From Microcoleus sp. (GTDB taxonomy: Bacteria > Cyanobacteriota > Cyanobacteriia > Cyanobacteriales > Microcoleaceae), in NCBI GenBank assembly GCA_042408215.1, contig JAYFMW010000020.1:160001-224000 (forward strand): a stretch of DNA of 64,000 nt, read 5' to 3'. Position 1 is the stretch's first letter, and each line of letters starts with the position of its first letter. Below the pieces are notes generated by a model. That model worked only from the letters and a program-made list of their open reading frames with translations. It did not search any database and was not told the origin of the DNA. Shown one piece after another: positions 1-64,000 of this stretch. A program made the translations under genes and the position numbers.

Positions 1-12
1 AGATCGACCTCG

Positions 13-1851
13 GTGAATAAACGCTGGAGAAACGCTGGCCTGTACGCACTTCTGGCTATTGTAGTCATTGCCTTAGCAACCGCATTTTTTGACAAACAGC
101 CCCCAAGCCGGGAAGTTTGGAAGTATAGTCAATTCATTCAGGAAGTCGAAGGCAAGAGAGTAGACAAAATAAATATCACTTCCGATCGCAGCAAAGCCCT
201 CGTCACAGCCCAAGACGGCAACAAAGTGATCGTCAACCTGCCCAACGACCCAGAACTGATCAACATCCTGACCAAAAACAACGTAGACATATCCGTCCTA
301 CCCCAAAACGAGGAAGGCTTCTGGGTAAAAGCCATCAGCAGCCTGTTCTTCCCGATTCTGCTCTTGGTAGGACTGTTTTTCCTGGTGCGACGCGCCCAAA
401 ACGGGCCCGGCAACCAAGCCATGAACTTCGGCAAATCCAAAGCTAGAGTCCAAATGGAGCCCCAAACTCAAGTCACTTTCAGCGACGTAGCCGGCATCGA
501 ACAAGCCAAGCTAGAGCTCGCCGAAGTCGTAGACTTCCTGAAAAATGCAGACCGCTTCACCGCAGTCGGCGCCAAAATCCCCAAAGGCGTACTGCTAGTC
601 GGCCCTCCCGGAACAGGCAAAACCCTCTTAGCAAAAGCAGTTGCTGGAGAAGCAGGCGTTCCTTTCTTCTCAATTTCCGGTTCGGAGTTTGTAGAAATGT
701 TCGTCGGTGTGGGTGCTTCCCGCGTCCGCGACTTGTTTGAACAAGCTAAATCTAACGCTCCTTGCATCGTATTTATTGATGAAATTGACGCGGTAGGCCG
801 TCAACGCGGCGCGGGAATGGGTGGTGGTAACGATGAACGGGAACAAACCCTCAACCAGTTGCTGACTGAAATGGACGGTTTTGAGGGTAATACCGGCATC
901 ATTATTATTGCTGCTACGAACCGTCCTGATGTGCTGGATTCCGCGCTGCTGCGTCCGGGCCGTTTCGATCGCCAAGTTGTGGTCGATCGCCCTGATTTCG
1001 CCGGCCGCCTGGAAATTCTCAACGTTCACGCCCGCGGCAAAACTTTGTCGAAAGATGTGGACTTGGAGAAAATCGCCCGCCGCACTCCCGGTTTCACCGG
1101 TGCCGATTTGGCGAACCTGTTGAACGAATCTGCAATTTTGGCCGCCCGCCGCAACTTGACCGAAGTTTCGATGGATGAAGTCAACGATGCGATCGACCGC
1201 GTGCTCGCAGGCCCAGAAAAGAAAGACCGCGTAATGAGCGAAAAGCGCAAAACTTTGGTAGCTTACCACGAAGCCGGTCACGCCTTAGTCGGTGCCCTGA
1301 TGCCCGACTATGACCCTGTTCAGAAAATTAGCATTATCCCCCGCGGCCGCGCCGGTGGTTTGACTTGGTTCACACCCAGCGAAGATCGGATGGATTCTGG
1401 CTTGTATTCTCGTTCATACTTGCAAAATCAAATGGCGGTAGCTTTGGGCGGCCGCATTGCTGAAGAGATTGTCTTCGGCGAAGAAGAAGTGACAACTGGC
1501 GCTTCCAATGACTTGCAACAAGTGGCAAGAGTAGCACGCCAAATGGTGACTCGCTTCGGAATGAGCGATCGACTCGGCCCTGTAGCTCTCGGCCGCCAAC
1601 AAGGGAATATGTTCATGGGTCGCGATATCATGGCTGAACGGGATTTCTCCGAAGAAACCGCAGCGACGATCGACGATGAAGTCCGTTTGTTGGTAGAGCA
1701 AGCTTATCGCCGCGCTAAAGATGTGCTCGTCGGCAACCGCCACGTCCTTAACACTTTGGCTGATCTGCTAGTTGAAAAGGAAACTGTGGATTCCGACGAA
1801 TTGCAAAACTTGTTAGCTAATAGCGATGTGAAAATGGCGACGATCGCCTAA
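13..1851 (+). CDS. ftsH: ATP-dependent zinc metalloprotease FtsH (FtsH3-like)
   Basis: Two N-terminal TM segments, Walker A GPPGTGKT, Walker [24 protein letters not shown] zinc motif; GTG start. Confidence 0.97.
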
Positions 1852-1907
1852 TCAATTTTGGATTTTGGATTTTGAATTTTGGATTAAATCTAAAGTTTAA
1901 AATCGGT

Positions 1908-1952
1908 AATTGGGGGGATTCTGGGATGGTCTGGAATCGCCCCAATTTTTTT
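1908..1952 (+). terminator. Probable intrinsic terminator after ftsH
   Basis: Imperfect stem AATTGGGG..ATTC / GAAT..CCCCAATT followed by a T run. Confidence 0.6.
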
Positions 1953-2182
1953 GTGGGTTAGATCAAATCCGCGCTTCATCGGAATTATTCATCTCTCTCT
2001 TCTCTGACTCTGCGTTCTCTGTGTCCTCTGCGGTTTAATTATTCCGTTCCAACCGGAATTGAGATTATACCAGAAGCAAGAAGGAAGAAGGAAGACTAAT
2101 TCTCAAGGCCCAATGCCCAATGCTTTTCGGCCCAATGTTACTAATGTGTACTAAAATTATAAGTGAGGCAGAATGAGTTGGC

Positions 2183-2821
2183 ATGAATCATCAATCTTGG
2201 TTAACGTTACTAAAAAAACACCGCGCGATCGCCGTGATCCGTTCCTCCGAAAAGGAACTCGCTTTGCAAATGGCAAAAGCCGTAGCAGCAGGAGGAATCC
2301 AGTTTATTGAAATTACATGGAACAGCCACAAAGCCGCTGAATTAATTTCCCAACTCCGCTCAGAATTACCTACCTTTACTATTGGCACCGGCACGCTCTT
2401 AAACTGTGAACAAATAAAGCAAGCAAGAGATTGTGGCGCTCAATTTCTGTTTACTCCCCACACCGATTTAACGATGATTAAAACAGCAATTGATGCGGGA
2501 TTGCCGATCGTCCCTGGTGCTTTTTCTCCTACAGAAATTTTGACGGCGTGGAACGCCGGCGCTACCTGCGTCAAAGTGTTTCCGATATCAGGTTTGGGAG
2601 GTGCGGCTTACCTGAAAAGCCTGCAAGGCCCCCTCGGCCACATTCCTTTAATCCCGACGGGCGGGGTGACGCTGGAAAATGCGAAACTATTTATCGCAGC
2701 CGGGGCGATCGCAGTTGGTTTAGCCGGAGACTTATTTCCCAAACACTTAGTGAAAAATGGAGATTGGGAGGCGATCGCTCAAATTGCTCGGAATCTCGCC
2801 CAAAACTTAACAACTTCTTAA
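2183..2821 (+). CDS. eda: KDPG/KHG aldolase family protein
   Basis: IAVIR, EIT, GTGT, VKVFP (Schiff-base Lys) and PTGGV motifs. Confidence 0.9.
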   Translation: MNHQSWLTLLKKHRAIAVIRSSEKELALQMAKAVAAGGIQFIEITWNSHKAAELISQLRSELPTFTIGTGTLLNCEQIKQARDCGAQFLFTPHTDLTMIKTAIDAGLPIVPGAFSPTEILTAWNAGATCVKVFPISGLGGAAYLKSLQGPLGHIPLIPTGGVTLENAKLFIAAGAIAVGLAGDLFPKHLVKNGDWEAIAQIARNLAQNLTTS

Positions 2822-2827
2822 TCCCTA

Positions 2828-3102
2828 TTTTTCTGACTCCCCCCTTGTTAAGGGGGGTTGGGGGGGATCTAATTTTTTCTGACTCCCCCCTTGTTAAGGG
2901 GGGTTGGGGGGGATCTAATTTTTTCTGACTCCCCCTTGTTAAGGGAGGTTGAGGGGGATCTAAATTTTTCTGACTCCCCCCTTGTTAAGGGGGGTTGGGG
3001 GGGAGAGAAATTTTTCTGACTCCCCCCTTGTTAAGGGGGGTTGGGGAGGAGAGAAATTTTTCTGACTCCCCCCTTGTTAAGGGGGGTTGGGGGGGATCTA
3101 AT
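2828..3102. repeat. Six tandem copies of a ~46-bp palindromic REP-like unit
   Basis: Unit TTTTCTGACTCCCCCCTTGTTAAGGGGGGTTGGGGGGGATCTAA repeated head-to-tail with no spacers; related single copies near 20785, 37085 and 51125. Confidence 0.92.
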
Positions 3103-3230
3103 TTTGAAACTTTCTGCACAAAAATTCTAACATTATGTTGCTAAAATAAGCTGCAAACAATCAATTGAGATATCCTGTAATTAAGGATTCCTCCAAAGAT
3201 GTAGTTTTCTAGATTGAAGAGGTGTGAGCA

Positions 3231-3746
3231 ATGAAAAGCATTATCAACTCAACTTACTTGCGTCGCGCTGGAACTTTAATAGCAAGCTGCGCCCTGACTG
3301 TTGCTGTTTTCTGCGGCGGTTCAACTGCCGCAATTACCGACCAGCAGCACAACATAATTGCCAATAGAATTATGCAGTTGCAAGAATCCAGCCAGCGCTG
3401 GATAGAAATTGATTTGTCCCGACAAAAGTTAGTGGCTTGGGAAGGAAATAAACCCGTTTATGCTGTAACTATTTCCAGCGGGAAATCATCGACTCCCACC
3501 CGCACGGGAACTTTTGCCGTTCAAACCAAATACCGCGTTGCGAGGATGACTGGGCCCGACTACGACGTGCCCGACGTTCCCTATACAATGTATTACGATG
3601 GAGGCATGGCAATTCATGGCGCTTACTGGCACAATTTGTTTGGCAATCCCGTCACTCACGGCTGTACAAATGTGGCTGTAAATCACGCTAAATGGCTATT
3701 TGAATGGGCCTCGGTGGGAACACCCGTGGTGGTGCACAAATCTTAA
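3231..3746 (+). CDS. L,D-transpeptidase (YkuD family), exported
   Basis: Signal peptide; IEIDLSRQ and AIHG...THGCTN catalytic His/Cys motif. Confidence 0.9.
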   Translation: MKSIINSTYLRRAGTLIASCALTVAVFCGGSTAAITDQQHNIIANRIMQLQESSQRWIEIDLSRQKLVAWEGNKPVYAVTISSGKSSTPTRTGTFAVQTKYRVARMTGPDYDVPDVPYTMYYDGGMAIHGAYWHNLFGNPVTHGCTNVAVNHAKWLFEWASVGTPVVVHKS

Positions 3747-3835
3747 TTGTTAGTTGTTAACAGTTAACTGTTAACTGTTAATTGTTAGTTGTTAACTGTT
3801 AACTGTTAACTGTTAACTGTTAGTTGTTAGTTGTT
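3747..3835. repeat. STRR heptamer tract (TGTTAAC/TGTTAGT)
   Basis: Direct 7-bp tandem repeats between convergent genes. Confidence 0.9.
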
Positions 3836-5224
3836 ATAGCCTTTCTCAGGTAGATTCAGCAAATAACGACTTTTAATATATTCTTTTAAAATGGGGCTTA
3901 AACTGATTAAATTACCATTTTCTGTAGTTTCTGTTTCCAGTAAAAATCGCATTTTTAAGGATAATATGCTATTGACTATTTCTGTCGCTACTAGGTCAAT
4001 TTTATGGGTGATTTTAGAGATGCCAATGGGTGCTGTTTCTTGGGCTAATTGTAACATGATTTTTTGTTCGTTTTGCGCTAATTTTTGCCATTTTTTATCG
4101 AGGTGCGATCGCACTCCTTCTGGCACAATTAATCCCTGATATTCTAAAAACTCACTAACATTTCCGGCATATAATTCACCGATTAATTCGGCAGTCAATT
4201 CTAACCATAAGGGATGACTTTGATAAAGGGTTATTAATTGTGGCCATAGTTCTTGATTGGCTAAGTTTTGGTGATGTAAAATTTCTGTTGCATCTGAGTC
4301 TAAGCCTGATAAGATTAAAGATTTAACGGGATAATTAGCTTTTTCTAATTGTTGAATTTCTAGCCATTTTTCTTGAGATAGTAGGATGATGTTACTGTGA
4401 TGGGAAGATTGGGCGATCGCCTGAAATAATAGGTGATAGGAAGTGCGATCGGTTTGCCAAGTCCCCGCTAATTTTTGGGGCGTAAAAAGATTTTGGATAT
4501 CATCAAGTATAATTAAACATTGATATTGAGTGAGGTAGTCAATAAAGAGGTTAATTTGGGATTCAATATCGTTAGGTATTTCTGGTGGTGAGAAGATTTG
4601 TAATAAATTAGTTAATGTGGTGGTAAGGGAAGGGGAAAAATAGAGCGCGCGATAAATAATATAGTCAAAGTGTTGGGGAATTTCGTTAATGAGATGAAGC
4701 GCGATCGTGGTTTTACCAATACCGCTAATACCGAAAATGGTAATGAGGCGAATCTCTTGATGAATTAGCCAATCTTTGAGGGTAGAGACTTCGTTATTTC
4801 TGCCGTAAAAATCGGGAAATTTAGGAGCGTTGTTGAGGTGGAGTTTAGGGTTTTCCGCTTGGGGCTTTGGCGGTGAATTAATTTTGGGTATGCTGGGTTT
4901 GTGGCAGTTGTTAATGTTATTATTAACATTGATAATACCACTAAAAATAACACCAGAAACTTGATTAAAATTTGTTTTTTCTAAAATAGCTTTAACATTA
5001 GCTTTTCTCACCTTTTCTCCTAATAACTCAGATAAAAATTTCCATAAATCAGAAGCGGTATCAGCGACATGACTTTCACTATATCCAGTTTTGAGAGCAA
5101 TTTCCGAATAAGTTTTATCTTGTAAAGTATTTTCTAAAACAGATTTTTGTATAAAATCCAGATGGGACCCTGTTTTATCAAAGAGTAGCTCATCTAAAAT
5201 ATTAACAACCTGGGCTATGTCCAT
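3827..5224 (-). CDS. NB-ARC/STAND ATPase with N-terminal HTH-like domain and no C-terminal repeats
   Basis: TYSEIA..GYSESHV HTH-like segment; FYGRNNE; Walker A GISGIGKTT; Walker B LIILDD; HPLWL. Confidence 0.8.
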   Translation of the reverse strand: MDIAQVVNILDELLFDKTGSHLDFIQKSVLENTLQDKTYSEIALKTGYSESHVADTASDLWKFLSELLGEKVRKANVKAILEKTNFNQVSGVIFSGIINVNNNINNCHKPSIPKINSPPKPQAENPKLHLNNAPKFPDFYGRNNEVSTLKDWLIHQEIRLITIFGISGIGKTTIALHLINEIPQHFDYIIYRALYFSPSLTTTLTNLLQIFSPPEIPNDIESQINLFIDYLTQYQCLIILDDIQNLFTPQKLAGTWQTDRTSYHLLFQAIAQSSHHSNIILLSQEKWLEIQQLEKANYPVKSLILSGLDSDATEILHHQNLANQELWPQLITLYQSHPLWLELTAELIGELYAGNVSEFLEYQGLIVPEGVRSHLDKKWQKLAQNEQKIMLQLAQETAPIGISKITHKIDLVATEIVNSILSLKMRFLLETETTENGNLISLSPILKEYIKSRYLLNLPEKGYNN

Positions 5225-5404
5225 AAATTAAAGAGATGCTGGAGTTCCGGTCATTATATCATAACTTTCCGAATTTTCCTAACTTTCCTAACTTTCCTAA
5301 TTTAATTTGCCATTATTAAGTCCCGAAGTTTCCTAAACAGGTATTGGGTTCATATAGTTTAAAATATTTTCAGGTATGTATCTTACCACACAGGAGTTTT
5401 CTAA

Positions 5405-5869
5405 ATGAAAATTAAAACTTTTGTAATATTAGGTTCTCTGTTTGCCAGTTTGGGACTTTTTTCAGCAACAACAGCATTAGCTCAAGGCAGGGTTGTAAAT
5501 TATCAAGGTGAGACATATCTTTTCCGGCCACAAAATGAAGAACTGGGGCCAAGCGTGCGCTGTAGTCGTGATGGCAGAAACTGTTATTCTCTTGAACCAG
5601 TTGATTGTAACGCTCGTTACAATCAACAAATAGGATGTTTATATCGGTTTTCTCCTATCACAGAAAGTGTATTTCAGAACCCTATTTGGGCAAATGCCTG
5701 CTGGAGTTTGGGTTCTACCGCAGAGTACATTCTTGGCTCAAACCCTGGCATTGACTGTAGAGTATATGGAATGTCTAATCAAATGTTTCAAGAAAAGAAG
5801 AGGCAGGCAGAATATACTAAAAGAAAACTTGATGAGTCACTAAGACAATTACAACAAACAGGAAATTAA
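5405..5869 (+). CDS. Secreted Cys-containing hypothetical protein
   Basis: AGGAG RBS, signal peptide ending ALA-Q, six Cys. Confidence 0.7.
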   Translation: MKIKTFVILGSLFASLGLFSATTALAQGRVVNYQGETYLFRPQNEELGPSVRCSRDGRNCYSLEPVDCNARYNQQIGCLYRFSPITESVFQNPIWANACWSLGSTAEYILGSNPGIDCRVYGMSNQMFQEKKRQAEYTKRKLDESLRQLQQTGN

Positions 5870-6004
5870 TCAGGTAATTTTGCTCTAAATTACCTCCAGA
5901 TTTAGGCTGGGTCAAGCGCCAGCGCGACCCAACTTATGGTTTTGATTAATTATAGCGATCGCTCTATCACGATTACCTTATAGCAGTGCGGAGCCATCAA
6001 GGGT

Positions 6005-6418
6005 TTATACTTGTGAACTTTTCCGCAAACGCTGTCTTTCTTTCAATCGATCATCACTATTCAACTGAAGCAATATAACAGTTGTACGCCCTTCAGGCGT
6101 TAAACCAATTATTATCCTATCTAAACTCAATTCAAAATGTTCAGACCATAATTGTTGACGGGGGTGAAATAAAAAACTAAATTCACCTGTATTCGGATCA
6201 AATGAACCCAGATCGCTTCCTTTGTGACGATTACAACGCCAACAAGCAAAAGCTAAGTTATTAGCATCTGTCACACCACCATGTTTTTCCGCTATAATAT
6301 GATCAATTTCATGGGGAAAAAATGATAAAGAGTTTGACAAAAGACAATACTCACAACAATAGTTAGCCCTTTCCTCAACTAAACGTCGCAAAGAAGCAGA
6401 AATATAAGTAACACTCAT
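6005..6418 (-). CDS. HNH endonuclease
   Basis: CEYC...EIDHII..KHGG....NLAFACWRCN. Confidence 0.9.
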   Translation of the reverse strand: MSVTYISASLRRLVEERANYCCEYCLLSNSLSFFPHEIDHIIAEKHGGVTDANNLAFACWRCNRHKGSDLGSFDPNTGEFSFLFHPRQQLWSEHFELSLDRIIIGLTPEGRTTVILLQLNSDDRLKERQRLRKSSQV

Positions 6419-6425
6419 AATCTAA

Positions 6426-6767
6426 TTAATGACTTAAATAACTTAAAGCACCTGTTTTAAACATGATGACTAAATGCTCAATGTGTTCATATTCTCTTAA
6501 TTCCATCTCTTCTAAATTTGTTAATTCTCCTCTTTGAGCGCGAGATAACAAAAGGCGTAATCTTTGTTGCATTTCATCTGTTGGCCGAAAATCTGCTATT
6601 TGTTGTTGAGTGGGCGCACTTGCCAAAAAATCAACAATATAACGATAGACCTGAACTGGTAATAATGGTTGATCTACTGATTGAGCTAAAACTTCAGGTA
6701 ATCGCTCTTGTATTAGACTCAGTTTAGCTGATAGTTCTTCTGGTATTTCTATAGTAATAGTTGCCAT
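6426..6767 (-). CDS. Hypothetical protein, antitoxin-like partner of the HNH gene
   Basis: MATITIEIPEEL RHH-like N-terminus; ends 7 bp before the HNH start. Confidence 0.65.
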   Translation of the reverse strand: MATITIEIPEELSAKLSLIQERLPEVLAQSVDQPLLPVQVYRYIVDFLASAPTQQQIADFRPTDEMQQRLRLLLSRAQRGELTNLEEMELREYEHIEHLVIMFKTGALSYLSH

Positions 6768-6784
6768 GCTGTTACCTCTTAATT

Positions 6785-6990
6785 AAAGTCTCGATAAATC
6801 TAATCGCCACTATCACACTCGATCGCCATATACCAATTATAGTATTAATTGATCGTTTTTCCAGTAGCACGCTCAAAAATTGCCCGACAACGTTTCCCAT
6901 ATTAGCCTTTGGCCTTTTTTATTGGGCTAAGCTGGCGATCGAAACTCGTCCTTATAAGTTTAACCGATTCACAACTCAAAACACTATGAG
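6785..6990 (-). pseudogene. Degenerate paralog of the 7491-7808 gene
   Basis: Shared blocks GCTCAAAAAT.GCCCGACA, ATATACCAAT.ATAGT and GAAACTCGTCCTT, with indels. Confidence 0.7.
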
Positions 6991-7186
6991 CAAAATGCCC
7001 TAAAATTTTTTGTTGTTCATTCAGAGATTCCTTGGTACTAGCAACTTCTAACCAACCTTCGATCGCCTCTTGCAACATTTCTATTAAATGTTCATAATTG
7101 TCACCATAGGTGTGACAACCTGGTAAGCCAGGTACAGAAGCGCACCAAACATCATCTTCTTGCCAAATCACAACTTTTATTTTCAT
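6902..7186 (-). CDS. HicB-family antitoxin; C-terminus runs into the adjacent pseudogene
   Basis: WCASVPGLPGCHTYGD....EAIEGWLE HicB motif. Confidence 0.8.
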   Translation of the reverse strand: MKIKVVIWQEDDVWCASVPGLPGCHTYGDNYEHLIEMLQEAIEGWLEVASTKESLNEQQKILGHFAHSVLSCESVKLIRTSFDRQLSPIKKAKG

Positions 7187-7191
7187 ATCAA

Positions 7192-7437
7192 TTATTGGTT
7201 TACAGTTTCATAATTTACCGATAAAGCGATAATGCGATCGTCCAAGTAACTAGAAGCAAAAATTAGACATTGCTGGATATCCTCTTCTTCTAATTCAGGA
7301 AATTCTTGACGTAACTCTTGACGATCGCGATAAGTAGCAAGTAACTCTATTACCCGTCGTACTGTCAAACGCATATTCCGAACACATGGCTGTCCATTCA
7401 TGCGGCCCGGATGACTGGTGATTCGATCTAGTTTCAT
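7192..7437 (-). CDS. DUF433 family putative antitoxin
   Basis: RIT..P.RMNGQPCVRNMRLTV..VIELLA...EFPELEEEDI. Confidence 0.85.
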   Translation of the reverse strand: MKLDRITSHPGRMNGQPCVRNMRLTVRRVIELLATYRDRQELRQEFPELEEEDIQQCLIFASSYLDDRIIALSVNYETVNQ

Positions 7438-7490
7438 GTTCTCCTCCTTTTTTTGAAAGTATCAACTATTGGTATTAAACTGGCCTCTAA

Positions 7491-7808
7491 TCATATTTTT
7501 CCACAACAACCTGTTTCATTTAAGCGCGTAATCAGACATTTAGCATGAGGATGTTTGGTATGTATTTTTTGGCTGGCAATTTTGTCATCTGGATCGATCG
7601 CATAATCTCCACTATCTGGTTCGATGACAATATACCAATCATAGTGTTGAGGGATGATCTCTCCAGCCACGCGCTCAAAAATAGCCCGACATCGTTGGCC
7701 AAAGGCTTCATTCTCGGCTTGTCGTCGGGCTTTTTCTACTGGGTCAAGTTGATGATCGGGGAAAACTCGTCCTTGTCTGGCGATCGGTTTTGGTAATATT
7801 TGGGTCAT
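7491..7808 (-). CDS. Conserved hypothetical protein
   Basis: ATG ORF with WYIVIEPDSGDY and RLNETGCCG; paralog remnant nearby. Confidence 0.7.
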   Translation of the reverse strand: MTQILPKPIARQGRVFPDHQLDPVEKARRQAENEAFGQRCRAIFERVAGEIIPQHYDWYIVIEPDSGDYAIDPDDKIASQKIHTKHPHAKCLITRLNETGCCGKI

Positions 7809-7902
7809 AAATAGTACCTGAGTAGTGATTAATCAGTAGTCTATCATAATAACTATGGCTATTGCTTTTCTAGTTTATTGCTACGATCGTGTCGAACTCA
7901 CG

Positions 7903-9501
7903 TTAACTTAACTGCACCACTGGTTGATCCTCTAACAAAGTTTGATTGGCCAGCAAATCTTCCACGGTAATACGCAAAAAGCGCTGTTCGTCAACGCGAA
8001 ACAAAATTTTGACGCGATCGCTCCCCGGATACCCAGGCGGCGTCAATTGCGCGATACTGCGGGCTCCGTCTTTGTCGTTTAGCGGCTGTACGGATGTGGT
8101 GCCCGCGAGTTGTTTGGTAATCAATCTGTCGCCGTCAAAATAGATCTCAGTGCCGCCAGTTTCCGCCCCCAATTCACCGATAATTAATTCAATACTCGGC
8201 TGATTTTCCACAGAAGCACCCAACACTAATTCTACTGGTTCGCTCATCGGATAAGACTGACCGGATTTGATTAAATTGTGCCAACTGTGGCAATTTTCGC
8301 GGCGATTCCAGTAGCGAATTCCGTAACTGTGATATAGAAAATCTTTGACTTCTATGCCTTGACTGAGTTGCAAAGCACCTTGGGCTATGGCTTCAAAAGG
8401 TCGATCGCACTTAATCTTTGCCTTGTCGAAATATTGCTCAACCCACCGCTGGACAGCAGGAATTTGGACAGTGCCGCCAACTAGCAAAACTGCATCAATG
8501 TCAGCAATTTCTAAGCCTTGACGTCGGGCTTGCTGCAATACTTGATTCATGCACTCGTCGAGGTTGTCAAAAAACTGATGTTCTGCGAGAATAGATTCAA
8601 ATTCAGCGCGATCTAATTCTAATTCGTAAGCCTCAAAGTTTTCATCGTCAAAATAAACCTCAGTCGCATTTTCTACCAAAGACAACTGAATCTTTAATCG
8701 TTCTGCTAATCGCGTGGTTATCGGAGATTTCACCAAGCCTTTTGTTTTGACAAAATAATCTACTAGCCAATTATCAATATCAGAACCGCCTAAATTTTGT
8801 CCGGCTTTAGCCAAAACCCTGGCAACTTTTGCCTTTTGTCCCTCACTGTCAGCCAGCAATTTTTCGCCCCATTTCAGAATAAAACCGAGAGGCTTTTTGC
8901 CGGCCTTATTGTCAAGCCGCACCAAAGAAAGGTCGAGAGTTCCGCCACCAAAATCAATTACTAACAGATTTTCGCGATCTGCTAAACCGTAACCCAAAGC
9001 CGCCGCCGTAGGTTCGTCCAACATCCGCACCTGTTCTACTTCCAAAGATTGAGAAACTTTTCCCAGCCAATTGCGGTAAGCTTCAAAACTATCTACTGGA
9101 ACAGTAAAAACCAAAGAATCTACAGATAGCGGCAGTTCGCGAATTGACCGGACTATTTGCTCTATAAACCACTGTCCTACTTGTTCAAAAGTAATAATTT
9201 TCCCGTCAAGTTCCGGCATGAAACCCTGAATTTGAGTACCAATTCCCCGCTTAAAATTGCGGAAAAATCGAGAATCTGTACTCAAATCAAGGCCTTTGTC
9301 TCGGACTTGTTGGCCAAGTATTACTTTATTTTCAGCAGCGTCCTCAACGTAGAGTAAACTGGGAATTAGGGGCGGATTTTGAGCCGAGATTGCCGAAAGT
9401 CCCGGCAATTTCAAAGTTTCGGGCTGCGGTCGGGCCGGATTCCAGCGAGCGACAACAGTGTTGCTAGTTCCAAAGTCAATTGCGATCGTCATGAGCGCCA
9501 A
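7903..9501 (-). CDS. Hsp70-family protein (short, non-canonical)
   Basis: IDFGTSNT, DEPTAAA, VIDFGGGTLDLS and LLVGG motifs. Confidence 0.9.
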   Translation of the reverse strand: MALMTIAIDFGTSNTVVARWNPARPQPETLKLPGLSAISAQNPPLIPSLLYVEDAAENKVILGQQVRDKGLDLSTDSRFFRNFKRGIGTQIQGFMPELDGKIITFEQVGQWFIEQIVRSIRELPLSVDSLVFTVPVDSFEAYRNWLGKVSQSLEVEQVRMLDEPTAAALGYGLADRENLLVIDFGGGTLDLSLVRLDNKAGKKPLGFILKWGEKLLADSEGQKAKVARVLAKAGQNLGGSDIDNWLVDYFVKTKGLVKSPITTRLAERLKIQLSLVENATEVYFDDENFEAYELELDRAEFESILAEHQFFDNLDECMNQVLQQARRQGLEIADIDAVLLVGGTVQIPAVQRWVEQYFDKAKIKCDRPFEAIAQGALQLSQGIEVKDFLYHSYGIRYWNRRENCHSWHNLIKSGQSYPMSEPVELVLGASVENQPSIELIIGELGAETGGTEIYFDGDRLITKQLAGTTSVQPLNDKDGARSIAQLTPPGYPGSDRVKILFRVDEQRFLRITVEDLLANQTLLEDQPVVQLS

Positions 9502-9576
9502 AATACACAGCTATTAGAGATTAGAGCATATTATGGTATTTGGACGCGCAAATGCAAACATAATATTATGTAACTC

Positions 9577-10020
9577 ATGAATCTACCTTCTTTCTTGTGG
9601 TTGTGGAAAATAGCGGCTTGGTCAATGGGCTTTTCGCTGTTTGCTTATCTGCTGTTGGCTGTTACTGGAACTTGGATGTTTTACGATCGCCATACCAAAC
9701 AGCCGCGCCCAAAATGGCTGCGTCCCGTTCATCTGGCTGTAGGTGCTGTCATGGCGACTCTGGTAATTTTACTGCTGGGAATTGGCGTAGTCGGCACCCT
9801 GGGAGAGTACGGCAATTTGGGTCACTCGGCTCATTTACCTGCGGGGTTAGCGGTGGTTACTTTGGTGTTAGTTTCTGTTGGAAGCGGCTTGCAAATTAGC
9901 CCAAAACGCCCTTGGGCTCGTCCCCTCCACATTAGCACTAATGTGACTTTGTTGGCGGGATTTGTGACAGTCCTGCTGACAGGATGGACGATCGTACAAA
10001 AGTATTTGCCTACAGCTTAA
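9577..10020 (+). CDS. DUF4079-like membrane protein
   Basis: Four TM helices with conserved His residues (RPVH, HSAH, RPLH). Confidence 0.7.
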   Translation: MNLPSFLWLWKIAAWSMGFSLFAYLLLAVTGTWMFYDRHTKQPRPKWLRPVHLAVGAVMATLVILLLGIGVVGTLGEYGNLGHSAHLPAGLAVVTLVLVSVGSGLQISPKRPWARPLHISTNVTLLAGFVTVLLTGWTIVQKYLPTA

Positions 10021-10139
10021 AACCTGTATATTTGCATATTTTTGATTTCAGAATATCCCCAAATACCGGATTTGTAGGGGCGGGTTTCACCAACAATTTA
10101 TGCCTCAAATCAATTCCGGTTGCACCGTCAGGTGATTGT

Positions 10140-10219
10140 TGACGGTTGACAGTTAACAGTTAACAGTTAACAGTTAACAGTTAACAGTTAACAGTTAACA
10201 GTTAACAGTTAACAGTTAA
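10140..10219. repeat. STRR heptamer tract (CAGTTAA)
   Basis: About 11 tandem heptamers. Confidence 0.9.
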
Positions 10220-10412
10220 CTCAAATTTACTATTCCGATGAATAGAGGATTTGATCTCAAATCAAACATCTCAAAAACCCGCCCCCACCCACCAAAAATA
10301 AAAATATTGATCGTCTGAATGTAGATTATTCGCTGGGTTTGGTGCGGGTTGATGAGATTATTTATTTGAGTCGTTGATGGTCGGTAAAACCCGCCCCTAC
10401 AGACGCGGTACA

Positions 10413-11303
10413 TTATGTTTTAGCTATGAAATCTAAAATGTGCTGTGCGGTAATCTGCGGTTTTTCTAAGTGGGGAACGTGCCCGCAATCGGGGAGCCAA
10501 ATTAGTTGGGAATTCGCGATCGCACTTTCAAACTTTGCCGCATCTGCTATCCCCAAAATTCGGTCTTGTTTCCCCCACAAAATCAGCGTTTGCTGCTGAA
10601 TCTGCGACAGTTTTTCCCCAAAACCTCTATAACCCCCGCTTTTGGTAAAGGCAATTAAAGCTTGATTCCAATTGGGCATTTCCAAATGCAGGGCGGCGCA
10701 AGTTTGTGCATCTACAGAAGCCAAAGTTTCATCGAAATAAGCATTAACGCTAATTTTTTGGCGAATTTTAGGGTTTCGCAAAAATGAAGTGGCCAAATAT
10801 CCTAAAGGAGGAATTAAAAATTTCCCTTTATTAGAAGTGATGGCAAAACCTGCACTGTCTATTAAGACCAATTTTTTGACAGATTCGGGATGATTGAGAG
10901 TGAAATCAATTGCTGCTGCACCTCCCATTGACGCACCAATTAATATTACAGGCTGCGAAATTAGCGTTTTCCAAAAATAGTAGAGATGACTGCCAATTGC
11001 TGTGGCGCTGAATGGGAAACCTGCCACTCTTTCTGTAAAGCCAAAACCTAGTAAATCCACCGCCCAAGTTTCATTTTTTTCTGCTAGCAGCGGCAACAAA
11101 CGGCGGAATTCAAACACCGAACTGTCGAAGCCGTGAATTAGCAAAATAGGCGTGTTTCCGCTACCTTGATGCACGTAGGTTGTGGCAATTGGTCCAGAAG
11201 TTAGGGGAGTTGTAATTGCCTCCCGTTGAATGCTTTCGGCTAAAGCTATTGATGTGGATTCTGTTAGTTGTGCGATGGATTTTGGCAGAAAACTTGCTGG
11301 CAT
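10413..11303 (-). CDS. Alpha/beta hydrolase
   Basis: HGFDSS, GASMGG nucleophile elbow, GHVPHLE. Confidence 0.92.
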   Translation of the reverse strand: MPASFLPKSIAQLTESTSIALAESIQREAITTPLTSGPIATTYVHQGSGNTPILLIHGFDSSVFEFRRLLPLLAEKNETWAVDLLGFGFTERVAGFPFSATAIGSHLYYFWKTLISQPVILIGASMGGAAAIDFTLNHPESVKKLVLIDSAGFAITSNKGKFLIPPLGYLATSFLRNPKIRQKISVNAYFDETLASVDAQTCAALHLEMPNWNQALIAFTKSGGYRGFGEKLSQIQQQTLILWGKQDRILGIADAAKFESAIANSQLIWLPDCGHVPHLEKPQITAQHILDFIAKT

Positions 11304-11474
11304 AATTCTTGATCTGTTAATCGGTACGGGGGGAGCGGCTTAAGTATCTATGCTCGATCGCTATTTTAGGGCTTCGGGCGATCGCGCCATGAAAATTCGA
11401 TCGCAATTTAGAATTATTCTGCCCGCAACACGGCTGCTTGGCGGCTGAGCTTGTTTGATTCTACTAAATTTATT

Positions 11475-11489
11475 TGAGAACTATTGCTA
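11475..11489. promoter_or_regulatory. Fur-type 7-1-7 box upstream of the feo operon
   Basis: TGAGAAC-T-ATTGCTA within TTTATT...AATAAA; resembles TGATAATnATTATCA. Confidence 0.5.
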
Positions 11490-11713
11490 ATAAACAGTTT
11501 TTCATATAACATGATTCAAAGCAGCAATTGTGACACATAGGCGATTTGACCGCAGATCTGCATCTAACTCCAGAGAGATTTCAGCTCTCTCGAACCCGGA
11601 AAATCAGTCTAATTACGGGGTTTGGGGAATATCTGTGCCCAAAATATCCAAGGGCCAAGGAAAATGTCAAAATCCCTAATTTTGGGTTTCCAGTGGTCGC
11701 GGGTCGAGTATAT

Positions 11714-11728
11714 TGAGAATAGATGTCA
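11714..11728. promoter_or_regulatory. Second Fur-type box upstream of feoA
   Basis: TGAGAAT-A-GATGTCA about 60 bp before the probable ATG at 11787. Confidence 0.45.
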
Positions 11729-11786
11729 AGTTGCCAGTGCCAGTCAGACCAAACAACTTGTTGCTAAAACCGATATCAGAAAGGCC

Positions 11787-12167
11787 ATGAAACAAAACAG
11801 AGAAGACTACAGCGAACAATACCAAGAGTCAAACCCCAGACAGTTCGGGGGTTTTGCCTTTTACGGCGAGACGCCAGAAGTCTCTGGAACCGAGGACAGC
11901 AGCACAGAAACTCAGCCTGCGGTGGCGGGCGGTAAATCACTCCCCCTAGCAATGGCCAGCGTCGGCGAGAAATTGCGGATTGTCAAACTCAAAGGTTCAG
12001 AGGGCACGGTGCGCCGCCTCATCGGCCTGGGATTGGTCCCCAGCATCGAAGTTCAAATCGTCAGCACCTCTGGCGGTTCTGTAATTGTGGCAATTGGGGA
12101 CAACCGCATTGGTTTGGGGGCGGGTATGGCACAGAAAATTATGTGTACGAATTCAAAATTTCCATAA
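11787..12167 (+). CDS. feoA: FeoA family protein with N-terminal extension
   Basis: RRLIGLGLVP..., RIGLGAGMAQKI; ATG 11787 preferred to TTG 11622. Confidence 0.85.
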   Translation: MKQNREDYSEQYQESNPRQFGGFAFYGETPEVSGTEDSSTETQPAVAGGKSLPLAMASVGEKLRIVKLKGSEGTVRRLIGLGLVPSIEVQIVSTSGGSVIVAIGDNRIGLGAGMAQKIMCTNSKFP

Positions 12168-12340
12168 AAAAATTGCATCTACAGCAATCCTATTTCATTG
12201 GTGAAAAAGATTTTTTTTATTAACCGCAGAGGGCGCAGAGGGCGCAGAGGAAGAGTAAAGAGAGATGTTCGCACATTTTGAAAGGGTTGCTAGATTCAGG
12301 AGTTTAATTTGTTCACATTTAGACTTTATTACAACAACTG

Positions 12341-12583
12341 ATGAACGAGAGAAAACAATTAGGGGATTTGGCTGTAGGCGCTATCGGTCGCGTCGTTGGT
12401 TATGAGAAAACAGCCAGAGGTTATAAGGGCAAATTGTTGGCAATGGGGCTGACACCGGGAACTGAATTTACCGTCATCAGGCTGGCACCTTTAGGAGATC
12501 CCGTAGAAATCCTCGTGCGGGGTTTTAAACTCAGTTTGCGTAAAGATGAAGCTAAAACTCTATTTGTAGAAGAGGTTAAATAA
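12341..12583 (+). CDS. feoA: FeoA ferrous iron transport protein A
   Basis: LLAMGLTPG...APLGDPVEI..RGFKLSLRK. Confidence 0.95.
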   Translation: MNERKQLGDLAVGAIGRVVGYEKTARGYKGKLLAMGLTPGTEFTVIRLAPLGDPVEILVRGFKLSLRKDEAKTLFVEEVK

Positions 12584-14925
12584 TGGCTAAGCAAATTATT
12601 GGATTGGTGGGTAATCCTAACTGTGGCAAAACTACCTTATTTAATGCTCTTACAGGGGCTAACCAACGAGTAGGTAATTGGCCGGGAGTAACAGTGGAAC
12701 GCAAAGAGGGAAAATATACTCACGATGGTTTAGCAATTACGATTGTTGACTTACCGGGAGTTTATTCTCTTGATGCGGAAGATGGAGACACGGGTTTAGA
12801 TGAATTGGTGGCGCGAGATTATTTGTTATCTGGTGAAGCTGATGTGATTATTAATATTGTTGATGCTTCCAATTTAGAGCGCAATTTGTATCTCAATACC
12901 CAAATTTTGGAGATGCGCGTACCGACAATTTTGGCGCTGAATATGATGGATGTTGCCAAAGAACGGGATTTCCGAATTAATGTTAGCAAACTTGCAGAAC
13001 GTCTCGGCTGTACGGTGGTGCCGATGAGTGCTTCTTCAAATGATGGAGTGCCACTCTTGCGGGATGCTATTAATCGGGCGTTGTCTCAGCCGATCGTACC
13101 ATCTGCCTATGTCGCTTATCCGGCTGCGATCGAAGATGCGATCGCCCAATTAATACCACACATCGAAAAACACAGTCCAAATCGCACCGTAGATGCCCGC
13201 TGGACAGCCCTGAAACTCTTAGAATATCAGGATGAAGTCGCCCCGGAACTCGCCAATACAGAATTAGAAAAAATAGTAGTCCCGCACCGCCGTCGAGTCC
13301 ACGAAACCCTCGACGACGACCTCGATATTATCATCGCCGACAGTCGCTATACCTTCATCCGCAACTTAACCCAAGGTGTCGCCGAATGTTCTAGGGAAGT
13401 CAAAACCAATGTTTCCGACAAAATCGACCAAATTGTTCTCAACCGTTTCTTAGGCATTCCCGTATTCTTAGCGGTAATGTACCTAATGTTTACCATTTCG
13501 ATTAACGTTGGTGCAGTGTTTATCGACTTCTTTGATATCACATTGGGGACAATTTTTGTGGATGGTTTCGGTAAACTTTTAGCAAGCATCAGTACGCCAG
13601 GATGGTTGATTGGACTGCTAGCAAAAGGTGCTGGTGGCGGCATTCAAACCACATCTACATTTATCCCCCAAATTGGGATGATGTTCTTATGTTTGTCTGT
13701 TTTAGAAGACTCGGGCTACATGGCGCGGGCGGCCTTCGTGATGGACAGATTAATGCGATTTGTCGGACTTCCCGGTAAATCTTTTGTGCCGATGATGGTG
13801 GGTTTCGGCTGCAACATCCCCGGAATTATGGCGACGCGGACATTAGAAAATAAGCGCGATCGCACGATGACAATTATGATGAATCCATTCATGTCTTGTA
13901 GCGCCAGATTAGCAGTTTACGCCCTATTTTGTGGCGCATTCTTCCAAGTCGGCGGTCAAAACATGGTATTAGGACTTTACCTAATAGGAATTATAGCGGC
14001 AGTTTTCACCGGACTAATCTTAAAAAATACCCTTTTGCAAGGAGAAGCCGCGCCTTTTGTGATGGAACTCCCACCCTACCACATTCCCAAACTCAAAGGA
14101 GTGCTGCTGCGTACTTGGGATAGACTGAAAGCTTTTATTACAAAAGCCGGAATTGCGATCGTCATCATGGTGATTGTACTAGGATTTATGAACTCCGTCG
14201 GCACCGACGGTTCCTTCGGCCAAGAAAACACCAAAGACTCAATTCTTAGCGCAGTCGGCCGCACAGTAACACCAGTATTTACACCAATGGGAATCACCCA
14301 AGAAAACTGGCCAGCCACCGTCGGTTTACTAACAGGAGTATTTGCCAAAGAAGTAATGGTTGGAACCTTAGACTCTCTATACACCCAACTAGCCGACGAA
14401 CAACAAGCAGCAGCAGGCGCAGCACCTGAGAAAGAAGAAGAATTTAGTTTCTGGGGAAATATCGGCAAAGCATTTTTCAGCATACCAGAGAATATAACAA
14501 AACTGCCCGGTCAACTTTTCGATCCCCTCGGCTTCAGTTCTGCCAATATTACCGACCAAAAACAAGCAGAAGAAGATCAAGGTATCTCTGGTAGCACCTA
14601 CGGACAAATGTCCCAACGGTTCGGTTCCAATGCAGCCGCTTTTGCCTATTTGCTGTTTGTATTACTGTACTTTCCCTGCGTCTCCGCAACGGCCGCCCTT
14701 TACCGCGAAACTAACTTAGGCTGGACAATATTCGCAGGTTCCTGGACTACTGGTATCGCCTATTTCACAGCAGTTGGATACTATCAAATCGCCACATTCT
14801 CAGAGCATCCAGACTCATCTCTGGTTTGCATTGTCAGACTAATCATAGCTATGAGTCTGACTCTTGTGGGATTAAAAATGGCTGGTGCAAAACGACCAAA
14901 GCGGCGCGAAGCAATCAGTAGTTAG
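12583..14925 (+). CDS. feoB: Ferrous iron transporter FeoB
   Basis: GNPNCGKT, NWPGVTVE, DLPG and NMMD GTPase motifs followed by a polytopic membrane domain. Confidence 0.98.
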   Translation: MAKQIIGLVGNPNCGKTTLFNALTGANQRVGNWPGVTVERKEGKYTHDGLAITIVDLPGVYSLDAEDGDTGLDELVARDYLLSGEADVIINIVDASNLERNLYLNTQILEMRVPTILALNMMDVAKERDFRINVSKLAERLGCTVVPMSASSNDGVPLLRDAINRALSQPIVPSAYVAYPAAIEDAIAQLIPHIEKHSPNRTVDARWTALKLLEYQDEVAPELANTELEKIVVPHRRRVHETLDDDLDIIIADSRYTFIRNLTQGVAECSREVKTNVSDKIDQIVLNRFLGIPVFLAVMYLMFTISINVGAVFIDFFDITLGTIFVDGFGKLLASISTPGWLIGLLAKGAGGGIQTTSTFIPQIGMMFLCLSVLEDSGYMARAAFVMDRLMRFVGLPGKSFVPMMVGFGCNIPGIMATRTLENKRDRTMTIMMNPFMSCSARLAVYALFCGAFFQVGGQNMVLGLYLIGIIAAVFTGLILKNTLLQGEAAPFVMELPPYHIPKLKGVLLRTWDRLKAFITKAGIAIVIMVIVLGFMNSVGTDGSFGQENTKDSILSAVGRTVTPVFTPMGITQENWPATVGLLTGVFAKEVMVGTLDSLYTQLADEQQAAAGAAPEKEEEFSFWGNIGKAFFSIPENITKLPGQLFDPLGFSSANITDQKQAEEDQGISGSTYGQMSQRFGSNAAAFAYLLFVLLYFPCVSATAALYRETNLGWTIFAGSWTTGIAYFTAVGYYQIATFSEHPDSSLVCIVRLIIAMSLTLVGLKMAGAKRPKRREAISS

Positions 14926-15028
14926 TCATTAGTCATTAGTCATTAGTCATTAGTCATTAGTCATCAGCCAACAGCCAACAGTCATAAGTGTTCATCTGCG
15001 TTTAAGAATCAAACAAAGGAGAAAAGCC

Positions 15029-15295
15029 ATGATTTTAAGCGACATCCAAAAATTTATTGCTGACAACAAAAGAGCCTCCATCGCCGATCTAAAAATCCAC
15101 TTTCGCATGGATGGCGACGCCTTGCGCGGAATTCTCAACCGCCTAATTCGCAAAGGCCGAATCAGTAAAATGGAAGAAGCCAAAAAGTGCGGAGGATGTC
15201 ACAGTTGCGGAGACGATGCAACCGAGATTTATGTATGGGTAAATCCAGGCGAGTCGGTGTCAGCAAAAGAGCAGGTTTCTTCAACTTGTCATTAA
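15029..15295 (+). CDS. feoC: FeoC-like winged-helix Fe-S protein, copy 1
   Basis: wHTH-like N-terminus, CGGCHSC motif, directly after feoB. Confidence 0.85.
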   Translation: MILSDIQKFIADNKRASIADLKIHFRMDGDALRGILNRLIRKGRISKMEEAKKCGGCHSCGDDATEIYVWVNPGESVSAKEQVSSTCH

Positions 15296-15538
15296 GTGAG
15301 GACAAACGTCCGCCAGGGAATTCATTCCCTGGCTAATAGCTAATTCCTCTAAAGAGGACTAATGAGTTGAAAAGCCACCCCTTTATCATTCGGCGGTTGA
15401 AACCGCTTCTACACAAACAAAGTCCACCGACGCGGACTAAGAAATAAAAATTATACAATTTGGTATATCATTTTAGTCAACATCTAAATACCTGTTCAAT
15501 GATTGCGATCATTCTAAAATCTCAACAGGATGCTGATT

Positions 15539-15781
15539 ATGACTGCAACTTCTCCTCTCAAAGGCGATCGGAACATCCTTTAGCTAAGGCAATTGTCGCC
15601 CAAGCAGAAGAACAGGGGATTGAGTTAGAAACTCCTGAAATTTTTACTGCTTATCCGGGTAAATGGATTAGCGGAAAGTTTGGCAATAACCTTTATTTTG
15701 TGGGCAATCGGCGGTTATTTGTAGACCAAAATATTGCACTTTCAGAATCAACATTATCTCTTTTAGATGACATTGAAAAGT
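15539..15781 (+). pseudogene. Internally deleted remnant of the heavy-metal P1B-ATPase
   Basis: 15539-15562 matches 21028-21051 and 15563-15781 matches 22442-22660; the join is out of frame. Confidence 0.9.
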
Positions 15782-15932
15782 GGTGTCAACTTATAATCTG
15801 GCGATGGTTATATCTCTCGTGAGGAAGATTGATTATTTTGGGGTAGGGAAACGGCATTGCCTTGTCCTCTAATTAAACTTAAAAATTCAAAAATATAGAT
15901 GCACTAACTGATATTAAATTCAAACAAGTGTC

Positions 15933-17927
15933 TTAACTCTGGCAAAGACAAGCGCCTTCTTTAATGGGAGCTTTAACAGGTAAATAAATCACAAACTCTG
16001 CTCCCTCACCTAGTTCCGAAGTCACTTCGATTTTCCCCTGATGCTTCTCGATAATCTGGTAAGAAATCGACAACCCTAAACCAGTCCCTTTACCCACAGG
16101 TTTAGTCGTAAAAAATGGGTCAAATAACCGATGAATCGCATCAGGGTCAATCCCATTACCGTTATCTCTAATCCTCACCACCACTTGATTTACTCCTACC
16201 ATTTCTGTGATAATTTTAATCTCCTTGTTTCGCAGATTTGGAGCGCTCAGCAGTGCATCAGCAGCATTAGCCATGATATTCATAAATACCTGGTTTAACT
16301 GCGATGGATAGCATTCTAATAATGGCAATTTTCCATAATTTTTAATTACTTTAATCGCTGTTTTCATTTGGCTGTTTAAAATTAACAGAGTGCTGTCAAT
16401 TCCTTCGTGGATATCGACTGGTTTCATTTCCGCTTCATCCAACCTAGAGAAGTTCCGCAGCGATAAAACAATTTGCTGAATTCGCTCAGTTCCCATTTTC
16501 ATAGAAGATAGCAACTTCGACAAATCTTCTGATAAAAAGTCGAGTTCAATTTCTTCTATGTAGTCTTGAATCTGGGCTGTTGTATTCGGATATTCCTGCT
16601 GGTAAAGTCCGATAAGTCTGAGCAAATCTGTGGTGTATTGATTGGCGTGACAGAGGTTGCCATAAATAAAGTTAACTGGGTTGTTAATTTCGTGAGCAAT
16701 ACCAGCCACCATCAATCCCAAGCTGGACATTTTTTCGGCTTGAATTAGTTGAGATTGGGCATTTTTTAAATCGTGAAGCGTTTGTTGCAGTTGGTGCAAT
16801 TGTAGGTTGAGTGTACGATCGCGCTTTTCTACTTGTTCTATCATAAAGTTGAAAGCTTCAGCAAGTTGACCTAATTCATAGCCGGAAGGAATGGGTACTT
16901 TACCAGAAAAGTATTCATTGCTTGCCATCCAATTCACATTTTGAGTTAAATCAAGGATTGGTTTTCCGATGATTCGGCTAACTATACCACCAACAATAGT
17001 GGCTATAATTACTCCTGCCCAAAAGAAACTATCGAGCCTGTTAGATAAAGTTAATTGCGTCTGCTGCATTGTCGCCATTGGGCTAAACACGGCTAGGTTT
17101 ATACTGTCGCCTATGTCCGACATTTCTACCGTTTTCATTATGTAAGATTGGCGCTCAATATCGATTTTAGTAGTCGAGGTCTGTTGTTCAGGTGCGTGCC
17201 AAGATTTCGAGCGGATTTCGGGAAAATTAGTGGCAATTAATTCGCCGGATTTGAAGATGGCAAAGTAATTCACATTGTTAGTATCAATGCTGATTTGCTG
17301 CAATTGTTCGTCTGTCACTAAATAACCCATTAGTACAGCACCAATTATCCTATTATTGCTTCTAATCGGTGCAAATCCTACTAGCAATGCTTGTGGTTTG
17401 CCGTCAATGCTGACAAAATTTGATTTTTCTAAGCCTTTGAGTGCTGAATTTATCGCTGCGCTATTGCTCAAGTTTTTGCCTGTGAGCCACTCTTCTCGCA
17501 ACTCTGCTACTATGTCGCCGCGCGCGTCTACTACTTTGACTAAATCTAGTTTGAAAGTGGTTTGTAGAGATAATATATCTTGACGCAAGATGTCTGTGTC
17601 TTTTTGTTGTAAAGCCCGAATAACTTCTGGTGATTCTGATAACAATTTGGCTTGCTTTGTCAATTGAGTCGATCGACTTTTGAAGTCTCGCAGGGCTAAA
17701 GCTGCTTGGTTTTCAACTTGATCGCGCACTCCTTTCTCGAGAGTGTTGGCAAATCCGATTTTGACTGTGTGTATCACTAATAACAATAGAGTGACGGATA
17801 CACTTAGAAACGGCACGATAATTTTGAGGCTCAGCGGTACTCGAAAACGGCTGACTTTTGATTGAGCTGTTGTTGCGTTCGTAGGCGCAAGGCGGGGCGT
17901 AGCCATCGCACTTTTTAAATTTTTCAC
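15933..17927 (-). CDS. Membrane sensor histidine kinase (Cache-like, HAMP, HisKA, HATPase)
   Basis: Two TM segments, AHEINNP H-box, N-box, DNGNG, FFTTK and GTGLGL. Confidence 0.93.
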   Translation of the reverse strand: MKNLKSAMATPRLAPTNATTAQSKVSRFRVPLSLKIIVPFLSVSVTLLLLVIHTVKIGFANTLEKGVRDQVENQAALALRDFKSRSTQLTKQAKLLSESPEVIRALQQKDTDILRQDILSLQTTFKLDLVKVVDARGDIVAELREEWLTGKNLSNSAAINSALKGLEKSNFVSIDGKPQALLVGFAPIRSNNRIIGAVLMGYLVTDEQLQQISIDTNNVNYFAIFKSGELIATNFPEIRSKSWHAPEQQTSTTKIDIERQSYIMKTVEMSDIGDSINLAVFSPMATMQQTQLTLSNRLDSFFWAGVIIATIVGGIVSRIIGKPILDLTQNVNWMASNEYFSGKVPIPSGYELGQLAEAFNFMIEQVEKRDRTLNLQLHQLQQTLHDLKNAQSQLIQAEKMSSLGLMVAGIAHEINNPVNFIYGNLCHANQYTTDLLRLIGLYQQEYPNTTAQIQDYIEEIELDFLSEDLSKLLSSMKMGTERIQQIVLSLRNFSRLDEAEMKPVDIHEGIDSTLLILNSQMKTAIKVIKNYGKLPLLECYPSQLNQVFMNIMANAADALLSAPNLRNKEIKIITEMVGVNQVVVRIRDNGNGIDPDAIHRLFDPFFTTKPVGKGTGLGLSISYQIIEKHQGKIEVTSELGEGAEFVIYLPVKAPIKEGACLCQS

Positions 17928-17937
17928 AATTAGTTAT

Positions 17938-17952
17938 TGAAAATAAGACTCA
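17938..17952. promoter_or_regulatory. Possible Fur-type box just upstream of the kinase
   Basis: TGAAAAT-A-AGACTCA. Confidence 0.35.
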
Positions 17953-18127
17953 TTAATCTATGATAATACATCAACCATAAATTTTCATGGCGGGGAGATG
18001 CTAGTGCTGCAAATCCTTAATATATAAAGAGTTGACAGGATAGTAATTTTTTGCAGCATGGCGAGTAGACTGCTTTTAGCACCCCAAAACTTGTTAATTA
18101 TTTAGATCAATAGTGGCGCTCTAGAAT

Positions 18128-18868
18128 CTAGAACTTCAAATCTAAAATCGGTTGGCGGCTGTGTATGGATAGCCAAAAATTCAGTATTTCTTCCCCAACT
18201 TGTTCTGGATAGAAGTGATGGAAAAAATGCCTACCGTCTTTACATTCCCAAAGCCGATCGCCTTTTTTCAGCAACTTCAGCCAGCGGCGCATCAGAATAG
18301 GAGATACTACAAAGTCTGTCTTGCTACTGCATAATAACAAAGGTACTTCGACACCCTCATCGGATAAATTGCTCATACTAAATAATGAATGAGGAGAAGG
18401 CGAAATTGCTAAATCCTCTTCAAAATATGATACAAATCTTGGATTGATATACTGATTTTGTTCTCCCAACATATCGCAAACCATTTGACTTAAAATTTGT
18501 TCGCGACTCCAAGTAAAAGCCGAAAGATGTGTATAGTAATGAGCTTGCCAATTAATATTAGATGGCAAGCCGACAGCTAAGAGTCCCAAAGAGCTTACTT
18601 TGTGAGGATAGCGGCGGGCATACATTAAACCAATTAGTCCGCTGGTACTGTGACCAATTAGATGAATTGGGCGATCGCGCAATTTTAAATAATGATGTAG
18701 TAGCTCAACAGCGACATCTAAAGAACAACCTTCATCTTCAGTTTGTTCGTATTCCCATATTTGGATTGGTATTGACTGATTTAAGTAGTTAAGGAGAGAG
18801 CGATCGAATAATTGCAAACTTGGACTGGCACTTAGCCATAGCACATCCTCTGAAGTAGATCTCATCAA
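18128..18868 (-). CDS. Alpha/beta-hydrolase-fold protein downstream of flavodoxin (IsiC/Sll0249-like)
   Basis: GHSTSG elbow, GRHFFH; position after isiB. Confidence 0.75.
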   Translation of the reverse strand: MMRSTSEDVLWLSASPSLQLFDRSLLNYLNQSIPIQIWEYEQTEDEGCSLDVAVELLHHYLKLRDRPIHLIGHSTSGLIGLMYARRYPHKVSSLGLLAVGLPSNINWQAHYYTHLSAFTWSREQILSQMVCDMLGEQNQYINPRFVSYFEEDLAISPSPHSLFSMSNLSDEGVEVPLLLCSSKTDFVVSPILMRRWLKLLKKGDRLWECKDGRHFFHHFYPEQVGEEILNFWLSIHSRQPILDLKF

Positions 18869-18939
18869 TTTTAAGTGGGAAATAAAGTTATTCAGAATTT
18901 ATATTGTGGGGCGGGCTAGAAACCCGCCCACCATTAATC

Positions 18940-19452
18940 TTAGAGCCCAAATTCTTTCTTGAGTTGAGAAACCCAAGATTTGACCCGCGCTTCCGTCATC
19001 TCAGATTGGTTGTCTTCATCGATCGCCAGACCCAAGAATTTGCCATTAACCACAGCCTTAGATTCACTAAAATCATAGCCTTCTACCGGCCAATAGCCAA
19101 CAGTTTCACCGCCCTTTTCCGTGATTTTTTCAGCCAAAATCCCCATTGCATCCATAAAATTATCCGGGTAGCCTTCTTGGTCGCCCGTTCCCAAATAAGC
19201 TACTTTTTTGCCACTAAAATCAATATTTTCGATTTCTGGGAAAAAGCCTTCCCAGTCACTTTGCAGTTCACCAATATTCCAAGTAGGACAGGCGATAATC
19301 AAACATTCGTATTCAGCAAAATCATCACTGTCAGCGCCGCCGATATCGTGCAAAGTTACAATGCTACCGCCAAATTCATCCCGAATCATGTCAGCGACAG
19401 ACTCAGTTTTGCCAGTTGTGGTTCCGTAAAAAAGACCAAGAGATTTAGACAT
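18940..19452 (-). CDS. isiB: Long-chain flavodoxin
   Basis: GTTTGKT FMN loop, PTWNIGELQSDW, GDQ.GY..NF.DA, GLAIDEDNQ. Confidence 0.95.
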   Translation of the reverse strand: MSKSLGLFYGTTTGKTESVADMIRDEFGGSIVTLHDIGGADSDDFAEYECLIIACPTWNIGELQSDWEGFFPEIENIDFSGKKVAYLGTGDQEGYPDNFMDAMGILAEKITEKGGETVGYWPVEGYDFSESKAVVNGKFLGLAIDEDNQSEMTEARVKSWVSQLKKEFGL

Positions 19453-19614
19453 TGTTACTCCGAAGGTGAAAGTTGACAGGGTTTGAGATTAATTTTTTTT
19501 GAATCAAGACTTGGCATTTCCAGCCGGCAATTCATACAAAAACAGTAGACGCGATTGTGGCGAACCTGAGAAATCAGGGAATCAAGACAGCAAGGGCACT
19601 GTTTTTTCATCTGC

Positions 19615-19947
19615 TTAAAATTGAAAATTCATTAACCAAGCTGACTCGCTCATATCGGGGTCTGCTTCGGAGTTAATGAGTAAAAGATTCAGCGTCGTTT
19701 CTGCTTTTAGAGTGCGCGGAATACCAGCGGGAATAAACACAAATACTCCCGGTTGTAAAGTAACTGTCCGATCGCCCACAGCCAGATTTCCCAGCCCTTC
19801 TAAGACGGCGATGGTTACATCTTGAGAATGATCGAGGTCGGGTATTTCTGAATTTGTACCCAAACCGATCAGTTTTTGGCTGTACGGGGCTTGTGTGTCG
19901 CAGGCGCGATCGGCAAACAAGGACACCATTGCTGCTGTTGCTGTCAC
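19615..19947 (-). CDS. Small cupin-like protein, possibly degenerate
   Basis: DHSQ...VLEG.G.L.VG...LQPGVFVFIPAG cupin pattern; second His replaced. Confidence 0.6.
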   Translation of the reverse strand: MTATAAMVSLFADRACDTQAPYSQKLIGLGTNSEIPDLDHSQDVTIAVLEGLGNLAVGDRTVTLQPGVFVFIPAGIPRTLKAETTLNLLLINSEADPDMSESAWLMNFQF

Positions 19948-19981
19948 GGTGATTGACCTCCAGGTACTGTTAACTTCCGGT

Positions 19982-20008
19982 ACTTATTGCAATTAATAAT
20001 CAATAAGT
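19982..20008. promoter_or_regulatory. Palindromic Fur-type operator upstream of the cupin-isiB operon
   Basis: ACTTATTG-CAATTAATAAT-CAATAAGT with perfect 8-bp arms. Confidence 0.6.
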
Positions 20009-20189
20009 TACCATATAATTTAGCTAAATTGTCAAAAGCATAACATTAAGTTTTGTTACAATCAGCTATGTATCTGGGTTTACAAGCAGCGATTGCAGCC
20101 CAGACTTGATGCGGGTGGTAATTTTCGATAAAAAAATTACGGTGGGGGCGATCGTGCCCACCGCAGAATACTTGCTAAGAATTTTCAGT

Positions 20190-20306
20190 TATAGCAGTCG
20201 CGAAGGCGCTTTGGTTATCGTTCCCTGAGCGGAGTCGAAGGGCAGGATAAACGCAGTCGAAGGGTTTAATGACCATAATGCCTTAACAGCCTTGGCGGTT
20301 GCTATA
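20190..20306. mobile_element. MITE, IS630-like with TA ends
   Basis: TATAGCAGTCGCGAAGGC ... GCCTTGGCGGTTGCTATA imperfect terminal inverted repeats. Confidence 0.6.
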
Positions 20307-20470
20307 TTTCTAAAAAATGTTATTAGTTATTGGTTATTGGCAGCAGCTAAAAAACAACAAGTAACCAATAATATCAAATCCATTGGTATCAGAATTCTTC
20401 ATTTCTCTCTTCTCTGACTCTGCGCCCTCTGTGCCCTCTGCGGTTAAAAATAAAACAAAGGAGAAAAGCC

Positions 20471-20737
20471 ATGATTTTAAGCGACATCCAAAAATTTATT
20501 GCTGACAACAAAAGAGCCTCCATCGCCGATCTAAAAATCCACTTACCCATGGATGGCGACGCCTTGCGCGGAATGCTAAACCGCCTAATTCGCAAAGGCC
20601 GAATCAGTAAAATGGAAGAAGCCAAAAAGTGCGGCGGATGTCACAGTTGCGGAGACGATGCAACCGAGATTTATGTATGGGTAAATCCAGGCGAGTCGGT
20701 GTCAGCAAAAGAGCAGGTTTCTTCAACTTGCCATTAA
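20471..20737 (+). CDS. feoC: FeoC-like protein, copy 2
   Basis: Near-identical to 15029-15295; three amino-acid differences (FR->LP, I->M). Confidence 0.85.
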   Translation: MILSDIQKFIADNKRASIADLKIHLPMDGDALRGMLNRLIRKGRISKMEEAKKCGGCHSCGDDATEIYVWVNPGESVSAKEQVSSTCH

Positions 20738-20741
20738 ATGA

Positions 20742-20930
20742 TAAGTAAGCCCACCTCAAAAACAGAATACTAATCAAACCCGGAGATCCCCCCTAACCCC
20801 CCTTAATAAGGGGGGACAAGATTATTCTCAAAGTCCCCCTTCTTAAGGGGGATTTAGGGGGATCTAGACTCGACTAAAAGCGACATTTATTATGGGCTTC
20901 AGTCTTAGTTGTCACCAATGGGCTTACTTA
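20742..20930. mobile_element. MITE carrying CCCCC/GGGGG hairpins
   Basis: Perfect 12-bp TIR TAAGTAAGCCCA / TGGGCTTACTTA. Confidence 0.6.
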
Positions 20931-20964
20931 ACAACTTTAGTGAAATTAGTATATGATTTTATTA

Positions 20965-20989
20965 AACATCTGAAGATATGTTCAGTAAT
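20965..20989. promoter_or_regulatory. SmtB/ZiaR-type (ArsR family) operator
   Basis: AACATCTGAAGATATGTTCAG with CTGAA..TTCAG inverted core upstream of a P1B-ATPase. Confidence 0.65.
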
Positions 20990-21024
20990 AGTGATAATCA
21001 TTCTAAAATCTCAAAAGGATACTG

Positions 21025-23256
21025 TTGATGACTCCAACTTCTCCTCTCAAAACCCTACAAACTAAAATTGGCGGCATGGATTGCGGCAACTGTGCCAAAA
21101 CCGTAGAAGCGGGCCTGCAAAAGTTACCGGGAGTTACCGATATTAATGTAGTTTTTACAACAGAAAGCTTACGGTTAAATTATGACCCGCAGCAAGTAAG
21201 CGAAAAAGCAATTTTCGATCGCATTAAAACTTTGGGCTACACTATTGAACAGACTGTAGCAGCAATACCACCATCGGAGGATTCCTGTTGTTCACAGGAA
21301 CAGGAACAGGAACACCAGCAGCATCATCATCACCAGCATTCAACAGTCCAGAAAACTCAAAAGACAAATCCAACTAACTGGGAATTCTGGATTCGCAATC
21401 GCCGGGGACAGACTGTAATTTTAGCAGGATTGGGATTAGTTCTGGGATTGCTAACTCAGCATTTAGCACTGCCAATTTTGCTGTCGCGGGGTTTTTACGG
21501 TATCGGTATTATTGTAGCCGGATTTGCGATCGCCCGCGCCGGTCTGATGGAGTTGCGGTTGCGGCGCGCTGACATGAACCTGTTGATGACAATTTCGGTA
21601 ATTGGTGCGGTGATTTTAGGCGATTGGTTTGAAGCGGCGCTGGTTGTATTTCTGTTTAGTTTGGGAACAACTTTGCAAACTTTCACTTTCAGCCGCACTC
21701 GCAATGCTATTGCTAGTTTAATGGATATAACACCTGCGACGGCAACTGTCAAGCGCGACAATAATCAGGAAGTAACGGTGCGCGTCGAGGAAATTCAAGT
21801 AGGAGAAATTCTGACAATTCGTCCCGGACAAAAGGTGGCTTTAGATGGTATAGTTGTATCGGGAAATTCTGCGATCGACCAATCCCCAATTACGGGAGAA
21901 TCTATCCCGGAAGATAAGGAAAAGGGCGATCGGGTTTTTGCGGGAACGTTAAATCAAACTGGCTTTTTGGAAGTTCAAGTCACCCACACTGCTAATGATA
22001 CCACGGTTGCTAAAATTGTTCATTTAGTCGAATCAGCCCAATCCAGCCGCGCCCCGACTCAGCAGTGGGTGGATAAGTTTGCAGAAATTTATACTCCAAT
22101 TGTGATAGTAAGTGCGATCGCCCTAACTGTAATTGGGCCCTTAATTTTTGCCCAGCCGTTCAATGTTTGGTTTTACCGGGCGCTGGTAATGTTAGTCATA
22201 GCCTGTCCTTGCGCCTTAGTAATTTCTACTCCAGTTTCTATTGTCAGCGCCATTGGTGCAGCCACCAGTCAAGGTGTTTTGTTCAAGGGTGGAAATGGGC
22301 TAGAAACTGCTGGAAAACTCCAGAGTATTGCTTTTGATAAAACCGGAACTTTGACTCAAGGAAAACCTACGGTAAAAAAGGTGTACGATCTGGGAGAATT
22401 GAGCGCAAGTGCGGTATTATTGATTGCAGCTTGTTTGGAAAGGCGATCGGAACATCCTTTAGCTAAGGCAATTGTTGCCCAAGCTGAAGCCCAGGGAATT
22501 GAGTTAGAAACTCCTGAAAGTTTTACGGCTTATCCAGGTAAAGGAATTAGCGGAAAGTTTGGCAACAACCTTTATTTGGCGGGCAATCGGCGGTTATTTG
22601 TAGACCTAAAGATGGCACTTTCAGCATCAACATTATCTCTTTTAGATGACATAGAAAAGTTAGGACAAACTCCTGTTTTGGTAGGAGGCGATCGCGGTTT
22701 ATTAGGAATCATTGCTTTGGCTGACGGCTTGCGGCTAGAAGCTGGGGAGGCAGTACATTTGCTCAAACAGATGGGGCTGAAGCGACTGGTAATGCTCACG
22801 GGCGATCGAACTGTTGTGGCAGCCCAAATAGCTGAACAGCTCAACCTATCTGAGTATAAAGCAGAACTGCTCCCAGAAGACAAACTGCAAGAGATTCAAC
22901 AATTACGCAGTTTTGGGGCTGTAGGGATGGTGGGCGACGGAATAAACGATGCCCCAGCTTTAGCAGCCGCCGATATTAGCTTTGCAGTTGGCGGCATTGA
23001 TATGGCACTAGAAACCGCCGATGTGGTGCTAGTTGGTAGCGACTTAAGAAAACTCGCCTATGCAGTTGATTTGAGCCGCCGCACTGTAGCTGTAATTCGG
23101 CAGAATGTGATTTTTTCCTTAGTCACAAAAGCGCTGTTTTTGTTATTGGGAACTTTTGGATTTGTCGGGTTAGCAGTTGCAGTTATTGCAGATACGGGAA
23201 CATCCTTAATTGTGACAGCAAATGGAATGCGGTTGTTTCGCTCCAAGTTGAATTAG
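21025..23256 (+). CDS. Heavy-metal P1B-type ATPase (ZiaA/CadA-like)
   Basis: GMDCGNC HMA domain, His-rich linker, TGES, CPC, DKTGT, SEHP, GDGINDAP. Confidence 0.95.
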   Translation: MMTPTSPLKTLQTKIGGMDCGNCAKTVEAGLQKLPGVTDINVVFTTESLRLNYDPQQVSEKAIFDRIKTLGYTIEQTVAAIPPSEDSCCSQEQEQEHQQHHHHQHSTVQKTQKTNPTNWEFWIRNRRGQTVILAGLGLVLGLLTQHLALPILLSRGFYGIGIIVAGFAIARAGLMELRLRRADMNLLMTISVIGAVILGDWFEAALVVFLFSLGTTLQTFTFSRTRNAIASLMDITPATATVKRDNNQEVTVRVEEIQVGEILTIRPGQKVALDGIVVSGNSAIDQSPITGESIPEDKEKGDRVFAGTLNQTGFLEVQVTHTANDTTVAKIVHLVESAQSSRAPTQQWVDKFAEIYTPIVIVSAIALTVIGPLIFAQPFNVWFYRALVMLVIACPCALVISTPVSIVSAIGAATSQGVLFKGGNGLETAGKLQSIAFDKTGTLTQGKPTVKKVYDLGELSASAVLLIAACLERRSEHPLAKAIVAQAEAQGIELETPESFTAYPGKGISGKFGNNLYLAGNRRLFVDLKMALSASTLSLLDDIEKLGQTPVLVGGDRGLLGIIALADGLRLEAGEAVHLLKQMGLKRLVMLTGDRTVVAAQIAEQLNLSEYKAELLPEDKLQEIQQLRSFGAVGMVGDGINDAPALAAADISFAVGGIDMALETADVVLVGSDLRKLAYAVDLSRRTVAVIRQNVIFSLVTKALFLLLGTFGFVGLAVAVIADTGTSLIVTANGMRLFRSKLN

Positions 23257-23381
23257 TAGTAATCCCAAATCCGGCTTAAATATCCTCCTTATTTCTTAGT
23301 CTCGCGTTGCACGGACTTTGTTTGTGTAGTAGCGATTGCAATCGCCGAATAATCGAGGGGATAACGAACCCGGACTTGGTA

Positions 23382-23790
23382 TCAGTCATCAGTCAATAGT
23401 CATCAGTCATCAGTCATCAGTCAATAGTCATTAGTCAATAGTCATCAGTCATCAGTCATCAGTCAATAGTCATCAGTCATCAGTCATCAGTCAATAGTCA
23501 TCAGTCATCAGTCATTAGTCATCAGTCATTAGTCATCAGTCATCAGTCAATAGTCATCAGTCATCAGTCAATAGTCATCAGTCATTAGTCATAAGTCATC
23601 AGTCAATAGTCATCAGTCAACAGTCATCAGTCAATAGTCATCAGTCATCAGTCAATAGTCATCAGTCAACAGTCATCAGTCAATAGTCATCAGTCAATAG
23701 TCATCAGTCAATAGTCAACAGTCATCAGTCAATAGTCATCAGTCAATAGTCATCAGTCATCAGTCAATAGTCATCAGTCAACAGTCAACA
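23382..23790. repeat. Long STRR array, about 58 heptamers (AGTCATC/AGTCAAT/AGTCATT)
   Basis: Uninterrupted 7-bp periodicity between convergent genes. Confidence 0.95.
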
Positions 23791-23799
23791 ATTAACACA

Positions 23800-24645
23800 C
23801 TAATTCTTTGCTCCCACGCCAACATACATAATCGAAGTATCCTGATTAATTTTGATTTTAAACAACCCAGATTTTTTGTAATCAACATAGTTAGCGATAT
23901 TAGATGTTAAGGTTTGAGATGCTTGTTTGAGAAGATCGGCGTCTGGGAATAGCTGCTTTCCCCCCATCAAATTTCCCCAAAAACTGTTTAATTCAGTTAA
24001 AAGAGCGCCAATTTCTCCAAACACATCAAAACCTTTAATTTCAATATTGCCAAAACCGGTATCACCCATTACCACAGACAGTTCCTCCGGCGTAATAAAC
24101 TTGTCCCAATCGTGAACGCCCCGCTTAATTTCCTGCAAGATGTTTTCCATCAGCCCAATCATCACAACTTGCGAGGAAAAAGTTCGATTAATCGTATCAA
24201 AAAAGAACAATCCCCCAGGCTTGAGAATTCTGTGAACCTCTGAGACAACCTGTTTGTAATCGGCAACGTGTTCTAAAACATCTACGCAGATTACCACATC
24301 AAAGGTATTATCATCGTAGGGCATATTTTCCGCAAAACCTTGCCTGTAGTCAATCTCAAAACCGCTAATCACTGCATGATTTATAGCTGCTTGAACGCAC
24401 TTCTGGGATTGGTCTATTCCAGAAACAATCGCGCCTCTCTCGGCCATAAATTCGCTGGAAAAGCCGCCGCCGCACCCGACATCTAAGGTTTTTAGCCCTC
24501 GCCAATTTGTCGCGTGTCTGTCGAAAAACTCAAATCTGGGTTTATTGAGATGGTAGAGAGCATAGATTTTGGATTTTTCGTCCCACCAATTATCGGCATT
24601 TTCGTCGTAAAATTCTAAATCATTTTTTACTTCTGTTTTTACCAT
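23800..24645 (-). CDS. UbiG-like class I SAM methyltransferase
   Basis: WW..LNKPR, LDVGCGGG, VLEHV, DTINRT, HDWDKFITPEE; the longer ORF start lies inside a MITE. Confidence 0.85.
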   Translation of the reverse strand: MVKTEVKNDLEFYDENADNWWDEKSKIYALYHLNKPRFEFFDRHATNWRGLKTLDVGCGGGFSSEFMAERGAIVSGIDQSQKCVQAAINHAVISGFEIDYRQGFAENMPYDDNTFDVVICVDVLEHVADYKQVVSEVHRILKPGGLFFFDTINRTFSSQVVMIGLMENILQEIKRGVHDWDKFITPEELSVVMGDTGFGNIEIKGFDVFGEIGALLTELNSFWGNLMGGKQLFPDADLLKQASQTLTSNIANYVDYKKSGLFKIKINQDTSIMYVGVGAKN

Positions 24646-24671
24646 GCTTTTTTCCATCCTAGTTAGAACAA

Positions 24672-24835
24672 TAGGACTTACGCACGGGTGGTCAGAAACC
24701 GGGTTTTTCCGAGAAAACTTCGTTACAGTCGGCAAAAATGGGTGGTCAGAAACCGGGTTTTTCCGAGAAAACTTCGTTACAGTCGGCAAAAATGGCAAAA
24801 ACCCGGTTTATGCAGGTTTTGATGCGTAAGTCCTA
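24672..24835. mobile_element. MITE with 5-bp target-site duplication
   Basis: Perfect 13-bp TIR TAGGACTTACGCA / TGCGTAAGTCCTA flanked by AACAA on both sides; internal 54-bp tandem duplication. Confidence 0.85.
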
Positions 24836-24897
24836 AACAATATAGCTTTGCTTCACGCATTTTTGATTATAATACCTTTGGCCTAAATTTCAACCAG

Positions 24898-25653
24898 ATG
24901 AATCGCGTTTCTATTATTATTCCGACTCTGAACGAAGCGACTTGTCTGGAACGTACCCTCCTTCAACTCAGCATTCTCAATCCTCCTGCTTGGGAGGTTT
25001 TGGTGGTAGATGGCGGTAGTCAAGACGAAACAGTGGCGATTCCCTACGGGATAGCTGCGCTTCACGCCCTCACCTCCCAAACCCGTGTTATTTCTAGCAC
25101 TATACCGGGACGTTCCGTACAAATGAACCTAGGTGCACAAACCGCCACCGGCGAAATTCTTTGCTTTCTCCACGCCGATACTTTAGTACCAGACGACATT
25201 GTAGCAGTCATGCAGCAAACACTGTCCGATCCCAAAATTGTCGGTGGCGGATTTATCTCCCTGATGGCTGGTTCCCAGCAAACAAGATGGGGTTTTTCGC
25301 TGCACAATTACCTGAAAACTTATTACGCGCCGCTATTATTTCGCCCTCATTTATTTGTCAAAGGATTGCGGTTGCTATTTGGGGATCAAGTGATTTTTTG
25401 CCGTCGTACAGACTTTTTAGAATGCGATGGTTTTGATGCAGAACTGCCAATTATGGAGGAAGCTGATTTGTGTTTGAAGTTGGTAAGACGGGGTAAGATT
25501 AAGTTAGTAAATAGGATAGTCGAAAGTAGCGATCGGCGGGTTGCTTCTTGGGGCGAATTTAAGGCAATTGCTATCTATCTTTCTATTGGTTTTCTGTGGG
25601 GTTTTGGGGTTTCTGGGAGGTATCTCAAGCAATTTTATGAAGATATTCGCTGA
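24898..25653 (+). CDS. GT2 glycosyltransferase (TIGR04283-like)
   Basis: IIIPTLNE, VVDGGS, QMNLGA, FLHADT, FGDQ, SSDRR. Confidence 0.85.
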   Translation: MNRVSIIIPTLNEATCLERTLLQLSILNPPAWEVLVVDGGSQDETVAIPYGIAALHALTSQTRVISSTIPGRSVQMNLGAQTATGEILCFLHADTLVPDDIVAVMQQTLSDPKIVGGGFISLMAGSQQTRWGFSLHNYLKTYYAPLLFRPHLFVKGLRLLFGDQVIFCRRTDFLECDGFDAELPIMEEADLCLKLVRRGKIKLVNRIVESSDRRVASWGEFKAIAIYLSIGFLWGFGVSGRYLKQFYEDIR

Positions 25654-25667
25654 AGAATCAACTCCGA

Positions 25668-26720
25668 TTAAACACCCAGAATGTACTGGCTGTACTTCTT
25701 GGGCAAAACTTTTTGCAGCAGGTAAATAATCGCCAAACAAACCAGCAAAGTCACGGTAACTATAAAGGCCAGCTTGATTAGGGGATCGCCTGGGTCAAAA
25801 ATCTTATAAAACACTAAAAGAACATACTGCACTACTGCTGGATCCAGCAGGTATATAGGGAATGAATAAGCAGCCAATATCTTGATTAACCCAGATACTC
25901 TACTGGGAAGTCTGATACTTTTAGAAAATGCGAGAATCGACAATACGAATAAAATTGCGTATCCTTGAGCTGATATTTTAAAAAATGCTCTGGCAAACCA
26001 TCCATTATCATTAACTGCATAGAGCGAGTAATTTTCCCAAATACTAGCTAGATAGAACAAGACAGTTACTGCTAAAACTGGTATTTTTATGCGTTGCAGA
26101 GCTGCTTGGATTCTGTCATAGGAGCCGCCCAGAATTAAACCTGTTGAAAATGGCAAAATCCAACTAAAAATCCACCGTTCCATCAAGGGTAGAGGTATTG
26201 AAATGTATTTGAGAGCTGTTAAGTAAAAGAGGATTGTATAAATTATTTGAATTGTCAAACCCAAAGCTAAAATTTTTCGGGTTTCTAAAAAATTAAATTT
26301 AACTAAGAGCCACCACCACAAATAGCATTGAACAATCACAACTATAAAGTAATAGGGTGGCTTTACTGAGCCTGTCAGCACATCTATGACTAATGCCAAT
26401 AAATCCAATTTGTTGAGGTTTTCTAAATTATTTAAGATGTACAAAACTACCGACCAAAATAGATATGGAGGTATAATTCTTGACAGTCTTTTCTTTAATA
26501 TCAGTGTGGGATTATTTTGATTTTCCAGTTTGTTGGTCAGAAAAAAACCGCTCAGCATTAAAAATGCTGGTACGCAGAAAAGCTGGAGTGTATCGATCGC
26601 AATAAATAGAATTCTGCGATCGGTAAATGCCAAGAATCCAGCATGAGTAATCACAACACTTACGATCGCCAAAGCTCGGATTAAATCAAATTCCGCGAAC
26701 CGATTAGGAGCTGTTTGCAT
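25668..26720 (-). CDS. Acyltransferase family 3 membrane protein
   Basis: DLIRALAI...H, VPAFLMLSGF, RIIPPY; about 10 TM segments. Confidence 0.88.
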   Translation of the reverse strand: MQTAPNRFAEFDLIRALAIVSVVITHAGFLAFTDRRILFIAIDTLQLFCVPAFLMLSGFFLTNKLENQNNPTLILKKRLSRIIPPYLFWSVVLYILNNLENLNKLDLLALVIDVLTGSVKPPYYFIVVIVQCYLWWWLLVKFNFLETRKILALGLTIQIIYTILFYLTALKYISIPLPLMERWIFSWILPFSTGLILGGSYDRIQAALQRIKIPVLAVTVLFYLASIWENYSLYAVNDNGWFARAFFKISAQGYAILFVLSILAFSKSIRLPSRVSGLIKILAAYSFPIYLLDPAVVQYVLLVFYKIFDPGDPLIKLAFIVTVTLLVCLAIIYLLQKVLPKKYSQYILGV

Positions 26721-27014
26721 GGTAAAAATTAGATTGTAAAAATTTGAGTCAGATTCGGAAATATAGCAGAAGTCCGATGGAAGTCGGAAGAAGATCGATG
26801 TGGAAATGCAGCCACAGTAAGAGTTTCAGCTATCAAGAATGCGATGCACGATCGCCCAGTCCAAGTGTCCTAACCGTCTTGGCGGTTGCTATATTAAAGT
26901 TGTTTTTAGTAAGGACTTTAGTCCTGATGATTGAAAACTATGAGGAATTCAGTCCTCACTACAAACGATGTATAGCGACGAAATTAGTTAACAATTAGTT
27001 ACCGTTTCTGCGAT

Positions 27015-27680
27015 CTATTGTCCAGAAACACTATCTAACCGATCGCGCCCATTGCGAACTACTCGCAGCATATCGCTCAGCTTATGCTCGATATTGTCCA
27101 ACATTTGGTCGGCGTAGTCGTCGGCTCCGTTTTGAATTTCCTCGCATTCAGCCATCGCCCTCGCTCTCATCTCTGCCAATTCCTCTTGAGCCTGGTAGCG
27201 AATTTGTTCAACTTCCGCCAGCGTCGCCTGCTGAATTGCTTCGCAGTCGAGCAAAACTTGCTGTCGCAACTGATCGGCTTCTACCTTCGCCTGTTGGATC
27301 AGGCCCATATCGTTTAAAAGCTCTGCCGCTCGCAGCTCTGCGGCTTCTACGACTTTAGTCGCGTACAGTTCGGCTTCTTGAAGCAAGTCGTCTTTGTGTC
27401 GGATAATCAGCTCGGCTTCCTGAAAGGCGATCGGCAAATTCAGCCTCACCAAGTCTAACTGGTCGAGCAACTGTTCTTCATCCACCAGAGTGCGTCTAGT
27501 CATGGGAATTCGCGGACTGTCGAGAACAATTTCCTCAAGTCGGTTCAATTCCCGCTGGATGTCTACTCCTGTGGTTCTGGTGTCGTCTCCGAAGGCGGCT
27601 GGGTGCTGAGGTGGTTCGTGCTCAGTGCTGCGTCCGGTGCTGTCTGGTTCGATGCGAGTTGGTTCCTGCTGGCGTAACAT
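27015..27680 (-). CDS. DivIVA-like coiled-coil cell division protein (Cdv3)
   Basis: LNRLEE....RIP...[20 protein letters not shown]; located after coaD. Confidence 0.8.
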
Positions 27681-28141
27681 TTGTAAATATCTAGAGCGAC
27701 GTGTTTCGGAACAAGATGATCTACGGAGCCTCCAAACTTGGCTATTTCCTTAACTACACTACTACTTAAAAAGCTGTATTCGTTAGAAGTAGCCAAAAAG
27801 ACTGTTTCAATTTCACCCAACAGGGTTTTATTGGTGTGGGCCATCTGGAGTTCCATTTCAAAGTCTGTTAATACTCGCAGCCCCCGCAGCAGCACTTTGG
27901 CTTGTCGAATTTTAGCATAGTTTACTGTCAAACCCTCAAAACTGTCTACTTCTACGTTTTGTAAGTGTTGGGTGGAGCGCAGGATCTGCTCGATTCGTTC
28001 CTCTACGGTAAATAGAGGGATTTTGCTGGGATTTCGGACTATGGTCACGATGACCCGATCGAATAGTTTACAGCCCCTCTCGATGATGTCTACGTGACCG
28101 AAAGTAATGGGGTCAAAGCTGCCTGGATAGATTGCAATCAC
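27563..28141 (-). CDS. coaD: Phosphopantetheine adenylyltransferase
   Basis: [25 protein letters not shown]. Confidence 0.97.
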
Positions 28142-28265
28142 GAGTTTAGCCCTAGGGAGAGGGGGAGTGGGGGAACATGGGGAGAGTGGGAGTGGGGGAA
28201 CATGGGGAGAGTGGGGAGATGTGGAAAATCTTCACATCGATCCTGTTCCTTCTTCCTTCTTCCTT

Positions 28266-29129
28266 CTACTTTTTGATCGAATGAGCTTTGTAGAAAGTTT
28301 CGAGGCTCTGTCTGTCGCCCACGAACCGCCAGTGCCAAGGCTCGTAACTAACTCCTTGGCGATTGTTTTTGGGGAACGACAGTTCAAAGCTAAATGTTGT
28401 TGCATTAGCTTCTAGCCACTTGAATGCTGGGGTATTTTCAAAGCTTTGACTCAGGTTACTGTCTGGGGAACTGCCATCGCCGAGGTCGATCGCGTAACCG
28501 GTGTGGTGTTCGCTGTACCCTGGAGGGGCGCTGACTTCGGCTCGCTTGCTGACATTTTGCTTGCGTTCGGCTTTCACGTCAAAAAATACGTGTTGTTGGT
28601 CTTCGAGGGAACGAAAGCCAGATATGGGAGCAAAATATATGCCGGAGGCGGCTGCGGCATTCACCATGTCCTGATATTTGGCTGCTGCTGAGGAGCGGAG
28701 TTTGACTGCGCCGTCGGGGGTGACGGCTACCAAGTCTGAGGCTGGTGCTTCTTGGTATGGCAAGTGTCCCAGCAGGTTGTCTGGGGTGACTGGGCCGGAT
28801 TTGCCAGTTGTTGATTTAGCAACTGGACTTGTCGCCGATGGCGAAGCAGAGCTGGCTGGTGCTGGGTTTTGTTCAGTTTGCTCTGCCCGACTGGTGGCTG
28901 GGAAAAAATTAAAGTTGAGGTGCAGCCAAATGCTGACCCCAAAGGCTAGTACGCCCAACCCAGCCAGTTTCCAAATCAGTCTTTTTTTCTGAGACTGACT
29001 CGGCTTGGCTTCTGGGTATGGGTTGTCTCGCACTGCTTCTGGAATTTCATCGGCGCCAAACTCTGAGGTGGGCGACGGTTTTCTCGACAGACTAGCGTTA
29101 TCCAAGCCAGCTCCACTCCTGCACTTCAA
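28266..29129 (-). CDS. M15/VanY D,D-carboxypeptidase
   Basis: SGFRS, APPGYSEHHTGYAID, YEPWHWRF; one TM segment; start uncertain. Confidence 0.92.
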   Translation of the reverse strand: MKCRSGAGLDNASLSRKPSPTSEFGADEIPEAVRDNPYPEAKPSQSQKKRLIWKLAGLGVLAFGVSIWLHLNFNFFPATSRAEQTEQNPAPASSASPSATSPVAKSTTGKSGPVTPDNLLGHLPYQEAPASDLVAVTPDGAVKLRSSAAAKYQDMVNAAAASGIYFAPISGFRSLEDQQHVFFDVKAERKQNVSKRAEVSAPPGYSEHHTGYAIDLGDGSSPDSNLSQSFENTPAFKWLEANATTFSFELSFPKNNRQGVSYEPWHWRFVGDRQSLETFYKAHSIKK

Positions 29130-29268
29130 TAAGGCTCAACGTTAAAAATTGTAGACCGATCTGGGCGATCGAGTATCTACAATTGCCGCCCTTGATTATA
29201 TATCTATTCTTTCTGCTTGCCGATCGACTTCCGGGCCCATGCTTGAATCTGTGATGTTGCGGGATTTG

Positions 29269-29490
29269 CTAGTGTTCCACAAAATCCAACAACTCTTCGA
29301 TGGAAACATCAAAAGTCCGCGCCAATTTTACCAGAGCACCGATGTCAGCCATTGCCATACCGGGCGATCGCGCATAACTTTTCACCGTATTGTAGGATAC
29401 CCCGGAGCGATCGGCTACTTCCTTCAGCGTCCAGCCTTCCCTCTGGGCAAACTCTCTAATCCGCAATTTAACCAATTCTCCTCTTGACAT
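29269..29490 (-). CDS. XRE-family HTH regulator
   Basis: GWTLKEVADRSGVSYNTV helix-turn-helix. Confidence 0.88.
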   Translation of the reverse strand: MSRGELVKLRIREFAQREGWTLKEVADRSGVSYNTVKSYARSPGMAMADIGALVKLARTFDVSIEELLDFVEH

Positions 29491-29560
29491 AATGGTGAAT
29501 TTTCACCTATACTGTATATGAGATTGAAAGCGCCCACGACCGAAACCTTTATGATGCCAC

Positions 29561-29782
29561 CTAATCTTCCACCACATCAAACAAATCTTCAATCAACAGG
29601 TCAAAAGTTCGAGCTAATTTTTGCAGATGAGTAACGTCAACCGTTGCTAACCCTGGAGAACGAGCATAATTCTTAAGCGTGCTGTAGTGAACTCCCGATC
29701 GCTCAGAAACCTCTGTCAGAGTCCAACCCTTCTCGGCAGCTAGCTCTCGAATCCGCAACTTAACCAATCCCATTCTTGACAC
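29561..29782 (-). CDS. XRE-family HTH regulator, paralog of 29269-29490
   Basis: GWTLTEVSERSGVHYSTL; shares LVKLRIRE, YARSPG and KLARTFD. Confidence 0.88.
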   Translation of the reverse strand: MSRMGLVKLRIRELAAEKGWTLTEVSERSGVHYSTLKNYARSPGLATVDVTHLQKLARTFDLLIEDLFDVVED

Positions 29783-29890
29783 CTGGCCAGTATTGACCTT
29801 AAAATAGTTACATAATCATAAATAGCGATCGCCCCCCGGCATCTAAAACTGAAGAGCGAACAGCTATTTATTGAAATGACCGACAATTTG

Positions 29891-29984
29891 GCATTCACCA
29901 ACAAAAAGTAGGATTCACCAACAAAAAGTAGGATTCACCCCAAATCAAGTCGCATTCACCCCAAAAAAGTCGGAGTCACCAACC
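29891..29984. repeat. About 4.5 tandem 20-21-bp direct repeats
   Basis: G(C/G)ATTCACC..CAAAAAGT. repeated up to the ATG at 29985. Confidence 0.85.
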
Positions 29985-30425
29985 ATGATACCAAAACAAA
30001 ACTCAGAAGCCAAGCAAATAAATCCACTAGCTCGCTTTGTCACCAAAGAAGCAGTTGCAAAAGTCTTGAAAGTCAAGCCAGAACAGATTCGCGAGATTCG
30101 CTGCTGGGCTTACATCATCCACGTTGTGGGAGTTGGCATCAGTCGATTTGTGAGTTACGCAGATATGCCGCCAATTTTAGGAGTCGAACCGCCGACACTG
30201 CAAGACTGCATCCGGTGGCGGAAACGCTGGAGAAGCACCCAACACCGAGCACCGATATTTTGGGTGGATTTTTATGAGGGAAAATTTCGGCAGTCTCGTA
30301 GTGTGGAAGAACTTTACAACTGGGGTAAATTGGTAGGTAGGATTAAGCATGGGTTATTATTATCTCAGGTCGAGTGGCTGCGGCATATTTATGGTGTAGT
30401 GAAAGAGTGTATTCAGGCTTTTTGA
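29985..30425 (+). CDS. Hypothetical basic, Trp-rich protein
   Basis: ATG ORF with GGAG RBS, divergent from the XRE pair. Confidence 0.65.
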   Translation: MIPKQNSEAKQINPLARFVTKEAVAKVLKVKPEQIREIRCWAYIIHVVGVGISRFVSYADMPPILGVEPPTLQDCIRWRKRWRSTQHRAPIFWVDFYEGKFRQSRSVEELYNWGKLVGRIKHGLLLSQVEWLRHIYGVVKECIQAF

Positions 30426-30452
30426 GTTGAGTTTGTTTAGCCTTAATTAATT

Positions 30453-32628
30453 TCATTCGTGAGTAGAGCCATCTGGCATAATTGCACCGGTGAGTTTAGC
30501 ACTTTCCAAGTGAGCACCGCCTATTTTTGCATTTGTTAAGTTAGCGCCAGATAAGTCTGCACTCCTTAAATCTGCTGCGCGGAGGTCTGCTGAAATTAGG
30601 TCAGCACCACGCAGTTTTGCACGCATATAAATATGCTTGTCGCAAATCAGCTTCGGTTAAGTCTGCTGTAGTTAGATCGCACTTAGTAATCTTGCATCAT
30701 TCAAGTTAACCTGCCTCAAATTAGCTCCGCTCAAATTTGTGCGATCAAGGTTTGCTCCCTGAAGTTTGGCCCCACTCAAATTCGCATCTCTCAAATCGGA
30801 ATCATTCAATTGCGCTGAAATCAAATTAACACCTTGTAAATCGGCTCCCATCAAGTTAACACTGCTCAAGTCCCTACCACTTAGATCGGCATTTGGTAGC
30901 GATACATAAGGAGCAAGTAAATAAGCACCAGTTGTCACAGGATCGAAATCAGTAGGAAATAAAGTTGCTTGATTGCAAATCGCTCCTTGAAGCTGAATAC
31001 CCTTGAGATTTGCTCCATCAAGATTTGCTTCTAAAAGGTTAGTATTGCTCAGATTTGCATTCGTCAAATCAGCATTTATCATGTCTACTTTCCTCAAGTT
31101 TAGTCCGCTCAAGTTAGCTTGAATGAGGTTTGCACTGGTGAATTTTGTTCCTATGACTAAGTTTAGCACCGCTGAGGTTTGCACCGTTCAAATCGGCCTC
31201 ACTAAAATTTGCAGATTCTACGTTAGCTAATCTTAAGCTTGCTTTGCTTAATTTGGCTTTTTCTAGTTTAGCTGATTGTAAATTAGCCTGAGAAAGGTTG
31301 GCATTGACTAAGTTTGCTTGATTCAGATTGGCGCTGGATAAATTAGCCTGAGAAAGGTTGGCATTGGCTAAGTTTGCTTGATTCAGATTTGCGCTGGATA
31401 AATCAGCCTGAGAAAGGTTGGCATTGACCAAGTTTGCTTGATGCAGATTGGCACTGGATAAAGTAGCCTTAGAAAGGTTGACACCGCATAAATTCGCCTG
31501 ACTAAAATTTGTGCTATTAAAAATAGCATCTCTCATATCTGCTCCCTTCAAATTTGCCCCACTAAGATTTACACCTTGCCAATTAGCTTTATTCAAATTA
31601 GCTTTATTCAAATTAGCATTACTCAAATTAACACCAGAAGTTAGAGATATTCCGATCAAATCAGCACCAGCTAAATTAATCCCTGTAAAATCTCTTTCTC
31701 CCTCACTGTAACGCCGCAAAAACTCCTCAACACTAACCACAGGTTCCAGACATTCCTCAGACTCATCCTCCACATCCTCACAGCTATCCTCTAAAGCAAT
31801 ATCTTCAGCATCCGCCGCCAATCCTTCCAAATAATCCCCTCGATCCAAGTAATCCGAACTCGCGACAAACCGCCTTTCTATCTCCTCCTCATCTAATACT
31901 TCGCTGCTGTCGAATCGCTCAATTAATTGCTTGACAATTTGGCAATCATTGGTGCGGATTCCCACTTCTTTCTCGGCACTTTGGTCGCTATTCGTCAGCA
32001 AATTATGACTCCCCAACATGGCAAAACTGGAATCACAGACTAAAAAGTTTTCGTGAGTACCTAATAAATGGAGGCGAAATTGATCGGGATATTCACCTTC
32101 TAACTCTTGTAAATCTGGTAAAGCATTGTAGCGCCATCCTTTGCCGATATTTTGCCGATCGCCCAGATAACCCCAGCCAATATCTATCAAACATCCTCGG
32201 TTCAAACAATCTCTAAATTTTTGCAGCAATTCATCATTAATGCTGTTACAATTAAGCCAAGGGCAAACAATAATCAGCCGCTCTTGTGCTACTGATAGCG
32301 CCTCCATCAACACAGCGCGACTCTTAGGGCGATCGAATATTAACTGAGCCTGAACATCAATCTTTTCAGCCTGAGTATCAAGGTCAATCGGCGGCTCAGA
32401 AATAATTGATTTCTCGCCTATTTCTAAATTTAACCGCTGTTGAATTGTTGCAACTTGCTCCATCAAACTTTCTAGCAGTTGAGGTTCAGGGCGATCGTTA
32501 AATCGTTGCTCATTGGCTTCTAACTGCCGCTTAAGTTTGGCGATATATCTTTTCAGAACAACTTGGTTTTCTTCAAGCTGCAATACTCTCGCGGTTAAGG
32601 ATGATGAATCTAATTCTTCCTGTGACAT
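30453..32628 (-). pseudogene. PLD-like domain plus pentapeptide repeat protein, three frameshifts
   Basis: LIIVCPWL / HENFLVCD / GSHN PLD-like motifs; pentapeptide register continues across shifts near 31157, 30678 and 30625 to GAIMPDGSTHE-stop. Confidence 0.85.
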
Positions 32629-32755
32629 AATGCTACCCTAAAATTAACAACAAGTCAATAGTCATCGCAAGAATTGCCTGTCTTGAACAGGCAAGATGCC
32701 TGTTCCACAATAATTATTGGAGATGTCTAATAGTCATAAAGGCGATCGCCCAAAA

Positions 32756-33127
32756 TCAAACCTTAGCAACTTCCACCAACTCAACAGCACTAACAGAACT
32801 TGACTCTTCCCCTTCATCTTCTTGAGCAACCGCAACTGTTAACTTCAATCCCAGAGCATTCAGCCAATTAGCTAAAGCATAAATTGTCGCCATTCCATTA
32901 TGTGACATCAAAACATCTAATTTTTCCAAGTGCAATGAAGCCTCATCTGCTGACATATTTGGTTCCCCAAGAGCTTCAAATACATCTCTGAGCGCTTTTC
33001 GCATTATTCCTAATTCAAAATCACCTTCTTCTTCCTCAAATATCTCTGTGAGATAAGCCACCGCAAATAAGGGATCTTTGAGAGATTTAATTTTCAAGGG
33101 ATGGTAAGGTACACTTTCATTAGACAT
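32756..33127 (-). CDS. Addiction-module antidote (antitoxin) protein
   Basis: LKDP..AVAYL, ALRDV, LNALGLKLTV; overlaps the toxin stop. Confidence 0.75.
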   Translation of the reverse strand: MSNESVPYHPLKIKSLKDPLFAVAYLTEIFEEEEGDFELGIMRKALRDVFEALGEPNMSADEASLHLEKLDVLMSHNGMATIYALANWLNALGLKLTVAVAQEDEGEESSSVSAVELVEVAKV

Positions 33128-33458
33128 TTTTTCGGCTCCTATATTCTGTCCAATATTTCTTGGCTTTGCTAATATCTTGCTCTTGAGTGCTTTTATCTCC
33201 GCCACACAGCAGAAGCACTATAGTTGTTTCTACTTGTCCAAAATAGACGCGGTAGCCCGGCCCAAAGTCAATTTTAAATTCCCAGACTCCCTCTCCGAGC
33301 GATCGAGCATCTCCCAGATTACCCTCGCTAACCCGCTCAAGCCTTTTCACAATCTTGGCTTTACCCTTAAAGTCTCGGAGAGATTCCAACCACTCCGAAA
33401 AAGGAATTTTGCCATCCGGTATCTTGTACTGCTGAATGTCCCTTGGTTGTACTTCCAT
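33120..33458 (-). CDS. RelE/ParE-family addiction-module killer toxin
   Basis: PFSEWL..LRD, GNLGD, FGPGYRVYF, LLCGGDKSTQ. Confidence 0.9.
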   Translation of the reverse strand: MEVQPRDIQQYKIPDGKIPFSEWLESLRDFKGKAKIVKRLERVSEGNLGDARSLGEGVWEFKIDFGPGYRVYFGQVETTIVLLLCGGDKSTQEQDISKAKKYWTEYRSRKNV

Positions 33459-33675
33459 AAGTGCGATCGCAACTACTCGTAAATCATCATAAAGGCGATC
33501 GCACCCAATCAAACCTTAGCAACCTCCACCAACTCAACAGCACTAACAGCACCTTAACCCTTATTCTAGCGGCGATCGCCCTCGAATATTACAGTCACCC
33601 GATCGCCCCTTGACTTAATGCGCTACAATAGTTAAGAAATCTTTAGTTAAATCCGTTTAACGTCTCGGACGCATT

Positions 33676-35466
33676 ATGAGTCTTCCCATTCGCAACGTTG
33701 CTATCATTGCTCACGTCGATCACGGCAAAACCACCCTTGTGGACGCTCTCCTCAGACAGTCCGGGGTCTTCCGCGAAGGGGAAGAAATCCCAGATTGCGT
33801 CATGGACTCCAACGATATCGAGCGCGAGCGTGGCATCACAATTCTTTCCAAAAATACCGCAGTCCGATACAAAGAAACCCTGATCAACATCGTCGATACC
33901 CCCGGACACGCCGACTTCGGTGGTGAAGTAGAACGAGTTCTCGGCATGGTAGACGGTTGTTTGCTGATCGTAGACGCCAACGAAGGCCCGATGCCGCAAA
34001 CCCGGTTCGTGCTCAAAAAAGCCCTAGAAAAAGGACTGCGCCCGATCGTCTTCGTGAATAAGATCGATCGCGATCGAGCCGATCCTCACAAAGCAGTCGA
34101 TAAAGTTTTGGATCTGTTCCTCGAACTAGGAGCCGACGACGCTCAGTGTGAATTTCCCTATCTCTTCGGTTCCGGCTTAAGCGGTTACGCCAAAAAACAC
34201 CTCGAAGACGAAGGGGTAGATATGCAGCCCCTCTTTGAAGAAATCCTAGACCACGTACCACCCCCCGTAGGCGACCCCGAAAAGCCACTACAACTGCAAG
34301 TAACCACCTTAGATTACTCAGAATACGTCGGTCGCATCGTCATCGGCCGCATCCACAACGGCACAATTAGAGTCGGTCAACAAGCAGTTTTGATCACCGA
34401 AAGCGGCGCGCTTGTCAAATCAAAAATTAGTAAATTGATGGGCTTTGATGGCCTGAAGCGGATTGATATCGCAGAATCTTCTGCTGGTAATATTGTCGCC
34501 GTTGCCGGTTTTGCTGACGCCTATATTGGCGAGACAATTACTTGTCCCAACGACCCGCAAGCGCTACCTTTAATCAAGGTAGACGAACCGACTTTGCAGA
34601 TGACTTTCTCTGTGAACGACTCGCCATTCTGCGGTCAAGAAGGTAGTTTGGTAACATCGCGTCAAATTCGCGATCGCCTAATGCGAGAACTCCAAACCAA
34701 CGTCGCCTTGCGCGTCGAAGAAACCGAATCTCCCGACAAATTTCTCGTATCCGGCCGTGGCGAACTTCACCTCGGAATCCTGATCGAAAATATGCGTCGC
34801 GAAGGATACGAATTTCAAGTATCCCAGCCGCAAGTAATCTACCGCGAAATCGGCGGTCGTCCCTGCGAACCCTTTGAATGTTTGGTGTTAGACGTACCCG
34901 AAGAAGCAGTCGGCGGCTGCATCGAACGCCTCGGTCAGCGGAAAGCAGAAATGCAAGATATGCACGTCAGCAGCACCGGCCGCACCCAAATCGAATTTTC
35001 GGTCCCCGCTCGCGGTTTGATTGGATTCCGAGGCGAGTTTATGCGCTTGACTCGCGGCGCTGGAATTATGAACCACAGCTTCCTCGACTATCGCCCCCTC
35101 GGTGGAGAAATTGTCGCCCGTCGCAACGGAGTATTGATTTCCTTTGAAGAAGGAGTTGCAACTACTTATTCACTGAAAAATGCTGAAGACCGCGGCGTGT
35201 TTTTCATTACCCCCGGAACCAAGGTTTACAGAGGGATGATTATCGGAGAAAACAACCGAGATGATGACATGGAGCTGAATATCTGTAAGTCGAAGCAGTT
35301 GACAAACCACCGCGCATCTGGCGGTGAAGAATTGGCGCAATTGCAAGCGCCAGTCGATATGAGTTTGGAACGCGCTTTGGAGTACATCGGCCAGGATGAA
35401 TTGGTGGAAGTAACGCCAAAATCAATTCGCTTGCGGAAGGTGTCTAAGAAGTTAGTCAAACGGTAA
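33676..35466 (+). CDS. typA: Translational GTPase TypA/BipA
   Basis: [31 protein letters not shown]. Confidence 0.98.
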
Positions 35467-35475
35467 AACAATTTG

Positions 35476-35499
35476 AGGGCTGGCCAAATTGCCAGCCCT
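35476..35499 (+). terminator. Hairpin after typA
   Basis: AGGGCTGGC-caaatt-GCCAGCCCT. Confidence 0.6.
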
Positions 35500-35635
35500 T
35501 GCTGTCAACTTCAGACTGTTTAACACTTTGTTAAGGTCTATTGTTTTAATCAGTGCTTTACTGTTTAAGACCTCAGTCCCATTTCAAGCGATCGAGTTGG
35601 CAGAAAAACAAGGGATATTTTTAGAGGATATTTAA

Positions 35636-36160
35636 ATGGCTATTCAAACATCCATTGCTAATCAGAAGCCAAATATCGAGCAAATTATTTCAGTCATTAC
35701 TAAACCGATCATCGGAGAAATTTGTCATCAGGTTATATTTAGTTATGGGGATGAATTACGGCTAGATTTCGGTGAGATGTCTGCCTATACTCACCCAAAA
35801 TTAGCACATCTATGCAAAGGTAGTTGGCAATTTGGCACAAGGGCAACACCTTGGGTTTTCAAGCAAGGCGATCGCATTTTAACTTCTTCCTTGCCAGTAG
35901 ATATAGATGAGGTAGAAATAGATGCTGTCAAAAAAGTTTTGCAGCAATTGGAAAATAAAGAATTGATTGATTTTGCGATTTATGCTCATAATATTAGTCT
36001 CACTCTAGTTTTTGAGGGTGATTACCAACTAATTTTACAGCCAGATTTGCAAGATGATTCTGGACTTCCCTATTGGGAATTGTTCATGCCAACAGAACAA
36101 GTTTTGACGGTTGGGCCTGGATTTTTTTGGGAATGTAAATCAATTCACGAACGTGATTGA
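35636..36160 (+). CDS. Hypothetical protein
   Basis: GAGG RBS; 174-aa ORF. Confidence 0.65.
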   Translation: MAIQTSIANQKPNIEQIISVITKPIIGEICHQVIFSYGDELRLDFGEMSAYTHPKLAHLCKGSWQFGTRATPWVFKQGDRILTSSLPVDIDEVEIDAVKKVLQQLENKELIDFAIYAHNISLTLVFEGDYQLILQPDLQDDSGLPYWELFMPTEQVLTVGPGFFWECKSIHERD

Positions 36161-36176
36161 TATTAAATTAAATTGA

Positions 36177-36443
36177 TTAGGGAAAGTATCTATAAATCTC
36201 TTTTCGGTGCAGTATCCTAACGAAAGAGACTATGCCATCATTAACTTTAATACCGATTCGGTAATCTCCCACTCTAATTCGATAGTAGTCTCCATCACCT
36301 TTAAGTTTTTTAAGATTGCTGACTTCATTTAATTTTTCAGCATTCTCAACTTGTTCGATAGCTTCCTGAATTCTTTGAAATAAGTCTGCATCAAGAATCT
36401 TCAGCAAATCCTTTTCAAAACTCTTTCTAAATTCAATATTCAT
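36177..36443 (-). CDS. RelE/ParE-family toxin
   Basis: F.KSFEKDL..., KKLKG...YRIRVGDYRIG, HRKEIYR. Confidence 0.9.
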   Translation of the reverse strand: MNIEFRKSFEKDLLKILDADLFQRIQEAIEQVENAEKLNEVSNLKKLKGDGDYYRIRVGDYRIGIKVNDGIVSFVRILHRKEIYRYFP

Positions 36444-36685
36444 GGTTGTTGTTTGAGAATTTGGAAGATTCGATCGCGACTGACTGTTTCAGTATTTTCG
36501 CCTTCTTTAATAGCATTTTCCATTCCTATATCTTCTAGGGCTTCTGTAAAAACAGTTAATTTACTGTTTAATACTTCTTTTTCCAGTTCTTGACATAACT
36601 GCAATTTTTCTGGATAGGGCAGTTGTTTGACTAGGGCTAAAATTTGTTCAAAGTTTAGGGAAAGTTGATAGTTAGCTAGAGTCAT
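36440..36685 (-). CDS. Putative antitoxin
   Basis: ATGA overlap with the toxin; EALEDIGM..AIKEG C-terminus. Confidence 0.75.
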   Translation of the reverse strand: MTLANYQLSLNFEQILALVKQLPYPEKLQLCQELEKEVLNSKLTVFTEALEDIGMENAIKEGENTETVSRDRIFQILKQQP

Positions 36686-36738
36686 TGTTCGTTATGTTGA
36701 GGGGTTGTTTATATTTTATCTCAAATCGCGGGAGGCCA

Positions 36739-36802
36739 GAAACCGGGTTTTTTCCAGAATACTTCGCCACACCTCCCAGAAACTGCGAAAAACCCGGTTT
36801 CT
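36739..36802. repeat. REP-like inverted repeat AGAAACCGGGTTTTT...AAAAACCCGGTTTCT
   Basis: Same family near 24694, 41865-41929 and 62135-62198. Confidence 0.85.
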
Positions 36803-36806
36803 TTGG

Positions 36807-37019
36807 TTAGTGTGAAGCAACAAGAGCTTGTTGGACGGGTTCTGAGAGTTCAATTGGCATAAAATAACGACTTGGGTATAAGTAATCTTCTCCCGATTCA
36901 TCAATGACGCGAATCATTTGATGAGAATTGGCTTGAGTGTCTGGCAAAACCTGATAAATTTTGCGGACTTCTAAAGAAGCTGAATAGTCTTGGTTATTGA
37001 TGCAAACAACAAATTTCAT
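36807..37019 (-). CDS. Small conserved hypothetical protein
   Basis: CINN.DY.ASLE.RKIY...RVIDESGEDYLYP. Confidence 0.7.
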   Translation of the reverse strand: MKFVVCINNQDYSASLEVRKIYQVLPDTQANSHQMIRVIDESGEDYLYPSRYFMPIELSEPVQQALVASH

Positions 37020-37279
37020 AACCTTGACTCCAAAATATATTACTGAAAACCCTTTAAAAATATCGCTTTTACCTAAGTCTCGATCCCCCTAAATCCCCCT
37101 TAAGAAGGGGGACTTTGATCGGGATCTTGTCCCCCCCTTAAGAAGGGGGGCTAGGGGGGATCGAGGCTTAATCGTCCGACAGCAGACTGATACTAAGTTT
37201 GACGTGTTTGTTGACGCCAATAGGCATTGCCGTGTCCTCAGTTGCTGACAGTCAACAGTCAACTCCCGACTATCATAAC

Positions 37280-40200
37280 TCAGGACTCTAAATGAACTCT
37301 TTTGAGCCAATTTACGACAGATTGCAGTAAATCGGGGTCATGGGGCGAGAACGTTTGCAGGGGTGGGTGAGGTGAGTCGGTGATGAGACAAATTGTACCG
37401 TCGAAGCGGGTAAGGGCATCGAGGAAAGTAGGGCTCAAACCTTGGGCGGCGGGGGATGTGGGGTCTTGGTAGAAGATGAGGATGAGGTGTTTGTCGCTGT
37501 CGCGGCGGAGTCGATTCCAGTAGAATTTGAGTTGGGCGAGGGTTTCGGGTGCGCGGTTGGGATGTTGGGGACAGTTTTGGTCGAGGAATTGTCCGTAGAT
37601 GTCGAGGGCGGGGTTATGGGAGTCGATGAATTTGCTGGTGTCGATGCAAATTAGCTGTAGGGATTCGATTAATTGTGTTTCTGCAAGTCTGGCATCAAGG
37701 ATTTTGGGTAAGTCTGCTAAATTGAGGCTTTGGGTGAAGGGGGTAGAACCGACTCCTGTTGTTTCTGGGACTTCTGGATGGGGTGTGGTGAGTTGATGGT
37801 GCCATGCTTGATAGAAAATTGGGTAAGGCAGATTTTGGGCGCAGTTCCAGAGGATATCATATAAAGTCTGATAAGAATAATTAGTCTGCAAAAAATCCTT
37901 ATATGAATATTTATTTAATAATAATCCTAGTATTTTGATGGAAATTTGACTGTGAGATTCTTGAGCAATAATTGTTTTTAAATCATCGTTCATAATTCTG
38001 TACGAAACAAAATCAGACTTATTATTTAGAATCATATAAGTAAGCATATCAATATAATCATCAGTATTTTTACGGTCAATTTTGTATAAATTAAGATATA
38101 TACTTCTCAAGCAATTTTTATCTTCTATCGAACCATCTAGTTTATTTAATAAACATTCTTTTGCTCGTTCATTATTTTTAGATATGTGACCCAACACATA
38201 AGCACAACTTCTCCATAAATCTTCATCCTGGATGGACTCAATAGTCGTTATTAAATAATTTATAACTTCTTCATTATTTATTGCTATTTGGCTCAATATT
38301 TCAGCAGACCTTCGACGAATTCGCAGATTATTATTATGAGGTTTTAAAATTTGCTCAAGTAAATTCATCAGGAATGGGTGAGTGTTTAGATTTGCTTTGA
38401 TAACAATGAAAACATCTGCAATTATATCTCGTGTATCTTCATCTTTAGTATTAATAAATATCTCTAATAAAAGCTCTATAACCTCCGAAGCTATGTTTTT
38501 AGTAATTCGCATAATTTGAATCAGGTTGGTCGCAGTCTTTTTACGCACGTCTTTATTAATTTGTATTAACAAAATCAAAGCAGTTATTGCTGTTGAATTA
38601 CTAGGATCAATCTTACATAAACTGTAGGCAGATTTTCTCCGAATATCTTCATTCGGAGATTTTATTAGTGAACTCAATACTATTATTGACTTTTCTTTAT
38701 TAATATTCATTTCTCCCAAAATGTAAGCTGCCTTTCTGCAGATGTCTTCGTCAGTAGATGTGAGCATTGAATATAATAATTGAATAGCGGTTTCATTATT
38801 TCGATCGATTTGAAGCAAGCTAAAAGCAAAGCTACAAATCAACATTTCATTAGTGGTATTATTTAAAGAATTAAAAATTTTGTTTTTCAATAGGTTATTG
38901 AATTCACTATTTCGACTGTAAATTCCTATAAATGCCACAGCATAGGCCCAACTATAATTAGGGCTGGAATACATTAAATCAATCAAATCAAATAGCGTTT
39001 CTGGACTATTTATGCTAATTTTCTGTAAAGTATCTAATGTCGAAAATAAGATTTCACTTTCTTGGGTTGCATTAATTAATTTAATTCTTTCAATCAAGAA
39101 ATTAATAGCTAATTGATTGCTGACTCCAATTATTTCTAAAATATTTAAGGTTTTTCTGTACGTTTCAATAGAATCATGCTCTTCAAAAAACTTAATAATG
39201 TAAGTAACAGAATCAACTATGTCAGTATTCTTAATTGTTTCTATAATTGAATCAGAGAAATAAGATTTTAAATTATTTTTGAAATAAATGGCAATCAATA
39301 CTTCTACGGTTTTGCTAGATATAAAACGTTTTTTAAATTCAAAAATTCCAAGTGCAATTAGAAAAAATGCACGATATTTATAAAGATATAAATCATCTCC
39401 ACACCCATCTTGAAACTCTACCAACGCTTTAATAAACTCCTCCTTATCCTCCTTCCCTACACCCTCCCGCCCCAACCACAGCAAAATCACCTGCTTCCAC
39501 TGCGCTTCAAAAATCCGATATTCCTTCCCCACCACCGGAAAATTAACATGATTTCGAGGTAAAAAATAATCCCAATCATCCACCGCCAACGCCGCAAAAT
39601 ACTCCTGAAACGTCGCATGATAAAACGCATAAACAGATTCTTCAGGTTCATCAAAATCGATGCCTACCCGATTCAACCATCCTAGAGATAACGCCAATGA
39701 TAATAAAGATGTTTCATCGCTGCGTTCTCCTAAATACTCACTAACTAACCGATAGGACAAGCGAAAACGACTCGATTTTCCATCAATAGCGGCTTTTGCT
39801 AATTCTCCTAACCCTTCATGTAAGAGTTTCTGACACTCAATCTGAGTTTTTCCGCATAGCTTTTCGTAGGTTTTGATAAACTGCTCTTTCCAGCGATAGA
39901 TATACTTAATAAAACTTGCATATAATTTTGCCTGAGTATCCGGTAAAGTTCCCTGTCTCGAACTCCAAATTTGACACAACATCCACAACCGCAACGGATT
40001 TTGTATCAACTCCTTCAGACGGGAATTCTCAGATTCTGCTAACGCCAACTCCAAACTTTCCCCCGTCGCAGCATCTCTCATCCCCGCAAACCAACGGCGA
40101 ATATACTCCGTCACCTGTTCCGGGTTAAACTGCAAATTGCGAAACACATCAAACCCCGAAAAAGCATTCTGATCCGCCTCCCAAACATTCACCCGACAAG

Positions 40201-41275
40201 TCACCACCACCCGCGCCGCCTGCACCCATGTCCTTAATAAATCTTTCCCCAACTGCTGCATTCCTTGAGTGTGCGTCATTTCATCCACACCATCCAGCAA
40301 CAGCCAAACCCGACTCATTTGCGCTTCTAAATCACCGCGCGTCACTTCTCCCCGACACCGAGACAACCACACTTTTTCCAAATACTCACAGATACTTTGC
40401 GCGCCTAATTCAGCTAAATCTATCCAAATCGGCAACCCCAATTCTTGCTCTAAAATCCAATCAGCAATCTTCTGCAACCGCGTGGTTTTCCCCGCACCCG
40501 GTTCGCCAATAATCGCAATTTTGCGCCCTTGACTAATGTCGCTTTTCCCTTGTCGCAACACATCCTCAAAAAAGCGTTCTTCAGCAATGGGAATCAGTTT
40601 TTCTGTTTCCTTTTCCTTTTCTTCTGGCTGATTCCTTGGCTGAGGTTTGGGTTTTTGGCGTTCGACAATGGCTAAGGGAACATAAACGCCATCCAGTTGC
40701 GGTGTCATCCCGTTGGCGTTGGTGAAGGGGTTGGTGGTGAGTTGCTTTTGTTGGGCGAGGTTTTGGCGGCAGATTTCTTGCCAGTTTATAGTTTCTTCTT
40801 TAGGTTTAGGAGTTTTTCCAGCAACCGTTTCCCGCAGAGTTTCTTCCTGTTTCTTGGATTTTTCAGGCCGCAGGCTTTCCCATTTAATTTCAAATTGTTC
40901 TAAATTCTTTTGTTTGTCTTTTTTACTCCACAGTGTCAGAGTAAAGTGCCACTCGTCATCTCCCTGTGTTTCAAGGCGATGATCTTCGAGGATTTCCAAA
41001 AAGTCCTTTAAATGCTGATTAAGTGCCTGTCTAATCTCGGTTGTAGTTAATTTCCCTTCATGCTTGTCTTTTGCCGTGAGAAATTCCAGGGTTCTCAGTT
41101 CCGTTTTAATCACCAATTTTGGTTTGTCGGTAGTTTCATCCTTCCACTTATGATTTAGGGAGATTCCACCAACGTCTTCTAATTCCCAATTGACATAATC
41201 CAACAATGCCTCTAATAAGCGCTTGGCACGTTCTTTAACAGTAGGCCCATAGGTGACTTTCTTTTTGCTTGGCAT
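37280..41275 (-). CDS. NACHT NTPase with HEAT-like repeats and a C-terminal alpha/beta domain
   Basis: Walker A GEPGAGKTT, Walker B LLLDGVDE, NPLRL, FYHATFQEYFAA, repeated R.KAA..L helical units. Confidence 0.88.
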   Translation of the reverse strand: MPSKKKVTYGPTVKERAKRLLEALLDYVNWELEDVGGISLNHKWKDETTDKPKLVIKTELRTLEFLTAKDKHEGKLTTTEIRQALNQHLKDFLEILEDHRLETQGDDEWHFTLTLWSKKDKQKNLEQFEIKWESLRPEKSKKQEETLRETVAGKTPKPKEETINWQEICRQNLAQQKQLTTNPFTNANGMTPQLDGVYVPLAIVERQKPKPQPRNQPEEKEKETEKLIPIAEERFFEDVLRQGKSDISQGRKIAIIGEPGAGKTTRLQKIADWILEQELGLPIWIDLAELGAQSICEYLEKVWLSRCRGEVTRGDLEAQMSRVWLLLDGVDEMTHTQGMQQLGKDLLRTWVQAARVVVTCRVNVWEADQNAFSGFDVFRNLQFNPEQVTEYIRRWFAGMRDAATGESLELALAESENSRLKELIQNPLRLWMLCQIWSSRQGTLPDTQAKLYASFIKYIYRWKEQFIKTYEKLCGKTQIECQKLLHEGLGELAKAAIDGKSSRFRLSYRLVSEYLGERSDETSLLSLALSLGWLNRVGIDFDEPEESVYAFYHATFQEYFAALAVDDWDYFLPRNHVNFPVVGKEYRIFEAQWKQVILLWLGREGVGKEDKEEFIKALVEFQDGCGDDLYLYKYRAFFLIALGIFEFKKRFISSKTVEVLIAIYFKNNLKSYFSDSIIETIKNTDIVDSVTYIIKFFEEHDSIETYRKTLNILEIIGVSNQLAINFLIERIKLINATQESEILFSTLDTLQKISINSPETLFDLIDLMYSSPNYSWAYAVAFIGIYSRNSEFNNLLKNKIFNSLNNTTNEMLICSFAFSLLQIDRNNETAIQLLYSMLTSTDEDICRKAAYILGEMNINKEKSIIVLSSLIKSPNEDIRRKSAYSLCKIDPSNSTAITALILLIQINKDVRKKTATNLIQIMRITKNIASEVIELLLEIFINTKDEDTRDIIADVFIVIKANLNTHPFLMNLLEQILKPHNNNLRIRRRSAEILSQIAINNEEVINYLITTIESIQDEDLWRSCAYVLGHISKNNERAKECLLNKLDGSIEDKNCLRSIYLNLYKIDRKNTDDYIDMLTYMILNNKSDFVSYRIMNDDLKTIIAQESHSQISIKILGLLLNKYSYKDFLQTNYSYQTLYDILWNCAQNLPYPIFYQAWHHQLTTPHPEVPETTGVGSTPFTQSLNLADLPKILDARLAETQLIESLQLICIDTSKFIDSHNPALDIYGQFLDQNCPQHPNRAPETLAQLKFYWNRLRRDSDKHLILIFYQDPTSPAAQGLSPTFLDALTRFDGTICLITDSPHPPLQTFSPHDPDLLQSVVNWLKRVHLES

Positions 41276-41456
41276 GGGTTCGAGGGAGGGAAATTGCAAA
41301 AGAACTTTGGGGGGGCTGCAATCTTGACGACGTACCCCAAACCACTCTAACCCATATTATATCACGTTTCTAGCCGATCGTACCTGGGGGGTTGCTTTGC
41401 TCTCCTACCCCAAACCGATGATGCCTTCATACGGTTGAAATGAAGGCAGGTTAAGG

Positions 41457-41672
41457 ATGGCTACTCAAGAAGACAGAATCAAACAACGCGAAGCATTAGA
41501 AGATGCTCATGGTAATTTTGTTGAGCCATATATTAATCAATTGATTGAAGTCAACGCCCAGTCTTTACCCAATATTGATGTTGCGCTTCCTGGGTTTTGC
41601 TATGTGTCGGGATGGTTGGTGTTGGTTATATTTTATGGTTTTTGGATGCGCTATCGAATGTCATTAGAATAG
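41457..41672 (+). CDS. Small protein with a C-terminal TM helix
   Basis: ATG ORF divergent from the NACHT gene; hydrophobic C-terminus. Confidence 0.45.
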   Translation: MATQEDRIKQREALEDAHGNFVEPYINQLIEVNAQSLPNIDVALPGFCYVSGWLVLVIFYGFWMRYRMSLE

Positions 41673-41691
41673 TAAATCGGGGGTATTTATG

Positions 41692-41848
41692 GCCTGTATT
41701 ATTCGGCGGTTGAAACCGCGTCTACACAAGCGAAGTCTGCCTCCGCAGACTAAGAGGTAAAAGAGGTAATTTTTCTACCGCCTGTATTATTCGGCGGTTG
41801 AAACCGTCTACACAAGCGAAGTCTGCCTCCGCAGACTAAGAGGTAAAA
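41692..41848. repeat. Two copies of a ~70-bp REP-like unit
   Basis: GCCTGTATTATTCGGCGGTTGAAACCG..TCTACACAAGCGAAGTCTGCCTCCGCAGACTAAGAGGTAAAA twice; relatives near 15388 and (reverse) 23292. Confidence 0.85.
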
Positions 41849-41950
41849 TGATAGTCGTGGAGGCAGAAACCGGGTTTTTTCCGAAATACTGCATGAGAGC
41901 CTTTAACTGTCGTGAAAAACCCGGTTTCTTTGGTATTTAAACGATTACTC

Positions 41951-42178
41951 TTACCAGTAACGAGTTAAAATCCGAATCACCTCACCCGCTAGAGGCGATG
42001 GTACAGGCGGGCTCCACTCTCCAACTTGTGCAAAACCCAAAACGTGCAGCAGATTAACGATGCTTTCTACCGCTTTGGGAACGCCACACAACAACAAACG
42101 AATCGGTTTTTTGCCTTGAGGTACATCAGGAATTTCTTCCCGGAGCAGTTCGGGAACGGACTTGGACTGTGATATCAT
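41951..42178 (-). CDS. Small conserved cyanobacterial hypothetical protein
   Basis: LH.LGFA.VGEWSPP..GEVIRILTR; AGGAGG RBS. Confidence 0.7.
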   Translation of the reverse strand: MISQSKSVPELLREEIPDVPQGKKPIRLLLCGVPKAVESIVNLLHVLGFAQVGEWSPPVPSPLAGEVIRILTRYW

Positions 42179-42237
42179 AGGTATTCCTCCTGAATATGGG
42201 AGTTAAAGCCCCCACCAAACGATTGCAACTCTGAGCG

Positions 42238-42531
42238 GTGGGGGTTTTGTTTTTGACTATTTACACGGTATCACACCGAGTGTCACTATGCAAGAGACGT
42301 ACAAAGAAAGTACGATCGATCTATGAAGTAAATTCCCAGTTGCCTAACTTGCCAGCAAAAAACCTAAAACGAGTCACCAGCTACGTTCCTCCAAACGCCT
42401 ACAACGTCTTGGAAGATTGGGCCAAGGAAGAAGACCGGACAGTCAGCAATCTCGTAAGTCGGATTGTCTCTCAAGCTGTAGATGCTTACTTGACTAAAAA
42501 GACTGCAAAAGATGAACCCACCAGCGATTAA
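42238..42531 (+). CDS. CopG/ribbon-helix-helix regulator (true start probably near 42340)
   Basis: KRVTSYVP...LEDWAKEEDRTVSNLV..IV. Confidence 0.75.
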   Translation: MGVLFLTIYTVSHRVSLCKRRTKKVRSIYEVNSQLPNLPAKNLKRVTSYVPPNAYNVLEDWAKEEDRTVSNLVSRIVSQAVDAYLTKKTAKDEPTSD

Positions 42532-42858
42532 CTTTTGACCTCTATGCTGATGGGTCATTCTCAACGGCCAACCTATCGGGCCGTTTATTTTGTGTTGCAG
42601 AATGCTAACATCTGCATTGTCAGCCGGGGGATTTAATGGTAGATGAAGAGGACAATTCCGATCGCTTAAAATGACATAGTTAAATTGACTGTATTTCTAT
42701 CAAGATTTACTTTTTATTTAAGAGCTAATGTGCAAAAATTGCGGCTCGATCGCACTCTACATTTCATGTCAATTGACACATCAGGCCGATCGCACGCTGA
42801 ACTAAGTCACACAATATGTTTTAATTTATATTTGAGCAAAACCTAAACAAAGCCAGCC

Positions 42859-43731
42859 ATGACTCCAAAATCCATAGCCGTGATCAACTTCAAAGGCGGT
42901 GTCGGGAAAACCACCGTCACTTGGAGCCTGGGAAATATTATATCCCAAAGCACAGACCTAGAAGTTCTCATGTTAGACTTAGACCCGCAGATGTCGCTCA
43001 CAGAGGCGATCGGACTTAACGAGAGTACGGGTCATTTAGATGACAAATTTGGCAAGTGGTACGAAAAATCTCTCAAGCACCGACTCACAATTTACGACGC
43101 TCTAGAAGTCTTTAAAAAAGCCGGACAAAACTTTAAATTTCCCGTTGGTTTCGAGACTATTTACCAGATTGACGAACAGTTACATTTTGTCCCTTCAGTC
43201 GAAGAATTGTATTGGTTAGACTTAGATGGATTTGAAGGAAAAAATGTTAAAGACTTTATCCGCCAATTCCTCGGCAAAATTACCAATTCAGCCAATCTTC
43301 CTCAATATGAACTGTTCCTGTTTGACTGCTCTCCTTCCTTCAGCCTCCTCACCTACAGCGTCCTCTCTTGCTGCGACTTAATCTTAATTCCCGTCAATCC
43401 AGATTACTTTGGTTCTAGGGGATTGAGCTTAGTTTTAAACTCTCTCCAGAAACGGATCGAGCCTTACCCATTTCCCAAGATTGCAGTATTTATGAACAAA
43501 GCTAAAATCTATGGAGGATTGCTGACTAATGAAGTTCAGTTTTACATGAGAGAAGTCAAAAGACTTTGTGCTGATATCTCAAAAGAAAATCATATAGAAG
43601 TTAAGTTTTTAGAATCGACGATTCGCGAAAGCGTTGGTCTAAAACGGGCGATCAATGAGGGGAAATTACCGCGAGAATTAGTTAGGGAATTTGAACAATT
43701 GTGGCGTGAGTGTGCGGAGTATCTGAAATGA
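42859..43731 (+). CDS. ParA/Soj family ATPase
   Basis: INFKGGVGKTT deviant Walker A, DLDPQ, FDCSP. Confidence 0.9.
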   Translation: MTPKSIAVINFKGGVGKTTVTWSLGNIISQSTDLEVLMLDLDPQMSLTEAIGLNESTGHLDDKFGKWYEKSLKHRLTIYDALEVFKKAGQNFKFPVGFETIYQIDEQLHFVPSVEELYWLDLDGFEGKNVKDFIRQFLGKITNSANLPQYELFLFDCSPSFSLLTYSVLSCCDLILIPVNPDYFGSRGLSLVLNSLQKRIEPYPFPKIAVFMNKAKIYGGLLTNEVQFYMREVKRLCADISKENHIEVKFLESTIRESVGLKRAINEGKLPRELVREFEQLWRECAEYLK

Positions 43732-44165
43732 TTAAAAAGGATGAAGAAACCCTGGAGTTAGTTGATGAAATCAGTGAACTAAAGGAAATCCTGCGCGAAG
43801 TTTCTCGAAAATTAACCAGGATTGAAACTCAAGTCAAGCGGGGAGTGACTTCTGCTGCATCGAAAACTTCGGACTTTCAAAACTCTCAAACTGCTGCTGA
43901 TGTCAAGAAACCTGCTAATTTACCAGCCGAACAGGTTCTCCAAGTTTATGAAGAACTACGTTTAAAAGCTAAAAATGGTAAGGAACAAGAGGTGAGGGAA
44001 AAATTGTTGACTATGAGTGCAACTGATTTGAATTTAATGTGTTGTGAATTAGGTATGCCTCCCAGCAGCAAGAATCCGTCTCGCAGAAAAATGTTCGAGC
44101 TAATTATTGGTAGAATTAAACAGAGTTTGATGCTGTCGCGACACATCGATCGACAATCACTTTGA
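43728..44165 (+). CDS. Hypothetical coiled-coil protein coupled to ParA
   Basis: ATGA overlap; heptad-rich N-terminus and helical C-terminal domain. Confidence 0.7.
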   Translation: MIKKDEETLELVDEISELKEILREVSRKLTRIETQVKRGVTSAASKTSDFQNSQTAADVKKPANLPAEQVLQVYEELRLKAKNGKEQEVREKLLTMSATDLNLMCCELGMPPSSKNPSRRKMFELIIGRIKQSLMLSRHIDRQSL

Positions 44166-44345
44166 AAGTATAATAGCATTTCTGGGTTAAATCAAGTAGG
44201 TCTGGTAATTGGTAATGGGGAATTGGGCATGGGGAATTGGGCATTGGTAATACTGAGATCTGGAACGGGCAAGATGCCCATTCCACAAAAGTTTAATTTG
44301 ATTGTGGGGCGGGCAAGATGCCCGCCCCTGAACAGCTTGTTGCAA

Positions 44346-45626
44346 ATGCTGCAACATTTCAGCTTGCATAAATTATGGCGTTTTAGCTCGATCGCCCTTT
44401 GCTGTCTCGCACTCTCCATCGGCCTTTTTTTCAGCCTCCAAAGCCCCCCGTCACCCGCAGCCCAAAAACCGAGGACGCTGGCGTTTACCGCCCTCCAGAG
44501 GCGCGGCAGCGAGGTTAGGAACAGTTTATTTACCATCAATGCTAACGGTGCGGCTCGTCGGGAACTTACCCCAAAGATAGACGTGAGCTCAACCCTAGTT
44601 TGGTCGCCCAACGGCCAACGGCTGGCTTTTGTGAGTGGTGACACCGACGTTTATACAGTCAATGCTGACGGTTCTCGACTAACTAAACAGTTGGCTGGGG
44701 AGTTTTGCAAAGCACCTAATTTTGCAATTGCTTGGTTTTCCAACAGCCAGAAACTTGTTTTTGCACGCTCTTGCGATGGTTTCACCTCTGATACTCCCGG
44801 CAGTCAATCCCTTTATCTGAGCGATACGGCGGGGATTAAAGGAACTAAATTAATTCGGGATTTTGCAGTAGGAGGATACCCACCGAAAACAGAAATTTCA
44901 TCGGAATTTTATCTGTCACCAGATGGCCAGCAAGTAGCATTTGTCAAAGATCAGAATATCTGCAAAATGAATGCTGACGGTTCGGGAATGACTAAATTAA
45001 CTAAAAGTCCAGGTGAGTATACGAACGGCGGAAGTAAACTTGTTTGGTCGCCCGATCGCACTAAAATTGCTTTCCTATTCGGGACCTATCCTCAACAGCA
45101 AATTTACACAATAAATGCCGATGGAACCCACCTCAAAAACTTAACTAATAATCCCAAAAATCAGGTCTACAACGTCAACCTATTTTGGTCGCCAGACAGC
45201 ACCCAGATTGCATACTATTACAACAAGCCAGGGGATTTTAGCGGTCAGCAGCAAGACATTTATGCGATCGATATTAACCGGGGAAAATCCCGGAATATCA
45301 CCCATAAGCCGAGAAACTACGATGCAATTTCTTGGTCGCCAGATGGCAAATTTATTGCCTTCACCGCTGGCCACTTGTCCGAGGAAAAACTCTACACAAT
45401 TAATGCTGATGGTTCCAACCTAACTCAGCTAGCTACTCCCTTAAAAATGTCGGTAATTTATGAATTAGCCTGGTCTTATGACAGTCAGCAAATTGCTTTT
45501 ACTTTTCCTGAAATCCCTGGTGACAAAAGCAGCTTGTATGTGATTAATCAAACAGGTTCTGGATTAACTAAATTGACAAATAATCAGGATTTGAATGCTA
45601 GTCATCCGGTTTGGCAACCAAATTAG
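44346..45626 (+). CDS. TolB-like beta-propeller (PD40 repeat) protein
   Basis: Repeated WSPDG..IAF / YTINADGS....LT; N-terminal signal or TM segment. Confidence 0.9.
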   Translation: MLQHFSLHKLWRFSSIALCCLALSIGLFFSLQSPPSPAAQKPRTLAFTALQRRGSEVRNSLFTINANGAARRELTPKIDVSSTLVWSPNGQRLAFVSGDTDVYTVNADGSRLTKQLAGEFCKAPNFAIAWFSNSQKLVFARSCDGFTSDTPGSQSLYLSDTAGIKGTKLIRDFAVGGYPPKTEISSEFYLSPDGQQVAFVKDQNICKMNADGSGMTKLTKSPGEYTNGGSKLVWSPDRTKIAFLFGTYPQQQIYTINADGTHLKNLTNNPKNQVYNVNLFWSPDSTQIAYYYNKPGDFSGQQQDIYAIDINRGKSRNITHKPRNYDAISWSPDGKFIAFTAGHLSEEKLYTINADGSNLTQLATPLKMSVIYELAWSYDSQQIAFTFPEIPGDKSSLYVINQTGSGLTKLTNNQDLNASHPVWQPN

Positions 45627-45693
45627 TCATTAGTCATTAGTCATTAGTCATTAGTCATTAGTTATTAGTCATTGGTCGTTAGTTAATCGCTAA

Positions 45694-47358
45694 TTAAATC
45701 GGAGCCGATGAAATAATTTTATTTTCCTTGAATTGTTGACGAACTTGCAATTCATCTAAATCAACTTCTTTGTGTTTTTCATCTTGCACCTGTTTGTCAA
45801 TTTTTGGCAACTTTAAAATTGCCCCAGCCAAAACCCAGTAATAAACCGACACTGGATCTACATCCAGGGGATAGTATTGAGTATTGATACTAATAAACGC
45901 CACAAACACCCAAAAACTAGCTCCATAAGTCCGCAAACTTTTGTCTTTCACAGAACGGTAAGCTTGAAAACTTAGAATAGTCAAGTGTAAAACCATCACC
46001 TGAAAAGCAATCATCCCCGGATAACCTAGTTCGTACATCAACTTAGGTTGGAAAGTTTCAATTAGTTGCGTGTTACCAAATATCCGCGTTGAATTAGTCG
46101 CTCGTCCCACACCTCTACCCAGTGGCATACCAATAATAAAATTGTGGCTCTGCTCGAACTGATTAAAAAGAAATTGCTGTGGTGGTGCAGCATTCCAGCG
46201 GTTGACAAAACTCTCCCATCGCTGCTCAAAAACTCCTGGGTTAATTGCTGCACCGACAAACAGCAGAATAGCAAGTCCCGCACCAATGGGAATAAATCGT
46301 TTTAAATTAACTACTTGACCGGTGAGAACTAGGAGCAGAACAGTGGCAACTGGAACCATAACTAAAGCAGCTCTTTGACCGGAAAAAACAGCATTGGCAA
46401 ATACTAACGCCATGCCAAATAAACCGATGCTCCGCCACCAGAATGAAGTGTCACAAAAAGCAGAGGCAAAGGTTAAAAAAGCATTAGAAATTAAAAACCA
46501 AGCCCACTGCCAAGGCGCTACAAAAGTTCCTGGTAAGCGGATAAAATTGACTTCAGGACTAAATACAAGAGAACCGCCGACAAAACATCTAGCTTGCAGT
46601 GTTGCTTTATATAATTCTACTCCCGACATTCCTCGCGTTCCCGCGCACCTTCCACTTTTCAGTAACAGGTACTGAATCACACCCAAAACGCAGCAAAGGA
46701 TCGCCAGCATTAGGTGCATTCGAGTAAAAAATACCAAATCCTTCTTAGTGCGGATGAGATAATAAGTGCAAGTGATTAGCGGTATGTAACCTATCAATAC
46801 TTTTAAGCCGAGAATTCCTTGGAGAATTGGTTTGTCACCTTTCATCGGGTGGAGCTGCATTCCCCCGTTGACAAAAATTAAAGTCATCAGTGCCATCATC
46901 AACAGGATGCTGAAGGTAGCAATCATTTGTTTGGGAAGGAAGATGGGCAATTGTTTCTTTTTGCAGCTTTGAATTAGGGCGATGAGAGCTGGTATGTAGA
47001 AAGCATCTTTGGCTAGTTGAAATGCAGCATTTCCGCCACCAATTGCGTAAGTAATTGTACCACTCAAAGGCAGGTAAATTAGAAATGCCCACAAAGCTTG
47101 ACGGGGGTATTGGTAGGAAAGCAGCAAGATTGCTACGGCGCTGCCTCCTGCAATCGCAATCTTAGGGCTGGCGACGAAAAAAAGCGCGGTGGTGACTGCA
47201 AGGCTGACGACGCCGCAAATGACGCTCGTTTGCACAAATTCAGTGCGCTTTTGTGTAATTTTGCGTTTTTGTGCAGCTATTTCTTTCTTGCTGAGTGGGG
47301 CTGTTTTTTCCCTATCCTTGTCTTGAGATTTTTGGGATTTACGCTTGTTTTTAAACAT
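45694..47358 (-). CDS. hpsL: Hormogonium polysaccharide membrane protein, HpsL-like (O-antigen ligase/Wzy-like)
   Basis: Polytopic; RLPGTFVAPWQWAWFL, SGQR, G.G.GRATNS, YYPLDVDP. Confidence 0.7.
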   Translation of the reverse strand: MFKNKRKSQKSQDKDREKTAPLSKKEIAAQKRKITQKRTEFVQTSVICGVVSLAVTTALFFVASPKIAIAGGSAVAILLLSYQYPRQALWAFLIYLPLSGTITYAIGGGNAAFQLAKDAFYIPALIALIQSCKKKQLPIFLPKQMIATFSILLMMALMTLIFVNGGMQLHPMKGDKPILQGILGLKVLIGYIPLITCTYYLIRTKKDLVFFTRMHLMLAILCCVLGVIQYLLLKSGRCAGTRGMSGVELYKATLQARCFVGGSLVFSPEVNFIRLPGTFVAPWQWAWFLISNAFLTFASAFCDTSFWWRSIGLFGMALVFANAVFSGQRAALVMVPVATVLLLVLTGQVVNLKRFIPIGAGLAILLFVGAAINPGVFEQRWESFVNRWNAAPPQQFLFNQFEQSHNFIIGMPLGRGVGRATNSTRIFGNTQLIETFQPKLMYELGYPGMIAFQVMVLHLTILSFQAYRSVKDKSLRTYGASFWVFVAFISINTQYYPLDVDPVSVYYWVLAGAILKLPKIDKQVQDEKHKEVDLDELQVRQQFKENKIISSAPI

Positions 47359-47579
47359 GACTTGTAGAAGGCAGAAGGCAGTTATGTAGAAGGCAGAATG
47401 AATAGGAAAAATATTTTGGTAGGTTTAGTTAATGATTATTAAAGTTGGGTTCAGAGAAAAAATATCGAGATTGTGGATGTGACAGGGCACAAATTATTAT
47501 ACTCGCGACCTTGTAGAATATAACTGCTGCATCTATAATTTACCAATATCGAAAAATTAGTTTGAATGTAGCAGTCATT

Positions 47580-48281
47580 ATGAAGTTAACAAAATTTGGA
47601 TCGATCGGCATCGCCATACTTTTAGGAACAAGCGCTAGCATATTATCGAGCTGCACTCTGGCATTAGGGGCCCAAAAAATTGTCCTCACTTTTGGCCCGA
47701 TCAGGCAAGCTATTAATATCAGCGACTTAGAAGACTTTGCGAAAGATGGCAAAACGACCCCAACCCTCCGACAAATTATCGGAGCCTCCAAAATGGATGC
47801 AGGAACCCTACGCGGGTTGATCGGTTTAGAAATCGGCTTAAAGCCAGCTAATCTTGCCAGGGTAATTTATAGCACCCCTGGGGAAAAAATCACCGACGAA
47901 ATCGGTCAAGCAATTCGGACTCAGCGCCACACAGAAAGTGGCAAAGCTCTGCGCGCAGCCGTGATTCTAGCAGCCGGCGACGATGGCAAGGTATCAATCC
48001 TGGAAATCCTGAAAAAGTATCCTTTGGCAGAGGTGTACGTAGATGTTGCCAGCATTGGCGCAGCTGTTGGGAAAGTTCAGAGTTTAGCAGGAAATATGCA
48101 AACTCTGCTTCAAGATCTGATGCGCCCCAGGGCCACAACTGAAAAAACTCGCACCGAAAGTACGATCGAACCTGGCCTCCGCATCCAGCCAACCACGCCG
48201 AACCCTTTGCGCCGCGTCACAGCACCCGCACCCACAGGGACGGCACCACAGCCAATCAGGCCTGTGAGAGGATTGCGGTGA
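47580..48281 (+). CDS. DUF1400-like exported protein
   Basis: Signal peptide; I.ISDLE.FAK.G, ALRAAVILAA...SILE.L..YP. Confidence 0.75.
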   Translation: MKLTKFGSIGIAILLGTSASILSSCTLALGAQKIVLTFGPIRQAINISDLEDFAKDGKTTPTLRQIIGASKMDAGTLRGLIGLEIGLKPANLARVIYSTPGEKITDEIGQAIRTQRHTESGKALRAAVILAAGDDGKVSILEILKKYPLAEVYVDVASIGAAVGKVQSLAGNMQTLLQDLMRPRATTEKTRTESTIEPGLRIQPTTPNPLRRVTAPAPTGTAPQPIRPVRGLR

Positions 48282-48398
48282 TTTGAGCGAAAGAATGTTT
48301 GATGTGGATTGTGGGTTGTGTGGGGGCGGGTTTTCGAGATCGCTAATTGTAGGCAATTATTGTTGGTAAAACCCGCCCCTAGGACATTCGTTAAAAAT

Positions 48399-49296
48399 TT
48401 AATTTTTCTTAAGTAATTTTTTTACCAATTTAGGAACCTCCGAAGGCCGAGCCGCCACTGGTATCTTGGCCTCTTCAAAGGCAGCCATTTTATTTTCGGC
48501 TGTGACTCCAAACGCTGACTGCGCTGCTGCGCGAGAACTGATCAGGATGCCGGCGTGGCCTAAAGACGGCCCTTTGGGAGCGTAACGACCCGCCAGGTAG
48601 GCAACCACCGGTTTGTCGATCGCCTCAGGCGATGTAAGAAGCAGCAGCTTGTTCGCTCCACCCGCCAACTTCCCCCACCAAAACGATCGCCTCGGTACTG
48701 TCGTCTTCGTCCAAAATTTGCAGCCACTGCATAAAAGAAGAACCCACAATCGCATCGCAGCCAATACAAACCGCCATCGACTGTCCCAACCCCGCATTAG
48801 TCAGTTCCAGAGCAACTTCGTAAGTCAAAGTGCTGCTGCGACTGATCAACCCCACCGGGCCCGGAGTGTAGAATTCCTTGGGGTGAGTTCCCAGCAGCAG
48901 TTTGTCCGGCACAATAATCCCCGGACTGTTTGGGCCGACAACCAAAGTTTCTGTGGCCTCTGCTTTTCTCACCAAGCGCACCATATCCAGAGGAGGCACT
49001 CCCTCCGTCACGATCGCGATTTGCCGAATCCCTGCGGCGATCGCTTCCAGGGCCGCATCCAGCACCGAGTAAGGCTGCACAAAAATTACCGTAGTGTCAA
49101 TGTGACCAACTGCCGCCACTGCTTGTTCCACCAAATCAAAAACCGGAATTCCCTCCAACTCCAGCCCCCCCCGGCCGGGACTCACACCGGCGACTACATT
49201 CGTGCCGTATGCTTTCATCATCAGGGCAGCCCGGGTTGACGCGGGAGATTCTGTAATGCCCTGTACTAGGACTTTGCTCTCAGGAGTTAAATTCAT
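48399..49296 (-). pseudogene. sucD: Succinyl-CoA synthetase alpha subunit with a single +1 frameshift
   Basis: VLVQGIT, GPNSPG, LTYE and LGHAG motifs split over two frames; an extra base near 48627 creates TGA. Confidence 0.88.
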
Positions 49297-49368
49297 CTTT
49301 ATTCCCCCTTGGAGACTCCCGCTATACCTGTACTCAGGTTAGCGGTGAGAGGAAAAGGGGGTCGGGGT

Positions 49369-50646
49369 CTATTCAACATAAGAATAACCATCCTTTCTCT
49401 GAATCGGTTTACAGTTTTTGCGATTAATACCTTGAATTAATCCAGCCCAAGTCGAAATATTGAAACTTCCGGTATTCCTCACTGCTACGCGACCGATGTA
49501 AGTTCCAATCTTTTTACCCTTCGTAACAATCGCTTTAACAAGATCGCCTGTTTGAAAACCCAAGACATTCTTGAATCGAGGAACATAGCGAGATGGGAAG
49601 CCAAATTTATCCGTGCGACACATTTGACGAGTACCGTGTCCCGTCGCCTTAATCAACAACGGCTTGTTTGTTAACACGGACAATTCCTCAACTTGACCAA
49701 CACAAGCTGCATCAAGCCAATGGGTTTTAGGTAGTTTCAATCGAGTCCGGTTGAATTTGGTCAATCCACCTGAACCAGTTGAAACAGGCAACCCCGTTTC
49801 TTTTAAGCGACTAAATAACGTCCATCGAGTCGAATTCACAGCAGCAGCATCCTTTAGGGGATGTTTAGCTTGTGCAAGAATGCACTTCAGAACGTCTGGT
49901 TTCTTGGCTAAGAATTGCTCGACATCCTGAGTACCTTTCTTCAGGTTGCACTTCTCACAAGCAAGGCCAAGGTTAGAAATGCGATCGCTGCCACCTTTGG
50001 CTTTGGGATGAATATGTTCAATTTGCCAAGGTACATTTTCAACACCGCAGTAAGTGCATTTCCTGTCCCATTTGTTCAGTAGATATTCCCGAAGTTCGTA
50101 GCCAACTAATTCCCCTTGCTGATATTCAATGCCTGAAATCTCAGGGTTCTCTAATTGCTGTAAATCAAACCTGACCAGTTCTTGAACAATTGAACCGATG
50201 GGGGCAAACCTAATTAATTTGTTCACCCAAGTCAAAGTTGTTTCGACTCGATGTTGCAAACTAGGGGCTAACCAACCTTTCGAGCGGGTGCGATTCAAAA
50301 ATCTTGCTCTCCGGTAGCGAGTATGGCGATTTCTGCGTGACCGACGTAACTCGCTTCGGGACTCAAGGCTTGCTTTGATGGCTTGACCACGATGGGTTAG
50401 TTCAGCACCCCAGATCACCTTATTACCTTGCACTAATGCGATGCCAGTAGTTTTAGAGCCTGGGTCTAGCTTGAGTTGTATTGGTGCAACAATTACTTCT
50501 GGACATGATTTTTTTAAGATGATTGTAAATGGATACATTCTGAATACAGCAGCATTGACCGAGCCTAGTAATTTCCTTGCTCCCGAAAGGTGACAAGGGC
50601 TTAACGGCTGTTTCTTGGTGTCAATAACTAATGCGTAATTTGACAT
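49369..50646 (-). CDS. iscB: RNA-guided endonuclease IscB
   Basis: PLSP (PLMP-like), RuvC-I LDPGS, RRSRR bridge helix, RuvC-II E in VQELVRFD, HNH CTYC..EH..N..CEKCN, RuvC-III HWLDA. Confidence 0.96.
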   Translation of the reverse strand: MSNYALVIDTKKQPLSPCHLSGARKLLGSVNAAVFRMYPFTIILKKSCPEVIVAPIQLKLDPGSKTTGIALVQGNKVIWGAELTHRGQAIKASLESRSELRRSRRNRHTRYRRARFLNRTRSKGWLAPSLQHRVETTLTWVNKLIRFAPIGSIVQELVRFDLQQLENPEISGIEYQQGELVGYELREYLLNKWDRKCTYCGVENVPWQIEHIHPKAKGGSDRISNLGLACEKCNLKKGTQDVEQFLAKKPDVLKCILAQAKHPLKDAAAVNSTRWTLFSRLKETGLPVSTGSGGLTKFNRTRLKLPKTHWLDAACVGQVEELSVLTNKPLLIKATGHGTRQMCRTDKFGFPSRYVPRFKNVLGFQTGDLVKAIVTKGKKIGTYIGRVAVRNTGSFNISTWAGLIQGINRKNCKPIQRKDGYSYVE

Positions 50647-50900
50647 TTCTGCCTCTCCTATTTCTAGGGTAATGTGAGCTTTGACAATGTTAGAAGTCGG
50701 TACTATCCCAAAAGCACTGGCTTAACCCTTTTAGACCTGTTTAACTTTTGAGTTTTAGAGCTTGGAACTAGCTTCGCATTCCAAGGTAAGAACTTGGACT
50801 CTTGCTTCTAACGTAGTTCTTGCGAACTTAGTCGGGTAAACTTTGGCTTCTTTCAAAGCCCCCGCTAGATCGGTAATCCGATTAGCGGCGGGTTGTTTAC
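50647..50900 (-). ncRNA. omegaRNA (HEARO-type) scaffold of IscB
   Basis: About 250-nt structured leader with GTAAAC..GTTTAC stem, CTACGTT, GAATGC..CTAGTTC, ACATTGTCAAAG motifs directly upstream of iscB. Confidence 0.85.
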
Positions 50901-50921
50901 TGTTTCCTTATAGATAGTCTA

Positions 50922-50992
50922 GGGGCCTGGGGCCTGGGGCATGGGGCATGGGGCATGGGGCATGGGGCATGGATGCACAGGGCATTGGGCCT
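50922..50992. repeat. STRR heptamer tract (GGGGCAT)
   Basis: Tandem heptamers. Confidence 0.85.
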
Positions 50993-51012
50993 AGGGCCTT
51001 ATAGCATAGGGC

Positions 51013-51181
51013 CTAGGGCGTGTTTTCAAACTACTGATTATGAACCGAATCTCTCGAAGATCCCCCTAAATCCCCCTTAAAAAGGGAGTAGGGTGTGAGT
51101 AGGAGTTGACGAAAGAGACTCTTTCTCCCCCCTTGTTAAGGGGGGCCGGGGGGGATCTTAGAGTTTGAAAACACGCCCTAG
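51013..51181. mobile_element. MITE with perfect 20-bp terminal inverted repeats
   Basis: CTAGGGCGTGTTTTCAAACT / AGTTTGAAAACACGCCCTAG; CTAG at both ends. Confidence 0.85.
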
Positions 51182-51205
51182 GGCCTTATAGCATTAGGCA
51201 GTGGA

Positions 51206-52450
51206 CTATTTAGCCAAGGATACAGCTTGCGCCACAGCCTGATCCAAAGTGGCTGCCAGGTGTACGGGCAACTGGCCCAAGCGCTCTTTTACAGAGTCTC
51301 GATCGCACCCAATCAGGCGCAGCACAACCTGAATCTGGCGGTTGGCGCGAGTTTTCCGTTCCAGATAGCCCGCCACCGCAGCGATCATTTCATCGCTCTT
51401 CGAGACACTGCCCAAGATATTCACCAGTAACACCTTGACGTTTTTCTCTCTCCCGACTAACTCCAGACCCAACTGTGCGCGATCGCGCAGGGCATCTGCT
51501 GCCTGATAGCGGTCTAGTGAACCCAGATTCACAAAATTAGCTGGTTTTCCTTTGGCGTGGGCCACAGCATCCAGAGTTGCCATCGTCAGACCCACTCCGT
51601 TGCACAAAATCCCGATATTCCCCTCTAGTTCTACCAAGTTCAGGGATTCGGAATTGGAGATTTGGGATTGAGAGTTGGGTTCAAACTGTGAGTCCGAGTG
51701 TAGCAGGTTCGGGTGGGAATTCTGGCGCGAGGCTGGGGCATAGGGACTTCTCCTTTCCCCTGGCAATCCGCTGCTTTGCCTGTTACCGGAGAGTACAGCC
51801 AAGTCTGGGTGCCGCCCCAAGGCATCGTCGTTGGCACTGACTTTGCCGTCTAAAGCCATTACCTCTCGCTTCGGACTGATGCCGAGAGGATTGATTTCTA
51901 CTAAATCTAAATCCTTTTCGACAAACAGCCGGTACATTTTTTCGACTATGGTACTCACCGACTGAATCAAGTCTCCCTGCAATCCCATTTTCAGCGTCAG
52001 ACGCCTCGCGTAGAAGGGGGAAAAGTCTTGGTCTACGACAACCTGCTGCAACTTGCTGCAACTTGCTGCATTCGCCCCTTCTACATTCATGCCTCCTTGT
52101 TTCGATCCCAAAAGTACGGGGCGTCGCGCCACGGGGTCTAGGAGTACCGCCAAGTACAATTCTTGGTCAGCGTTGTACTTAGCCTCTGCCAGTAAGACTT
52201 GGGGATACTCCGATTCGATCGGCAAATTAAAAATTGTTTGAGCAGCAGCCACTGCATCGATCGTGTTTTCCACAAACTTGATGCCGCCAGCCCTCCCCCG
52301 TCCGCCCGCCCGCACTTGCGACTTCAGTACAACTGGATAGGGTATTTTCAGCCCTTTGAGGTCTGCGGGATTGTCAATCCGCTGCGACGGCAAAACTGGG
52401 ATTGCCATCTGGCGAAATAAAGCTTTAGCTTGGTACTCTAACAAATCCAT
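51206..52450 (-). CDS. sucC: Succinyl-CoA synthetase beta subunit
   Basis: MDLLEYQAK, KSQV.AGGRG.AGG, EINPL, NG.GL.MATLD, PANF. Confidence 0.93.
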   Translation of the reverse strand: MDLLEYQAKALFRQMAIPVLPSQRIDNPADLKGLKIPYPVVLKSQVRAGGRGRAGGIKFVENTIDAVAAAQTIFNLPIESEYPQVLLAEAKYNADQELYLAVLLDPVARRPVLLGSKQGGMNVEGANAASCSKLQQVVVDQDFSPFYARRLTLKMGLQGDLIQSVSTIVEKMYRLFVEKDLDLVEINPLGISPKREVMALDGKVSANDDALGRHPDLAVLSGNRQSSGLPGERRSPYAPASRQNSHPNLLHSDSQFEPNSQSQISNSESLNLVELEGNIGILCNGVGLTMATLDAVAHAKGKPANFVNLGSLDRYQAADALRDRAQLGLELVGREKNVKVLLVNILGSVSKSDEMIAAVAGYLERKTRANRQIQVVLRLIGCDRDSVKERLGQLPVHLAATLDQAVAQAVSLAK

Positions 52451-52728
52451 TATCAGTAACGGGTAACGGGTATTTAGCAACAAGCAATTAGTAATATCAA
52501 GTCCGATTAATTGCTTATAAATCCTGTAGGGGCCAAGGGCATCGGGTCTGGTCGAACAAAAGTATTATAACTATTCAACCGGACCTGATATAAGTAGCCA
52601 TTAGTAATTGGTAATTTTTCAAGTTAAAGGTTAAAAATCCTGGATTTTAGCTTTGAATTTTCGACTTTTCTATTACCGATTACTGATTAGCGATTGGACG
52701 ATCGCCCGACTTCACTATTACCGATCAG

Positions 52729-54234
52729 CTAATCAGTGCCTCGATGGACGGTTTTGACCCATTTTAGCCGTTTGGGCCGCACGGAAATCCGAGCCGTCAC
52801 CGTCCCTACCAGCAGCCAGTGGAACATATACACAGTAGCCTGTATTGTTTCCAGCAAGGTGGCCAAAACTCTCTTAACTTCAAATTTGGTGGTTTCTTTG
52901 CGAGTGCGGCGCAAACCGACAAACATTCCCACCACAGACAAGGTGACAGTCATCACAGTTAGGGGACTGGCGATCGGCATCCGGCGCAGCACAATCGACA
53001 TCAAAAAGTCGGGCAGCGCTACTGTGGGCAAGAGATACTGAGTTACCCAAAATCCAAATAAATCCCAAGTTTTCCCAGTTCCCATCCGGTTGCGAAAAAT
53101 TAGTCGCCAGTAGTCAAGATAGCGCTGATAGCCACCTTCAGCCCAGCGATTGCGCTGGTGCCACAGAGCTTTAGCGTTAGTGACTCCTTCTTCTGACACG
53201 GCGGGAAAAGCTAAAAATTCAATGTCCCACTGGTCTAAGTGCAGCCTCACCGTCAAATCCAGGTCGTCGGTAATCGTCTCCTCGTTCCAGCCTCCGCAGC
53301 TTTCCAAGGCTGTGCGGCGCATAAATTGGCCATTACCGCGCAATTCTCCAATGCCGCCGATCGCCGTCCGCTGTTGCTGGAAAAAACTGTCGAGGGCCAT
53401 TTCTGCTGCTTGGCTGCGAGTCCAAAAATTCAGAGGGGCATTGGCGATCGCTTTTCTGACTTGCACTGCTCCCACCAGGGAGTTCTCGAACACCGGTAGC
53501 ACCCGTCGCAGCAAGTCCGCCGTCACTGTTGCGTCGGCATCAAATACCGCCACAAATTCCCCGCGAGTCAAGGGTAACACTTGATTGAGAGCACCCGACT
53601 TGCCGCCGCTGGCATTGGCCCCTCGGCGAAATACTTTGAGCTGCGGGTATTGTTTGGTTAGCTGTTCCAAGATCAACGGGGTGCTGTCAGTGCTATCATC
53701 GTCGATCGCCCAAAGTTCGTAACGGTCGATCGGATAATCCAAATTGCAGATGGATTTTACCAGTCTGGCAATTACCGCTTCCTCATTTTTCGCCGCCACC
53801 AGCAGCGACACGTAGGGCCAATCCTCTTGATTTTCATCCTCAAGAGGCGACGGTACGGGTTTGGGCGAAGCAAACACCACTCGACCTAGGTGCATCCACA
53901 GCAGTCCCGTCAACCCCCACATTACCCAGGCGCCCCAAGAAACCAAGTGCAGGGCGATCGTGCCGCCCCAGATCGCGCTCAGCACTACAGCCGCTTTGGC
54001 CCGGCGTCCCTGGTACAAATTTTGAGGAAAAGAGGCAGAACCGGGCACAGACACTGAAACTGGCAGCTCTGCTTTTGTTTCGATGTCAAACTCCCTGTCG
54101 CCAGGGGGTATCGCAAATACCTTGCCTTGATTCGACTTTGACATAAAACCCTTGTCCTCTTCTTGAGCTAAGTCAGGGATTTCCAAGTTAAGCTCGCTGC
54201 GAGCGTTGTTTTCTGGCCAAGAACTCTCCTGCAT
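52729..54234 (-). CDS. mgdA: GT2 glycosyltransferase, probable monoglucosyldiacylglycerol synthase
   Basis: GGKSGALN, FDAD, TDDLD, QRNRW; TM layout; divergent from ebsA. Confidence 0.75.
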   Translation of the reverse strand: MQESSWPENNARSELNLEIPDLAQEEDKGFMSKSNQGKVFAIPPGDREFDIETKAELPVSVSVPGSASFPQNLYQGRRAKAAVVLSAIWGGTIALHLVSWGAWVMWGLTGLLWMHLGRVVFASPKPVPSPLEDENQEDWPYVSLLVAAKNEEAVIARLVKSICNLDYPIDRYELWAIDDDSTDSTPLILEQLTKQYPQLKVFRRGANASGGKSGALNQVLPLTRGEFVAVFDADATVTADLLRRVLPVFENSLVGAVQVRKAIANAPLNFWTRSQAAEMALDSFFQQQRTAIGGIGELRGNGQFMRRTALESCGGWNEETITDDLDLTVRLHLDQWDIEFLAFPAVSEEGVTNAKALWHQRNRWAEGGYQRYLDYWRLIFRNRMGTGKTWDLFGFWVTQYLLPTVALPDFLMSIVLRRMPIASPLTVMTVTLSVVGMFVGLRRTRKETTKFEVKRVLATLLETIQATVYMFHWLLVGTVTARISVRPKRLKWVKTVHRGTD

Positions 54235-54478
54235 AGGTTACTTGATTCAACCACCAATAGTTTTTGATTTTAGAGATCAGTATTAACTTTATCAGTTTCT
54301 GGGCTTTTGTCTAAAGCCGACGGGAGCATCACCAGGGAGGGCCATCTGTGGTTACTGCCGGGGTAATCTGGCATCCGAGCGCGAGTATTGGGAATTACTT
54401 GTGCTTGCGCGATAGTTTTAAGATCTGCTAATTTTTTGAGGGGATCTCCAGAAAGTCTACACATTTGAGGTGGAAATA

Positions 54479-54853
54479 ATGTCTATTCCTCAACTCAAGC
54501 CAGCCGATGACAAAGAAGTAAAGGTCTATGCGCCTTTCTGTCAAGAGCCTCGGCGCAGGTTTTTGCCACACGCGATTGCGCTCTACAAGCTCAAAAGTTT
54601 GGAGGGGGCCAGAAAAATTGACGGTGGCGACGATGTGCCGTTTGTCGCTAGTTGGAATATCTCTTCGCTGCCGATCGATTTGACTCGCTGTCGGGTGTTA
54701 TTTGACGGCAATCCTGAACTCAGCTATGAAGTGACCATGCAAAGCTCTGAGTTTGTGAGTTACTTAATTGAGGTACTCCTGACTTTTCAGCGCACTCGTA
54801 CCGTCGATTTTTCTAAATCATTTTACCGGAAGCTGATGCGCATGGATGAGTGA
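54479..54853 (+). CDS. ebsA: Type IV pilus biogenesis protein EbsA
   Basis: LEG.RKI.GG..VPFVASW..S.LP.DLTRC...FDGN.ELSYEV; DFSKSFYRKL. Confidence 0.8.
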   Translation: MSIPQLKPADDKEVKVYAPFCQEPRRRFLPHAIALYKLKSLEGARKIDGGDDVPFVASWNISSLPIDLTRCRVLFDGNPELSYEVTMQSSEFVSYLIEVLLTFQRTRTVDFSKSFYRKLMRMDE

Positions 54854-55373
54854 TTTTGGGGCGGTTGATCTCCCCAGAGTCGGCAATTGACTGCCCTGTC
54901 TGTTGCCAATTACCAGGAAACAGACACGCCAAGTCTTGACTGAGCATTAGCCAAACCCAGAGCGGCGAACTTGCATGATTTCCACTGACATCTGAATTGC
55001 CAACTCTGGGGAACTCTGAGCCGTTGTGCTGCGATCGCCCACAGCACACCGTCAGATTTTGTTTAACTGTTGCACAGCATTAGCCTCGCGCCCAACTACT
55101 GCGTTTGAACGATCGCGCGTCGCACTAATAACTAATTAATAATCATCCAGATTTCGGTGTCACCGGAATTATATAATAGTTCAAAAAAACCGCTTTGAAA
55201 AAAACCTTTGAAACAAACATCTGAAAAAAATGCAGTCAATAAAATTGCGAACCAGAGGGTTGCTAACAGGTGAACAAATGTGGCAAGTAAAAGTTGGATG
55301 TACGTGAGGGTACAAAAGAGAGTATAATCATATTGCGAAATTGAGTCGCTGTGCGTTCATACTGTTGAATTAA

Positions 55374-56770
55374 GTGACATCTCCTACACCAACCTGAATA
55401 CAGGTACTTGTGCTGAGCGTAGCCGAAGTATGGTGTAGGCTTCCAAGACAATCCGGCTATCGCTTAGGAGACTCTTGGCTTTAAGAACGGAATGCCCTAC
55501 CGCTCTATTTTTGATATTAATAGCTGCATTATGGTCACGATCGAGACTACACCCACAATGAGGGCAGTCAGGCCAACGAATATGCAGTTTTTTAGGTACT
55601 TTCTCATCGCAATTGGAACAATCTTGTGAGGTGTTATGGGCCCTTACTGGTATCACTAACTTTCCCAGCATTTACGGCTTTGTTTGCTAATATTGACAGA
55701 AAGTTTGACCACCCAGCATCCAGCACAGATTTAGCCAATCTTGTACGAGCCAGACCTTTGATGTTTAAATCTTCATGAGCAACTACATCGTATTTTGATA
55801 GCAAATAATTAGCTGTATTGAAATGGAAATCTTTACGTTGAGCGTCAACTTTCTGATGTTGACACCCTAGTTGTTTAACTGCTTTATGTCTGCGGTTACT
55901 CCCTTTTTTACGCCGTGATACCCGTTTTTGGATTACCTTCAAACGTTTTTGCGCTTGACGATAATGTTGAGGAATAGCTACAGTTTCTCCCTCAGCAGTT
56001 GTTAAGAATTCATTCAATCCCAGGTCAATCCCAGTAATTGCATCTGGATGAAAATCCGGCTTAATTTCGGGAACAGTCTGGTCTTCTAGTGAAACGGTAA
56101 TGTAATATCCATCAGCTTTTTTAGTAACAGAAGCTGTTTTAATCTTGAATCCATCCGGTATTTGACGATGTAGAATTACTTTAACTTTTCCCAACATCGG
56201 CAAGTTAACCAAGTTGCCCTGTAAACAAGCATCTTTCATTTGGGGATAGGTAAAGGTGCGATAACGACTACGAGGTTTAAATCGTGGTCTACCGCTGCGT
56301 TTACCATTGCTATCACCTTTGAGAAATCGGTCAAATGTTACCTTAACTCGCTTGACTACATCTTGGAGAACTTGAGAGTAAATCTCGCTATACCAAGGAC
56401 GAGTTTTTTTCAGTTGAGGTCAGGTCTTTTTCTGAGAAAAATAGTCGGGATGAACCCGTAATTCAGGCAAGTGACAAATAAGAGGACAAGCATTGATAGC
56501 ACAGCGATTTTGTTCATACCAGTTAAATCTATCCGCCAACAAATAGTTATACTGGGCGCACAGCATGGATAACCATCTGTCAAGCTCAGTAACTTGCTGC
56601 TTTGTGGGACGTAGTTTATACTGGTAGGCTGTTCTCACTTACTTGCTGTTTGGTCTTACTATTTGAGTATACAAAGATTTGGTCAACTTCGTACCTAGGT
56701 TGGCCGGTCTATCCATCCCAACACCAAGCGGATTACCGCTGGCTGTGGGGATTCCGACGCAGAAAGCTAA
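55374..56770 (-). mobile_element. IS200/IS605-family (IS1341-like) TnpB-only element
   Basis: Right end GAGATGTCAC with hairpin; hairpin-bearing left end near 56700-56770 (exact boundary uncertain). Confidence 0.8.
55384..56638 (-). pseudogene. tnpB: TnpB RNA-guided endonuclease, disrupted
   Basis: [32 protein letters not shown]; in-frame TGA at 56420-56422 and a frameshift near 55665. Confidence 0.92.
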
Positions 56771-57884
56771 ATTTATTAAAATAGACAGGTGCAAATTGAG
56801 GAGTGAAAGCGTACCGAAATTGACTAAATATTTACTGATCGGTTCCACAAAAGCTTACAGCGGCAAGTCCGCGATCGCCCTGGGGATGGCACTCGGACTC
56901 CGATCAAAAGGAGTGGCCATCGCCTACGGCAAACCTCTGGGAACTTGTTTTAGCTCCGATGTAGCAGGTGGCGAGGAGGAGGACGTGCGGTTCGCGGTAG
57001 AGACGCTGAAGCTCAAAGATAGCCAGATACCGTCAACCCTGTTGTCTTTGGACGCAGAGACGGTTCACAAGCGGCTGCTAGGAGAAGACAAGACAGATTA
57101 CCGCAGGGATCTAGCGGCATATTTGGAAGAGCCCTGCGGAGACTTAGTGTTGTTAGAAGGCCCCGCTAATTTGGAGGAAGGCAGTCTGTTTGACTTGTCT
57201 TTACCTCAAGTAGCCGAGGCAGTTGATGCTTCTGTGCTGCTGGTGACTCGCCCGATGGACCTTTATATAGACGATTTGCTGTCGGCTAAGCAGCGTTTGG
57301 GTTCCCGTTTGCTGGGTGTCGTCCTCAACGACGTTCCCTCGGACAAACTCGAATCTATAACCACCACTGTGCGACCTTTTCTGGAAGCAAAAGGGATTCC
57401 AGTCCTGGGAATGCTGCCCAGAAGCGCTTTGCTACGCAGTGTCAGCGTCAAAGAACTGGTGTACCAATTGAAAGCTGAGGTGCTCTGTCGCCCTGACCGT
57501 TTGGGATTGTTTGTGGAAACCTTGACAATTGGCGCGATGAATGTTAGTTCGGCTCTGAAGTATTTCCGCAAAGCCAGAAATATGGCAGTGGTGACAGGGG
57601 GCGATCGCACGGACATTCAGCTAGCGGCTCTGGAAAGCTCGACTCAGTGCTTAATTCTGACGGGACACTTGCCTCCGTCTCCCCTGGTGATCGGCAGGGC
57701 AGAAGAAGTGGAAATTCCAGTTTTGTCGGTTGATTTGGATACCTTAACCACGGTGGAAATTATCGACAGCACCTTTGGCAGCGTGCGCCTGCACGAGACG
57801 ATTAAGGTGGAATGCGTGACTCAGCTAATGGCAGAGCATTTTGACATGGATGGAATGCTCGCCTCCTTGGGTATGGGCGATTGA
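56679..57884 (+). CDS. Phosphotransacetylase-family (AAA_26 plus DRTGG) protein; true start probably near 56820
   Basis: YSGKS, YGKPLG, LLEG, IGAM, VVTGGDRTDIQ. Confidence 0.88.
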   Translation: MVNFVPRLAGLSIPTPSGLPLAVGIPTQKAKFIKIDRCKLRSESVPKLTKYLLIGSTKAYSGKSAIALGMALGLRSKGVAIAYGKPLGTCFSSDVAGGEEEDVRFAVETLKLKDSQIPSTLLSLDAETVHKRLLGEDKTDYRRDLAAYLEEPCGDLVLLEGPANLEEGSLFDLSLPQVAEAVDASVLLVTRPMDLYIDDLLSAKQRLGSRLLGVVLNDVPSDKLESITTTVRPFLEAKGIPVLGMLPRSALLRSVSVKELVYQLKAEVLCRPDRLGLFVETLTIGAMNVSSALKYFRKARNMAVVTGGDRTDIQLAALESSTQCLILTGHLPPSPLVIGRAEEVEIPVLSVDLDTLTTVEIIDSTFGSVRLHETIKVECVTQLMAEHFDMDGMLASLGMGD

Positions 57885-58127
57885 GTCCGTAAGGAAGGAA
57901 GTTCGGCAACGGATTCGCTCCACGGATGTAACGGATGTCAGGAAGACTGAAGTTGGAAGAAGGAAGAATCAAAAATTCTGCCTTCTTCCGACCTGCTTCT
58001 GACTTGAGGCTCTCCCCATCCGTAAGGCCGATCGAGTAAATCTGCAATTCTTAACTTCTTTTTGGCGACAATAGCTACTCAGTCTGCTAAAATCCACAAC
58101 GTAGTTTTATTTAATTTAATAAATTCT

Positions 58128-58631
58128 TTGAGTCAATCAATTGAGCTACCCAGAGTTGATGATTTTTTACAAGAACTTGCGGCAATCCAGCAAACCAGCT
58201 CCAAGCGGATTGCTCTATTGGGTTCTCGCCATGTTCCCATTACCCACCAGCAGCTAATTGAGATGCTGAGCTACGCCCTAGTTCTGTCCGGCAATCAGCT
58301 CATAACTTCTGGCGCTACAGGCACCAATTCAGCCGCAATTCGGGGGGCGATGCGAGCAGATCCTAATCTGCTGACAGTGATTTTGCCACAAAGCATGAGC
58401 CGCCAGCCGCGAGATTCTCGCGAGCAGCTCGAACAAGTGATACATTTGGTAGAAAATCCCAAAAATGACAGTTTGTCTCTCCCGGAAGCAAGCGCCCTGT
58501 GCAATCAGGAGATTATTTCTCGGTGTCAGCAACTGCTCTGTTTTGCTTTTCACGAAAGTCACACTTTGCTGAAAACTTGTCAGGATGCCGAGGAACAGCG
58601 CAAGGTGGTTACTCTGTTCTATTTTGATTGA
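58128..58631 (+). CDS. DprA/Smf-like SLOG-fold protein
   Basis: IALLGSRH, TSGATGTN, CNQEII, FAFHES. Confidence 0.75.
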   Translation: MSQSIELPRVDDFLQELAAIQQTSSKRIALLGSRHVPITHQQLIEMLSYALVLSGNQLITSGATGTNSAAIRGAMRADPNLLTVILPQSMSRQPRDSREQLEQVIHLVENPKNDSLSLPEASALCNQEIISRCQQLLCFAFHESHTLLKTCQDAEEQRKVVTLFYFD

Positions 58632-58646
58632 AATGCGAAGGGGATT

Positions 58647-59063
58647 ATGGTCTTGGGATTGCCTGTGTCGGCTATTCTGCTTGATTGTATTGCTGCTGCT
58701 GCCGCGCTGGTTTACGCACCGTTTTTGGTGGTTGCCTACGCCCGCTTGCAGCTAGGTTACGATCGAGCAGCGCCCCGCGCTATGTTTGATAAATTGCCTG
58801 CTTACGCTCAACGGGCTACTTGGGCTCACCAGAATTCGTTTGAGACGTTTATGCTGTTTTCAGCGGCGGCTTTGATGGCTTTTGTGACGGGGGTAGATGC
58901 GGATGTGGCTGGTTGGGCTGCGATCGCTTTTACGATCGCCCGGTTGTTGTTTTCGGTTTTCTATATCCTGAATGTACCACTGGGGCGATCGCTGATGTTT
59001 GCGATTAGTTCTTCTTGCACTGTTAGTTTATTTTATTTCAGTTTGATGACTGTTAATAGCTAA
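58647..59063 (+). CDS. MAPEG family membrane protein
   Basis: RATWAHQNSFE; AR..F..FYI. Confidence 0.88.
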   Translation: MVLGLPVSAILLDCIAAAAALVYAPFLVVAYARLQLGYDRAAPRAMFDKLPAYAQRATWAHQNSFETFMLFSAAALMAFVTGVDADVAGWAAIAFTIARLLFSVFYILNVPLGRSLMFAISSSCTVSLFYFSLMTVNS

Positions 59064-59064
59064 T

Positions 59065-59220
59065 AGTCATTAGTTATTAGTCATTAGTCATTAGTCATTA
59101 GTTCTTGGTTATTTGTTGCTTGTTATTTGTTAATTATAACGATCGATGACTAATGACCAATGACTAATGACTAATGACCAATGACCAATGCCCAATTACC
59201 CATTACCCATTACCCATTAT
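59065..59220. repeat. STRR tracts in opposite orientations (TAGTCAT then ATGACTA/ATGACCA)
   Basis: Heptamer tandem repeats. Confidence 0.8.
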
Positions 59221-59226
59221 CATTTT

Positions 59227-59718
59227 ATGGCCGCCAGTTATTCATTTGATATAGTCAGCGATTTCGATCGGCAAGAATTAGTTAATGCTGTTGACCAAAC
59301 AACGCGGGAAATTCAAAGCCGTTACGACTTGAAAGATACCAAAACCACTGTGGAATTAGGCGCTGAAGCAATTACTGTCAATACCGACAGTGAATTTACT
59401 CTCGACGCGATTCATACTGTTTTGCAAACTAAAGCCGCCAAGCGCAATTTGTCTCTGAAAATTTTTGATTATGGCAAAATAGAAGCTGCTAGCGGCACTA
59501 GAGTGCGCCAAGAAATCAAACTAAAAAAAGGAATTGACCAGGAAATCGCCAAAAAAATCACTAAATTAATTCGAGATGAGTTTAAGAAGATTCAAGGCTC
59601 GATTCAAGGTGATGCAGTGCGGGTTTCTGCCAAGGATAAGGATGATTTGCAGTTGGTAATTCAACGGTTAAAACAAGAAGATTATCCGGTGGCTTTGCAA
59701 TTTACCAATTACAGGTAA
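59227..59718 (+). CDS. yajQ: YajQ family nucleotide/c-di-GMP-binding protein
   Basis: [27 protein letters not shown]. Confidence 0.93.
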
Positions 59719-59765
59719 AATCAGGTAAAATTTTGAAAGCTAAGTCTTGGATTCCCGGTGGTGCG

Positions 59766-61385
59766 TTAGATATCTAAACCGATGACTGTTAAATCGGGAG
59801 GATGTTCGACAACAAACTGATAATACAATTCTTGCTTCGCCTGTGGCGGCAGAGAGATTTCCCATTCCAGTAGTCCCATTTCACCTACAACTATCTTAGG
59901 ATTAGTCAGAGTCGATCGCACTTTAATTTGCTCATTCCGGCTGACCGGCAATTGCTCTCTCAGTGTCAGGTGTACCTGCACCTGCTGCAAGTTTGTCACA
60001 TTTAAGCGATAAGCGTAACTCGTGCGCCGCTGATGGCCGATCATTTTTTTATCTACTTGTCTTTCCACTAAATCGCGCTCTATTTTTAACCCTTCATCTA
60101 TTCCTAAATTCAGTTTATATTCTTGGCCGGGGGAAACATTTTCTAACTGCACAGTGCCGACAAAAGTGTTGTCGCGAAAGATATTTGCTTTACCAGGAAG
60201 CAGAGTAGCACCTGTCAGCGGATTGACAACAACTGCTTGCAAATAGGCAAAACTGACTAAACGTGGAACGGCGATATATTTAGGTTTAGAGGGATAATTA
60301 TCGCTGAAAATCGTAACTTTATGCCTCGTGCTGTCGCTGGGAATATTGGTATTTCCGCCTATTTGAAATGAGACTGTGCCGCCTTCTCTGGATACTTGAG
60401 CTGTTGCTATTTCAGCTTCTATGCGCCGTCCTCCACCGCGGAATGAATTGCCTGCATAACCTTCTTCTAGGAGTTCTTCTAGGTCGAAGAAATCATCCTC
60501 TGATGAACCCCGGCCAGCGGGTTCCTTTAACTCGAATATCTCGATATACCAAGGCTTTAGTTGTGGTGGGAGACTTCCCAATCCGGGTTTAGCTGTAGAT
60601 AATGTCAGCGCTACTCCTGTCCAATCTTCGCCTGTATTTTGTTTGACATCGGCTAAGTAATGGAGATTAATTTGGTTGTTGGTGGTATTGACTCGCAAGT
60701 CGTAAAGGGGAGTCCAAGATGCTCGCTTTACTACATAGGAAAGTTCGAGATCAAAGTTGCCGGTGCCGCTTGGTTCGATGGCAACAATGATGTTAAAACT
60801 TTGCTGACAATGGGAAGTCCTTACTTGGTGTAACTTATGCTTTAAAATTTGTATTTGAGTGTCTAATTCGTGCTGTTGTCTTTCATGTTGCGCGATCGCA
60901 CTTACATATTTTAGGTAATTGGTTCCTAAAAAGTTGAGCATTTCGCCAGTTTCGTTTAAACCTACCTGCTGTTTGGCGATGCTGCGGGAAAAGAAACGGA
61001 CGCTTTTTTCGCTTAAATCTTCGACAAATTTGAGTTGAATTCTTCGGGCATCTAACTTGTCTTTTATTGCCCGTTTTTGGGTTTCTAATTCTTGGATCTG
61101 TTGGGTTAATTCGGCGGTGCGATCGGCTACAGGTTCTCTGCTAAACACTGTTTTGCTACGCACTCCCAGCAATCGCACTGCAACTGTACCCGCACCCGTA
61201 GCCCTGACTGACTCTGGTTCCAGGGTTGCGGGGAGAGATGCGATCGCCAATTCTCGCTCGTTTCCCGTCAAAGCCACCGTGCCGCGGCGCGTCACCAAAG
61301 CGCGATCGGTATAAACCGTAACTTCGCAGATGCGAGTATCCACTGTTTTAAGTGTATCTAAATTAGGCGTTTCTGAATCGGTCAT
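59766..61385 (-). CDS. DUF4140/DUF4139 (MuiA-like) protein
   Basis: VTVYTDRALVTR, ASW.PLYDLR, QNTGEDW, LSTA, EQLPVS. Confidence 0.85.
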   Translation of the reverse strand: MTDSETPNLDTLKTVDTRICEVTVYTDRALVTRRGTVALTGNERELAIASLPATLEPESVRATGAGTVAVRLLGVRSKTVFSREPVADRTAELTQQIQELETQKRAIKDKLDARRIQLKFVEDLSEKSVRFFSRSIAKQQVGLNETGEMLNFLGTNYLKYVSAIAQHERQQHELDTQIQILKHKLHQVRTSHCQQSFNIIVAIEPSGTGNFDLELSYVVKRASWTPLYDLRVNTTNNQINLHYLADVKQNTGEDWTGVALTLSTAKPGLGSLPPQLKPWYIEIFELKEPAGRGSSEDDFFDLEELLEEGYAGNSFRGGGRRIEAEIATAQVSREGGTVSFQIGGNTNIPSDSTRHKVTIFSDNYPSKPKYIAVPRLVSFAYLQAVVVNPLTGATLLPGKANIFRDNTFVGTVQLENVSPGQEYKLNLGIDEGLKIERDLVERQVDKKMIGHQRRTSYAYRLNVTNLQQVQVHLTLREQLPVSRNEQIKVRSTLTNPKIVVGEMGLLEWEISLPPQAKQELYYQFVVEHPPDLTVIGLDI

Positions 61386-61448
61386 TGTCAGTTGCTCCTA
61401 TTTAATCACCGTTTAGTCGATCGAGCATTTTAAAAAGTTGTTAAACAT

Positions 61449-62069
61449 TTAATTTTCCTGATTATTCATCCCCTTACAAAACTCTTCCAGCGCATCCAAA
61501 GGCGAAGCAAACAAAATGCAGCGTTTCAGCAAAGACAAGTCCAACTCCGGCAGTATTTCGCTGCTAATAATGCGCTCATAACCCTGTTCTCGCAAGTGAT
61601 ATAATTCAAGTGTGCCGTCTTCCCAAAACCAGACTTCCGGGACACACATCAGTCGGTATTTCTGAAGTTTAATCGGACTACCGCTAGTAATAACTACCTC
61701 AATACACAAATCTGGAACATCTTTAATAGTTCCGAAACAATAAGACAAATCTGCTTGATACTCGACTTGATCTTCCACAATCTGACTGTAAGTACCGCTG
61801 GGAAAAAATACAATTTTTCTTTGCAGAAAATACTGTCCCATTAGCAAGCCCATCAAACACCTGATCGATTCATGCAACCTTCCAGTACCCACAATTTCTA
61901 AAACTCCATCACAATAAAACAAGCGTACATTGGGAACGTCTTCAAAGCTAGCTTGAATTGCCTTGAATTGATGCCATGTCAAACCGCGCCAAGTGAAACG
62001 CTGTTCGACTGCGGGAGAAGTTGTTGGATTGTCTACAGTTTGAACCATGACTGTTTTATTGATTTTCAA
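61449..62069 (-). CDS. Uma2 family PD-(D/E)xK endonuclease
   Basis: LFY.DG.LEI, ADLSY, PDLCIEV, Y....VPEVWFW. Confidence 0.88.
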   Translation of the reverse strand: MKINKTVMVQTVDNPTTSPAVEQRFTWRGLTWHQFKAIQASFEDVPNVRLFYCDGVLEIVGTGRLHESIRCLMGLLMGQYFLQRKIVFFPSGTYSQIVEDQVEYQADLSYCFGTIKDVPDLCIEVVITSGSPIKLQKYRLMCVPEVWFWEDGTLELYHLREQGYERIISSEILPELDLSLLKRCILFASPLDALEEFCKGMNNQEN

Positions 62070-62251
62070 AATGGTAGCTTAGGGCGGGGTCGGAGGGCGG
62101 GTTTATGCGATCGTTAATTGTAGACATGGGTGGTCAGAAACCGGGTTTTTTGCGAGAAGAGGCATCACAGCCCGCAGATTCGGTAAAAACCCGGTTTCTT
62201 TGGTTTTGATGGGTAGTTCTCGTTGGTAAAACCCACCCCTACAGTTTAATG

Positions 62252-63142
62252 TTAGCTCACCGGATCGATTCCTGCCAAATCCAAAATTTGAGGAATTAAA
62301 TCTTCTCGCTTCACAGCCATCATGTGAACTCCTTGACAAATCTGCCGCGCTAGTTTAACTTGTTCTGCCGCAATTTTTATGCCTTCCTGCAAGGGTTCTG
62401 GAGCTTTTGCCAAACGATCGATCGTCTCTTGTGGTATGTGAACTCCCGGCACATATTTTTTGATAAATTCAGCATTTTTAGCTGATTTAAACAGAAAGAT
62501 TCCTGCTAAAATGGGTTTGTTGCAACCAGCGGCAATCTGGTGCATAAACTTATCTAAAAGTTCAAAATCTGTAATTAATTGACTTTGAAAAAACTGTGCT
62601 CCTGCTTCTATTTTTTTCTCAAATCGACTTTGCAAACCTGACCAACTGGGGGATTGCGGGTCAACAGCAGCACCGGCAAATAAATCGGTAAATCCGTCTG
62701 TTAAACGTTTGTCATTCCAGTCGGTGCCGCCGTTCATTTTTTGAATAGCTTGCAGCAGTCGCACGGCTTCAAAATCAAATACGCTTTTAGCTTTAGGATG
62801 ATCGCCAGCCTTGACTGGATCGCCTGTTAGTGCTAATACATTGCGAATGCCTAAAGCCTGTGCTCCCATGAGATCGGCTTGCAGGCCGATTTGATTGCGA
62901 TCGCGACAAGCAACTTGACAAATCGGCTCAATTCCGTGCTGTAATAAAATCGCCGAAACTGCTAGGGGGCACATTCGCAACACTGCGCGACTACCATCGG
63001 TGATATTAATCGCGTGAACTCGGTTTTTGAGCTGTTGAGCCATTGCCAGGGTGTGAGTCATATCACCACCTTTGGGGGGGGTCACTTCGGCGGTAATTAT
63101 AAATTCTCCGGGGGTGGTGCAAGCAGTGCGAAAACGATTCAT
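62252..63142 (-). CDS. metF: Methylenetetrahydrofolate reductase
   Basis: AEV.PPKG, NITDG, ACRDRN, LTGD, GAQFFQSQ. Confidence 0.9.
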   Translation of the reverse strand: MNRFRTACTTPGEFIITAEVTPPKGGDMTHTLAMAQQLKNRVHAINITDGSRAVLRMCPLAVSAILLQHGIEPICQVACRDRNQIGLQADLMGAQALGIRNVLALTGDPVKAGDHPKAKSVFDFEAVRLLQAIQKMNGGTDWNDKRLTDGFTDLFAGAAVDPQSPSWSGLQSRFEKKIEAGAQFFQSQLITDFELLDKFMHQIAAGCNKPILAGIFLFKSAKNAEFIKKYVPGVHIPQETIDRLAKAPEPLQEGIKIAAEQVKLARQICQGVHMMAVKREDLIPQILDLAGIDPVS

Positions 63143-63144
63143 GA

Positions 63145-63278
63145 TTGGTTGACAGTTGACAGTTGACTGTTGACAGTTGACAGTTGTTAGTTGGCAGTTG
63201 AGAGTTGACAGTTGTTTTGCTGCTGACTAATAACTAATGACTAATAACTAATGACTAATGACCAATGACTAATGACTA
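63145..63278. repeat. STRR tracts (GTTGACA; GACTAAT)
   Basis: Heptamer tandem repeats between trpS and metF. Confidence 0.85.
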
Positions 63279-64000
63279 ATTAGGTAAAGAATAACCGAAA
63301 GCTGTTTTAACCTTAACCAACGTTTGGTTAGCAATAGCTTCTGCTTGTTCCTTTCCTCGACGCAATACCGACTCCAAGTATCCCCGATCGTCCATGATGT
63401 CTTTGTATTTATCCTGAATTGGTTTCAGGGCATTAATTGTCGTCTCTGTCAACAGGGGTTTAAAGTCTCCCCAACCCATATTTTCACACTCCGCTGCGAC
63501 TTCTTCCTTCGATTTGCCAGAAAGCAGCAGGTAAAGCGTCAGCAAATTTCTAGCTTCCGGGCGATCGCGATCGTCAAAGGTCAAGCCTCGCACGGCATCA
63601 GTTTTGCAACGCTTAATTTTTTTGGTAATTGTTTCTGGCGAATCCAATAAATTAATTCGACTCAGTTCGGAAGGGTCAGATTTAGACATTTTGCGAGTGC
63701 CATCTGTCAAACTCATCACTCTCGCGCCGTCAGTCCGAATTAACGGTTCTGGAAGTTTTAAAACTGGGTTTTCTGGTGTTCCAAATTGGTGATTCAATCT
63801 GTTTACCAGATCGCGGGTGAGCTCCAAATGCTGTTTTTGGTCTTCTCCTACTGGCACTTTATCGGCATCGTAAAGCAAGATATCTGCTGCCATCAATACG
63901 GGATAATTCAGTAAACCGGCGTTGACATTTTCTCCTTGTTTAACTGATTTTTCTTTAAACTGAATCATATCTTGGAGCCAGTTAATCGGGGTAATGCAGT
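63276..64000 (-). CDS. trpS: Tryptophanyl-tRNA synthetase, 5' part outside the window
   Basis: YPVLMAADIL, VPVGEDQKQHLE, KMSKS. Confidence 0.96.
   Translation of the reverse strand, partial: CITPINWLQDMIQFKEKSVKQGENVNAGLLNYPVLMAADILLYDADKVPVGEDQKQHLELTRDLVNRLNHQFGTPENPVLKLPEPLIRTDGARVMSLTDGTRKMSKSDPSELSRINLLDSPETITKKIKRCKTDAVRGLTFDDRDRPEARNLLTLYLLLSGKSKEEVAAECENMGWGDFKPLLTETTINALKPIQDKYKDIMDDRGYLESVLRRGKEQAEAIANQTLVKVKTAFGYSLPN

Follow-up and report, generated by a model that had tools for sequence, protein, structure and literature searches.

The window analysed here, a 64,000-nucleotide stretch of a Microcoleus sp. contig, carries a small RNA-guided mobile element of 1,604 bp (49297-50900, minus strand), which encodes IscB, an ancestor of Cas9, and lies between TAAGGAAACA and the ATG of sucD. 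Along the minus strand, AGACTATCTATAAGGAAACA (50920-50901) is followed by GTAAAC..., the HEARO RNA, iscB, a 72-nt hairpin end that closes with GGGGGAATAAAG, and ATGAAT. Sequence and family matches confirm the order of flank, omegaRNA, iscB, hairpin and ATGAAT given in a preliminary description of this DNA. In minus-strand order, the features are:

51206..52483, minus strand: sucC (beta subunit), upstream of the element and in the same direction; PRK00696 match
50901..50920, minus strand: host flank, the leader of sucD including the native RBS (AAGGA); predicted omegaRNA guide, directly 5' of the HEARO model start, its guide role assigned by analogy to Meers et al.
50669..50900, minus strand: HEARO/omegaRNA scaffold (Rfam RF02033), whose 5' end is the transposase right end of the element
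50647..50668, minus strand: iscB leader with its own purine-rich RBS, AGGAGAGG, recognised by sequence inspection
49369..50646, minus strand: iscB, 425 aa, an RuvC and HNH RNA-guided nuclease of the IscB2 type (NF040563, RRXRR, HNH); open frame, signs of relaxed selection
49297..49368, plus strand: transposase left end, a hairpin with the putative guide GAGA at 49312-49315, +16 to +19 from the cleavage point
within 49297..49368, minus strand: last bases of the left end, the SD-like AAGGGGGA ahead of sucD
49293..49296, minus strand: ATGA, the insertion target and presumed TAM, made up of the sucD start codon plus one base; the motif follows 52 of 55 ends in the genome, and N/ATGA (slash, junction) is published (Kapitonov 2016)
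48399..49296, minus strand: sucD (succinate-CoA ligase alpha subunit), split in the assembly by a one-base insertion near 48624-48626; PRK05678 match

The covariance-model search that had been proposed for the omegaRNA returned HEARO (RF02033) at 50900-50669 with 146.1 bits against a cut-off of 83 (E 1.5e-30). The match covers the full model (1-211), and model position 1 coincides with the first base of the element. HEARO RNA was reportedly described by Weinberg et al. in 2009. Both sides of the closing stem are changed here, GUAAAC/GUUUAC standing in place of the consensus GUCAAC/GUUGAC, and this first stem was found in one of 69 HEARO copies examined in this genome. Since the MFE z-score of the region was weak (-1.92), identification of the omegaRNA is based on the covariance model and not on the fold.

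The protein matched the guided_IscB family NF040563 with 455.6 bits (cut-off 175) and contains RRXRR (PF14239), a split RuvC and an HNH insertion (PF01844); its best match among solved IscB chains had an E of 1e-38. Residues D61, E156, H211, H309 and D312 are present and are kept in 28-29 of 29 homologous copies drawn from this genome and fetched loci. By alignment, D61, E156, H309 and D312 would be the catalytic residues of RuvC, and H211 that of HNH. A Cas9 or Cas9d identity was considered and rejected, as the Cas9d model NF049971 gave 51.3 bits against a cut-off of 375 and the protein has only 425 aa. No tnpA was found inside the element, where iscB is the sole long same-strand ORF (49297-50900), and no PF01797 match occurs at the locus. 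Judged from its sequence, the element is a non-autonomous IscB OMEGA element of the ISC2 type, within the IS200/IS605 superfamily. A search of 49200-50920 found neither a sigma-70-like promoter (0, versus 2.7 in shuffles) nor a minus-strand terminator-like site. The transcript that enters the element likely originates from sucC, with which the element would be co-transcribed. Part of the stretch is contained in 19 of 23 listed sequencing runs; six RNA runs contain part of it, all as assembled contigs, a form that cannot show RNA ends.

We located sucD in 77 of 79 same-genus genomes and read the upstream region in 77 (this window and 76 loci). ATGAAT opens sucD in all 77, indicating that the ATG at 49296 is the conserved start. 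No element end is found at this ATG in 67 of the 77, the typical empty allele being ...gggaaaaa/ATGAAT, and the leaders of empty alleles in relatives end in GGAAAAA or GGAAACA, similar to the flank in the window. Filled alleles of a sister A-type lineage (G003, G067 and G072) read ...gggaaaaa/GTCAAT...AAAG/ATGAAT. Comparison of filled with empty alleles assigns both junction Gs to the element and establishes a precise insertion without target duplication. It also settles the one-base ambiguity left by the preliminary description, which had correctly stated that excision of 49297-50900 rebuilds an RBS next to ATGAAT. The comparison of empty alleles proposed there was successful for the junction, which is precise in relatives, but no empty allele with the window's exact flank was found among the 77 same-genus genomes. 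This flank is common only to G008, which has the same element (99% identical). In G085, the second junction of the element is at an ATGAA in the intergenic region, some 40 nt upstream of the start, with the intervening bases gone, native RBS included. An intergenic ATGA is present in 31 of 67 short spacers. As an intergenic ATGAA served as the junction in G085, the ATGA motif alone suffices for insertion. The earlier proposal that the guide is the 5' host flank (the sucD leader), and the rebuilt empty site the target of the nuclease, fits the published geometry of IscB and by that analogy would apply here. No copy of the rebuilt guide target was found in this genome, whether as exact matches down to 10 nt plus ATGA or as 16 nt with up to 2 mismatches.

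Next, we examined the family to which the element belongs. The genome contains 70 HEARO matches, 64 of them above the cut-off and most without iscB. Element ends of types A, B and C were located by anchors that do not contain ATG, although they were designed from the HEARO loci of the genome. This gave 9 A ends, 31 B ends and, for type C, 15 ends with GGGGTTTC and 16 with GGGGTTTT. ATGA directly follows 9/9 A ends, 30/31 B ends and 13/15 C ends with GGGGTTTC, together 52/55. C ends with GGGGTTTT are followed by ATAA in 14 of 16 cases and by ATGA in none. On the transposase strand, the base that differs between GGGGTTTC and GGGGTTTT opens the tetranucleotide at the hairpin foot. In a separate search for the C type, the guide GAAA was paired with TCAT in 16/16 cases, while AAAA was accompanied by TTAT in 22/27 and by TCAT never; in other genomes, C-type GAAA ends have TCAT at the end distance in 68 of 70. 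The A-type left end folds as a hairpin and has GA[G/T]A at +16 to +19 in 14/14 copies.

In IS608, the target tetranucleotide is chosen by pairing with four bases that precede the foot of the left-end hairpin on its 5' side, as described in He et al. 2011 (PMC3201880); there GL is AAAG and CL is TTAC, 19 nt from the hairpin foot, whereas here GANA goes with TCAT or AAAA with TTAT. Co-variation of guide and target across end types suggests that the insertion motif is set by the four-base transposase guide and not only by the IscB TAM. Presumably, the TAM of this IscB matches the insertion motif, as it does for GstIscB. A guide at the right end was also considered: AAAG beside the TTAC end looked compensatory, but sister copies are without the matching CAAG and no consistent assignment was reached. 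The genome has 20 tnpA matches, 12 of them near full length, and three lie less than 2 kb from an A-type hairpin core. By its gene content the host is a cyanobacterium, and named records that match the A-type end motif come mostly from Microcoleus and its relatives.

A count of family copies abutting ATG, as had been suggested earlier, revealed an excess at start codons. By the calls of a home-made gene caller (6,402 genes, 76% coding), which may over-count intergenic sites, 35 of the 52 ATGA ends coincide with the start of a called gene (at least 60 aa), 17 are intergenic and none is inside a gene. Two of the 17 turned out to be petL and petM, so that 37/52 are on starts and 15/52 elsewhere. 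Starts are held by 5/9 A, 21/30 B and 9/13 C ends. By comparison, called starts account for 5.1% of the 49,960 ATGA sites in the genome, or 15.1% if only sites outside called genes are considered, and 66% of all ATGA sites are inside genes, versus 0/52 element ends. The null expectation is 28.8% if the gene that follows is encoded on the same strand (observed 35/47, p 1e-10), 48% within 200 nt of a same-strand gene (35/43, p 7e-6) and 64% within 100 nt (35/40, p 8e-4); the tight distance nulls were chosen after seeing the data, and the excess shrinks as the null tightens. When the 40 downstream ORFs (the 35 and 5 short ones) were compared with Pfam and NCBIfam, 34 matched and 6 did not, and 24 of the 34 matched proteins align from within their first 14 residues at model position 10 or below. 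The frame upstream of the rebuilt empty sites is short or non-coding, one start-class site having an in-frame ATG 15 codons upstream, and the flanks of occupied starts resemble ordinary start contexts.

Records from elsewhere were also examined. ATGA is present at 22 of 25 A-type end records, the other three (L126, L128 and L137, non-cyanobacterial or unassigned) being dropped from the 25 as chance matches; a coding ORF starts at 11 of the 16 distinct sites, with five of the records representing the sucD site again and three another shared site. For the C-type end, 70 of 169 matches in the genus were examined (30 loci and 40 chosen from five genomes). Across other genomes, a coding ORF begins at 42 of 57 distinct C-type sites by a criterion that admits internal methionines, and the related genomes that enter these tallies are not independent. 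The 70 C-type loci include three distinct TnpB sites, 2/3 of them on starts, one of these two reading like an internal Met (Fisher p 1.0 versus IscB/HEARO, with n too small). TnpB-type ends in this genome are likewise on starts in 2/3 cases, too few to part promoter capture from survival. Our literature search found no report of a start-codon landing pattern, which Weinberg 2009 and Altae-Tran 2021 may discuss. The terms 'ATGA' and 'start codon' are absent from the main text of a 2026 OMEGA review (PMC13565253) and of Aliaga Goltsman 2022 (PMC9755519), as are 'start codon', 'initiation' and 'intergenic' from that of Kapitonov 2016 (PMC4810608).

The sucD start codon has been colonised repeatedly. 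An element end is on this ATG in 10 of the 77 genomes, from at least four lineages, one of them with TnpB:

Lineage 1: the A-type element of this window and of G008
Lineage 2: A-type, 72% identical to the window element in four full copies (G003, G067, G072 and G085), with G015 (3' part, short contig)
Lineage 3: a TnpB element in reverse orientation (G016)
Lineage 4: B-type ends in G044 (contig ends) and G089 (32-nt stub)

Three other starts carry a B-type end in this genome and a C-type element in another genome; the scaffolds at two of them are only 60-67% identical, and the third is without a scaffold here to compare.

The preliminary description ascribed the bias toward start codons to the TAM and proposed that the element end supplies a replacement RBS. 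The bias is real in our tallies, but its motif tracks the transposase guide, and a TnpB element that bears such an end occupies the same sucD codon (G016). For the RBS, pairing with the anti-SD in the 16S tail of this genome was calculated to be -5.1 kcal/mol for the native leader and -10.3 kcal/mol for the A end. Mean values for the B and C ends were -1.7 and +2.4 kcal/mol, indicating that these ends possess no SD. In the predicted fold, the G-run of the A end is paired with an upstream CCCCUU, with an unpaired probability of at most 0.15 over seven bases; the same pairing forms the basal stem of the DNA end. Translational coupling, with the SD unmasked by a ribosome terminating on iscB, was tried as a solution and rejected, because blocking 13 nt after the iscB stop leaves the G-run largely paired, with another partner. 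Residence at a start codon therefore does not require an SD in the end, since B and C ends without one hold starts no less often. A replacement RBS as a strategy of the family was thus not sustained, given that only the A end pairs with the anti-SD, and there a stem is predicted to sequester the motif. For translation of sucD itself, the A-end SD may matter.

We also asked about the state of this iscB copy and of sucD. IscB had been called intact, which is true of its reading frame and catalytic residues, but P20L and L207W affect nearly invariant columns and the codons have drifted from G008 by 15 non-synonymous and 6 synonymous changes (pN 0.015, pS 0.020). Against the same genome, sucD codons 1-223 plus the sucC tail have 3 non-synonymous and 12 synonymous changes (Fisher p 0.006 versus iscB), and sucD codons 1-223 alone have 9 synonymous and 1 non-synonymous. 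The 326 non-coding nt of the omegaRNA and end are identical in G008, whereas the ORF differs at 24/1,278 nt (Fisher p 0.008), 6 of these 24 differences falling in one patch. P20L, A198T and L207W are private to this iscB, in columns conserved in 28, 26 and 27 of the 28 others. This copy drifts near-neutrally and may be decaying; the homing step may accordingly be dead or supplied in trans. The one-base insertion near 48624-48626 reduces sucD to 223 aa, versus 297-302 aa at 22 other same-genus loci, and PRK05678 matches it in two frames (model 6-222 and 224-290). This frameshift is in one of 19 matched loci (23 examined), namely in this assembly alone. By contrast, sucD is full length (298 aa) in G008 with the same element, and full too in G003, G015 and G016 with other elements. 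The local sequence resembles a blend of two relatives' alleles, making an assembly error at least as likely an origin of the frameshift.

The explanation that we favour, and consider as a whole to be highly probable, is an ISC2 element moved by TnpA in trans to an ATGA chosen by the guide, with starts favoured by survival and with homing. A TnpA encoded elsewhere would have inserted the element without target duplication at TCAT (plus strand), or ATGA (minus strand), the motif being picked by the four-base guide at the foot of the left-end hairpin. Because ATGA also begins many genes, insertions would frequently fall between the RBS of a gene and its start codon. Those at start codons would spare coding sequence and lie in the host transcript needed for production of the IscB guide. 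Copies inside genes would be purged, and among non-genic copies those at start codons would be the more persistent. The omegaRNA would take the sucD leader (50901-50920) as its guide; cleavage of an empty allele by an active IscB, encoded by this element or by a sister copy, would then restore the element. The excess at starts is best read as the product of motif and survival, and the need for a host transcript is a likely added filter.

Active targeting of start codons, in which the transposase or nuclease-driven retention prefers translation-initiation sites and hot-spot genes so that starts are an evolved niche and not mainly the outcome of survival, is possible but in our judgement doubtful. 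It would account for the excess that persists at the tightest null (35/40 versus 64%), for the use of the sucD codon by at least four lineages in 10/77 genomes, and for the three other starts where a B-type end in this genome has a C-type counterpart in another. Present-day positions, however, cannot part targeting from survival, and flanking sequences at occupied starts are like those of ordinary starts. ATGA sites away from starts are used as well (15/52; G085), an occupied site could pass from one element to another, and the genomes, being related, do not count as independent. Less probable still is a placement driven by the IscB TAM, the replacement RBS being an adaptation to maintain translation of the host gene. 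Stronger pairing of the A end than of the native leader with the 16S tail (-10.3 versus -5.1 kcal/mol), the identity of the 326 non-coding nt to G008 while the ORF differs, and the complete loss of the native RBS in G085 are in keeping with it. Against this stand the B and C ends, which hold starts at least as often without an SD, the predicted pairing of the A-end G-run in the basal stem of both DNA and RNA folds, and a motif that follows the transposase guide and is common to TnpB elements.

That the locus is a dead relic, in which the insertion silenced sucD, a frameshift followed and iscB is decaying alongside, seems to us similarly improbable. The one-base sucD insertion in this assembly and the near-neutral divergence of iscB (pN 0.015, pS 0.020) would be expected of a relic, but sucD is full in G008 despite the same element, and in G003, G015 and G016 with other elements. 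In addition, sucD codons 1-223 differ from G008 mostly at synonymous positions (9 versus 1), and the frameshift, seen in 1/19 matched loci, is at least as likely to be an assembly error.

The closest known systems have several of these features. According to the main text of Kapitonov 2016 (PMC4810608), ISC elements insert at N/ATGA without duplication and have ends and target in common with antisense-TnpB elements; its N/ATGA examples are ISC1-1_MA (Microcystis), ISC2-1_HM and ISC2-1_MS, with IS605B-1_MA as a TnpB partner. Like these, the window element is non-autonomous, about 1.6 kb long, with a 5'-GT terminus and subterminal hairpins, inserted 5' of ATGA without duplication, and its 3' end is shared with elements that have tnpB on the opposite strand. 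In contrast to ISC1-1_MA, which is without HNH, its IscB possesses HNH. This kinship is one of architecture and target. In ISGst5, as reported in the Meers et al. preprint (bioRxiv 10.1101/2023.03.14.532601), GstIscB cuts the donor joint and insertions are biased to co-oriented upstream genes. There too, the omegaRNA is upstream of iscB at the right end and the guide comes from the outside flank, and the GstIscB TAM TTCAT beside the left end is ATGAA on the other strand, as at sucD. These features are experimental in ISGst5, whereas those of the window element are predicted from sequence. The text of that preprint reports orientation bias and not start-codon overlap, its one mention of 'start codon' concerning iscB itself. 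For related HEARO nucleases, the 5' spacer is described as reprogrammable (Aliaga Goltsman et al. 2022, PMC9755519).

The window element is in itself unremarkable, its ATGA target having been published as early as 2016; the start-codon consequence of ATGA targeting may be under-described. About two thirds of copies in the genus lie between an RBS and a start codon, above the nulls set by motif and gene avoidance. One bold generalisation, which we offer tentatively and think rather unlikely, is that ATGA-targeting IS200/IS605 elements hold an evolved niche at translation starts through a one-base guide setting (GAAA not AAAA), gaining a host transcript for the guide RNA while sparing coding sequence. 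Starts such as that of sucD would then act as hot spots visited repeatedly by unrelated lineages of IscB and TnpB elements, and leftover ends and stubs would remodel initiation regions across dozens of core genes (EF-G, chlB, petL, petM, hisG and signal peptidase I), steering their expression. The main additions made here are the switch in guide and the recurrent use of a single codon. The genus provides a natural experiment, with a single end family that occurs with two guide settings and a single codon reached by at least four colonisations, and makes testable both the tuning of transposon target motifs to safe, transcribed sites and the translation of host genes behind a 0.35-1.6-kb insert.

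In G000, the genome of the window, the start codons of genes encoding DUF1816, CPP1-like and GH57 proteins carry a B-type element end, and outside G000 the same three start codons are occupied by a C-type element:

Other genomes: loci L221, L229 and L230
G000: C5:370163, C5:596343 and C20:689447

This double use of the three start codons suggests that they are hot spots (rough Poisson p 0.006). G000 also has HEARO mini-elements at C28:196387, C30:230698, C30:557246 and C4:3521, where an apparent second element end is nested behind the first. Remoter IscB families (55-62% identity), starting with GCTAT or GACTT, are also found there:

C5:414672, C5:441871, C21:57733, C30:110370, C7:93727 and C14:56949

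The window itself also contains a broken-up gene:

55384-56848, minus strand, fragmented tnpB gene with OrfB_IS605 and zinc-ribbon parts on separate ORFs

A palindromic insert of about 190 bp (51030-51200; GGGCGTGTTTTCAAAC ... GTTTGAAAACACGCCC) sits between sucC and the element, and it looks like a miniature inverted-repeat element. It is absent from G008, a genome that has the same element at sucD. The sucD reading frame is split by a one-base insertion (48624-48626, minus strand) unique to the window's assembly. The sequence at this position looks like a mixture of two alleles that occur in relatives, and the extra base may be an assembly error.

The sucC-sucD spacer was also found altered in same-genus genomes. 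At L081 (G048), a 1.3-kb insertion without iscB lies upstream of the leader, and the ATG is not the insertion site. At L096 (G085), the element runs from an intergenic ATGAA upstream through to the sucD ATG, and about 40 nt, including the native sucD RBS, are deleted at the element. This arrangement may have arisen when TnpA deleted the adjacent DNA, or when two copies recombined. At L114 (G089), the 32-nt spacer consists, along its whole length, mostly of a worn B-type element end, so that the sucD leader there is now transposon-derived.
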